NCBI GenBank assembly: GCA_964270895.1
Contig: OZ185436.1
Strand: one strand, 5' to 3'
DNA from: Podarcis filfolensis
Taxonomy: Eukaryota
Length of the DNA stretch: 64,000 nt
Part shown: positions 1 through 64,000 of the stretch, piece after piece
Layout: each line of letters starts with the position of its first letter
How positions within the stretch are numbered: the stretch's first letter is position 1
The notes under the pieces: generated by a model
What the model was told of the DNA's origin: nothing
What the model saw: the letters and a program-made list of their open reading frames with translations, nothing else
The model's database searches: none
Made by a program: the position numbers and the translations under genes

Positions 1-514
1 CCTGGACCTTAAATGAGAAAAAAAAAATTGGGTCAAAAACATTTGAGGATTTGAACTATGTATGGCTTGTGCACAAGCCATTGGTGGAATAACTATGTAC
101 AAGTAAAAGTAAAAACTTAAATTAAAATGAGAGAAAGCAAAGAAATGGAGCACTGTATCCATTAGAAATAACGTTGTTTGGATTGATTAGATTTTTTTTT
201 TTGCAAGCTGCCTCCTAGTAGAAGCAAGAAGAGTCAAATGAGAGATGTGGAGAGCAATGCATTGTAAGCACGTTGTGCACTGAGCGAAATGTGGTTTTAA
301 ATTAAGTCTCAGTTTTGGCAATCCAGAGGAGATTGAAAAAAGCAGCTGATATCCTTGAATAAAACTGACCTGAAACAAATATGCTGAGATTATGTCTTTA
401 GCATGATCATTGTGATTCATTGTCAGGCGTTTGCCATGCTATTAAAGTTCGTGCTGGGTTCACCTACTCCACACTCCTAAGTTTATTTTTGGTTCTCAAA
501 TTCTCTTCCTCTAG

Positions 515-625
515 GCTCTGTCTGTTGGCATTTTCCCTTATGTGCTAAAGCTTCTCCAGAGTTCTGCTCGAGAGCTAAGACCTCTTCTGGTCTTCATCTG
601 GGCCAAAATCCTTGCAGTGGACAGT
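515..625 (+). CDS. RPTOR: Raptor coding exon 13 (human numbering), [37 protein letters not shown]
   Basis: ctag|GCT...AGT|gtgagt; 111 nt, phase 0-0; translation matches recalled human Raptor 467-503. Confidence 0.97.
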
Positions 626-796
626 GTGAGTAACCATGAAATGTTAATTTAGTGATGATGCAGAATATGTTAAAAGGGCTGTCTTGATTCATTACAGAGC
701 CAACACGTGAGATAACTTGTTCATGCTTAGGAATGTCATTAATATGAGAGACTTGCCCAAAGGGAATTAATGTGGAACCATGAGCAAGTTGGACTT

Positions 797-985
797 AGGA
801 GTGTATGCAATCTGCAGGCCATTGAAGAGGGACCTAGTCAGCTCCTGCAATTTGTGGAATACTCTTCCCAGGAAGGCTTACTTGGCACCTTTAGACTCCA
901 GGAGAAAAAGTGTCTCTTCAACCAGGCAGTCGGCTGATTAACATTCTATGGCTTATTAAATGTGGGAGGTGGGTTATTGATTGAT
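797..985 (+). mobile_element. L2-type LINE 3' end fragment
   Basis: KKCLFNQAVG* resembles the L2 ORF2 C-terminus; homologous copy at about 4413-4615; boundaries approximate. Confidence 0.6.
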
Positions 986-1120
986 AATACCCCACCCATC
1001 TGGTTGGGTTTCCCCAGCCACTCTGGGCAGCTTACAGCATATACAAAAACATAATAAAAAACATAATAAAAGATGAAACATTAAAAACCTCCCAATACAG
1101 GGCTGTCTTCATGTAGCTCT
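986..1120 (-). mobile_element. L2-type LINE 3' end fragment (antisense)
   Basis: cccacccatctggttgggtttccccagccactctgggcagctt...cagggctgtcttca, recognised as a reverse-complemented squamate L2 tail; boundaries approximate. Confidence 0.55.
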
Positions 1121-2642
1121 CCTGGTCTGTCTGTCTGACCATCTACGTTGAAGCCAGTTGGGATTTACTGGAACTTACTGGTAGATCCTGCTATTAAAAG
1201 CTCAATGGTCATTTTGTGTGTTGACTCTGTATGTCTATGTCTGTCTCACTTCCTAGTCTCATTTTTAATTCACCTAAAGGTATATCAGCTTGCATTGTGC
1301 ATAAAGGTAATTGCAGACAGAAATGATTAACCAATATAAGTATTACAACATCAAAACTAGATATTTTTTTACAAGCCTGACATTTACAGTATTTGTGTTG
1401 ACTTAAGTATTTTGATTGCCTTTGCTGATTAATGCTTTAAGCACAAGCAGGAGGAAAGAGCCATGATCACGCGCTGGCATCCTTTCCTGCTGATCCAGAG
1501 TTATGTTTAGTGTTATTAAATATATTTTGGATAATGTTTTAAGAGGATTTTGGAATGCAAAGAAAATGAAAAGTAATCTTCAAGCTGTTCTGGGGGGAAA
1601 AAAGCTCTTTTTTGATACATGTTTTTGTTTGGCTGGAGATACAAGCCTCCATGTATAATTCAGAATAAGAATATATTCACTGAATCTGGCACACAGCACC
1701 GTGGAGGCCAATATGCCAATGAAATTGTTGTCAGGGAGTACAGAACACATTCCCATCTTTAAAAGATAAGGCCGGATGTAGCCTTCCAGCTTAGACTGAA
1801 GTACATGCTTTAGAGTGCCAGAGATGTAAATCCTTTAGAGTTTAGACCTCATTTATGCATTATGCTTTCTATGATCCAGCATTCTGCAGCAATTCTGGGA
1901 TTTTGAGACAGGAAGCCCTTTCCATGTTTTGTTCACTCCACTGGATATAATATCTTAGGCTGGGAAACATTTGTACTTTTTCCTCCTTTATCATTTGTGA
2001 AACATCATCTCATGTTCACACACCATCCCCCCCCTCCCATTAACCATAAGTATAATAGCAAACGTAGGGGGTATGTCCATCACAAAAGGATTCCCTGTCA
2101 ACCTGTGATCCCTAAAGGTGACAATGCCCAACCGTTTCTTTCTCCGATCCCTTAATGGGGAATTTAACATAAAAATGAAGGCATAGAAGCATTTGTGTTT
2201 GCCGTGTATATCCAAAATCCATTACATATTAGATTTCCATGACTGTCCGTCATAGTGTGACAAAGAATGAAATGCAGTGTGTTAAAAGTAGAGGAGGGGG
2301 CTGGGAGGGGCATAGGACACGGTCTGTTGCTTAACAGCCCAGTAGCAATTATCCCTTAAGGTTTAGGCTCTTATGGGTATGTTTCTTGCATGGCCATGGC
2401 ATTCCAGAGGTAGTCATTTTGCAAGATTTATGTCAGGTAACAATGTCTGCAGGGGAATGTCCTTTGAATGTAAGTGAAAGCATTATCCCAGCTGCTGTAG
2501 GCAATCATGAGAAGCTGTTGTTTTGGTGTGTTGACTGAAAGATAGATGTAGTGATTAATTGTTCAGCTGCAGTGAATCACATCTGTGCGACAGAAGAAAA
2601 AGAAGGTAGAAAGTGGAGGAAAGCTAAAAGTGTATTTCTGTG

Positions 2643-2830
2643 CAGTGTAGTGGCTAAGCTATGAACTGTGCCTCGGCCGTGAACTTGCTCGGTGACCTTA
2701 GGCAAATCACTATCTCTCAGCCTCAGTCCCACCTTCTGCAACATGGAAGACAGCAATGCTGACTTTCCTTATGGACTTGTTGTACGGATCACAACTAGAT
2801 TACATGTGAAAGCACTTGGAACAGTTGAAA
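2643..2830 (+). mobile_element. CORE (MIR-like) SINE, degraded
   Basis: gtgaccttaggcaaatcactatctctcagcctcagt...ctgcaacatgg...ttgttgtacggat CORE-like domain. Confidence 0.6.
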
Positions 2831-2967
2831 TATTTTTAAAATATCAGTGAGGTTTTAGTAGTAGTGGGTTGCTAGACAGAACTACCAGGTTAACATAATC
2901 CTTTTCAGATTGTACAGCATATACTTAATTTCACATGGTTGTACCTCAGGGCCCAGCTAATGTTTTT

Positions 2968-3133
2968 GGGAATACCTGGATAGCTCAGTTGGTTATAGCA
3001 TGGTGCTGATAACACCAAGGTTGCAGGTTCGATCCCCATACGGGACAGCTGCATTTTTCTGCATTGCAGGGGCCTGGATTAGATCAGCCTCAAGGTCTCT
3101 TTCAACTCTACCATTCTATGATTCTTTCATTCT
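2968..3133 (+). mobile_element. tRNA-Ile-derived SINE with CR1-type 3' tail
   Basis: A box tagctcagttgg, B box ggttcgatcc, tRNA-Ile-like head (gctgataac loop), ends in attctatgattct CR1-type octamer repeats. Confidence 0.8.
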
Positions 3134-3960
3134 GGCCCTGCAGAATTTCTAAAGCTAATTAATCGAGATTGGAGTCCTATATGAGAACAGGATTTAATAA
3201 AAATCATGTTTAAAACAGACTTTGAGTTCAAATGTTTCCCTGGTTCTGATTCAATTAGAGCTGTTGTTTTTCATGTTCTCTTCAGCGCATATGCTATGGG
3301 GCAGCTTTATGGTCTGGAGCACTGATCCCTGGATTATGGCTTGGTTGCACACTCTATGTATACTGTTGGACCATTGAAGACTCAGTGTAGTCTACTTACT
3401 CATTCTTCCAACTAGCTTTTCTCTTACATTCTTCTGAACAGAAAAATATTATGCATTTCATGGTTTTGTCTGCAGGATGAACAAAGAACTAAAAGATCAG
3501 AAAAAGAGGAGTGAGAGGATGCCACAAGTATGCATGATTGTGTGTTATATTGGAAAGCTTGGTTTTGGACTGTGTCTAGTTAGTGCCTTTCCTTTTTTAA
3601 AAAGATTGTTTTACGTTTTGACTGTGCAGAATGAGCAAAGTGGCAAAGCCAGCAGGAGTTGTATCTTTTTAAAAACTGTCTATGGGCACTTTGTGTGGAC
3701 ATCTTTTATTTCTATATCCACTTTAGTGTTTGAGTACTTGGTTTGGTGCTGCAGTATTCATAGTATTCATGTTTAGTTGTGTTGTGTTGTGTTTTGCAAC
3801 TAGACATACTGGATAATGTCCATCTAGACACACACATAGTAGGCAACAGAAGCAGAAGGCCTGCCAACCCTCTTGAGCAAATATGGGCACAGCTATTGTT
3901 GACATGGGGGGCATTTGGGGGTAGTGTATTGACACAGTGTTGTAATATGACTCTTCAACC

Positions 3961-4143
3961 ATATGGGAACATAGGAAGCTGCTGTATATTGAGTCAGACC
4001 AGTGATCCATCTTGTTTAGTATTGTCTACACTGATGGCAGTGGCTCTTCGGGTTTCAGGCAGAAGTCTTTCCCAGCCCTATCTAGAGATGCTGGGGATTG
4101 AACCTGGGACCTCAGCTGTTCCATCACAGAGCTACGGCCCTTC
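3961..4143 (-). mobile_element. tRNA-headed SINE with CR1-like tail (long type), antisense
   Basis: Reverse complement has gggccgtagctc head, ccaggttcaatcccc B box and cagcttcctatgttc tail; sense copies at 11728, 22184, 34939. Confidence 0.7.
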
Positions 4144-4151
4144 CCCTAGGA

Positions 4152-4287
4152 CAGGCACAGGCAAACTCAGCCCTCCAGATGTTTTGTGACTACAACTCCC
4201 ATCATCCCTAGCTAATAGGACCAGTGGTCATGGATGGTGGGAGTTGTGGTCCCGAAACATCTGGAGTGCCGAGTTTGCCTTTGCCTG
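4152..4287. mobile_element. Palindromic hAT MITE (about 136 bp)
   Basis: TIR caggcacaggcaaactc/gagtttgcctttgcctg; perfect 8-bp TSD CCCTAGGA (4144-4151, 4288-4295). Confidence 0.88.
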
Positions 4288-4412
4288 CCCTAGGATGTTG
4301 GGGATTAAAGTAAGATGCCCAGAAGGAAAGAAGCCTATGCTGTTGGGCTCCATCTCCATGTATTATTCAGCCAGTGCAAACCCAATGAATGACTGTTGAA
4401 GCAGTGGTTTTA

Positions 4413-4615
4413 GGAGTGCACGTAATCTCTAGGCCATTGAAGAAGGATCTACAGTTTGTAGAGGGAGGCTTGCGTGGGGCCTTTGTGACATATTGTTAGG
4501 CTCCAGGTGAAAAAGTTTCTCTTCAACCATGCATTTGGCTGATTAACATTCTATGGCTTTTTAAATGTGTTCGTGGGAGGTGGGTTATTGGTTTTGTTTG
4601 GTTTTTGTTTTATTG
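4413..4615 (+). mobile_element. L2-type LINE 3' end fragment
   Basis: Shares ggagtg...aggccattgaaga...tctcttcaacca.gca...ggctgattaacattctatggctt..taaatgtg...ggaggtgggttattg with 797-985. Confidence 0.6.
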
Positions 4616-7600
4616 TGTATTTTGTATTCTCATTTTGTATTTTTCTGTTGGGAGCCTCCCTGGGATCTTTGGATGAAGGGCTGTGTACAAACTTAATAAA
4701 TATTAATAAAATAATAATAATTTGTATTGTGGGGACTTTTGCTAGGCCAATTTTTACTGGGAATATTAATGAGCTGGGGGGGGGGGAATCTTGAATGAAA
4801 TTTCCCTTGACCATCCTATGGGAGTAATCATGTGATGTGCCAATCATTAAGTCATTGTAAAGGTATGTTAGATCAAGTAATGAACATGTATTAACATCAG
4901 GTTTAGATTTGGTGGATAATACATTTTTAAATTCCCAATAGTATTCATTCATAACTTTCCTACATAATCAGAATGTTTGGGCAGCTGAAATCAGACCACT
5001 GGATCTTCCAGCTCTCCTGTTTTTGTTTTAATAATTCTTTCTTAAGGCCATAGATAGACAAATATAAACAATATCCTTTGCTAGCCTGCAGGCACTGGAA
5101 TTAAGGAGTTGTAACTTAGAACTGTGATCACCCCATTAATGATAGTATAATTGACCATCACCATCCAGCTCCTGACAGTACATAAGTTAACTAGTGTTAA
5201 TTTAAACTCCATGTAATAATGGTGCCAGTGGGATGCTTATTGTAGAGATAGAAATAACCACATTAGTAAAAGAGCAACTGCTCAGTATTTTACTGCATTA
5301 ATGTCAATGCCCATTTAAATAAGTATACTGAGGTTTTCAAAAGGGAAGATGGTGACTCTTTAACCTGTGTAATAATGTACTACTGAAAAATCCCACTAGT
5401 AGAATTTTAGGGAAGAGTGAGATCTTGTGACCAAACAAAATGTTCCCAACACCCCTTTATTTTAGATTGTGCCCTTCAATGATGAATCTAGCATCTTATA
5501 CTTGAGCTTAAGTAGGTATGTGCCACCCTCAGATTTGTGTTTCAGCATCACAAGGTTCATATTTTTTCTTCCCTGCTGAGGGAGGAAATATGCAGCTGAT
5601 AATGAAAGCCCATTGTTACCTGCCCTCTTCTGCGTGCAGAGAGGTCTTTAATTGCTCACAGATGTTGGCAGTTCATACCACCTTCACAGCAAGCTTGCCA
5701 CCATTCTGTTTTTACTGGTATGTCACGATTGCTTGAAGGAGGGCGATGCCATTGATGCTGATGTACGTTCAGTATTCCCCCCACCCCCAGGTATCATATT
5801 GAGAGTACAGATTAATGCTCAATGTTATCACCAGAGTCTTCCACTGCAGGGTCTGTTTTCCTCAGGCAGGCAGTATACTGTTGGAATCTGGTGGAAGTAG
5901 TAACCAGTTTCTGGACAAATAAGTGGCCACTTACCTAATTGGCATCAGTATTAAAAGAGAGCCCAAAATAACCATTCATTGGAAGCAGCAAGCCCCACCC
6001 CCACCCTCAGCAAGAGTTAAGCCTGCTTATACATACAGCTTGGCTTCAGTCATTTTCTCCTACTTTGCAGCTGTCTGCAACAAGCAGCTTTAGTTACCTG
6101 AACAGTGTAGTTATTCTCTTGAATCTTTGTCTCTCCCACCCGCTTTGTTTGACCCCCACCCTTCTTGCATTTTCAATCAGGAATAAAGAATGGTTACTAT
6201 TTACCTACCTGGTGTTTAGCATCCTGCAGAACTCACTGGAGAGAGTTCAAAGCAAAGTCAGCTTCCTTCCTTTCTCTTCTCTCTACCTATTGTCACTTTA
6301 GTCTTTCATATAAATGTATGTATGTACGTACGTGTGCATGTGTTCATTCATCCTCTTTTTCTGGCCTTAATATGTCATCCCCAATGCTTAAACTGGCATG
6401 CAAGTGCACAATGTTTCAAGAAGCAGTTGCTAATGAGCCTTATTAGCACTAAAAGCCAGCCTGCTTGATTCTCATCTAATTGGCATCCAATATGAAACGT
6501 GGGGAAATCTCACTTTCAAAGGGAATTATTCTCTTATCAGGAGAGGTGGGCTATGTCATTTCCTTATTATCAGACACAGCAAAATTCTGGGAAACATTCA
6601 TTTAAACTGGAAATGAATAAAAGGGGTTGAATCAGGGACGCCATCTGTGTGGGGGAGCTTAACCTGTTTCCCACCATGCCAACACCAGTTGTTAAGAATC
6701 AAACCTTCTCCTAACAACATTGGGCCATCCTATCATATGTTTCTTGGTCACAGTATGAAAGGATTTTAGGTCCATCCCTGTGATTTAGGCCAAAACACAT
6801 GCTATCAGGTTTAGTTCAGTCTCTAGAAGATTATATGCTGCTTCTGTGTCCTTGATCCTGAAGTTCCTCTCCATATTTTGCCATTTCTTTCCTGTATGCC
6901 TTTCTCCTCCTGCTGCAGTTTATCCAAGACACAACCCTGCCATGATTTGAGATTTGTGTTTTTGCAGCCATTTCTTCAACTTCACTCTGTAAATTAGCAT
7001 TTTGTTGACGTTGGCTTGGCCTGCTTTTGAGATGATTTTCGTCTGGCAATAGGTCCCAGCTTAACAGTTTCATCTCATAACTACAACACCATGCTTCTCA
7101 ACCTAGTGGCCTTTAGGGGACCAAACATGAGTTTGAAGACTTTTTATTAGTGACTTGTGCCCTTTTCTTATTTCCTCTACATTTTTCTACACAGTAGAAC
7201 ATTTGGAATAATTAGCATTGAGGAACATGCTGTAGAAAGGTTACGTTTGGTTTGGTCATCTCACTTGATATTTCACAAAGGGTCTGTGAACAGAAATCTA
7301 GTATCCTGCAGTTTAGGAAGAATGCTCACTGCTCAGACCATTGCAGGTTTGATATGACATAAACAACTAAATTCTACAGCCTTGTTGTGAGCATACTAAA
7401 TAGAGTACTTTATGGTTGTCAAAATATTGACAAGTTTTTGTCTAATAAGTTAAATCATGGTTCATTGGGCACAAGCTGTGTTCACTGTTGGCTGTAATTG
7501 TCACTGGCTCACCCAAGCTGAGTTAGGTACTTCTTCCTCCTTGCAGAAAGCCCATTAGTAGAAGCCAAGGAAGAATGGAACACTCTAAATAAATGTTAAA

Positions 7601-7643
7601 GGCCAGTACGTAAGGACAGAGCAAATGCACTCTACTCTTAGAG

Positions 7644-7780
7644 CAGGGAAGCCAACATGATGCCCTCAAGATGCTTCTAAGCTACAAGTCCCAGCAGCTG
7701 CAGCCAGCAGGGCCAGTGGTCAGGGATGATGGGAGCTGTAGTCCAACAATATCTGGAGGGCATTGTGTTGGCCATCCCTG
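7644..7780. mobile_element. Palindromic hAT MITE
   Basis: cagg...cctg ends; perfect 8-bp TSD TCTTAGAG; same internal hairpin family as 4152-4287. Confidence 0.85.
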
Positions 7781-8527
7781 TCTTAGAGTTTTAATCAACA
7801 CTGTTGTCATACTGCTGCAACAGTAATGGCTAGAAAACTGCCGGAAGCCAAATTCTACCATTCATGGTACAGTTGCTTTCATGCAATAAACTGAATCCCT
7901 GTGCCTGTCCTTGGGGCTTAGACCAGAAAATCTGCAGGATCTGTGTTATGGTGAGAGGCGTATGCAGAGGGGAGCAACATCTGCGTATCACTGATGTACG
8001 TGCATCTTCCAGACAGCTTTTTCTGAGTTTTCAGAACAGACCAAGTTTCTTTAAGCTGGGTTTTGTGGCATATCCATCTCAAATTGCCTCATCAGATACA
8101 GAGAACAGAGAAGAATGCCAATGCCAAATGAGCCACCTGGTTCCCAAGGTAGCTGCTGAAAAGGAAAGTTTAAAGTCATTCCCTTTCTCCCCATGGCTGT
8201 GTTTAGCATAAAAGTCAAAGGAAGTATAAAAGAAACAGGAGGACCCCGAATTTTGTCAGTTACAGAATAAGTATAGTTATGTAGTCTGGGAGATGTTGCT
8301 TCTTTCTACACCTGGCTTGCAGATGGCTGTACTCCCAGTACATTGCTTAGGCGGAATGAGCCAAAGCTGAGTTGTTATCTGTATAACTGGCTTCCTGATT
8401 ATTGCTTTCAAGGACTCTCTGTACACGTGCAATTGATGAACTAAATGGAAATCATTCGAAGACTAAAAATAAATTATCTTCAGCTTATTGCTCTCTCTCC
8501 CCCCACCCCATCTGTCTTGTTTTTCAG

Positions 8528-8602
8528 TCATGCCAAGCCGACCTTGTGAAGGACAATGGTCACAAATATTTCCTTTCTGTTTTGGCAGATCCCTACATGC
8601 CG
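8528..8602 (+). CDS. RPTOR: Raptor exon 14, SCQADLVKDNGHKYFLSVLADPYMP
   Basis: ttttcag|TCA...CCG|gtaagg; 75 nt, phase 0-0. Confidence 0.97.
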
Positions 8603-8829
8603 GTAAGGTCAAATAATCAGTCTTCACCACCATCCACCATCCCACCTCTCTGATTAGAACTTATGCTGATTCATGTGCTGCACTTATGAGGCAGCCATGC
8701 TGTTGATTTTGTAGGTGGTTAGAAGTTACACAAAGTTGTAACATGCAACTGTCCTGCTGATGAGTAGCATGGAGAAAATGGTTAGAGGACACTTTCTCCC
8801 TTTTCCTTAAAGGAATGAAATGGTTTGGC

Positions 8830-9148
8830 AGTATATTCAGGACAGACAAAGGGAAGTTATTTCTTCACACACTGCATTTGTGGACTTCATTTCCAAAGGC
8901 TTAGATGACTTTCAAAGGGGTTTAGATAAATTCATGGTCCATCAGTGGCTATTAACCATAATGACTAAATGAAACCTCCATGTTCAGAGGAAGTACGCCA
9001 CTGAATACCAGTTATTGGTGGGGTGGGCATTATCTTCATTCACTGCTTTTTGGCTTCCTGGGGGGGGGGGGTCAGGTTGGCCACTGTTGGGAAAAGAGAA
9101 CCTGGGCTAGATAGACCTTTGATGTGGTCCAACAGGCTACTCTTACAA
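8830..9148 (+). mobile_element. CR1 LINE 3' end, degraded
   Basis: gatgactttcaaaggggtttagataaattcatgg (DDFQRGLDKFM, CR1 ORF2 end) followed by a CR1-like 3' UTR; boundaries approximate. Confidence 0.7.
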
Positions 9149-9897
9149 GGTGGGACACATAAATCAAAGAAGAATCTTAAATTGCACACCTTTTTCTTTT
9201 GCTCAGTATTAATTTCTTCTTGTGAAAGAAACCACAATAAATGAGCTAAAGGGGTTATTTATTGTCAATAAATGTATTTTAAGCCTGTTAAAGAAAAATA
9301 ATGTTGCAGTAAGGGCCCTGGTAGGTTTTTTTGTATTTTTTAAAAACTTCACTACTGTTGCTAGCATGAATCAGTCGGGCACTGTTCTCTTCTCTGTTAT
9401 TATTTTTGTAATCTTGCACTTAAGGGAAAATAAAATGTCATACAAAATAATTTCCAGTCTTCCCACACTGCATGTGAAATGTACTGTCTTTGGGAAATGT
9501 TTATATAGTTCTTTAAATGTATTGGAAGCACAAAAGGTATTTGACACATGGAGAGGTAGAGATGACAGAAAATTTTCAGAATTCTTTTAGAGAAGGATGC
9601 AAATCCTGTGCAACCTTTTTATTTTGTCTGAAACGTGTCTGTCTATTTGTTGTGGCAGACGTTGTGTTTTGTGATTTAAAGTTAAAAGCACTTTCCACCT
9701 TTGTACCCTTAGAAAGCTTGAACCCACAGTTAAATGAATTTACACGCTTCTATTTGAAAGGGCAGTCATACAAGCAAATGAGATTAAGTCATTTTCATGG
9801 CCATTTTCATTATTTCATTTAATTTGGATTGTTAAGTTAGGGAGACCTTTGAGAACCCTCAGTGTCAAAAGAGGCAAGTTCCAGCAGGAAGGATTTT

Positions 9898-9898
<1 letters not shown>

Positions 9899-9943
<45 letters not shown>
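9899..9943. repeat. (TAA)15 microsatellite
   Basis: Pure TAA run about 73 nt upstream of exon 15. Confidence 0.95.
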
Positions 9944-9945
<2 letters not shown>

Positions 9946-10016
9946 TCTTTACCTTGAAATATTCAAGGTAATATTATTATTTTATCTAATCCTCAATCTT
10001 TTGTGTGTGTTTTCAG

Positions 10017-10082
10017 GCTGAACATAGGACGATGACAGCTTTTATTCTGGCAGTGATTGTCAACAACTACAATACCGGGCAG
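10017..10082 (+). CDS. RPTOR: Raptor exon 15, AEHRTMTAFILAVIVNNYNTGQ
   Basis: tttcag|GCT...CAG|gtgagt; 66 nt, phase 0-0. Confidence 0.97.
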
Positions 10083-10262
10083 GTGAGTAAAAGTTGAGGA
10101 ATGGTGTGGATGGCTCTACATCTGACCTCCTTAATAATCTTGAATAAAAATGTTAGGGACCTTACCCCATGCATCTATGCTGCTCTAAAAGAGTTGTTTT
10201 CCTTAGAATTGTTTTATCGGCAAATAACGCGTTAAAATATCATGCTCTGCCCTTTGTTATAG

Positions 10263-10454
10263 GAAGCCTGTCTTCAAGGGAACTTGATTGCCATTTGCCT
10301 GGAGCAGCTCAATGATCCACATCCTCTTCTGCGCCAGTGGGTGGCTATTTGCTTGGGGCGAATTTGGCAGAATTTTGACTCTGCGAGGTGGTGCGGTGTG
10401 AGGGACAGTGCCCATGAAAAGCTCTACAGCCTTCTCTCTGATCCAATCCCAGAG
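10263..10454 (+). CDS. RPTOR: Raptor exon 16, EACLQGNLIA...LLSDPIPE
   Basis: ttatag|GAA...GAG|gtaata; 192 nt, phase 0-0; overlaps ORF 10284-10562. Confidence 0.97.
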
Positions 10455-11466
10455 GTAATACAGCATCCAGTGGAGAGAGTGGTTCATGTGCTTGCCTTAG
10501 CTACCCAAAACCACTTCCCTATATTACTTGATCTGATCAGGGTACACAACACTAAACTTTGAAAGTATTCTTTCATTTTTTAAAAACAAATTATTAATGA
10601 AAGTATTTCTGTACCACCATGTAACATATGTGGGCAAGTGTACAGCAATTAAATATAAAACACCTTTTAAAACAATTCAAATAACCATTAAAGTGGCTGG
10701 CTAATGAAACAGCTGCAAAGGCTGTTTAATTTATGAAGATCTTAACTAATAAGGCATGAACATGATTAAAAGAAATCTTAGTCAATTAATTTCATGAGTT
10801 TTGAGTGATTTATCTAGTAATTAATTCTATATATGGGTAAAAATAGTAATTCTGAAGGAAGCTTTCTTCATTGTAGCAGATGTCATATTTTAATATGTGT
10901 TCCCTTCTATGTAAAAGAAAAGACAGAATGCCTCTTTTAAAAGAGCACTCACCACTTGTAGCTTTTATGAATACTTGTATTAGGCAACATCCAGTGATGT
11001 CTGCCTTCTTATGCAATGGAAATCTGTTGGTGCAATAGAACCTCTGGTCTTTGTCTCCCTGTACATGCCCAAAATCCACTCCAGAGGATTTCTCAGTTTT
11101 CTGGAGCTGATTTTGCAGATTGGGGGGACTGTAAGGTGGAAGAGAAGGAGAAGCCCATGAATACCTGCCCAGTTAATTTATTTGATTAAAGCTTATACTA
11201 ACTTATTACTCTATTAACTATTGCAGCCCTGTAATCTGTTAACTATTGCAGATTTCAGCTGATGTGTTGAGGGTCTACTGGCCATGTGAAAAAAACATAG
11301 TTCTCATATGTCTGCATTTACTTACTAGATGTGTCCTTAATGTTGGGAGTCCTTTCCAATAGGATGGATATGTTATCTTATGACATCTTTGCACTAAAAC
11401 ATGCAAGTGACAAAGTGCATGCTAAGAGTTTAAGTTGGACAGAGATTATTTATGTTTCTTTTTCAG

Positions 11467-11607
11467 GTTCGCTGTGCTGCAGTCTTTGCCCTTGGCACCT
11501 TTGTAGGCAATTCGGCTGAGCGGACAGATCATTCTACCACTATTGATCACAACGTTGCCATGATGCTGGCTCAGCTCATCAACGATGGAAGTCCCATGGT
11601 CCGAAAG
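11467..11607 (+). CDS. RPTOR: Raptor exon 17, VRCAAVFALG...DGSPMVRK
   Basis: tttcag|GTT...AAG|gtataa; 141 nt, phase 0-0. Confidence 0.97.
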
Positions 11608-11727
11608 GTATAACATGGGGTTGGGAGGGGTAGGTGCTAGAGCCCCTGTGTTGCTGCTTGTTAGTCCTGTCCTCACTGACTTTTATAGTTCATTGCAGCT
11701 GTTCAAAACTTTGATTTACTGAAAACA

Positions 11728-11925
11728 GGGAAAACCCATAGCTCAGTGATAATGCACATCCTTTGCATGCAGAATGTTCCAGTTTTAACCTCCAGCCTAT
11801 TCCAATTAGCAGAGCTGTGGGTCTCACTGCCTGAGACCTCAGAGAACCTCTGACAATCAGAGTAAACGATACTGGACGAAATGGACCAATGATCAGATTC
11901 CTTATTCAGCAGCTTCATCCTATGT
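11728..11925 (+). mobile_element. tRNA-headed SINE with CR1-like tail, degraded
   Basis: catagctcagtgataatgcacatcctttgcatgcagaa...atggaccaatgatcagatt...cagcttc...ctatgtt. Confidence 0.65.
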
Positions 11926-14900
11926 TTATATGATCTGTTCAGACTGTCCCTTGGCAATTTGTGCTTAGGTTTCCTTTTTCCTCCCTTGAGCAGGTCATGA
12001 ACATGTGAGGGCCCTGAATGACAACAGCTTTAAAACATTACAAGGTGAATCCTTGCACCCATGACTATTGCCAAACATTAAATGGCAAAAGACGCATAGT
12101 CTTCAGAAATAGCCCAATAACTATTTCATGTATTGAAGAGAAAACCCAGGTTAAAATATAAAATCAGCTGTGGACTCACTGTAAGCCTTAGTTTGATGAC
12201 ATGGAAATAATAGTGGCATGCCTTCAAGATAAATTATTTTAGCTTCAAAGTGCTGTGTTAATTGCAAACAATAAAAAAGTATTGCTGAGTTTCCCCCTTT
12301 CTCATTAGAAATTCCGTAGGGATTCTTCAGGTCAGGGGAAACTACTTAATGTCTGTTCTATTGAAATACAATTCTAAAACCGGGCATTTGAGTTGTTTCT
12401 GTACAGTGTATTGTAATCGCAGGGTAATTTAGGATTCCCAGATGTCTAAATCTAGCCCTCTTATTCCACAACATGATGGGTGTCCATCCGGTATGGACTC
12501 TGCAGAAAAAGAGCACCATTATAAGACTTTAACTCTGAAATTCTGTTCTGGCAGCATTACGCAATAAAGAAAACATGGCATGTCCGCAAACTGGCACTCT
12601 CTAGGCCATTATTTGAGAGATTCATGAGGATGAATATGCATACTTTGTGTACATGTGGTAGTGGCAATGGCTATCCGTCCTAAAATGTGCTTTGTTTTTT
12701 GGAATTGGCTTTTGTTCGTGGTGTACAGCTTTCACACACTGCTGCTTCTGCAGGCAAGTCTTCTTAGATCTTTGTGCCAGTAGAATCCTTACAGTAAATT
12801 GATAACACAGCAGGCTTCCCCATTTTACCTCCCACATGGCCACTTCTCATTGGTTTCTCCTTGTTTTAACATCTTGTCTTCATCAGAATGGTTTGGGGGG
12901 GGGGGTAGTTAGCCAATGTGAATCTTTGGCTGCTGAGACTGCTTCATCATATGTAAGCAAGTGCCATTTCCTCAATGTGAGAAACAGGGAAAGTTTTTGC
13001 ACTCCTGCAGGTCATACTGGTTCTCTGTTTGTTGACAATTTCTTTGAATCACAAGCCCTGTCGTGTCAACCGTTTTGTCTCTCCGTTTCCTGAGAGGCTT
13101 ACGTAAATTTCAGTTTGCACTTGCCTTTCTGTTTTCAGCCTGAAGAATAACATTGTTCTGCTTTTCTCCCTGACCTGGGGGAAATAAAATTAACTTCATC
13201 ACCCAGAGTGTGATAAAGAACACTTACTGCAAGAGGTGGTATAGGGTCAGTGGGGGGGAGTTGACCTTGAATTGAGGGCATACACGCCATGGATCCCTTT
13301 ACCATCACAGCTCCCAGGGGCCATCACTCTGAAAAACAAAATGCTTTTTCTTGTCTGACCTGAACGTCAGGCTGCTTCATTTTGCCCAGTGGGGCCAGGC
13401 ATGAGGCCTTTATCAATATGGCATTTCATTTGCTGTACAGTATGAGAAATCCCTTTGCAACAGAAAAAGGGCATTGCATAACAAAATAATGAAAGACCAG
13501 GCATTAGAAAAGGATTATTTTAGACCTGGCACCATATCCATCATTGAAAAGTGTGCTGCTGAATGCCAAAGGAAAGTGATATCTGTCAGCAGAGAGCTGT
13601 CAGGCTTGTATGCCACTACTTTCATTTTGGAGCTGCTGCATAAAAAAAAAAGAGGACAGGGAAATGAGATTAGCTGTCCTGGCCTCTCTCTCCAAGACCT
13701 CAACACTTTGCAGAATTTCTTGATGCTCTTGCTACTTCCTCCCGAAACAGAAGCCACGTTTTGTCTCTGTAGTCCTTTCCTATTTATCACCCTTTTGATA
13801 GCAGAGTCTTACATTACAATCTACCAAATTAAATATGAAATATTAATTTGTTACTGGAAACAAGAAGTATGTGGCAGCCCTCCGAGAGGAAGAAGGATGA
13901 GTTTTGCAAGTGCAGGAGGGAAACAGGACAGTTCTATTCAGCAAAGAGCTTTCCATAATGGGTTGGTGGGGAGAGGGTTGAGATGAAACAATAGTCCCTT
14001 GAAGATTGTTTTTTCTAACCTCCCACTTTAGAGCAGTAGCACATCAGTCACTTGATAGCACTGAGAAGCATTGTGACCAGAGCTTCTTGCCTAGTCTTGT
14101 CAAATTTATCATAGGCAAAATGCATTTCATCTTTTCTAGCGTCTGTTTGGGTAAATAGGACATTGGTAGTACTGTGTAGGGCTATTAAGAAAATGCCTTG
14201 GTAAGTTTCTGATCCTTTTGTACAAATGACTAAACAACAATAACAAGAGACTTTGATAGAATAAACAAAATTCTGTGCTAGTCTTGCAGAATTCAATATT
14301 TCCCACCAAGAAATCTTTGCCTTTTTCACGGAAAATAAGTAGCAGGTTGTGTTGCCCCTAAACCACCAAGGTTCTGCTTGCCCAATGTCAGATTTGATTT
14401 CTTTTTTGAGCTGACTGTGAACCACTGTGAACAGTTATGCATTTCTAACAGGGCATCATGCTATTTCTGTAACTCTTGGAATCATCATAGAAAAGGTTGG
14501 CAAGGCTTTAAGGTCTGGACCATGACCCAAGAGGTCACACAAGAACCTTGCCCTTTTTATGATTCATTATGTCCTACAGAGGAGCTTGAATGGACCAGAG
14601 AAGAATGGCACAATGTTCTCCCATCCCCTTCAGTTCTTCCAGTAGCAGTAGATCAGTTTGACAATTCTCGGCTGCATCAAAAAGTTAGAGAGTAGCCAAT
14701 AATGAAAGATCTTTCGTTGCAAAGAATTCACTTTGGAGTCAAATGTTCCAGCTTTCTTAAGATCGTCACACTAAAGTGAAGGAAAAATCAATGCTTCACA
14801 AAGCCAAGTATAAAAAGTGCCCTCGTCCCCACTTGAGGTGACAAATGGGTATTCATTTTGTCAGAAGGCTGCTTTCACAGGGACTTGATTCTGTTGCTTG

Positions 14901-14954
14901 CTTTATTTAAAGTTGCTCACAAAATAGACCTCCAGGTATAGGTATATAAATTCA

Positions 14955-14987
<33 letters not shown>
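14955..14987. repeat. (AAT)11 microsatellite
   Basis: Pure AAT run. Confidence 0.95.
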
Positions 14988-14988
<1 letters not shown>

Positions 14989-15088
14989 TAGAATCTTTCT
15001 ACAGCATTTTCACAAAAGGGAACTTTGTAAAGTACTGTACTGCTGTATGCTATTTTGAGGATTGATAATATTTGCTGTTGGTACTTTA

Positions 15089-15148
15089 TTTTTTTTTAAA
15101 AAAAATATTTATTGAAGTTTAACAATTACAAAGAAAGAAAAACGAACA

Positions 15149-15199
<51 letters not shown>

Positions 15200-15697
15200 T
15201 ACAATACTTCAAAAATACAGAAAAATACAATGCTAGAAAAGAAGAGAGAAAAAAAGAAAAAAGAAAGAAAAAAGAAAACCCAAAAACAATACAGCTAAAC
15301 AATAACATTTAAAAACAATAACATCCAGTATTTTCATATCTTTATCTTTCATTTACTTATTTCCATGACTTCCTCACACCTCCCTTTTTGTATTCTTAAT
15401 TCATAATTGTTTCAGCAAGTCCTTTCCCTCTTTTTCAAATTTTATTCCATAGTTTATCTTAACGCAATTTAACCTTAAATTTTACACTTTAACCCATCAA
15501 CAATCCATTTTAACTTAATTCTTTATAACCTTTCTGCTAAGACCATGTAGGTTCATTCCAGCATCTTTCTAACATTCATTAATTTTACAATACTTTTAAA
15601 AATATATTTTAAATTTTTTCCAATCTTCTTCCATCGACTCTTCTCCCTGGTCTCGGATTCTCTGGTTTCTCTTCAGATCGTATAAATCTTTCGCCTT
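15089..15697 (-). mobile_element. 5'-truncated L1 LINE insertion (about 610 bp) with internal (TAA)16
   Basis: Perfect 18-bp TSD tttgctgttggtacttta (15071-15088, 15698-15715); antisense poly(A)/aataaa; ORF2 C-terminus-like RIRDQGEESMEEDWKKFKIYF; TTT/AAAG target. Confidence 0.85.
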
Positions 15698-15745
15698 TTT
15701 GCTGTTGGTACTTTAAAGTCAAAATGTTCAACACAATAAATAAAG

Positions 15746-15866
15746 CAGGAGAGATGGGGGAGCCTGTCACAGCCCAGATGTTGTTGGATTCCAATTCCCA
15801 TCAGTCCCCCCAGTATGACCAATGGTCAGGGATGGCAGGAGTCATAGTAACAGGTCCTCCTCCCTG
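15746..15866. mobile_element. Palindromic hAT MITE, degraded
   Basis: cagg...cctg ends; internal ccaattcccatcag...tgaccaatggtcagggatgg like the 4152 family. Confidence 0.65.
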
Positions 15867-16194
15867 CTTTACAAGATACACTGAGCTGTGAACAGAATGT
15901 TTCAATAGCACTCTTGCTCCTGGACTAGCTAGGTTAAATTCAGAAATATATTGGCTTAACCTTAGAATTTGGAGTGGAGATTACTGCATCAATTTGTTTA
16001 TTTGCCTTCAAGACCCGAAACATTGTTATTTGAGTAGTCCTGGAACGTTGACTTGCAGATGGGTGTCTGCTTTTCCGTTATATTATCAGGTGAATGAGAT
16101 CTTCCCTGGTTTTTTTTGCAGTTCTTTGCTGTCAGTTATTTCACATGCACACAGTGTTCAGAAGTCTGTTTTTCCTCCATTGCCCTCTCCCTAG

Positions 16195-16312
16195 GAGTTG
16201 GTGGTTGCACTGAGTCACCTTGTGGTCCAGTATGAAAGCAATTTCTGCACTGTTGCCTTGCAGTTTATGGAGGAAGAAAAGAACTATGCACTGCCATCAC
16301 CAGCTGCTCCAG
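16195..16312 (+). CDS. RPTOR: Raptor exon 18, ELVVALSHLV...YALPSPAAP
   Basis: ccctag|GAG...CCAG|gtaata; 118 nt, phase 0-1; contains the S696-equivalent. Confidence 0.97.
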
Positions 16313-17610
16313 GTAATACATCATTTTCTTTATTAAAAAATTATAATAAAACTGTGGAAGGTAATTCTATGAGGGAGGGCAGTTTATTGGCTAAATCACA
16401 TATTTTTGGCAACCCTTCCCCCCCAAAAAAACTGATTTTGTGTGTGAAGGTCAAATGAGGGCTTCATATTGGCTCCATTCACACATCATGGTAGATTAAA
16501 GATTTATTGTGGAAGGACAAATAGTTCCCACTTCAGTTCTCCCCTAGCACAAGCAGGAGCAACAAACCACAGTCCCTGCTTTAGCATTACATCCAAACGA
16601 GGAGTCATGGTTTGTTTTATTCTAAGCAAACTTTGATATGAAGCTAGGGTTTATTCTTACTGTGACATGTGGACTGGGTCAGTGTTTTCTATCGCTTCTC
16701 CTCTTCTCTTCCTTCTCTTTGTACATTCTTCTTAATTTGGGAAATACAGAAATCTGGATAAATTGTTGCTGGCCTTTTATTTCGTGAAATGTCATCTTAA
16801 ATATTAAATATCCTGGATAATCTCTGGGGACTTGGGAACCTCTCCTGTCAGATAATTTAGATGAAAATACAGTTGTCTCCCTGCAATGAGTAATTCAATA
16901 GCGCCTTTGTCTGAAAGAGTGGATTATATTAAAAAATATGAAAACCTACTCTCCCATTCCCTTGTCTTTCTTGTTGCCGTTGAATAAAATAATAACGTGT
17001 TTACTCAGGATAAATTAAAGCTGTTATGTAAATAAAATGCACAAGAAGCATCTTATCTACGGCATCAAGACCCAGCTATATCTGGCACAGAATTTCTAAA
17101 GCTTTTATACAGCACAAATGCTTCTTGGATCTCTCTTAAGGAGGAAAACAGTTGAAATGCCAGGCTCTCATAGTATACTGTAACTCCTGCAGCTAAGCAT
17201 TTGGCCGGGGGCGGGAGGACCCTAAAGCTTTGGTTGACCTTTTGTTACAGAAAAGTTAACTAGCCTCACACCTCACCATCATACCCCGCCACATTCCTTT
17301 AAATTGGATTGTCATGTTAGTCCCATTAGAGTTAATGGAGCCTGCACAGCACTTGGTCAGCAAAGTCTAAAATGAACAGATAGAAACAGTAACTCAGATT
17401 TAGGTCTTGTTTGCAGGAGGATGTATTCTCCTAATGCCAAAGAAGGGTACTTGCAGTAGTTAGTTTTCATCTCCATTTATGGACTACCAAGGCCTAGCCC
17501 AACTTTGTATAATATTAGGCCACAATCATGCTAAAAACAGAAAGTTGTGATCCTCTTCCTGGGTGTTAGGAGAATGGGGTAGGAAATGAATAACAATATT
17601 GTCTCCATAG

Positions 17611-17751
17611 AAGGTGGAAGCCTGACTCCAGTGCGAGACAGTCCCTGCACACCAAAACTCCGTTCTGTCAGCTCCTACGGGAATATAAGAGCAGTCACGA
17701 CAGTAAGGAATTTGAATAAGTCTCTGCAGAATCTCAGTTTGAATGAAGAAT
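17611..17751 (+). CDS. RPTOR: Raptor exon 19, (E)GGSLTPVRDSPCTPKLRSVSSYGN...LSLNEE
   Basis: ctccatag|AA...T|gtaagt; 141 nt, phase 1-1; T706 and S722 equivalents. Confidence 0.96.
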
Positions 17752-18425
17752 GTAAGTTTGCTTTTCAGGATTCTCTTATCATTTACTCTTTGCATGCATG
17801 TATGCAAAGCTTACTCATATGATTGCTTCCAACCACAGCAATAATGAACCGACTCAGTGCCTATAAAAGTTTGGATGGCATACCTAAGTGATGTGATGCA
17901 GGATTAGATCCGGAAAACATGAGTGGAAGAGAATTCACAGAAGAGCACTTTCCCGCCTCCTCCCACTCTCCTCCCACTGCCGCCCCATGTTAAAGAGGGT
18001 CAGGGAATCCTCCAAAACAAGGTTGGAAGGGGCGTGGGAGGTGCTGAAAGGGGACAGGGAAGTTCACATGATGCTTGCATGTGATTTGGGGTGATTTCCC
18101 CCTCCTCTAGAAATGCACCCATCACATTCTAGAGGGTCCTCTGACCCTCAGGATTAGCTTTTTGCGAGTGCAAGATGGAAGAATAGCACAGTAAGCCCCT
18201 TCTGCTTGCAATTTCCAGTGTACCCAGTTGTTTTTTTAAAGAGATATTAAACTAGCCTGTCTTTATATCTTGGGGTTGCTCTTCCCATAACTTGAGTAGT
18301 GGTTCCTAATTAGCGCTGTACTGCAGACACCCTGTTTTTCAAAAGCCAAGCCATGGACCTTTGAAAATGTTCACATCTCTGTGGTAGTTTTGGATATGTT
18401 ATTGGTGCCACCATACCCTCTAGTG

Positions 18426-18641
18426 TAAAACAGGGATGTGCTCACGTGTGAGTCATGTGACCAATGCAAGAGCACAGCACCAAAAAGCACATTTTTTGAG
18501 TGCTGTGCTCTTGCATGAGAGCACGGCCCCCCAAAATGAGATGTCCCAGACATCCCATTGGTGGGTATGTTGGTGGGTATGTGTGATGGACCTCCTATGT
18601 GGGCCCCCTGGGGTCTGCAGGCCACCAAGTGGGAACCACTG
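18426..18641. mobile_element. hAT (Charlie-like) element remnant with internal hairpin
   Basis: Right TIR gtgggaaccactg followed by ctctagag; possible left TSD ctctagtg at 18418-18425; left TIR not recognisable. Confidence 0.5.
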
Positions 18642-19140
18642 CTCTAGAGCAAGATTTTCCACAGCCGCTAATACCGACACCCTGTGGTTGATGCAATCAT
18701 GCAGGAAATGAATGAAGACCTGGGGGTCAAGAAAAGGGCCTAGGAGTGAAAAAGAAGTTTACAAGGCATAATGCCAAAAAATTAATTGAGAGCTATGAGC
18801 CTCAGAAATATAGGCATAGGCATTTACAGAGCACACCTCCCTTGCCAATGATGAATCTCTATATTTAATAAGATAATATTACAACACATCAATTTTATGA
18901 TTTATGGTCATGGTGATGGGTGATTAAGAAATGTTAATCATATATTGATATTTCTTGACTTTATTTCATTTATGTTCCTAAAAATTTGGGTTGGAGTCAA
19001 TGACAACTTTATTGGCACATCGAGGGGTCAATGTACTCGAAAGTTTGGGAAATCCTGCTGTACACTGATACTCCAAGGAATACTGTCCTTGCACACTTGC
19101 TTCTCTCAGTGTTTCCTTACTTATTCTTTGTCTTCAACAG

Positions 19141-19299
19141 CTGGGAGCTCTGTTGCCTTTTCTCCTGGGAACTTGAGCACCAGCAGCAGTGCCAGTAGCA
19201 CCTTGGGCAGCCCTGAGAACGAAGAGTATATCCTGTCTTTTGAGACCATTGACAAGATGAGAAGAGTCAGCTCCTACTCTTCACTTAATTCACTGATAG
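19141..19299 (+). CDS. RPTOR: Raptor exon 20, (S)GSSVAFSPG...KMRRVSSYSSLNSLI
   Basis: tcttcaacag|CT...G|gtgagc; 159 nt, phase 1-1; S791/S792 equivalents. Confidence 0.97.
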
Positions 19300-19689
19300 G
19301 TGAGCCTGCACATTTCCAAGCCGCCTCATCTCTATTCTGCAGAGTATGGTAGGAAAGCTTTGAGGAGGAGTTCTTTGTAACGGCACATAGGCTCTTAATG
19401 TGAGTGGACAGCAACCTGACAAAAGGAGATGGGAAATTTGTTTGAAGTTTTTTGTGTGGATGCAGAACAATGACACAGCTGCATTTGTGTGTGAGAGTGT
19501 GCCAGCTTTTTGAAAGGGGATGATGCATTTTCCATGGTTAACAATCCCAGCAAAAGAACCAAATGTTGATTGGAATTTGCAGCTGCTTCCAGCATTCTTA
19601 CCTAGAAAACTGGGTGTTTATATTTGACTTTAGTTTTGATGCACTGCCTTGTTGATAGTAACACCTATGTTGGCTACAATATACTAGAG

Positions 19690-19886
19690 CAGAGCTTTCC
19701 AAATTGTGTGTCACAACACATTAGTGTTTTGGCTGCAGTGTGTAGGTGTGTCGCACAATGTGTGTCCGTATCTCTTAAAAGGCATTAGTTTAACCTCTGG
19801 TTTGCTAGTAAAACTGAATTACTATGTCGCAAAATGATGCATGGCTAGGAAGTGTGTCACCAACATGAAAAGTTTGGAAAGCTCTG
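19690..19886. mobile_element. hAT-Charlie/Buster-type MITE (197 bp)
   Basis: 14-bp perfect TIR cagagctttccaaa/tttggaaagctctg; perfect 8-bp TSD TACTAGAG. Confidence 0.92.
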
Positions 19887-22183
19887 TACTAGAGAGTGGG
19901 GCTGACTGTTACTTCAGTTTCTGTTGCCCTGTTTTCTAGGGCTTATGGAGAACTCTATATGAAGCCAGTTGTATTCATGTTTCAGTCTGAATCTGTGCAT
20001 CAGTTAACTAAGTGATCCATGGAGCTTGTGCAAAGATGAGCAGGGATTGGGATGGAGACAGAATTCTTGTACCTTGCTTTCTTATTTCTCCTCCACTACC
20101 ATTACAACCTTCCCTGCTACACCCACCTCACCTCATTTCCAGTCTTTGTCTGGGCAGGGCAGGAAAGCACCCAATTAGAACAACTGCTCCTTTTGCATCA
20201 TAATGGACATGGTTAACTCATGTGCCACAGACATTTCCTCGACACTTAGCTCCTGTGTTTATGTGGAGGTGAAAAGGGGGAAATAGGTCGAACCACCCAG
20301 ATCAGGAAAGAAAAGTGCTACTGGCTTGGCCCTGCCCTAGTTTCAGTACCTGGCACCTCCTGTTATAAGGCTGAGTTGTAAAACTTGAGGCCTTGGGAAA
20401 CCATGGGCTAGATGGGCAAATAGTCTGACCCAGGTGTAAGGCAGTTTTCCATGTCTGTTTTCTTATAAGAGTAGCATGGCAGGATTACAGTGCTTTGGTT
20501 CCTGTAGGATTGTTTGTTTGTTGTAGCTAAATTACTCAGGCTTGCTATGTTAATCATCCCAGTCCCAAGACTAAAGTAATGTAGATTTTTAAGGAAGAGT
20601 GAATTGGTCAGATATTAAACTCACACAGACCGTTCCAGAGCATAAAGCACAATATTGCTCCTAGACTATGATTCTAACTAATCATCGATCACATTGAGAT
20701 GATGACAAATGGTCACACAGCCATTGAAATTTGGCTACATGATAACATTGCAAAGCCAAGTAAGCGAGGACAGGAAATAATTCCATTGCCTTTGTGCTTA
20801 TTTGGAGCCCTGCCCGCTGATAAGGCATAGTTTTTGAAGGGGGATAAGAGTTTCTCTTAAAAGTGGGGGCCCCCCACTTTAGCTCAGCCCCATAAAATGG
20901 CCCACTGTTTCAGTTCCTGTGGGTATTTCTCCATAGTCTTCTGCTAATGTAAAGAGGTGCATATTTTGTTATTTACATGTGTCTTAAAAGAGTTTTAGAG
21001 CACAGCTGAAAAACATAGCCTAGGAATGAGATGAGTGAGAGCATCTTGAAGCACAAAAGCAGCTCTCTAGTGCCTTCCTCATTCATATTCAGACAGGAAC
21101 AGCTCATATCCAGCTGTAAACGACATAGCTTATGGAAGTGTTTAAAATTCATAACTTACACGGAATCCCATTACTTTCAGCACTTACCTCTTTAAGGCCG
21201 GGGTTTTTCTTCTTCCTCCATGATTTCTTTTTTTCTCCTCCTTCCTTTTTCAAATGCATCTTCCAGCCTTGCCTCTGCTGCATCCTAAAGGAAATGGTAA
21301 AAAAAAAAGGAAACCTGAACTCGGTCCATAGGTTTGCGCTTGAGTTGACCTGAATGGCAGATTATGTAAACTTTCGGAATCTTGTCAACTCCAACCCATT
21401 CTCTCCTGTTTAAATTTCTTCTCAATTACACTGGGCAGGAGGGGGATAACTTGTTCAGGACCAAAGGCCACAATAAGAATTTCATGAGCTAGATGGACTC
21501 AGACCATTTACACATAATTGACACTAACATTGTAAGATTATTATGGATTTCTAGGCAATGAAAAGTTGCACTTTCTGTGTGACACCATTTGTGCAGTTGG
21601 CAGTGTACTGTTCAGGGTAGACTATGAGCTCATTCTGGGTGCTGAACAAGGTCTAGAGGAGACTGGCTTGGGATATGAGGCAGTATTGAGAAGCAAAAAG
21701 CAAGCATAGACTCCTGGGTATGTGTGGCTGGATCAGGTTGTTCACAGTACCCAATAGCTCCCTAGGCAAACTCCCAGGGAAGAGGGATGTTGTCTAACAA
21801 GAGTCTTAGCCCATCCAAATAGGCCCAAGCTCCAACCTCTTAACGGAGGGCAAGTAACTTGGAGCATGGCACTCCATTGTTGTCAAGTGGGCTTCCAGGT
21901 GTGTTATCTCTGTTAAGAGCCTTAATGGAAGTGAAAGTTATGGGTGGCTGGTGCGGTGATGGAGTTTTGGATCCTTTCTTGAGATGGGCCAGTGTTTGAC
22001 TCTGTATAGGGCACCTTCATGGATGCAGTTAGCTTTTTTAGCTCATGGCAAGTAGCTGACTAGCCTAGACTAATTCTCAGGTCAGCCATAGAGTCTCTTC
22101 AGTATATGGAGAGTGGGGAAAGGCAATATTGAACAAGTAGTAATTTATGCATAGAGAGGGGCAGGTTGGAGATAAAAGCATGT

Positions 22184-22401
22184 GAGGAATGGCTCCATAG
22201 CTCCATGGTAAAGCACATGGTTTGCATGCATCTGTTCTCAGGTTTCTTTCCTGGCATCTCTGGTTCAAAGGATCTCAGGCAACAAGACTACGAAAGCCCT
22301 CTACCTGAGACCTCAGTGAACCACTGACATGCAAAGTAGACAATACTGGGTTAGACAGAGCAATAGTCTTCTGACTCCATATAAGGCTGTTTCATATGTT
22401 C
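22184..22401 (+). mobile_element. tRNA-headed SINE with CR1-like tail
   Basis: ccatagctccatggtaaagcacatggtttgcatgca...gtagacaatactggg...ctgactccatataaggctg...tatgttc. Confidence 0.65.
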
Positions 22402-23424
22402 AAAGCCTTTTGATGCTTTCGTGCATGGGGCCTTTTCTCTCAGTTGCAATCTGTTTATTATCATTTCTTAATATGCACCTTTTGTTATGCTGCTAAATGT
22501 GAAATTTATTGTTATTTCATAGCAGTTGGTGGGGTGGGGTGAATCCAACCCTCCTGACCCTGACATCACAGCTGAATGCTGCAACGAATTAGAATTTTGC
22601 AACAGTCTGCTGTAAAATAAATATCCTTAGAATTATATAATTCTGAGCCCAGGAACTTATTTAGAGCTCCAGAACTGAACTGAGCTCACAATAAATCTAC
22701 ACCAAAATCAATTTTGGTTACACCCACACCCACCCACACAGACACACACCCCTTTCCAGCTTTCTTCATTCTTTCAACATAGTTTAAGGGCAAGGAGTCA
22801 ATTTGTTGTCATCTTTGTAAAACAGCTGGGGGTCAGAAATCTGTGTTGATCTACTTCAAATCACACAGTGATCTACCATTAGATCCTGATCTGTCTTCTG
22901 CTCACCCTGTTCTAGCACAATAGGCATAAATTCGCTTCTCCTCTGCAAATGCATGCATTTTAACAATCCTCTCCCCCACCCCACTTCCGGTCTATGTGAG
23001 GCCATAGCACTCCCATAAGTGGGTCAGGCTGAGGCATTTTGCTTCTCTAGAACACTGCAACTCCACCAAATTTTGTGCTTAGGTCTACCTTTTGCTACAT
23101 ATCCAAATGATATCTGAATCCCATTTTTAGCCCTTTCTCATCTTGAACATACTGTATTTGTGCTTTTATGCTAATGCAATTATCCAAGCAAAATGTGGTT
23201 TGCCTTGGAAATGAGTTTTCTGAAACCTCCAGGATCCATCAAGCCTGGGGTTTGCCTGATTTGATGGGGAAACGGGAGTTATAAGCAGTGTACTTAGGAA
23301 TCCACCTATACATAATGCTATTTACAGAATAATGTAACTGTTCAGAGAGTGAAGTTATGGTCTTTGTAGGGCTAGGATAAGAAAAGGTAAAACATGAGAT
23401 GCAAAGGAGAGGAAAGATAACATT

Positions 23425-23660
23425 TATTACATTTTATTATTATTACATTTATATCTTGCTGTTCTTCCAACGAGCTCAAGTCAGTATCCACTGTCCAGTT
23501 TCCTCCTTCTGCTATTTAACCTCACACAACATTCCATTAAAGCTTTATAACACTAAGAGAGAGTGACTGGCCCAGGGAGCTTTATGGCTGTGCAGAGATT
23601 TTAATTCTGGTCTCCCTGGTCCTAGCGTGGCACTTTAGCAACTACAGCACACTGGTTAGG
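23425..23660 (-). mobile_element. CORE-type SINE, antisense, degraded
   Basis: tttattacatttatatc tail...gagagtgactggcccagg...gcaactacagcacactgg head. Confidence 0.55.
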
Positions 23661-26204
23661 CTTAAGAAAAAGTGGGGAACTTTTCAAAAATGATGTGTGT
23701 TGCCACAAGCATGCATATTTAGATTGCTTTTCTCATATGCAGATTTAACAAGTCATTTGTGCTCTCATTTTAAAGCAGATGAAATGTCGGGTGTATCACC
23801 CAATTAAACAAATCTTAGTAAATTAATTGTATACACTTTAGGTGGCATAAATGGGAGTACCTCATTGAAGATGGCACTTGCTATCAGCAGGTTTTACATT
23901 TGCACTTAAAAATAAAATAAGTTAAATAAATAAATGTGCTGGTTGATTGGTCAGGACACCATTTTCATAAATAATAAAAAATTGGTTAATCATTTAATTC
24001 ACTAAATGTTGCAATCCTACTTTAATTGCCTGCCATGTTGGCAAAATATGCATGATATAAAAGAGCAATTTAGTTAACACAACAAAATAGTAAAAGAAAT
24101 AATAGCTGGTAGATTTTTATAAAATTTATTTTACATATGTCATATGGCTATTCACTCTCACTGAATCCCATGCACCATAACTATCAATAAGCTCTGGTTT
24201 TTATCTTTGCCAGCTTCCCACCATCTCTAGTTTTCCCTGTGGCCTTTCCCAGTTTTACCAGGGGTATGTGTAGAGGAGGTAAACTGGCATCTGAAAAGGT
24301 TCTCACTTTGTTCCTGATGACACAGTTGTGTTGCCAGGAATGCTGGGATCTGTAGCTCTTAATTCCTCCCTGCTCAAACCATCAAGACAAGAAATTAAAC
24401 TTGATTTAATCTCCACTGGGTTGCAGGGTCACAGTAATAACTTAAAGGTGGGTTCTTCAGGGTCCCTAGCTTTCTTTAGCTCTAGTTTACCTACCCTTTC
24501 TCTCCCCTCTCCCCAGCTCAGTAAATTTGGGGTGGTAGGAAAGCAGGAGGGGATATGAAGATGACTGACACTTAGGCATGCTAATTATGGGCCAGGACAA
24601 ACTTGGGTTAGTTTGTAATTAGAATGGAGGAAATTCTGAATTTTGGCCCCATCCATTGTTGTGCAACTAGGGACTGCAGTGTTGGATTCCTCCAGCTTCT
24701 GATCTCTGACTAAGCCAGGCACTGGTGGGAAATTAAATGACAGCGCAGCTATCTCAACTTTTGTGTGCCATGCCCTTTTCAGTACTTAGCGTGGTGAGGC
24801 AGAAAGATGTAAACCATTTGTACTGCCCTAATCATGGCTGTTAAATTGAATGAAGAGCCATGCATATCTGAATAAAAACCAAAAACTATCAATGAAGAAG
24901 GCAATTTACTTCCCATGTTCATTGCTAAAAGGAATCATTTTGCAACTCTGTACTGCAAGGTCCATTTAACCAGTGTTGAATTGGCCCAGCTAATTACAGA
25001 GCTGTCATTTTAGATGAACTTGCAGCGTATAACACTCCTTCCTCACGCTTTGTTTCTGCATCCCTTTTTTTATTTATTATTGTACTCCATTATGCAGAAG
25101 TAGAAAAGCTTCCCCACCCCCCCTGCTGCTAGTATTTCCTTTCATCAGCACACTGACTCAGTTGGTTCAAGCTTGACACGAAGCAATTTTGGATGCGTCA
25201 TTCATGTGAATCAGTGCTATGAGCAATCCTTTCACTAAAGGGGGGGGAATAAAATAATGTATAGGGAGGTAGGGGGTACACTTTCTAATGAGTCAAAAAA
25301 TTCTTCATAGAAATTCCCTCTGTTCTCCTCAGTGAGTGAGTGAATGAGGAATTGCAGTGGTGAATTCCATTTTTTTAAAAAGATCAGATATATTAAAACC
25401 AAGTCTTTTGTGTGAGCTCTTTCTTTCTTCTTCTGTCATAAGAGAGTGCTGGTGTGTGTTAGTACAGAGTGCTGGAATACTGAAACACAGATTCCTTCTC
25501 CACCTCACCCCTGGTCTTTCATGAACTTTAAAAGGAATCTCAAACAGTTGAGATTTCCCAGAAGTCCTTATGTAACTTTCTGCACAGAACTAAGAGCACA
25601 GGAGGCAGAATGCTGATCAGGGAGAAGAGGGCTGTAGAGAGCTCTCCTGGTGGTACAAGCTGCCTGATGCATTGACAGCTGGCATCTTCTTGACTTTCAT
25701 CATTTTTTCCTGTGCCTTCCAGAACACACGTGCCAAAAGTCAGGTTTGTTCTATGATCTCAAAGTCTGGCACAACAAAAGATACAAATTGTGTGCAGAAA
25801 GTTCTAGACTAAGTAGGGTGAGAAGATACTAGCCAAAGCTGAGCTTTGTCATGACCCTGGGGTCAGACTCCCCTTATTCAGCTGGATGAGGCTGGGGATT
25901 AAAGATGGGAGAGTGAATTGCTCTCAGGACCAACCCCAGATTACATACTAAGAAGCATTTGTGCAAGAGAAGCCCATTGCACCAGTACCTCTACAGCCCA
26001 AGAAGATCATGTTGTCCTCCTCTGATTCAGCTCAGTGGAACCTCTGTCTCCCACACTCAGTCAGAGTCCATGACTGCTAAAGCAAGCTGGGCACCTTTAA
26101 ACAAAAAGTCTCTTCACACAGTTGGTGGAGCAAGTACTAAGCAAGTGAGCAAGTTTTAAACAGGGGAATGTAAAGATTTTGGTACCACATTGCAAAGGAA
26201 AAGT

Positions 26205-26341
26205 TAGGCTAGGGTAACCATCCCCTCCCAGATAATATAGACTACAACTCCCATCATCCCTGTATATTGACCATGCTACCTGGGACAGATAGGAGTTGCA
26301 GTCCAAAACATCTGGAGGACACCACATTCATTAATCCTGGC
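26205..26341. mobile_element. Palindromic hAT MITE, degraded
   Basis: gactacaactcccatcatccctg...ggagttgcagtccaaaacatctggagg core; boundaries approximate. Confidence 0.65.
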
Positions 26342-27552
26342 TGTATCCAGGTGGACTAGGAAGCATGGGAAGAGATGCTTAGATGCTTCTGTGCATGGTT
26401 GCAGCAATGGCCAGGCTGTAGTTTGTTACATTTTGATGATTATCTGTATTATTCAGAGCAGACCCATTGAAACAAATGGATAATTTCAGTGGATCTTATC
26501 TGATTATGACTTAGTTTAGATATCGCTCTTTGTACATTTATTTGTAACCTACCTACAATCTGAAGTAATTGAAGTGGCTTCCTCCCCAACATCTCACACA
26601 TCTCACCTGGGTAAATACAGAAAAGGAATGGGACCATGAAGTTTGAAAAGGGTTGCCTTTGCGACATGGTGAAGAGGAGCTAATATTAAGTTTTGCTAGA
26701 ACATGTACTGCTAAATCCATTGTGTGTCAGGCAATCAAACAATCATTTGATCTGCATGAGCAAGTGAAAAGTCAAGAAGTTAGGCTGAAAGCTTTTTTTC
26801 CTGTCAAAAAGGAAACTGACCCATTTAACCAAGGCAGAGACATAAATGAGGGTGTAGTCCATACACATCTGACTAAGTCATTGGGCAAAAGTTCACAACT
26901 AAACTATCAGAAGTCATTCTTTTGCCCCAAACGTTGTGTAAAAATTATGTTAGGTGCAATCACAATACTGATGAGAGGGATTTTCTTTCCAATGTGTATT
27001 GTTTTTCATATTCTCCTGGGGAAATAACAGTACCATTTCATTAGCAATTAGTTATGACTGTTGGTGTGTGGTTTTTTTTAAAAAAATCATTGTCATCATA
27101 TTACAGCATCTATCTTAAATGAATAAGAGAGCTCAGCTTTCAAAGATCCTGTCACAGTTATGAAATACAGTCTAAATCTGGGTTGTAGATTATTTGAGAC
27201 TGCTAATGTGCTCATATTCAAGTAAAATAACATGTCCAGGAATCATTACCAGTCATACAACTAGACTCTATTAGCATTTATAATTTGACCTCTGAGTCTC
27301 TATGTCTAGTAGTAAATTGAAAGCATACTCATTAATTAAAGAGATTGTAATCTCCTTCTGGCAGGGATTTATCTTTTGCCTGTGAATATATGCAAACCAG
27401 CATATATCCTGATGCTGTTATATAAATAATAACCGTAAATAATAAAATGAGTCTGGGACATTGTCACAGTTATAAGATCAGTATATAATATGATAAATTG
27501 GCCATAGGATTTAATTCAGAAATACATTCCTTTTTTTCCCTTTTGCTTCTAG

Positions 27553-27671
27553 GAGTTTCTTTCAACAGTGTTTACACACAGATTTGGAGAGTCCTCTTAC
27601 ACTTGGCTGCTGACCCATACCCAGATGTTTCGGACTTGGCTATGAAAGTGCTCAACAGCATTGCTTACAAG
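27553..27671 (+). CDS. RPTOR: Raptor exon 21, (G)VSFNSVYTQIW...NSIAYK
   Basis: cttctag|GA...AAG|gtaaac; 119 nt, phase 1-0. Confidence 0.97.
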
Positions 27672-30600
27672 GTAAACTATTGAGTTCTCAAGATTTCGCA
27701 AACTATAAATAAGTGGCTCTTGCACTTCTCCTTTTGGAAGGCTTTCTGTAATAATGTTACCAGTCAGTGAGAGCTTGTAGAATAGATTCTCACATAAATT
27801 TGCTTATTTTGGTTGTTACTTTTTATTTATAGTCTACTTTAATCAAAGAGCTATAGCCTGAGGAATAGCACTTAAAATGAAAAGAAATAGTTAATTCTCC
27901 ATACCCTGCAAACAAAACAACAACAACAAAAACTTGCAATTTAAATCAGGTACAGGTCATACAGGGGGAAAGGGGAAATTTTTAAATTATGCATTATGTT
28001 ATTAGACTGAATGTCTTAATCCCATTAATAAACTTGTTCTGATTTCCTGTAGCAGTCCCCTTCCCAAAAACACAATATACAGCTATTCATCCTAGTTCAG
28101 CTCTGCTTTTGTGGAGGGGTTGAAACTTAACTCTTAACATTGCCCTTCTTCGCCTTCTGCAACTCTGCCCTCTGAGGGGAGAAAGAAAAAGGAGAGTAGA
28201 TGCTCAAACAGCTCCAGAAGAGCATAATAGGCAATTGCTAGCAGGAAGGTAGCAGTTATTAGAAGGAACTGAATTATGTAACATGAATAACCCTGTAGAT
28301 AGGGCTTTCCTTTAATGTCTAGCTAGTAAATTTGACTTGCGGTTTTGGTTATTTTCTTTGCAAACTCATTTAGATTATGCAAGTGAGAGTAAGACTGGAT
28401 TGCAGATTGAAGCCACAACTGCTGCCCAGTGCAGGTGATCTAGTACATGTGAGTCAGCATGCAGACACCCCATCCCACTCCTCACTTCTCCTGTATGGAT
28501 TGAAAGCACCACCATTATTGCTATTCTTCATTTTGCAAGGATGATGTGTGTTTCACTCCAGAGGCTGCCATCACTGCTGTTTTTGGAATTATTAGCTCAA
28601 ATAGTGTTGATAAGTGGGCTGTTTTGGAAATCACTTGTGATAACAAATCTTCTACCACAAACAAAGCACTACCTAAACATTTAGATAATATTTGCTCTTG
28701 AAAATACTACCCCCATCACTCTCTAGATTGCAGCTAGGGGCTATTTGCATATTGTCTTTGTTATGTTCTTGGCTCAAGCCCTTCTGGTTGCTCCAACAAA
28801 CAAACAAGCATGAACCAGTCCAACATGAGGTGAGATCTCTTGCTGATTATTCATTCCAACAATGTAGCTCAAGAACTTGAGGCTAAATGTGCTATGAGAG
28901 ATGTCACTATTTTAGTGTGCTGAGAGGTGTCATGTTTAAACCTGTTGTTCTCCTTGCAGTGCTCTTTTTTCTTTTAAAATGTTTCTTTACTGGCACCCAT
29001 GACCCACTGATTAATCTCAGCTGATTGGCTAAATCTCTTTGGGTAGTTTTACGACACTGTACCAGATGAATTTAAGCATAAGGAATGAAAAATCTCGTAC
29101 CTGATACCGAAAATGAATGAAGGGGGAGATTTATATTTTAAATCTCTGTTCTTGCTCGTATCATTGCTTTATCTTATGAATGTAAGTGTAACAACCAACA
29201 ATATGGATCAACAGTATGGATGCACATATACAATGCACTTACCTGTAAACCAGGTTTCTGCTACTTAGATACAATAGAGTATGAGTATGACAGTTCTGGG
29301 TAATCCTTTCTTGCAACAGGGTGATTTAGCAAGCATGGCCTGCAGACTGAGTCATCACCATATTAAGGTGGTGAATTTTTCCTGTGGTGATTTTTCTACA
29401 GCTCTTCCTTTCAACCAGTGTAATAATAGGATTATTCAATGATGCCTCTGGCTATTTGCACATATTGGAATTAAAGCTGATGTACTTTCATGTGTGGCAT
29501 AACAGAATTGTAAGGTGGACAGGATCTATCATGGACCCATGCCATTCCCGACCTCCAGGAAATATATAGAGATGATATATAACAGGAAGCACTACTCAGC
29601 CATATGATTCGCTTTTCCCATTGTTCACTTTGGTTATACAGTTGCTGCTGCCAAATCAGTTAATGGGTTTAGTATGATAATACTTTAAATCATTGTTGAA
29701 CTAGTGGCATTGGCATGGCTGAGAAGCAAGGTCTTCCAATAAGTGGCTATATATGCTCATTCAAAGGGAGCTCAGACAGCAAACAGTGAATAGTGGTATT
29801 ATCTACCGTCTCTGTCAAAGTTGCCTTTTCTCTCCATCTTGAAAGTCCCAAACTTGATATGATAGAAGCTGAGGTGTCCAGGCAGTACCACATTTTATAT
29901 GGTTGGTAGGCACACATGTGCTATATGTTTCTGAAGGCGGAGGAGGAGGAAGAGGAGTCATATTGTGACTTCTTCATCATAATTATGGATGGCATCACCA
30001 GGTAAATAAAAATTTCATTATATTTCTGGACACCACAACCTGCATTTCTGTTTATATTTTATACAATATACATCACCATATTTTGGAGGGAACCATTTCC
30101 TTAGCTTGCAAATAAATTACACACACACACACACAACCCAAATGCTTTGTGGTTATATCGCTAAGGAAAACCCATGGCAATTGTGCAGGTGCTCAGACTT
30201 GGGAGGGGAGAGGCCATGTCCCACCACAATCAAAGAAGCTTGGGATAGCTCAAGTCCAGATGGCCTTAGAATTTGCAAATATGATAAGGTTAATATGTGT
30301 GACTGCAGAAACCAGGGATTGGGAAATAGTAAAGGGAGCAGAAAATGTTCTTTGTGGCCAAGGATTTTAGCTGTTGCCAATTATTCACCTGCCATTCATC
30401 CTTTGTGTCTCCTACTCTTTGAGCTTTTACAACATCATGTAGAATAAATAAATTGTGGCATTTCACATTTGGCGTACTTGTTCAGATAGTCTTTTAACCT
30501 GGTGGTAATAGATGTTTTCTGCTCACACAAGAATTTCTGGATCACATCCCAGAATGTACTATGCATTTTCTTGGCTCCATAAAGAAGACAACGGAAAATG

Positions 30601-32270
30601 GCTACGCTTTTTGGCAGGGTGTTGTTGAGCATTCTTTGGTGGAATGGGAAATGCAGTGGAAACCTAAGTGTTTGATACATAACTGACAGTTATCATATAG
30701 TAAAAGGAACTGTTGCAGTGACCTCTTGCGTGTCCCATTAAACAGTGCTGACATAACACTGAGCACTGATTGTGTTTACCTCGTGATGATTACTGGTACT
30801 GCTGAGCAGACAGGATATCTGCACTTGTGATAGGTCAGCAAAGGTTCATTATAAAGTGTCGATTCATATGTTTATCATAAGTAAACTTCATAAACAGTTG
30901 CAGCTTGTGCTTGAATCTAGCCTTTTGAAGTCATGATAGAACTCATGCATCTGAGCATGAATGAAAACCAGCCGTTTCCGCTTTAAATTTTATGTTCAAA
31001 GTTGAATGTCTGCCACTTCCCCATTTTTGTTGAATGTGTGAACTAGCTCCAGGTTTTTCAGTTGAATCCTCAGGAGTTACTAAAAATTTTTATCTGAACT
31101 GCCATTGTTATGTGCCTAGGTGAACTTTGCATAGTGGTCTTCCTCATCTCCTTTCAAAGCTTCCAAAGCACCTGTTTCTAAGTGACTGAACTTAAAAGGG
31201 TCATGTTTAAACCCTTGAAGATGAAAAATTTCAGACCATTACATCATTGCCTAGGTTCTAGTTTTATGGCATTTCATTATAGTGACTGCCCATACAACCT
31301 TTATCTCTCATCTCTGCTTTTTAAAATTTAGGATGATTTGACATCTCAGCATAGGTTGAATTGTGCTTTTGCTGTTGAGCAAATTTCATTCATCACAGAG
31401 GGCTTCCAGTGGGACAACCATTTTGATGTGGTTGTAAAAATATTATGTTATATTTTAGCACCTGGAATGATGGTATGAATACCCAGAGCGTTTCTAACAG
31501 AGATTCCTACTTGCTATGTTCCTGAAAAGATGTGAAGTATGATACACTTGATCTTGAAGCATCAGATCAGCTTTATTTATACAGCCATTGGTCCATTATA
31601 AAATTCAACTGGCATAGCAGACCCCAAACAACATAGAATGCTGCCCATCACATGAAGTATGATATACACTAAACACCCATCAATCCAAAACTCACTCCTA
31701 AATCATGTGAACTCTTATCTTGAAGCATTGCAAGGCCAATTACCATGGTAAAAATGGAAACTTTTCATCAACACATCAAACTGTTCATTTAAGTTTGCCC
31801 TGCCTGTCTTTTTTTAGAAGCTAATAAAATGTGGACTTGCATTGAAAGTTAGGATTAGCTGCATGACTCTACACATGCACCAAAACAGTAAGGTTTGGCT
31901 CTGTTCAATGAATTAACTTTCATTCTGGGTAGAATTGAAATATACACGATGCCAGTGTACATGTTGGCACACTAAAGAGTTTGTGTTCCTTGGCCCTGTC
32001 TACCCAGGCTGTCAACCTTCCTTATTTTAAGTTTCTAAATTTAGCTGTAAGGGGCTACCTACGAACTACTATAATCATATATGCAATCATACATTTGTTT
32101 CGCCTTCTTTCCTATGAATAACTCCAAACCAGCATGTCAAAAGATTTTCCCTCCAGATTAGCAAGATTGTAAACCTTTGACATCAAAATATATAACAAGA
32201 GTGTTAACAAGGCCTTGAGCTTTTTCAAGGGATGTATTGCTTCAGAAGCTGCTGTACATCTTGGCTGTGG

Positions 32271-32320
32271 TGTTAGGTCAAACAGTTTAGGGGCCTGTTA
32301 GGTCAAACAGTTTAGGGGCC
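32271..32320. repeat. Perfect 25-bp tandem duplication
   Basis: tgttaggtcaaacagtttaggggcc repeated twice, followed by tg. Confidence 0.95.
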
Positions 32321-34003
32321 TGAACATCTTCTCTTCTTTCAGAGCACTGTATTGTGTACCACCAAACACAGACAAATACTGTTGTTGAGTCATAACAATA
32401 TTGTTATTAATGCTAAATATTTCAGTTCCGATCCAAAGTTCCTGCTGCAGAAAGCTGTCCTCTGAAAAGCCTCCCTAAAAAGTCTCCTAGTTTCCTGAAG
32501 TCAGTTTTATTTGCAGACAAGGAAGGAAAGCTGTTTTCTCCTATGTTAACATAAGTGCCTTCCATATTGCAAGCTAACCTGTGGCCCTCCAGGTGTTGCT
32601 AGACTACAGCTTTATAGCTTCAACCACCCCTGACCTTTGATCATGGAGTCCAACAATATATGGATGTATCCTAAAAGCCTTTGAGGATTTCTTTGGAATT
32701 TTGGGAAACATAAAGTATGTTTTTGCTCAGATGGAGAAGAATCTTTTGTCCGGTCCTAGAAGACCATATAAAGGTTCTGGGTTTTAATAACTGCATGTCC
32801 TCAACAGAAGAGAATCAGCAGGGGAATAAGCGTTAGACAATAAGGGTTTCAAAAATATAATTTACTGCTACACAAATTCCATAGCCATCTAAGACATGAT
32901 GGAGAGCCAATTTGATCCCAAGATGTAACCTGTCACGCTGGCTGTTCCAGCAGCAGCTTCTCACTCTTATAGATGTGGCTGTTATTACATCAACTGCAAT
33001 TTCCCCGATCAAGGGTATAGTGCTAGTGATGGCCTTGAACCTTTTCCTAATGAGCTGGGGAGGAGAGAAGAAAACTGCCTCAAAAGGCCAGCTCAACAAG
33101 GGGAAATCTGAAGGAGAGAGGCAATATGTGCCCTCAAGCACGGCTGCTGCAATCATCCAGTTTGCACCCAGCAATTTTGGGTGTAAAGTGCAAATGCAGG
33201 TACAATTGGAAAATGGCCTGCTGTTCATGCTATTTATTTCCCCGAGTTCCCAAATGCCTTGTCAGTGGCTCTTTACACCTTTTCTGTAAACTGCAGAGAT
33301 ATTAATGGTCATAGTTTCAGTCTCTTTTGGATTTGACACACCCCTATAAGTGAAGTATCTGCTGAATAAGAAGCCTGGTTTTTCACACTTCTTTGCCTGT
33401 TGTTCCCATCTCTCCCTTATCTAAGATTTCTAAAGGCAGTGAAAGAAGCTTATCTGAATACCTTTTGAGAATTGCAAGAGCTGCTGCACATATTTTCCTG
33501 CTTCTTTGTTGTTATGGTTGTTGTTGGTTTTAAAGTTATTGCTGCTGTTGTTTCTGAAGTTATTGCCTCAGCATCTATTACCTCACGCCAGCCCAGTATC
33601 TCAAGTGAATTTGGGGGGAAGTGCCTCCAGTTATGAGGTCAGAAAGTAGTTTTTCTTCCCTGAACGCAGAGGGAATTTTATTCCATCTATGGTTTCAGGT
33701 GGGTTAAGCTACTTTTATAAAGCACCATTTGTCCATTTGTTTGCAGATTTGAATGTTCTAGTTTCTGGTAATCTGTCGCCACAGTATATTGGAAGGGACT
33801 TTTGCTGAGGCATCAAGTTCAAGTTGGGCATTTTGGTCAGATTGGTCATTTTAATGAGTTTTTTATTTTATAAAGGTAACCTCATTTGCCTGTTTTCCAT
33901 TGCCAAATCCTGCCCCCAAAGTACCAATGCAAATGTTAACATATTATATCTTGCATATGAATTAGGAACCTTTTATTAATAAGCATCAGATGAACCCTTA
34001 TGT

Positions 34004-34124
34004 CAGGCCCTCTAGCTGTTTTGGGACTACAGTTCCCATCATCCCTGACCACTGGTCCTGTTAGTTAGGGATGTTGGGAGTTGTAGTCCCAAAACAACTG
34101 GGGAGCCAAGTTTGGCCATGCCTG
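34004..34124. mobile_element. Palindromic hAT MITE with left-end deletion
   Basis: Perfect 8-bp TSD CCTTATGT (33996-34003, 34125-34132); hairpin core; 180 nt upstream of exon 22. Confidence 0.85.
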
Positions 34125-34304
34125 CCTTATGTCGTAAGTGCATATATCTAAGTTGTATAGCAATACTATAGCAATGCTGAAGACTGCTTCCACTTCCCAC
34201 CATTGATATTGAGCTTCAGTAAGGTTATTCCTGGTGGTAAAAATAATTTTATTCCTATGATTGGCATTTGTTCTTTCTCAGTTTTTCCATTCTTTCTTTC
34301 CTAG

Positions 34305-34408
34305 GCGACGGTAAATGCCCGCCCCCAGCGCATCCTTGATACTTCTTCCCTCACACAGTCTGCCCCAGCCAGTCCTACCAACAAGGGCATGCACATACAC
34401 CAAGTGGG
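34305..34408 (+). CDS. RPTOR: Raptor exon 22, ATVNARPQRILDTSSLTQSAPASPTNKGMHIHQV(G)
   Basis: ttcctag|GCG...GG|gtaagt; 104 nt, phase 0-2; S859/S863 equivalents. Confidence 0.97.
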
Positions 34409-34938
34409 GTAAGTACTACATCTTAAATCCCTTGTTATTCATAGCTGATTTTGTGCTTAAGGAGCAGTGTGTATCTGTGTGCCATGCAGACATTCAGCTG
34501 TCTGGAGAGGTAAGCTATGGTATATTTCACATAAGGGGATAATTTAGGACAAATTTCTCTCTCTGTAAAACTGATCTGACAATCCTTGCAATGATGGCTG
34601 CAACACTGCGAAAGTATCCCTCTAAACTGACCCTGACTCATCCCACATTAGAGATGCTTTCAAATCCCTTTGCCAAAAGTTAGTCAGAAGTGACATATAC
34701 AGTGTCCTACGTAACTCTGTTGAAGCCATCAAAGGAGGAGATTAATCTCTGTGTTGGAAAAAGTGTTGATCTCATCCTATAATGTCTGAAATGTGACACA
34801 AATGGTTTTTCCCTCCCTGAGGCTAGGAGAATGTATTGGGAAGTTGTTGCATTGTCTGTTTCCTAAAACTTATATTCAGTTATTTAAAATGCTACCCTTC
34901 AGACATTATAGGATACACACTTTTTCTTGGTTTTTGAA

Positions 34939-35090
34939 TGACCATAACTCTGTAGTAGAGCATCTGCTTTGACTGCGCAAGCTCCTAGGTTCAGGCCCTG
35001 GTTATCTCCAAATAAGGCTGGGAGACCACAGTCTGAAATCCTGGAGAATTGTTGCCAGTTGCCAGTCACATGAATGGTCTGACTCAGTTC
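34939..35090 (+). mobile_element. tRNA-headed SINE, degraded
   Basis: ccataactctgtagtagagcatctgctttg...ggttcaggccctgg...gtctgaaatcctggagaattgttgccag...tggtctgactcag. Confidence 0.6.
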
Positions 35091-35558
35091 CAGATTGTGA
35101 GATTGCGGGGTAGGGGATAATGCACCAAATATAATGCATGGCTTTTAGGTACTAATTAGAAGTGGAAAAAGTTTCTCAGAACATACATTCTTCATTTGTG
35201 CTTAGTAACCCTCCCGTCAGAGAAGGGTTGCAGATAGGGGGACATGATTTTACAACTGCTGCATCAAGGCTTCCGCAGGGATTTCCAACATTAATTTCAA
35301 ATGTCAGTTTTCCCTTTATAATCTCAACTGGCCAAAGGCCAACTGGTACCACTTGGGGGGGTAGGGTGGAAAAGCACCTAGTGTTGAAAAACAGAATGGC
35401 TTCACCCACAAGAATAAATAAAGTGGAAAGTGACAGAGAAAACTTAAATTTGTAGTTGCAAAAGGCCATCTTCTGCAGCAGTCTGATTTCATACTCTGCT
35501 GGTAAAATGATATCCAGTACAGCAATATTTCCACCCATATTTGATTTCCCATTTCTAG

Positions 35559-35742
35559 AGGATCTCCACCAACCACCAGCACCAGTAGCTCCAGCTTGAC
35601 TAATGATGTGACAAAGCAGCCGGTCAACCGGGACCTGTCATCTGTAAGACCTGCAAATGTGGGCAACATGGGGGTGCAATACACTCCACACTCCCACCAG
35701 TTTCCTAGGACAAGGAAAATGTTTGACAAGGGCCCAGATCAG
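35559..35742 (+). CDS. RPTOR: Raptor exon 23, GSPPTTSTSS...RKMFDKGPDQ
   Basis: atttctag|A...CAG|gtaaga; 184 nt, phase 2-0. Confidence 0.96.
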
Positions 35743-36173
35743 GTAAGATCATAGTCTTCCCTGTCTCATTGTACTCCAGTCCCTGAAATAACTCTCATTT
35801 GTTTTGCTTCTTCTCCAGTTTTTGCTATGTCATCTTTAATTTTCCTGTAATCCTGGCAATACAAATAAGATATTTATTTATTGTTGTTAGCTTTACAGCT
35901 TTAAAAAAAAATCAAAATAAAAAAACCACCACCACCATGTGACTTAACAACAAAACAAAAGACAATAAATGCAACAGATTTATTGCATATAACAGATTTT
36001 TAAAATTGCCCCCCCCCTAATTTTATCCTTGAAATGACCTGTGAAGGTAGGGTAGGCAGAGAGATAGTGACTAGCCCAAGGTCACCTGGTGAGCTTCATA
36101 GCTTGAGTCCTTCAATCCTTTACACCATACAGTGACAAATGCAGCAAGAAAATAAATGTAGAGTACAATTTCT

Positions 36174-36512
36174 GGATGCGGGTGGCGCTGTGGGTTAAAC
36201 CACAGAGCCTAGGGCTTGCTGATCAGAAGGTCGGCGGTTCGAATCCCTGCGACAGGGTGAGCTCCTGTTGCTCGGTCCCAGCTCCTGCCAACCTAGCAGT
36301 TCGAAAGCATGCAGTGCAAGTAAATAAATACGTACCGCTCCGGTGGGAAGGTAAACGGCGTTTCCGGGAGCTGCTCTGGTTCGCCAGAAGTGGCTTAGTC
36401 ATGCTGGCCACATGCTGTACGCCGGCTTCCTTGGCCAGTAAACCGAGATGAGCACCGCAACCCCAGAGTCGTCCTCGACTGGACTGAACTGTCGTGGTCC
36501 CTTTACCTTTAC
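36174..36512 (+). mobile_element. Sauria SINE
   Basis: gcgggtggcgctgtgggttaaaccac head, ggttcgaatcc B box, ccctttacctttac tail; near-TSD tacaatttctgg/tacaagttctgg. Confidence 0.9.
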
Positions 36513-37184
36513 AAGTTCTGGTGCTGATCAATCTGAGCAGAAATACAAGTGAAGGCAGTCCTTCAGATACAATAGTCATAACCTAGTATAATAATGTGAT
36601 ACAGAAAAAATCTCTGGCTGCTAGAAATGTGATACTATGCCTACAATCTTTTCCAGCCTCTCTTCCTCAGTGCATATTTTTGCCATTCTTGATGGCATGC
36701 AATTTTTCTCCCTGAAAATACGGTTTCCTTTTGTAACCTAATTCTGTTAATGCATCTTGAGAAAGGCTTCTTCATGCGCTACGCTTTTGTGTGAACTTAT
36801 AGCTTGCAGAATAAACACTGTGGTTTAGTGTTTTAAAACCTTTTTGAGATAGGTACATATGTCAGGGATCTTTCAGTTGGGCTCTGTCTCTCTGCAGTGT
36901 TGACTATAAGGGGAAACACTTGCAGCCGTAAGTCTCAGGAGCCATTCAGGTTACCAGATGCAATTTAGAAGCGGGCTTCTTTTTTCTGTAGTATTTTCAT
37001 AGAAAGGATATTTGAATGTGGACATGCCAGTTTCTCTTGTCATTTTGGTGTCATTTCACCTTCTGAAATTCTCCCTTTTATACTTCTACTGAAGACACAG
37101 GTGCCCTGTTCAATATTAAAATCGGCACCCTAGAGAATACAGGTCTCTGCCTCTTAGACAGCATTAATATACTTTTCACTAGGC

Positions 37185-37186
<2 letters not shown>

Positions 37187-37224
<38 letters not shown>
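37187..37224. repeat. (GT)19 microsatellite
   Basis: Pure GT run. Confidence 0.95.
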
Positions 37225-37226
<2 letters not shown>

Positions 37227-37519
37227 TTCCTTACAAAGGCCTAAATTCATATGGTTCTTTCAAACAAATACGTACAGCATTTTGGGACAGCACATAGTCC
37301 TTAAATTTATTTATTACTTATTATAATATTATAGCGATCTTTGGAATTCTTCTATGGCCCCCTTTCACCTCCCATTTGCATAGTTGGAAACATGTGTCAA
37401 TGTTGTCTTTTCTTATAGGCAGTGGTAGAATTGGAAATAGCACCCGGCTACCTGGTTCATAGGTAGCAACTTTCATAGAAAATACTGTAAAGCTTGAGGA
37501 ACCAAGCTGGTAAAAGTTA

Positions 37520-37880
37520 GGATGGTGTATTAGTGGTTAGAATGTTGGACTAGGACTGGGGAGATTCAGTTTCAGTTCCCCACATAAATCTCACTGGGTG
37601 CTGTAAAAGCAGTAACATCAGAAGACAAGGACACATCAAGAATGGCACATGGGAAGTCACTTAAACAAAATTGTATTCATTTGGAAATAATTTGTATAAT
37701 TGGGTTAAGACCTGGAAAATCAATTTGAGAAATTGGCAAAAATAAATAAATCTTGCCCAAGGTCACACAGTAAGATTTTTTTTTTGCCAATTTTTACAAT
37801 CTAAGCAACCTCACAGGGTTGCTCTGAGTATGAAATGGAGCAGGGAAAACCTTGGAAGACAGTGGCATATATAAATGTAA
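37520..37880 (+). mobile_element. CORE-type SINE, interrupted
   Basis: Head ggtgtattagtggttagaatgttggactagg at about 37525; tail aacctcacagggttgct...ggcatatataaatgtaat at about 37808-37880; boundaries approximate. Confidence 0.5.
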
Positions 37881-38296
37881 TGAGCATTTTCATATATATT
37901 TTTCATCCAAGTGGCCTCACCACCATTTTCAGTAGTATGCATATATGACTGCAAATATGATTGGAGGGCTCCCTCAGCTACTTTGTTCATTCCCGGCTTT
38001 GTGACTCTTTAACAGTATTCTGTACTTGTGTTTGTGAAAAGAGCTTGACTTTATTTGGTTGAGCTTAACAGTGTACGTTGCCCTTGAAAAGCATCACAGG
38101 AGAATGTTGGTATCTACCACATAGAAAGATACAAAGGTTGTCAGCCCTAAGAAGTGCTTCCCCTAGTTAGTGTTACCGAAATGGTCAAGATACTTACAAG
38201 ATACTTTATTACAGGGCATAGCAACTTCTGTGGCATGTAATATTTGAGAGCAAAATATGGCCACATTCCCCCATGATTTGCTTCAGAAATAATATA

Positions 38297-38507
38297 CAGT
38301 GGTACCTCTGGTTACGAATGTAATTCGTTCTGGAGGTCTGTTCTTTAGCTGAAACCGTTCTTATCCTGAGGCGCGCTTTCTTTAATGGCACCTCCCGCTC
38401 GCATCCTGGAGCAAAGTTCGCAACTGGGAGCAACTACTTCCGGGTTAGCGGAGCTAATAACCTGAAGCGTTAGTAAACAGATGCATTCGTAACTAGAGGT
38501 ACCACTG
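38297..38507. mobile_element. TcMar-Tigger/pogo-type MITE (211 bp)
   Basis: 24-bp TIR cagtggtacctctggttacgaatg (23/24 match), TA TSD on both sides. Confidence 0.92.
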
Positions 38508-38677
38508 TACTAGGCTATCTTCTGATTTGGCGGCGGGGGGCGGGGTTGTTCCAATAGACTATTATTGGATGGTGACATCCTACTGTGGTTGATGTGATAT
38601 ACACTCAGAGAAACCAGATGTACAGGTACTGTAACTGAAGCACGTGTACCTTTGTTTCCTCACTTTTCTCTGGACAG

Positions 38678-38788
38678 ACAGCTGATGATGCCGAAGATAC
38701 CGTGGGGCATAAAAACTTCATGTCAGCAACAATGCAGACGGGGTTTTGCGACTGGAGTGCCAAGTATTTTGCTCAGCCGGTGATGAAG
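38678..38788 (+). CDS. RPTOR: Raptor exon 24, TADDAEDTVGHKNFM...FAQPVMK
   Basis: ctctggacag|ACA...AAG|gtacag; 111 nt, phase 0-0. Confidence 0.96.
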
Positions 38789-40892
38789 GTACAGTCTGCC
38801 TTTCTTCTATAAGCCCTTTTTTTGAATTGCAGAATCATTTGAATACACCTCACCCTAAAAATCAAATTACTGTTTGCACATGTACACATATGCGCACACA
38901 CATGCGCGCGCACACACACACACATGCATATTCACACTGCCAAGTTCTCATTCATGGTCCTCTCTCTCTCTCTCTCTCTTTGTTCATTTACTTTCTGTTC
39001 CAGGAGTTGAGCATTTATTTATTTATTTTAAACACACACACAAAAAACACCCAGCAGCTATTGATTCCTTTTCTTCAGTAATAGCCTGGCATGCAGATGG
39101 ATAAATATTGCAGGCTTCATTCACAGAATGCTTTGTAACTGCTTGTCAGTTTTGTGCTTTAGCTAACACTTCCCAGCTCATGCTGAATCCATCCCGTATG
39201 GTTTTATCAGCAGTAGGAAAATAATACATGTGTGTGGAAGGGGAGTGGTGGTTTGTATTGTACTCAGTGTTTTCATAAGCATGCCCCTGCTTCTGCCACA
39301 TTCAGAGTCCTGCCATTGGAACCCTATGATTGTGCTGCAAACTGAAGAAAGGCATGGGGCATGAAAGTCAGAGGTTACATATGTTTATAGCCAGTGCTGG
39401 ATTAATGCACAAGCTAAGTAAACTACAATTTAGAGCTCAGATTATGAGGGGCCTGTAAATACAAAACACACATACAAATCCCCCCCCCCAAAGATTTCTA
39501 AAGTTTTTATGATCTGTTAAAACACACAGGAGAACATACATTTTTGTTCTGATGTGACAATAATATATTTAGTACCATATTTAGCATACTGTGATTATAA
39601 ATCAGCTATCATTGAGTGACATCCATGGCTGTGCTCTCAAAAAAAATCATGAAAGAAAGTGTTTTACATTTTGTGTTATGTGCAGAACACACACAATAGA
39701 TGCTGTGTGGACTCTTCCACTTAGTAAGTGATAGACTGCATGTTTAACGGCTCTTGTACTGCTCTAAAAACAAATCATATGTGCTAAGAGGGTACATTAT
39801 ATAGAAACAGGAATACTGCAAGATAGTTTGTTAGTTTTTAATTGCATCCTCACTTATGTACCAGTATAAATTCAAATATAAAAGTGTATTATTTCATTGT
39901 CTTTTCTGTTAGAATAGTACACATTTGGAGGTAATGCTATGGGCTCTCTTGATCATGACACAGTTTAGGGCCTCCGTCTTAGCCCTGTTTGTAGTGCCAC
40001 TTGTTGCAAAAAGGTATAATGGGCCATTTTGGGTGGTAGCAAGAACCTATATGTGGATCAACAGGATTGCAGGCTCCCTTTCCACATACACAGCACACCA
40101 TAAAGGATGGCAGATCTCTTTCCACAGCCATGGGATCCCATTCTACCATACAAGATTCTGGGTACTTAGTGTGGCAGCCACTCTCTGGTTCAGGCATGGA
40201 GCAGGTTATGTTATCAGGGCAGCTTTGTTGCCTACAATCAAGCAGTCATAGTAGAAAGTAAAATGACTTGCACATCCTCTGTACCTAATGATAAGCCAAA
40301 CTGTGGCTTAGTGCAAATGCACAGACTCCCAAAGAGATTGTGGCCCCTTAGCTCCTCCCTGGTTGTTTTCCTGCTGTGCTGCACAGACCTAAGCATGACA
40401 TAGTGTGTTTTCCAGACCTGGACTCGTGGTTTAGCTCTCCTAGTCAACCCATGAGCTATAAACCATAGGGCAAACCTTGGTTCATGGTTAGTCTGGAGAG
40501 ATATAAACCATATACTCAAGTTCAGTAGACATGCCAAGCCATGGCTTAGCTGCAGCAGCAGAATGACCAGTGAGGAGCAAAGTGGCTGCAATCTCCTCTC
40601 CTAGGGCTCACATATTCACCGAAAGCCATTGTTTTTGAAGCTGGTGATTCAGAGCTCACAGGGCACAAAGCTAGTGGTTTGGAGCACATATAATCTGAGG
40701 CTGGTGGTCCTGAGCCCACACAGCCTAAGGCAGAAGCTTCACATATGCTGTCACCTGAGCCTAACCCACCAGAGGAATCTAGTGCCTTCCACACTACCAC
40801 AGCTGCCCCACTGTGCAGGAAGCACACCAGGCAGGAGGCCACAGAATTCACAGAAAATGTAAGCCAAATTTACCATCAAGTATGCATTCAAT

Positions 40893-41247
40893 GGGACACG
40901 GGTGGCACTGTGGGTTAAACCACAGAGCCGAAGACTTGCTGATCAGAAGGTTGGTGGTTCGAATCTCCGTGACGGGCTGAGCTCCTGTTGCTCGGTCCCT
41001 GCTCCTGCCAACCTAGCAGTTTGAAAGCACGTCAAAGTGCAAGTAGATAAATAGGTACTGCTCCGGTGGGAAGGTAAACGGCGTTTCCGTGCGCTGCTCT
41101 GGTTCGCCAGAAGCGGCTTAGTCATGCTGGCCACATGACCCAGAAGCTGTACGCCGGCTCCCTCAGCCAATAAAGCGAGATGAGCACCGCAATCCCAGAG
41201 TCAGCCACGACTGGACCTAATGGTCAGGGGTCCCTTTACCCTTTACC
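40893..41247 (+). mobile_element. Sauria SINE, full length
   Basis: gggacacgggtggc head, ccctttaccctttacc tail; perfect 12-bp TSD TATGCATTCAAT (40881-40892, 41250-41261). Confidence 0.92.
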
Positions 41248-42629
41248 TATATGCATTCAATAGAAAGCTGCAGCCAATCCTATACCATGTGTATGGGAAA
41301 GACAACAAGGCAGTTTGGCTCCTTGTGCTTGCCAGCTTCCAGGTGGATTGATGGGGTTGGGGGGGTTGGAAAGGAGATGAGCTGGAAGGGACTGTTTCCC
41401 TTTTATAATCGGCAGAAAATTCCAAGGAGGACAGCAAGGAGTAAGACGACACCAGGACAGAGAGAGATTGGAAGGGAGGAAATGTCGCAGCAACATCAGA
41501 GAAGGTGTAAAAGTGATAGATGGCTTGCAGGAGGGAGGGTAGGCAAGCCCCTGTGATGAACTGGCCTGTAAACAAGGCTTTTGGAGGCAGTGTTCCCCAG
41601 CGATTTTTGATGGCCCACCAAGAAGGAAACAAAGTAAAAAATGAAGAAAACCTCATGAGAAAGAGCCCAGCTATTGCACAGTGCAAGTCATTCAGTCTGC
41701 TTTCTGGACCTCGAGAATGAGGGCTCTAGTCCCATTCAGCCATGGACCTTGGATGACAACCTTTCAGCCCGTATTTCCATTAGTAAGAACAGGAATAATA
41801 GCAGCCTGCCTCACAGAATATGAATGAGAGGTGGGTTGTATGCCAAACAATGCTATATAAATTATGTATAATAATGACACCAAAATCATCACAATGGTAC
41901 AGGGAAGGACAGCTTCTAAGCAGCTGTCTGCATACTTGCTGCAAACAGCTGTGTTTTCTGTATCTTTCCTTGCTAATTACTACAGAGATTTGTGTTCAAA
42001 GAAAAACTTGCTCCCTCCCCTCTCATCATGCTTCTATTCATCTCCACAGTAAAGAGGCAGTGCTGAATTCATGATTCTGGAATTTACATCTAATACTGTG
42101 AGCAAGCTAATGCTATGCCTCTGACTGTTGCCGAAAATGCCAAACCTTCATTGTGCATTTTGCACATTATATCTAACCTACACACAAGCAAGGTGAAGTG
42201 GGAAGAGAGCTGGGCTGGGGTGGGTTCAAGATTTGAGCACAAGAATGTAGGCCAAATACAGCACAATCTTTCAGCTCACATGCTATGTTGAGCAACGTTA
42301 TGTTCATATTTTATTTGTGTGCCATGAGGGTTAACAAACAATTTTTCTCTGATCCAGATAGCACTTGAGCTTCCTGGGAGAGTTGCAGTGATTAAGTATT
42401 CTGCCTGTCTGTTGTCCCAGAGGGACATCAACAACAAACTTTTTTTAAAAATGCCAGTTTTTGCTTGCTGTGTAATTAAAGCCTCTGCTTTTCAACAGCA
42501 AGGGCAGAACTGTTGGTGTCTCACTCTCTTTGCTGTTTCTAGCTGTATTAATGTTGAAGCAACACTGGAACATTTTGCCTTAAGTAAAAGCTTTCTAATC
42601 CAGGAGGGAGGTCAGCAAGTCACATAATC

Positions 42630-43640
42630 TTCTTGGACCAAGAGTTGACCTTGCTTCATTTCATGCATCTTTGGGGTTTCCATTTGTCACCAGGCTGTTT
42701 ATCTACAATCTAAATTCATTGGCATCCATATGTCTTGAGAGAGAATGGAAGAGTGTGCCATTGGAGTCAAACTGTTAGAGAGTTACAGTGCTTGCCGTGG
42801 CTGTAGAGAACAACACAGAGTTGGTCTACCAATGGGCCTGGTGCCTGAAGCCAATTCCCCATAGAATTGGGGGTCCTGCCATCTTTCATCTGTGGACATT
42901 ACCAATCTAGTGGTAGACACCACTGAGACAGAAGTGTGAACATGCTGGGAAGGTAACATTGGAACAACACATCTTTGAGACTGTCCTGCCATGTGGTACC
43001 CCTGGTTCTTCCTGATACAGTGCATGTGGAAAGCATCAATGGAAAAGGTTGCTGGTTATTGTGGAGCCCAGTTAAACAAAATTGTCTACCACCTCAAGCC
43101 TGGGGTCAGAAATGCTGGTGCATGGTGTGCTAGCAAGACCCTGACCCAAGATGTTAGGCTGATGGTCAGGCCAAACTCCATGCAGGCTTGGAAAAAGATT
43201 TGATGAGTCTCTGCAGAGCTTCCTCAAGTCTTCGTCATCTGCAAACAACATCTCTCAGATAAGAACCCACCACACTTTTGTCTTGGTGTGGAGACATGCC
43301 ACATTGAACAGACCCCCCCTCTCCATCTTCTGTCAAGCTGAAGGCATAGAAGAGCAACAGAGGGAAGAACATGCCAAAGAGAGTTGGGGCAAGAACACAG
43401 CCCTCCTCCATACTGCTCTTTAAAGGGAAGGTGTCTGAGGATGAAGCATCATACTGGATTGTGCCACACATGTTCTCGTGGAAGGACATGGCCATTTTGT
43501 GGCGCTTAGATGGGCATCCTATCTTGTTGAGCAGTGTGAAGAGTACTTTTCAGCTGATAAGGTCAAAGCCCTTCATCAGATCTATGCAATCTGAATTAGA
43601 ACTCAGGAAACTCAAGGGCTGGTATTCTTTGGCCTCATTT
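42630..43640 (-). mobile_element. RTE-clade LINE ORF remnant (reverse transcriptase), frameshifted
   Basis: Antisense translations IDLMKGFDLIS, KIGCPSK, SFHENM, GCVLAPTLFGMFF and FYGELASGTRPIGRP are RTE RT/C-terminal motifs (ORFs 43235-43495, 42783-43025). Confidence 0.85.
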
Positions 43641-46382
43641 TAAAATCAGAAGAACATAAAAAGCACCCTTCTCGCCCCCATAATAACATATCCTCATGCA
43701 TCACAGATGCATTTATAGAACAAAACTAAGGAGACACGCTGAAGGTTCTCATGAATTAGACTAGGCAATTGAAATTTGAATTGTGAGCATCCATCCAAAG
43801 CAGCACAAGTTTCTGGATGTAAGGTTGTTAGTTAGAAGTTGTGTTCATAGCGATGAGTTGCCAGAAATTCATGCCAATTCATACTGGCATGACAACTTCC
43901 TGTGTTGCACTTGTGTGTGTATGTGTGTGTGTACACATGTATGTCTTCCAAAATTACTCTGCTACAGTATTTTATGCACAGTCTGTCAGCTGAAGAGGGA
44001 GCAGAAATAAATGTCTCCCTATAGGCAGTACAATAGGTTTCTTGCATGCTGGGTAATGTAAAAAGGCTGAAATATGTCTTGCAATGAATTCATATAACTT
44101 TGCTTGCAAGAAGCAGGCACATTCATCGCATTAGATAGGCAAGACTACAGTTATTAAAATAAGAATTATGTATGTACTTTGAGTTGTCAGGGGGTGGTAT
44201 TAACTGGTCCGCTGAACGTGCCCCCCTTCCCAGTGCTTTGAGAACCACTTGAACAGGCAGATTCATGGAGGATGAGTCTTATCCATGGATGACAATATAG
44301 AACCTCCAGGTTCAAGATAAGCTTCCCCCTAAATTTCTGTGGAGCCACAAATCGGCAAAGGCTGTTGGTTCATGTCCGCAATCAGTGACTGCAGTCTTGG
44401 GTTCAAAAATGTTAAAGTGCAGCAGTGCAAGGCACTGAACAGCCACTGCTGCTGCTCCAGAAAATACTTACTAAAAAACGAACGAACAGAGGAGGGCATA
44501 ATAAGATAACAAGTGGCAGCGGACAACTAAACAAAATATCGCAGTGCATTTTGAATAGTGCTGTACTTTATAGGCTCGGGGTTGAGAGAGCTTTTTTTTC
44601 CAAGCTAGCCCTGAAACTTCATATACAGTTGTATGGTGGGTAGTTGGGTGTTGTGTGAGTGTGAAGACCTCTATTTTCATGCTTCAACATAACGAATCCC
44701 AGAGCTGTGTGGTATGATATGTACAGAAGAGTTCAGCAAAGGGGGGCGGGAGTGGGGATATGTACCTGAGGGCCTCTGTTAGCTGATCCCATTTTCAGTC
44801 CTCTATTCCAGCTTCTTCTTTTCTTTTCATTACAGTAACCTACCTTGTTGGTAGTGAGCACACATAGCTCTTGCTGGGCTTTCTGGGGGAGAAATATTTT
44901 GTGAAGTAACAAAGACACGGACACCCAACAGACCTGTGTGCGCTTAGTGCCTCCAGGAGGCCCAGAGTGGACATGTGAATAATCCATGTATTTCTCCAAA
45001 ACCAGCATTTATAAGCACCAGCCAAAATATGACGAACTAGTGAGCTAAGTTTTAGTTCTAGCTCTTCATCTGGGTAGGTGGTATCCAAATAGGAGGTGGG
45101 GGCAAGGGAAACAAGATTTAAAAGTACAAAAATTAGACTGCATGTTTTAATCACGTGATCAGCATTACATTTCTATTCCAAGATTAAAATTACAGAATTA
45201 GTTTCTGCTAGGTGCTGCAGGTATCAGGTTACACCTGGGTTTTGGAATAAAGAAACAATGGCTGACACCCCCCCTTTTTTTTTAAAGAACATAAAACTTG
45301 TTACTGAGATCTCTGTCAATATTTTTTCTGTATACCCAAGAGCCCTACTGGTCATCAAAGCAAAACACTAACTGGCTCTATATTCAAGCAATTTTTTTTC
45401 TTAATCGCAACATGTTTTACAGGTGGATTTGCAGTTCCCCAGTTTTTTGTTTTTTTTTAATTGAACCACCAAGAGAATTTGCCAGGTAATAAAACATTTA
45501 GTACTTCATCAACTACAGCACAAATGCAATTAATTTTCTCTTGATACCCATAGCTACGCAGGCATTGAAACATTTGGAAATGTTACTACTTTAATTACTA
45601 ATTAGCTTCAAGCTGTTGGTCCAACTACTTTGGCCAAACTGACTTCTATGTGCTTGTTTCCAAGTCTAGAGAACAGTACGTAGATGTTTTAAAAATAAAA
45701 GAATTAGGATAATGCTATCTTTATTTTACCATTCAGAGTGGGTAATATATTAACTCCCAATGATTATTAAAAACATTTATCTACTTTCTGAGAATAGCTG
45801 TTCGCCAGAGTGGTGCCTTATTAATCTAATAAATCACTCCAGATGGCCAATCAAAATGCATCTTTCTGTGCACACAGGGTGTGTGTTTTTAGTGTGAGTA
45901 CTTCAGTTTGATTTTTTTTTTTAAGTAGAAGTTTAAGAATATTTGGAGTGCTTTGAATAATTACTTGTTGCTGAATGGAGAATTACAACACAGTTCTAGA
46001 GAGAGATTTGTCCAGCAATAACTATTTACTACCATAGATATGAGGCACATTCCAGCAAGAATTTTCCTTCCACAAGCTGCACTGGAAATAGATGTCCCAT
46101 TTATTTCATCAGGGTTTACAGGAATATATATATATACAAAAGGGTTTTGGGTAGTAAGAGAATTTTATCCATATTTTAAAATTACTGCAATCCTATATAA
46201 CGTGTTCATTTTTACCTCATATTCCCTATCACCACTAATATTGAAGAGTTATAGCATTTCCCCCGGAACCGAATTTTGCTGAGATGTTTGAAATAAAACA
46301 GGTGGATTGATATCTCACAGATCATACTCATAGGGCTGTCCCATCATTTGACTTGCTTTCTTGGAAATAGAATTTGGTCTGC

Positions 46383-46470
46383 AGTCTGCTCCTATGCATA
46401 TGTACTCAAAAGTGTGCCCCATCTGTTCTGTGGGGATTACTCCCAGGTAAGTGTACTTAGGATTGCCACC
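46383..46470. mobile_element. Short palindromic MITE-like repeat (caatcctatg...taggattg family), degraded
   Basis: ctcctatgcatatgtactc...ttactcccaggtaagtgtacttaggattgc; recognised family pattern. Confidence 0.5.
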
Positions 46471-47089
46471 TTAGAAACCTTCAGCCAGCATTGTGGTTGA
46501 TTTTAAATACCCATGTACACAAATAGCCCAAATCAAGGGTGAATCTGCTCCTCACACTGTCTCTGCCCATCTTTCCCTCCCCTGCACAGTCCTCTCCCTC
46601 AACCATCTCCTTTCTTTGCCCTTCCACCACCATCCCCACAATCTCTCATGAGTCCACTCACTACTTCTCCACTCTCCTGTCCATCTCTCTTCTTCTCCCT
46701 TCTCTCCTACCACACAATTGCTCATCCCCACTTGCTTGCTTTCTCTCACACACAAAGGCAGGTCTTGTTCATGACAAGACATCACGAGCAATATAAGCAT
46801 ACCATCACAAAGGTTTGGCTCTAATTCAGGAAACATTAGAAAATGCTTATCCAATTTTGGGAAGGTGTATTGGCAGTTTTTACATAATACTGGTGAACTC
46901 TATGAATCCAAACGCCACCTGGCCACAGTTACAGCCTGGCATTCAAAAATGAAATGTTATGGGGAACAATAGTGCATCACCATCTTTCACCATCCATTGC
47001 TCCCCGCCCCATAACTCTTCCTCCCCCAAACTGCTTTTCTAGGAGGAGTTTGAGACCTGTGCTTCCAGTGGAAAAACCTGTGATTCCAT

Positions 47090-47200
47090 ATAGAATCATA
47101 CAACTGTAGAGTTGGGACCCTGAGGGTCATCTAGTCCTGGAATCTCATCTAGATCATACATGACATTTGGCCATTCAACTTCTGCTTAAAAACCTCTAGA
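47090..47200 (-). mobile_element. CR1 3' terminal fragment, antisense
   Basis: atagaatcata...gtagagttgggaccctgagggtcatctagtcc is the reverse complement of a CR1 tail. Confidence 0.65.
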
Positions 47201-48661
47201 ATCCAGTATTAAAGATCCCATCCAAGGGATGTGCAGTATACCTTTATGCTTGCTTCTTTCTCTACCTACCACTATCTTTTGCATTTTGCTCATGTTGCAT
47301 AAAAAGTCGATTTGGGAGCCTGTTAACAGAGGTTTCATGGACACCGCACATGCTGTATCCTACAGGGTGTTCTTCACCAAAGATAGTTAAAAAAAGAAAT
47401 CCTAACGCTACACTGAACAATAATTAGTGTCTATGAAACAAAAGCTAGCACTGCACATATCCAAGGAGCAAAATTGGTATATGCCATCAGTTGCAGCTGT
47501 GCTGTTTTCCTGGTTATTCCATAGTTCATCTAGCTGAGCTTGACATTCTTACAATCTATATAGTTCTCTAGAGTTATGTGGAATAGTCTCCTGAAAATGC
47601 TGCACGTGGCACATTCAGGAGTAAAGAATCCTGTTTTGTTCCTGCTGCCTTCTGAGAATTTCAGCTGCCTGCATTTAAACACACACACCATGAAATGTGA
47701 ACTAAATGTAGATAGGAGAGAGAGCCTAGATCCTTATGCCAAGACTCTGCTAGGAAACACATGCAGCAGGCAGGGTGACTGAGTAGATGCTCTTGTGAGG
47801 AATACATGCAAAAGGGGCTGCAAGTACACCTAATTTCTGTAAGGTTTGGTGTGGAAGGGAACATTCTTTCCCTGAGAAATAGGCATTATGCTTCTATGCA
47901 CTGACTGGTGGCATTACAAATCATTGGCATCAGTCAGTGTTCGATTTATGGAAAAGCAGAACAAGGTTTGTTTCAGAAAAGAGTGTAGTGTTTTGCTGGT
48001 AGTGCTTTAACTGATACTTAACAGCAATGCTCAGGTAATCATAGATCCAGCCCCACTCCCACCTCAAGAGTTCTGAAAACATTTAAAGTCGGGGAAGTGC
48101 AGTATTGGTGTTGCCCCTGTGTCTGACTGCAACTTTTAGGATCTTTTATGTTTAATGCTGGCAACATATGAACAAAAATATACACTCACACCCTAGCCTC
48201 AATAGCCACAGGTTGCCCACCTCAGCTCCACAGTGGCTCTGGCTCTGTTCAACTGATGGAGGATTTAGCCCCTTAGGAAATTGTTTCATCACTGTGAAAC
48301 CAGCAGAGATCTCCCTATAACATTATTTATTGCTGCAAGGAGAAAATCCATCCTCTGTCCTTATTTCCACAACCCCTTGCTGACTGTTTCCATCTTGATA
48401 TGGATAAGGCGGAGAACAACTTCATTGGCTTTCACATGGCACTGCTCAGTGGGATACTTCTGAATTGTAATTGGTTTCTGTCTGAGTGGAAGCCAAGAGG
48501 TGTTAGAAATCTGTAGTGTGTCATGATCCTAATCATGTAACACTATTCCAGACACCCACACACCTCTGGGAGACCCACATAGAAGTGAATAGAACAGAAC
48601 AGAAGCTTGTCTTTTGTTTACTATAGACTTTTCTAAAGTCAAAAAAAAATGACTGCAAGGA

Positions 48662-48917
48662 GAGAACAAACATAGTGTGAGAATAGGCCTGCTGGATTGA
48701 GCCAATGGTTCATCTAGTCTATCATCCTTCATCTGGGAAGCCCACAAGTATGGCATGAGCGCAACAGCCATCCTCCACTGATTGCCCCCCAACAGCAAAA
48801 ACTGGTTTACAATTCCGTTACTGCCCCGGAAGGTAGAGATCGCAGTAGATTTCATTACTAATGGCTGTTAATAGTCCTAACACTCAATAAATTTGTCCTG
48901 TCTTTTTAAAGCCATCT
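48662..48917 (-). mobile_element. CR1 LINE 3' end, antisense
   Basis: gcctgctggattgagccaatgg...gggaagcccacaag...aatttgtc...ttttaaagccatc; reverse of CR1 ORF2 end and UTR. Confidence 0.65.
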
Positions 48918-49002
48918 GTTGTTGTTGTTTAGTCGTTTAGTCGTGTCCGACTCTTTGTGACCCCATGGACCAGAGCACGCCAGGCACTCCTGTCTTCCAC
49001 TG
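48918..49002 (-). mobile_element. BovB/RTE 3' terminal fragment, antisense
   Basis: Reverse complement gtggaagacaggagtgcctggcgtgctctggtccatggggtcacaaagagtcggacacgactaaacgactaaac(aac)n is a BovB 3' end. Confidence 0.8.
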
Positions 49003-50511
49003 TCTAGCTTTGTAATCTTGTTGTGATTTGTTTCCAGAGGATGGGCTGCTGTGGATTTTTTTTGCATGGCAATATGATTTGGCATACTTTTTTCCTGTAC
49101 TGATAGGAACTAAGTGTGCCCTTTCAGTCTTTATTGATATGTCTTTCTTTCTGTTGTGAACTGGGAGGTTCTGATAACCAATCTAAAAGAAATGTTCTTC
49201 CTATTGGTCTAGAACAAATTTAACGGCTACCACGCCTGTTTTCTCAGTGGTAACCAATGCCTGGTCTCTAAGGCTACAGTACCAACTGATTAGCAGCACT
49301 GTTTTATATCAGCAGAATCTTCATCATGGCATGAATAATAATTTCAAAGGATGTCGTCATGAAAGCAAAACACCTGAGCTGAGTGAGTGCTTGGTTTGAA
49401 AACTGCAGGCCTGGCTCTGAAAATCCAAAGTATACCTTTCTCTGCACAGAAAGCCAACTCACGTTTGACATTTAATATGTATGTTTTCATGCCGTTACAC
49501 TTCTGCCTAATTGTTTTCAGCAGCCATTCCCAAAATATGAGCAGCATCTACTTCTTGCAATTGAGTGTGCTTGCTTCCTTAAATAACGGGGCAGAATCTT
49601 TATGATCCCCTAGCTGCTCAGGCCCTCGACAGGAAGAAGTACAGGATCTCTACATGTTGTCTCCAATTTTGAATTATACCTTCTGTGTTTACACTTCCCT
49701 GCCACATACTTTATGGAGCCCTTTATTCATAAGGAATTATGCAGAAGTTGCACTCCTTCCATCTAAACAGAAGAAAGCCTTGGAGACAAGTGTAAAAATG
49801 GTCCTGTACTAGGGATGAGCTTGCGGGTTCGTAACAGCAGCCACAAGATTCAAATATATCTGCTGTGACAAGCCATTTATATGAGCTTCATAAATTTACG
49901 TCGCTGTTTAAGAAAATGGGATATTCATTTGCTTTCTGTGAGAACTTCTAGCCTGAATGAGACAAGACAAAAACAAATAGACCTTTTCAAAAGAGTGAGT
50001 AAAGAATAGGTTTTGGAATATTTGTCAAATAACGGATACGGTTTATCAGCCATAGGCTTAAAATGTGCATTTTAAAATAAATGTCCCGAGTGAGAGGATT
50101 TCAGTGCCAATATCATTTTTGCAATTGATCTATGTATACATCTGCATTCAAGCAGTGCATTCCAGTTGAATTCCCTGTCGTTTGTCAGTGAAAAATTATC
50201 TGCATTAGATTTCTTGAAAATATTGCCTGTGTAGACATTTTATCATATTTATTTTAATTGGTTAAAAGAAACAACTGACGCTTTGATCACTTGACAGCCC
50301 TGGGGCCCAGTGGTGGATGATGTGCAGTTCAGAAGGTAATGAAGTGTATAAGAACAGAAAAACCTCATCTGCCCCTTGCTGGTTTTGGTCAGATTGCATG
50401 GGCTGAAGGGTCCCTGTTCTGGTTGAAATTAGCAGGCATTTGGAATCGCAAGAAGCCTTTCTTTACCATTATCCTGTTGTATTCATTTTTTTAATTATTA
50501 TTTATTGGCAG

Positions 50512-50617
50512 ATTCCAGAAGAACATGATTTGGAGAGCCAGGTCCGCAAAGAAAGGGAGTGGCGGTTTCTGCGCAATGCCAGAGTCCGAAAGCAAGCACA
50601 GAAAATCATCCAAAAAG
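50512..50617 (+). CDS. RPTOR: Raptor exon 25, IPEEHDLESQVRKEREWRFLRNARVRKQAQKIIQK(G)
   Basis: ttggcag|ATT...G|gtagtc; 106 nt, phase 0-1. Confidence 0.97.
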
Positions 50618-50956
50618 GTAGTCAATTTTTTCTCCCTTACCCACCCCACTTTATACATCTCCCAGCACCAAGGAGAATGCTTATCCACTCTTTACATGAG
50701 GCCATGAACAAGAACACTGTTCATAAACCATTTGTTTGGCCAGTGTTGACCTCTTTAGCGTGAGCTTCTGCTCACAACTTCAACTTGTTTTGTTGTAATG
50801 GGGTTGTTTGCTTTTGAGAGTTGGACAGCCTTTTTCTCCTTGGGTAAAGCACATGCATGTGGAGTCAGCAGGCTGCTAGTTACAAGAGTCTGGGAGATAC
50901 ATATTGCCAATATGATTTGTGGTTGTCCCACTGTTTCCTAACCCAGGAATTTAGGA

Positions 50957-51019
50957 GCTACACAAGGATCACTGCCATGGAATATCTGAATGAACAAGGC
51001 TGTTCTCTGCTCCTGACTG
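50957..51019 (+). pseudogene. 63-bp intronic copy of part of RPTOR exon 27 (source 54322-54384)
   Basis: 59/63 identity by manual alignment; flanked by imperfect direct repeats at 50930-50954 and 51016-51045. Confidence 0.92.
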
Positions 51020-53329
51020 TTTCCTGACTAACCCAGGAGTTTCAGTGTGCTCCAGTTATATTGTTTTCCTGGGGTGGCAAGTTCTTTCCCTACAAGTTGT
51101 AGCCCCTTCTTCCTATCCTTGTGTGCCTGTGTTTTAAACAGGTATTTTAGTCCTTGCCTAAGTCAGCTTTTCACTACATTCATTCCACTTTGCATCACTG
51201 AGGTCTGGTTTTTAATGTGAGCCGAGAGAGAGTGACAGACAGACAGACAGACACAGAGGGAGAAGACTAATGTGTCTCTCTCAGCAGCAGGACACTTGCC
51301 CTCAACCCCATCTCCTCTTGCGTCCTGTGTACATGCTCCTTTTCGCACGTATGTTGCGTGGGTGCGTTAGTTTAGTAGTGGTTAGAATTAATTAGCTAAT
51401 TCTCCCTAACCCAGGAAATGTGCATGTTGTAGCTGAGCTATTCCCCACTGACATTCGAAGCATGTGCATATTTTGATTGTGTGTGCGTGCTCAGTAATCC
51501 TTATCCCCATGTTAAGATCTGTGCGTAAATGTAAGTAAATCTGCACATGTAATTCTATTGCTGCTGTCTAAAGGTGGGATTCCGGGGGTGGGTGGGGGGT
51601 GCATATGTGAAACATGTGCCTACCAAGGAAGCTTGCTAACACTGAATGCTAGCAGCAGAGCTTTTGGACAGTCAGAAATGGCATGCCCCACCAAAAGCAA
51701 AATATTCGAGATAAAACGAATTGCTCAAAGACGTTGAACATATGCTGCTGAACATAGCTAGGCTTTTCTTCCATCCGGTAGAGTTTAGATGGATGCGGCA
51801 GCTTGTTTACAAGGGATGGTGTTGCAGGCGAAATGCCAGCATTTTCACCTTCTCCAAAGAGCAGAGTCAGAGTTTGATAGGTGTCTAATACTGCTGGGGT
51901 TTCCAGCAAATTAGCTTGTGATCTGCAAGAGTCTGCTGTATCCCCTTCACATTCACAAGGCACCTAAAGGGTTTCAGTATCCTTCGGTTTTATGGGGCCC
52001 CATAAATGATTGTTTATTCATATCCTGTCATGTTTCTGCAATGCTTTTTTATGTGTGGCCTCTTTTACACTTACAGCTTCTTTCCCTTCATATACATTGG
52101 ACTCACGTTTCATCAGCATATATATTCAGTGCTGTACTGAAAGCGCATCTTGCTTATTTATAACTCTTTATTCATTTACGAGGCAGCAGTCAGGCTGTGG
52201 GCTTTATTGTTTAATGACAGAGGATATTTGAATTCCCTGTATCTTGCTGAAGTGGCCCCTTAATTTTGCATAGCTGTGGTTAGAATTGACATTTCTACTC
52301 TTTCTGCAGCTTGGTTGGCCAGTGAATAAGAGCAAATTTGTGCTGTTCACCTATACTGCCATTTTCAGCATGACTCAAGATTGCTCTCACCAGGGATGAG
52401 AAAATTTGGGGGGACTTTCCGTCTACAGATGTCAGCTGGGGAAAGATTAGTGTGAAATATTAATCTGTCGAGAGAGATGGTCTGTCTCTCACATATAGCT
52501 CAGTCCTTTGAGACCTAGTAGGCTTGAGTCAGCAGAGAAGAGAGCCTTACATTTTTATTTTAAAGGAACAATGCATACAACTCTGCAAACAGTTAAGGAT
52601 GCCAGTTTCAGAATTTTATTTTGCATGCTCTTAGCAGTGGTAGAAACACTGGAGGATTTTTTTGGTGCTGTCCATTTTGGAAATCTGCCTCCACTTACCT
52701 GCAAAAAACATTTTGTCACAAGAATATATTCAGATTTGCTTTACTCCAGAAAATGATGTTCTTGTGTGAACTTGCCATTAATATTTGGGGGCTTTGAGCC
52801 CTATTTAAGTATGAAACTTCGGCTCTTATCGTAGTTGAGCATTATATTGTAAAGGTATCTCTTTTTTCACCTGCCCATTCAGCCTTTATTGGCATAGTGC
52901 AATAAGTATTTAACAAGGCACAAACATTTTGCCTGCTTAATCCAATCTGTTCTCGTCTTAACCTCCTTAGAGCGCTGCTATCAAAATCTGAAAAGATTTG
53001 CGAGATCTCCAATTTGTCAGGAATGCAAGGCAATGTCAGGAGAGGCTATCAAACAGTGAAGACAACTTGGCAGTCTTCCCCTGTGCTCTCACACAGAAAA
53101 TAGACATGTAATGCAGGAGGGAATCAAGTACAACAGTTGGGCACTTGCTGAGTGATGTTTTCATTTTCTGTGTGGACTGAGGACAAATAAAGATAGCCTG
53201 GACAGAAACAGGGTGGGTTCCCTCCTTTAATTTGAGGAGACCAGGCATAGCATATTTCAAGAACCTCCGTTGCAGAATACTAAATTATGTACATTCAATG
53301 TAGTCTTGCGTATCAGAATTTATTTTTTA

Positions 53330-53765
53330 TGATTTTGAATATTTATTACATTTCTACCCCGCTCTTCCTCCCAAAGGAACCCAGAGCAAACAAAAAACAC
53401 ACCAAAGTTCTAAAACAATATAATAAAAATAAAACATATTTATAAGCAATTTAAAATATTTTAAAACATAAAGCAATCACATATCCTTACAGCTTAATAA
53501 TTTTAAATTTGCCATGAACAGTCTTTCAGCAGTCAGGTACTTGGGTAAACAGGAGTGTTTCTAAGTCCCTACTGAAAGTTACTAATGAGGGAGGGAGATG
53601 TTCCTCCCGAGGGATGGCATTCCACAAAGAGAAAACCACTAGCAGGAGAAGGCCTTCTCATGAGTTAATGCCAGTCAGACAGCATATATTGGCAGCCCCA
53701 CTGATAGGACCTTCCCTGCCAGTCTTAGGGCTCAGGGTGGCTGGCATTGTGAGAGGTCCTGATAC
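53330..53765 (-). mobile_element. L2 LINE 3' end, antisense, ending about 40 nt before exon 26
   Basis: Antisense FSRDLETLLFTQV (L2 ORF2 end), gaaggccttctc and tgtggaatgccatccc motifs, A-rich tail; boundaries approximate. Confidence 0.65.
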
Positions 53766-53803
53766 CACTATTCATGTTGTTTTTCTCTTCCTTTCCCCCC
53801 TAG

Positions 53804-53918
53804 GTATTTCACGACTAGATGATCAAATCTTCCTGAACAGGAACCCTGGCATGCCGTCAGTGGTCAAGTTTCACCCATTCACCCCATGTATAGCGGTGGC
53901 TGACAAGGACAGCATCTG
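53804..53918 (+). CDS. RPTOR: Raptor exon 26 (WD40 start), ISRLDDQIFLNRNPG...DKDSI(C)
   Basis: cccccctag|GT...TG|gtaagg; 115 nt, phase 1-2. Confidence 0.97.
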
Positions 53919-54240
53919 GTAAGGCACTAGCATTTTAAACACCCTTGAGCTGGTGCCCTGTTCTTGCTGCTAAGCAAAAGCCTCATACATTCAGTCGTCT
54001 TGTTGTGCCTGGATTTGTTATAGACCCTGCTAATAGAATTTCAGCCTTATTACTTTCTCTGCGGAAGCCGGAGGTGTAATGAAGAGACATTAATCAAAAG
54101 TTGTTAAATACTCAAAATGGGGTGGGTGGGCTGGAGGAATACATTTGATTTGGAGCCAGTGTATAGAATAACTTTTTTTTTTTATCCTTAAACTTAACTT
54201 AAATCCACTTGGAACCTGAATCCAACTTACCTATTTGTTT

Positions 54241-54254
54241 CCCCCCCCCCCCCC
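54241..54254. repeat. Poly-C (C14) within the exon 27 polypyrimidine tract
   Basis: ttt(c)14gcctttcccag|exon 27. Confidence 0.9.
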
Positions 54255-54265
54255 GCCTTTCCCAG

Positions 54266-54390
54266 TTTTTGGGATTGGGAAAAGGGAGAAAAGCTGGACT
54301 ATTTTCACAATGGGAACCCACGCTACACAAGGATCACCGCCATGGAATATCTGAACGGACAAGACTGTTCTCTGCTCCTGACTGCTACAG
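54266..54390 (+). CDS. RPTOR: Raptor exon 27, FWDWEKGEKLDYFHNGNPRYTRITAMEYLNGQDCSLLLTAT(D)
   Basis: tttcccag|T...G|gtgggt; 125 nt, phase 2-1. Confidence 0.97.
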
Positions 54391-56982
54391 GTGGGTATGG
54401 CCTCATTATTTTTTTTAAGGGAGGGCTAAGAAAGTGTTTTCTGCCCTGTCTATGGACCTCATCTTCATTTCAGTCACACAGAGGTGTATTGTTATACATG
54501 CTTCCTTATTTTATTCATCTGATTTAGTAAAGGGACCACCTTTTAATAAAGGTTGTATTTTTTTGAACCAAGAGTGAAAACTTCCATAGCCTTTTATTTT
54601 GCACTTTCTTCAGTGCATCCTGCCAACAAACTTATTGAGTCACTCACAAAACTCTTCAAGCACACTGGAGCTTCTCTGTTTGAGAATCTTCCTGTGAGCT
54701 GTCTCTCACCATGTCTGTTCCCCTCACCTTCATTTCATCCCAAGTTCGGAAAATGCTTTGGGAATCGGGACAGTCTAGCACTAGCCTGTTCCCTCATACC
54801 AGTTTTTCTCATCCTGACGTCAGGAATCCTAACCATCAGTTTTAACCCCTGTGCACTTTCTTTGGCCGTCACAACTCCAGAGTAATCCTCTGCTCCATAG
54901 GACTTCAGGCCGGGTTAACAGATAAAGTAATCTTCTCCAGAGACCATTATTCTTGCAGGGTGTGTCTTCAGGAATATTGTGCTATGTGACAATCCCTTCC
55001 AAAAGCAGCATTATTTTGTGCAGTCTATTGCCCAGCATATTTTTCCTAAGCATATCATTGTTGTGCTAGTGAACAACACTAATGTTGAGTGCATAAGCAA
55101 GACTCCAGGCTCCCATGAACTAAGTTTATGGTACAGTTAATGAATAAAGCTTTGTCCATAACAAGCAGGAAGAAGCTGAACTACTGAGTCTATCTTCATT
55201 AACCATGTTTGAATACTGCTGCTATCACCAATTTAGAGAGACAGAGACTTTAAAAAAACACAAAACAGCATCAAAACAGCACTTCAGACAAATTTGCTTG
55301 GAAGGATACAGTTAATCCCATTCATTTATTACAGTGACTACTGAAACAGATATATTAAGGCAAAATGTTTTGGCTTCTATTTTCTGTGGCTCCCTTTGAC
55401 TCTCGTGTCAGTCAAAGGGTGCTGTAGTCGTCTTACCACCTTGACTATAGCACCCTTGATTTATATGAGAGCTGGTGAAGAAAGTGGAAGCTGAAATGTT
55501 TTGCTATAATACCTCCATTTCAGTAGTCCCTCTACAGATAGATATGGGGATGGTGGGGAGTGAGCACTGTACTATTTTTAGATTAGAGCATCTTCAATGT
55601 TCCTGTCTAGTCTCAAGTATATAAACTAATAAAACATGTGCTGCTATATACTGTTGTAGCAGCAGCAGCAGCAGCATAAAGTGCTGTTTTCCCTGTTTCC
55701 TTAAACAGCTGGATTTTTTTTATTGCTGTAGTGTTTGACTTAATAAGGAAAATTGGGCCAACGAACTATGATACAGCTAAAGCATTACTCCCATAAACAG
55801 TGGGGGAAAATGTTTGCTGAATGACAAGAGGGAGTAACAAATAAGATGAAGGTTTGGAGAAATAAGGTGCTGCAAGCAGACTGGTCTTAAAGATTGCCAT
55901 GCCAGGCTAGAATCATTCATAAGATCCTTGCTCATTTTCAGGGGGAAAACACACTAAAAGAACACTTCAAGGAAATGAATAAAATAGAAAGCCAGCACAA
56001 TCTTTATATTACATGTTATCCAGTTTTGTCATAATGTGTGCCTCTAATTTAAAATCAAAAGGAGCTTCCTGTATGGTACCTATATGTTTTGCCCATAGGG
56101 CAAATAATGGTTTGGGAGAATATTTCTTAGGAAAGTGTTTCATGGATAAAACTTTAACCTACCTACCTTAATGCTGCAACGCAACCTAGATCCTTTCCCC
56201 CTGCCTTTAGTGGCTACTGTTACACCAATGGGAGATCCAGTCCCCATCTCTTCTTGTAATATAACTCTCAGTGGGTGTTTCCACATTGCAGTTATTGGAA
56301 ACTCTGTGTTGCTCCTGCAGGGCACATACAGTCTCATTCTCATCAAAATGCAACCCCATATTATTTTTCCCCATTTAATCCAGATTGATTGTTTACCCCC
56401 TCCTTTTTTTAACTTATCAGAATTTTCACAGAACAGGTAAATCCAGATTAAATGTGGGGAAATGTGGGGTGGCATTTTGATGAGAGCAGTTTTGTGTGGA
56501 TGCTGCAGAACTGTTACATTCATGGACAGCATAGAGTACCAGTGATCGTCTAATTCAAAATCAAAACTGGGATAATGCTAGGACCGCAGGAAGCAAAATT
56601 CCTTCCAAAATGGCTGACTTAATTACCAGTAAGGCCGTCTGGAAATACATAATCTATATTGCTGTCAAGCTAGGTTGCTGCCTGTGACTCTGAATGTGGC
56701 AGAGGATAGTGGAGCTTGGCATATTACTCCCTTACTTAAGAGGCAAACAGACTCAACAATATGATTAGAAAGTGTCAGATCAAGCTTTCCATAGTAACAA
56801 TTGATCTCTCCATAAGGATGCCTGCTTCCTGTTTGGAGAACCATGGTTTAGTGGAATCTGTCTGAAGCGGCATGAATTTTCTGCTGGAGCCAAATCAGTA
56901 ATGGTGATTAACTTATGGCACTGGGTAAGCCCAGCTTCTGGGCTGAATTCCCTTATAATTTTCTTTCTGTCATTCCTTCAAG

Positions 56983-57087
56983 ATGATGGTGCTATAAGGG
57001 TGTGGAAAAACTTTGCTGACCTGGAGAAGAATCCAGAGATGGTAACGGCCTGGCAGGGCTTGTCAGACATGCTACCAACAACACGCG
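56983..57087 (+). CDS. RPTOR: Raptor exon 28, DGAIRVWKNFADLEKNPEMVTAWQGLSDMLPTTR(G)
   Basis: ccttcaag|AT...G|gtaggt; 105 nt, phase 1-1; AAG acceptor; I did not find the next constitutive exon (GAGMVVDW...) in the window. Confidence 0.97.
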
Positions 57088-58962
57088 GTAGGTATGACCT
57101 AGCATTCTGTCTGGATTTGAAGGGGCAAAAGTAGTTTGCCATCATTTGGAACAGGGTTAGGTAACATGGAGTGGTCTTCACTGTCTACAGTAATACCTTG
57201 TTAACAGTGTTTTGGTCTTGATGGAGCTGGTGAGAAATTTCTGCCCTGCAATACTTTAAAAACAAATAATAAATGTAAGATTAAGCAGAGATGCCAGATG
57301 GGGAATAGATGCAATCTTTTTCATAGTGCTGAACAGAGGAGTACAGGTGAGTTCTCTTCCTGGACTGCGCTGGAGTTTCATCACTGGAGGTCAGATCTAA
57401 CTTTTTTGCTTCTAGATAGAGAATTGTGTGAGGCTTTTCTGAGCACTGCCCTTCCTTGGACTCATTATTGCAGCTGGTTTTCTCCTCTCACTTTGGGGTT
57501 TTACCCCAAAAACTCACCTCTTGCCACTATCCTTTTTTTTGTTTTGTTTGCTTGTTCCCTTTTGCCCCAGCTCTGCATGCTTCCCATATTACCTTGCTCA
57601 GCCTGCCTTGACTTGGGCACACCGCTTGCAGTATTTCCTGCTGTTCATTGTGGAGGGAAGGTCAAGTGAAACGTCACATTTACAAGATGGTAGTGCAGGT
57701 AGATTTGAGTGTCCCGAACATGTTGAGAATCCAGGCAGGGTTAGGTGTCAACAAGAAACCCATCACTTAACAAGCCCGGCTGAGAGACTGAGGTGCAGTG
57801 TTAGGTGACCAAAAAAAACCCACTATGCCGGATGTGATAATGAAGGATACTTGCTCTGCTTCCAAGACACGAGGAGTCATTAATGCTCTGACAGTTCTCA
57901 TTTCTGAACCTGTGCATCTCAGCACTGAAGCCTGACAACCGCTTATTCGAAAACTTCCTGTTGCTAAACCAGCACTTTGCATTCCCTTTAAAATATTTGT
58001 GCTGGCATAGCCAGTAAGTGATAGTGGTTTGACACGTCAAAATAAAAATCTCTGCCCTTTGAACATTAAGGGTTTTACATTTCAGTAGCGCTGCCTACAT
58101 GTTTTCCTTTAATGTCCTCTTCCTCCCTCACATTGCCCTGCTTTTCCTGTATAATGTGCCTTCTAGCTATTCATTGGAATTCACAGACGATGCCTCACTC
58201 AGATCTTAAAACTTTGACAGACCTTCCTCTGGTTCTTTCCATGGAAAGAATATTACAGTGATTCTGTTCCTCTTCCTTTTGGGCCAGGTAGCCTGAAATT
58301 TGAGGTGCAGCTGCTGCAAACCCGAGCTTCTGTAGCGTGCCATTACATGTGCACAGAACCGATCATAAAGTATGGGAAGTTAGATGTCTGCTATAAACAT
58401 TGCTGTGAGTGAAATCCTGCCATTTACAGGAATATTGTCAATAAGAGCAATGGGGAAGCAGCTAAAAGATGCTTATCTTGCGGTTCTTGAATTCCCTCTG
58501 CTGCTTTGGGTGGAGAGTAGAGTACCAAAGTCAAATCTTGTTGATCTCTCCAGGTCTTGTCTTCACAGTCCCTTTACCAAGCTTTAAAGCTTACTTGATG
58601 TTCATTAAGCACACGTCACCCTAAAGCATCTTGAAAGCGCATATTTGAGAATCAGCATAGCCAGTGCTGGATTACCCAGTAGGTAGACTTAATATGTGCT
58701 GCTTGGGGCACCTGCAAAGTAGGCACACCAAAAATATTAGCGTGGTGTGTGTGTGTGTGTATCAAAACAAGCACTGAATTGGTCATCGTAGGAGAAATTA
58801 GAACTTTGTTAGACTTCCTTATGCTCCACTACACGCTCTTCTCCCATTTTTCTGTTATTTTTATTACTTATCCCCACCGAAACCAATGAATTTATCCAGA
58901 ATTTGCAATCAGAAAATCTAGAAAGAAATTATCTTAACTTTAGCATACTTGTAAGGTTTGTG

Positions 58963-58963
<1 letters not shown>

Positions 58964-58993
<30 letters not shown>
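58964..58993. repeat. (CA)15 microsatellite
   Basis: Pure CA run. Confidence 0.95.
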
Positions 58994-58996
<3 letters not shown>

Positions 58997-59399
58997 ACAT
59001 TAGCAAATAGTTCAAGTACAAATGCACTAAGCAAAAAGGCTAATTTAAATTGAATACGTATAAAGCAGCCAACCCCATCATCCCCAATCAGTGTGGCCAA
59101 GGCTTAGGGGTGATTGGAACTGTAGTGCAAAACATGTAGAGGGCACCAGTTTGCTGGAGGCTGATATTAATGATACTGCGTCCAACGCTGGCAATAATAT
59201 TTGAGAGCTGGCTTTGAAGTCCAAAGAAAGTGCGATAAATCCTGTGTTACATTTTGCTTCATAAAAATAGACAAGCAAAGTTCATAACTAAATTCTGAAA
59301 ATATTCGTCTAAGACACTCATAGTCTGATAGCCAATGCATTGCTTCTCTCAACAATCAGTAAGTTAAACTGGAAATGTAGTTTTCTAACCCATGTAATT

Positions 59400-59522
59400 T
59401 TAGGTTACCAGACGTCCCCTTTTCCCGGGGACAGTCCCTGGATTTACAAATCAGTCCCCATACAAAATCCATTGAAGTTGAAAGGTGTCCCCAGATTCAT
59501 TGAAAAAAATCTGGTAACCTTA
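59400..59522. mobile_element. hAT-Blackjack-like MITE
   Basis: TIR aggttaccaga/tctggtaacct; near-TSD atgtaatt/gtgtaatt; cccggggacagtccc motif like MER94-type elements. Confidence 0.75.
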
Positions 59523-59539
59523 GTGTAATTCCTTTAAAG

Positions 59540-59676
59540 TAGGTGACGAACTTGTGGCCTTCCAGTTAATGTTGAACTTCAACTCCCATTAGCCCCTGCC
59601 ACCATGACCAATGGTTCAGGGATGATGGGAGTTGTAGTGTATCAGCGTTTGCAGGGTCACAGGTTCCCTAATCCTG
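59540..59676. mobile_element. Palindromic hAT MITE
   Basis: Near-TSD ctttaaag/ctttaaaa; caactcccat...cagggatgatgggagttgtagt core. Confidence 0.75.
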
Positions 59677-62045
59677 CTTTAAAAGGTTTAAGAAAAGGCG
59701 AAAACCTGCTATCACATGAACACAACTTGATATGTATTTCTGTACTCTGATATCCTCAGTTCTGATGTTAATAGCCTATAAGCCCTTTGTTATAAATTCT
59801 GAATGAGAGTGACCGTTTTTGGCTAAAAATATACTCTGTTTAGCTATCATCTCTTCTCTTAAAATAATTCATTTTTATTGTTTTGAGTCACTACAAAAAA
59901 AAAAGTTTGAGGCTGAAGAGAAGTGGCATTTCATTGATTCAGTTCAATAAAATGTGTACAAGCAAATGTTGCTTTAACCCTTGGACTCCAGCAGAGGCTG
60001 GTGTGTGCAGTCAAATCCAATTGTATCCTTGGCTCTTCCTTTGAAGTGTCTGCCACTGCTGTTGTCTGTGGCTGCAGTTCAAAAGATGAGAAGACAGGAA
60101 AAACCTGCCCATGTAACAACTGCTTTTAAATAACATTCAGGCATCATAAAAAAATAAAACGTGTAAGAGTAATGAAAACAGAGCCAACCAACATGTTGAC
60201 ATAAAAAATATACCCACGAAGCATTGATTTACAGATGCAGCCTAGTCTGGGTAATGGGCAATGGTTTGTTTTTTGATAGTAAAGATCAGCTGTTCCTGGT
60301 CATCCCCTTTTCACACTTTTCTATAGCATGAGCAAATGATTTCTGTAGAGAAGAGTTGCCCAGGTCCCTTGTGACTGTTGTTTCTGATTTCCACTATGGC
60401 TTGGATTTTCTCCCAGTAATTTCCTCACTGTTTCGGTGAATAAGAAACAGCACTAAGGGAGAGTGATTGTGCTTCCTTTACAGAACTATTAAATTTCTCT
60501 TTCGGTCCTTGATTTTGTTACTACCTATGCATATTGCTGTGGGAATGAGAGGGTTAGTTAAATTCACTCTGTGCAAAGGTGCAGGGTGAATTAAATGAGT
60601 CCTCTGTAGAAATGAGATTGTTGTTAGAAGTGCTGGCCTTTGCTGTGGAGACTGCTGGTGCAGTTTGGCACAGGGCTGTAATCTGACTCCTGTCTCTCTG
60701 AGACCATTGTGCTTGTGGCCTCGATTTTCTGTATGGTGCTTCCTCTTCCTTCCTCTTTTTACATGCTAGTGGAACGATACCTGAATTTTAGCATCCTCTG
60801 CTGTTGGTTGTTTTTCCTCCATCTTTCTCCTCCATCTTCTAATCCTCAGTTGGTGATGTAATCATCTTGATGAAAAATGGGTCACTGACCTCACAAGGGG
60901 ATTGAATGAACAGCAGGAGCAGAGGACACACTTAAAGGAGTGGGTGGACCTGACCTCTTTGTGCAAGCTTTCTCATTTGTGAAGAACAGGCTGGAGTGGA
61001 TTAAGAGGGATGGAAGGAAAGGAATCTTATAAAAGTGTGTGTAATTCTCCAGCAAAACATTCATGTGCCTATATATAGGAAACCCAAAGGCTTCAGCTCT
61101 GTACTGACTACGTACTGCAACAGCAAACAGGTTTTTTTCTTAGCATTGGTTATGCCCTTTCCTGGCTCAAATCTACCAAATACATTCATTGTCCATCTAA
61201 AAGTTAAAAGGATTAGGTCTAAGAAAGACAGGAGCAAATTTCACATTATGCAAAGTCGTAATATTTTGGATCATGTGAAGATTCGAACAGCTGTGTGAGC
61301 ACTAGAGAATCAGGCAGGGGGTGGAGGGAACCACAGAATCTATGCACATTATTATGAGTCAGCTCCAGGTTGGTGCTGAATTGGTGTTGATATAATGACC
61401 ATTTTAATGAAAGCACCCAGGCACCACCTGAAATAGTGCAGGCACAGTTCATATTGTATCACTCCGAAAGAGGTGGGGGGAAGTTGCTGAAATGAACATC
61501 CGAATAAATTCAGCACTTGGCTGTTTTGGCCAAGCAGATCTGTCATTCTGACTTGGTCTGTTCCTCATAACAAGAGATGGACCGGTACTAAGCAAGCCCC
61601 TTTATTCTCCAGGGTTTTCTTTGTGTGTGTGTGGAGTGGTTCTCTTCTAGATGGTTTTGTTTGCAGTTGAACCAGTGAGAAGGGTGACATGGAGAAATAG
61701 GAAAGATATAAAAGCAGGGCAAGCCTTGTGCAAGTTAGTGCTTCAGTAGGTTACAGTCTCAAGGTGATTCCTGAGAGGATGCTACTCCCACAGGTGTCCA
61801 TTTTGTGATTCAGACACTATTTCAAAAGGTCTTGGTTTATGTAGATTGCATGCGAGGTTTCACATGGAATAGGCAGAGTGACTTTTTTCTTTTCTTTTTT
61901 ACAAAGAGGATGTTTAAGATGAGTGGTTTAACAGAAAGCATAATGCAGGCTCCTAGGTCAGACTGTAGACTGGTAGGGGAAGGACATGGCAGTTCCCATC
62001 AGCATAACCACATCCTGTGTATTACCAGTTAGAATTAGGAAGAGT

Positions 62046-62286
62046 GAAGAAGAGCGTTTTGGATTTGATATCCTGCTTTATCACTACCTAAAGGAGTCTC
62101 AAAGCGACTAACATTCTCCTTTCCCTTCCTTCCCCACAACAAACACTCTGTGAGGTGAGTAAGGCTGAGAGACTTCAAAGAAGTGTGACTAGCCCAAGGT
62201 CACCCAGCAGCTGCATGTGGAGGAGTGGGGAAGCGAACCTGGTGCACCAGATTACGAGACTGCCTCTTAACCACTACACCACACTG
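62046..62286 (-). mobile_element. Young tRNA/CORE-type squamate SINE, antisense
   Basis: Reverse complement begins cagtgtggtgtagtggttaagag (A box), has ccaggttcgcttcc (B box) and ends (tct)n. Confidence 0.8.
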
Positions 62287-63362
62287 AAGAGAAAAGAAAA
62301 GCAACAGTATAAGGAACATCTTTCCCTGAGGTCAGATAGGCAGTCCATCTAGCCAAGGAGAAAAAAGGTGGCATATAAATGTAAATAAATAAAGGACTCT
62401 GACTGGTGCTCTCAGACTACCGTACAGAACAAGTGATGCCTTACAATGGAGAGAATGGGCTGTCACCTCCAACTGGTGCATCTCTGACCTCTTTGCGGGC
62501 ATCCATCACCACTGCTTTACTTCCTCCCAGTTTTGGGGCTTGTTTTAAAGGTGAGCCCATGGTGTTTGAGAGTGGCCGATGCAAGTCCTGCCCTGGAAAA
62601 GGTCAAGCAGGTTCTTTTTCTAGAGTTCCTTGGGCAAACCAAGGGCAGCTAGGCTCAGCCTAAGCTGCCCTGTCCTTAACAACTGAGCTGCTGCTGCCAC
62701 CCTGCAGCTCCTCTCATTATCCAGCCTTCTTCCTGATGGCTTCAAATGAATCCCCTTGTACTGCTAATTTCCCCCACTTAAACAGTTGTTTGAGCAGAGT
62801 CCTCTGTAAATTGTCCTTCCTCTCTGAATGAGTGCTCATTAGCAAATCATTGAAGTGTGCTTTGTTGCTGCCTACTGTATTGCTTCACAGCTGAGCTGGT
62901 GGCTCAGTGAGGCCTGAGCAGCACATCGCTTGGCTGTTTGGATTCACCTCTCCCCTCACAGGGTGTTGGGTTTCTTTGTGGGTTTTTCTTTGGTGAGGGG
63001 TCATTTGGAGCGCAGCTTTCATTTCTCACTCCTCCGCTGACAGCAAGGTGCCTTTCATTCTAGGTAGAGTATAGCAGGGCCCTTCTGAGTGGGATTTGAG
63101 CACATGAGCAAAAGAAAACCGGTCTTGCTTTCCTCCTCATGGCTAATGGCTTCCTAGGATGGCTGCTGTGATCAACCTACTCGTCTTCCTTCCTTCCTTC
63201 CTTCCCTGAATGGAGGCCTCTCTGCCGCTACTGCTTCTCTCTAACTGTGTTCTTTTCTGTTCCTTTTGGGTTGCTTTTCCTAATCCTTTTTTTAAGATTT
63301 GTTTTGCTTTGGCTGACCAACTTACCCTTAGCATCAACCCCTTAATCCCTGTCTTCTCACAG

Positions 63363-63410
63363 GTCTGGCCCGAAGGGTTTCAATCTATCTTGACAGAAGT
63401 AAACAGGGAG
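63363..63410 (+). CDS. RPTOR: Candidate alternative 48-nt RPTOR cassette exon, (G)LARRVSIYLDRSKQG(G)
   Basis: Branch-like cttaat plus ccctgtcttctcacag acceptor, GAG|gtgagt consensus donor, phase 1-1, stop-free in the RPTOR frame; no transcript evidence available. Confidence 0.6.
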
Positions 63411-64000
63411 GTGAGTGCTCTCTTTCCTCTTACCTACAATCAGCGCGGGAGGGGTGGTCCTTCTAATCATATGTGGTGTTGTTGTTTTTAAAATGGCATT
63501 CCTTCTAACATCTCCTGGGTCCTGTTAATTCTTGGAAGGCAGCCTAGCTTCTCCTGGCCTTCCCATTCCTTGCTTTGTATTGCTTGTCTGTACTATGCAC
63601 TGTGGGCTTCTACATCTGATATTCTGTCAACATGGGCCTCAAGTGTCCACGTGGAAGAAAGGCAAAGGGAGGAGATTCGTGCATTTTCCTTTGCTTCGGG
63701 AGCCTGATCACAAAATGTGGAAATTGGAAAGTGTTTTCAAGATATGCAGAGGCAATATTGTTGTGTGATCACTTTATACAAGGATCGCAGCAGGCCAGCC
63801 ATGCTCAGGGTACAGCAGCTTCTCGGCCACCACCATTACTCTTAAACAGTTCAAGAGATGGTCTGAAATGTTTGAGCATCTCTTCGTGAAATGCCTCTGT
63901 CTTTGTTGACTGCTACGTTTCTTTGATTTGTAATTATGGGATGCTGAGTGGAAGTAAATGGCAGGTGTGACCTTGTTTCAATCTGGAAAGTTGGTTTCCG

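Follow-up and report, generated by a model that had tools for sequence, protein, structure and literature searches.

Introduction

Within mTORC1, Raptor is the core subunit that recruits substrates. The closest described counterparts of the element analyzed here are a phosphorylated motif in Raptor itself and the class of alternative exons referred to as microexons (51 nt or less), which are short, deeply conserved, and tissue-regulated. Among the kinases with an affinity for basic motifs, AMPK has a substrate consensus comprising a hydrophobic residue at −5, a basic residue at −3 or −4, and a hydrophobic residue at +4, and the PKD/CaMK-type site is described as L-x-R-x-x-S. PKA phosphorylates Ser791 of human Raptor, and this residue is the sole Ser/Thr of the human protein in a PKA RRXS/T-hydrophobic motif (Jewell et al. 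2019, PMC6529218). The present analysis is focused on a 48-nt segment (63363..63410, + strand) of a 64,000-nt stretch of Podarcis filfolensis DNA, referred to as the window, which contains part of the Raptor gene (RPTOR). The segment is very likely a genuine, ancient, and alternatively spliced cassette exon of RPTOR, and the loop that it encodes is probably regulatory. The exon had originally been predicted from the DNA as a hidden feature; however, isoforms predicted for many vertebrates in RefSeq, UniProt (Ensembl-derived), and GenBank already include it, and one of these public gene models is identical to the product of the window. Its existence is, thus, not a discovery. A literature search found no paper on the cassette exon or its peptide.

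Structure of the Cassette Exon and Its Gene

The gene was assigned by tblastn, in which residues 467-1140 of lizard Raptor map to the window in order. When the 16 constitutive exons and the cassette are joined (2020 nt), they form an open frame of 673 aa, which is 100% identical to residues 467-1139 of P0183, the 1351-aa X3 isoform that RefSeq gives for the regulatory-associated protein of mTOR in Podarcis raffonei, and 99.85% identical to the X3 protein of Podarcis muralis. With Paroedura picta isoform X1, the cassette itself aligns at 100% identity (residues 1124-1140), and it also matches the Raptor proteins of Anolis and Ophiophagus; P. raffonei isoform X3 and the 1351-aa isoforms of other squamates, birds, turtles, fish, and a marsupial contain the same feature as the window, with no difference. 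Furthermore, the product of a squamate mRNA contig (L002, described below) matches the Pfam families Raptor_N and WD40, and human Raptor chains in the PDB match with E=8e-87.

The constitutive exon upstream of the cassette, numbered exon 28 in the original prediction, lies at 56983..57087 (+ strand) and ends with ...LSDMLPTTR followed by a single G; its terminus reads ...CCA ACA ACA CGC G|gtaggt at 57087, leaving one codon base over (phase 1). Translation of the 48 nt in the phase of this exon yields the stop-free peptide (G)LARRVSIYLDRSKQG, and the cassette is symmetrical (phase 1-1). Its inclusion adds 16 residues and produces the protein junction PTTR-GLARRVSIYLDRSKQG-G. An AG acceptor and a GT donor bracket the segment in the genomic context ...ccttaatccctgtcttctcacag|GTCTGG...CAGGGAG|gtgagtgct. 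The acceptor region (63340..63362, + strand) comprises a branch-point-like TTAAT (63342-63346), a pyrimidine tract, and a terminal CAG, and scores 11.6 bits, and the donor gtgagtgct (63411..63419, + strand) scores 11.9 bits; both values are approximate, as the position-weight matrix used is a simple one based on vertebrate consensus frequencies. On the + strand of the window, scores this high are reached by just 11 acceptors and 5 donors, and on both strands the cassette is the sole pair at such scores with a spacing of 30-250 nt. Of all 17 Raptor exons located in the window, it has the highest combined splice-site score. The segment accordingly has AG and GT sites, a length that is a multiple of 3, and an open frame in the flanking phase. 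All the elements first read from the letters, i.e., a strong acceptor, a consensus donor, 48 nt in phase 1-1, and the lack of a stop, are seen in the sequence, and both tblastn and the mRNA contigs agree with the proposed in-frame placement between the exon ending in PTTR and that encoding GAGMVVDW.

A repeat or transposon as the origin of the cassette was considered and rejected: blastn of 62901-64000 against the whole window found no second copy of the region, and as a single copy in the window, it gives no sign of a repeat-derived exon. No further Raptor exon was found in 63411-64000 by tblastn of lizard Raptors. Elsewhere in the gene, the exon at 54266-54390 is partially duplicated in an upstream intron (50959-51024, + strand), with about 87% nucleotide identity to the squamate mRNA and 77-82% amino acid identity to lizard Raptors.

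Distribution in Vertebrates

Raptor proteins were collected by phmmer with the 34-aa translation of the upstream exon and then by a word-indexed search for full-length Raptor, and the junction was parsed in each match. The phmmer matches comprised numerous short ORFs extending from the exon into the intron, as well as a single UniRef entry, a fragment from the salmonid Hucho hucho with GLARRVSISLDRSKGQG directly after PTTR. The arrangement PTTR-GLARRVSIYLDRSKQG-GAGMVVDW is found in birds, Paroedura, Anolis, king cobra, frog, gar, bowfin, and dozens of teleosts. An insert is present in 187 of the 226 fetched vertebrate-type junctions; 183 of these inserts correspond to the cassette or a close variant of it, with 138 being identical to the window's. 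The numbers are skewed toward cassette-bearing proteins, as the first query itself had an insert at the site and hit ranking favors the cassette forms. The 183 cassette proteins represent teleosts, gar, bowfin, frogs, turtles, crocodilians, birds, squamates, one marsupial, and one cetacean. Frame and peptide are, thus, kept in other lizards, snakes, birds, frogs, and fish, which is the conservation that had been put forward as a check on the exon. By contrast, the suggestion that the element is non-mammalian does not hold: in the marsupial Macrotis lagotis, five of the eight isoforms predicted contain the identical cassette, and a near copy, GLARKVSIFLDRSKQG, is present in predicted isoform X5 of the cetacean Pseudorca crassidens.

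Conservation extends over the whole 16-mer, including the YLDRSKQG tail, and is not confined to RRVS. Variation is found in several frogs, which have GLTRRVSIYLDKSKQ at the junction, in some salmonid paralogues, in which the Tyr of the motif is replaced by Cys or Ser, and in the cetacean, in which the motif reads RKVSIF. Owing to the cetacean and salmonid variants, the fixed part is the R-[RK]-V-S-I core only. Since the cassette is found in both ray-finned fishes and tetrapods, it probably dates at least to their common ancestor.

Inserts at the Same Junction in Invertebrates

Other inserts occupy the same Raptor junction in invertebrates. The brittle star Amphiura filiformis (P0063, P0324-P0331) has a 15-aa insert, AETVSRTRRLNKERL; one amphioxus haplotype set (Branchiostoma; P0363/P0365/P0366/P0368) has a 27-aa insert; and Lingula (P0002 cluster) has an insert of about 50 aa containing the basophilic Ser motifs KRSRSF and SRMSFY. 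As for the vertebrate cassette, these inserts are placed at the same point, after ...LPSTR, and isoforms occur with and without them; however, they have no recognizable sequence homology to the cassette and probably arose independently. Alternative inserts seem to be tolerated in this loop, which may have gained them repeatedly.

No insert was present at the junction in the hemichordate, sea urchin, crinoid, nemertean, and limpet isoforms examined. Across the isoform sets of hemichordates, echinoderms, amphioxus, molluscs, nemerteans, and Lingula, the junction either is without an insert or has an unrelated one; a pre-vertebrate origin of the cassette is, thus, unsupported, and no homologue of it was detected in these lineages. 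Two database entries encountered in these searches are irregular. Protein P0002 (1104 aa, MetaClust, in the Lingula cluster) contains the C-terminal region twice, once with and once without the junction insert, and appears to be a fusion of two alternative isoforms that arose during assembly or prediction. The 298-aa entry 'endonuclease V isoform X1 [Muntiacus reevesi]' (P0300) falls into the 90% Raptor cluster of P0214 and is probably a mis-joined gene model.

Position of the Loop and Its Kinase Motif

The insertion site of the 16 residues corresponds to the boundary between Gly1124 and Ala1125 in human Raptor. In every solved human chain (5H64, 6BCX, 6U62, and others), the alignment leaves a gap of 16 residues at this point, and the sequence reads PTTRG-AGMVV without the cassette, in agreement with the canonical human sequence cited in the original prediction. 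An AlphaFold2 model was computed for the gecko propeller domain with the cassette, using a 46-sequence alignment (mean pLDDT 75.6). In this model, the propeller strands fold, and the insert forms a loop between the VTAW strand and the MVVDW strand of the C-terminal β-propeller. Residues 106-130, comprising the insert and a few flanking residues, have a pLDDT of about 30 (<50), which denotes uncertainty and does not in itself prove disorder. As modeled, the insert is most likely a flexible surface loop.

The core of the cassette across variants is L-[AT]-R-[RK]-V-S-I. The PKA motif R-R-x-S/T-hydrophobic is matched by RRVSI in the window, with R-[RK]-V-S-I in all variants, and the PKD/CaMK pattern L-x-R-x-x-S is matched by L-A-R-R-V-S, its Leu and Arg being invariant in all variants. 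Regarding the family-wide fit to AMPK, CaMK, and PKD that had been claimed, the PKD/CaMK part stands, whereas the AMPK consensus is matched only in part: Leu at −5 and Arg at −3 fit, but position +4 is Asp, with Leu at +3. The Pro at +2 of a 14-3-3 mode-1 site is absent from the cassette. The pattern RR.S.[YF] has just two occurrences in the three + strand frames of the window, one in the cassette and the other, MRRVSSY, in the exon at 19141-19299; in the latter, RRVSSY (19260..19277, + strand) lies within MRRVSSYSSLNSL and is the counterpart of human Ser791/Ser792. The claimed mimicry between the RRxS motif of the cassette and this MRRVSSY, assigned to exon 20 in the original prediction, is borne out by the RRVSxY core common to both. 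The two motifs differ in three respects. The Ser791/792 motif is placed in a constitutive linker exon and that of the cassette in the β-propeller; the +1 residue is Ser in the former and Ile in the latter; and Ser791 is a demonstrated PKA site, whereas the cassette serine is a candidate.

In the long isoform, the candidate serine would be a second PKA-consensus serine besides the Ser791 equivalent, situated on the β-propeller in a peptide that is nearly invariant in vertebrates. The loop is, we infer, most likely an isoform-specific regulatory site bearing a basophilic kinase motif. That phosphorylation is its real function appears plausible from the motif but has rather less than an even chance, and a docking or structural role, which takes the rest, is about equally likely. 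A more specific proposal, in which the cassette would supply a second, isoform-specific phospho-switch on the β-propeller of Raptor, under cAMP/PKA (or PKD/CaMK/S6K), that is kept at least from fish to marsupials and adjusts mTORC1 in the tissues including the exon, is tentative and rather doubtful. If true, such a switch may have escaped notice because the human cDNAs used for structures and the forms usually studied lack the exon. For signalling work in zebrafish, Xenopus, or chicken, the cassette would make a reasonable and inexpensive target.

The strongest alternative accepts the exon as real but regards the loop as a structural or docking element, acting in partner binding or through propeller surface charge, with phosphorylation uninvolved. 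This alternative is a serious one that falls only a little short of an even chance. The retention of the entire 16-mer, tail included, exceeds what RRVS would account for, and the unrelated inserts at the identical junction in other lineages suggest that the loop position itself matters. However, it is the residues of the basophilic kinase motif that are most rigidly fixed, PKA and AMPK have been proven to target an identical RRVSxY core at another site in Raptor, and the Lingula insert likewise carries its KRSRSF and SRMSFY motifs.

Isoforms and Transcripts

Podarcis raffonei also has a RefSeq isoform without the cassette (X4; P0256, 1335 aa). Among the RefSeq models of the squamates checked, which a second search with the gecko protein had listed, the cassette is present in the 1351-aa isoforms and absent from the 1335-aa isoforms; Raptor isoforms 16 aa longer, which the original prediction had proposed looking for, thus exist as predictions. 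Both model forms are found in about ten squamate species, including members of Paroedura, Varanus, Sceloporus, Tiliqua, Hemicordylus, Heteronotia, Eublepharis, and Candoia, as well as Podarcis muralis, P. raffonei, and Anolis sagrei; the two Sceloporus forms differ solely by LARRVSIYLDRSKQGG at residue 1125. Annotations with a single model that includes the cassette occur as well, e.g., in Prinia, Rana temporaria, Bufo bufo, and Anolis (G1KRA6), and a teleost-type protein (P0045) has the canonical junction.

Direct evidence of inclusion is provided by two assembled mRNAs. The squamate contig L002 (Logan, SRR31912492; 6498 nt) contains an uninterrupted 1352-aa Raptor ORF and is therefore a spliced mRNA. 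It aligns to the window exon by exon, joins 57087|63363, and beyond 63410 continues into GGCGCAGGGATGGTG..., which encodes GAGMVV (GAGMVVDW). The fish mRNA L004 (SRR22402096) has the same exon-cassette-exon joins, and both are, thus, spliced exactly at the predicted sites. These inclusion transcripts come from relatives of P. filfolensis, with L002 as the sole direct squamate transcript, and the status of the exon as alternative rests on the RefSeq isoform pairs in related species.

The exon might instead be effectively constitutive in sauropsids and fish, with the 1335-aa models being artefacts copied from mammalian proteins and no splice switch being present. The many single-model annotations that contain the cassette, its inclusion in the one squamate contig, and its splice sites, the strongest in the window, are consistent with this possibility, which is nevertheless improbable: about ten squamate RefSeq sets show both forms, the canonical junction is found in the teleost-type protein, and a conserved upstream intron flank together with exon nucleotide identity above that of the neighboring exons, both described below, is typical of regulated exons.

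Selection on the Exon and Conservation of Its Upstream Flank

The cassette is identical between the window and L002 at 50 of 50 nucleotides, compared with an identity of 86-99% in the other exons. The genomic sequence of the bird Aleadryas rufinucha (L003) differs from the window at five positions of the exon, all five of which are synonymous; in the fish mRNA L004, five codons differ synonymously, and one Leu is replaced by Ile. This is a coding substitution pattern, the kind of conservation that the original prediction had proposed testing, with the single amino acid change in fish being conservative. Because the peptide remains fixed while the nucleotides change synonymously in bird and fish, the cassette is under purifying selection at the protein level.

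Conservation also extends into the upstream intron. By blastn, window positions 63270-63419 align with 32779-32927 of the bird sequence at 82.7% over 150 nt; approximately 95 nt of the upstream intron aligns at about 80%, and the flank (63270..63362, + strand) is a candidate splicing-regulatory region. In an alignment of 63220-63480, identity fades upstream of about 63270 and collapses right after the donor. Elsewhere in 56500-64000, blastn against the bird finds only the preceding exon and one 20-nt match. The acceptor stretch cccctgtctYctcacag is kept in the bird, the donor gtgagtgct is the same at nine of nine bases, and the branch-point position reads CTGAC in the bird versus TTAAT in the lizard. 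On reading the flanks, nothing convincing was found beside the cassette in the way of an RBFOX GCAUG or an SRRM4-type UGC.

It is very unlikely that conservation is due to an RNA-level splicing or regulatory element rather than to the peptide. The complete nucleotide identity with L002, above that of neighboring exons, and the conserved upstream intron would agree with such an element; however, bird and fish change third positions and the synonymous codons of Arg and Leu while the peptide stays fixed. A chance pseudo-exon, or an annotation artefact propagated by homology and never used, is scarcely credible: vertebrate introns are rich in decoy splice-site pairs and gene predictors copy models across species, but the two independent assembled mRNAs refute this explanation unless both are chimeric, the changes accumulated over about 280-430 My are synonymous (plus the one Leu to Ile relative to fish), and the chance expectation for a symmetric, open pair of equal quality is approximately 0.03 per window on a rough post hoc estimate.

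The cassette exon resembles the microexon class in several respects: it is 48 nt long and symmetrical, places an insert in a surface loop of a folded domain, is extremely conserved, and has a conserved upstream flank. It differs from strict microexons in that its length exceeds the 3-27 nt class and no UGC adjoins the 3′ splice site.

A second in-frame cassette was observed in the window at 28374-28448 (+ strand; 75 nt, 25 aa, IMQVRVRLDCRLKPQLLPSAGDLVH), flanked by ...ctcatttag| and |gtgagtcagcatgc. Its peptide matches a 25-aa insert at residue 841 that distinguishes 1376-aa from 1351-aa isoforms in Sceloporus undulatus and Tiliqua scincoides, and a GCATG is located 6-10 nt into the downstream intron (28454-28458).
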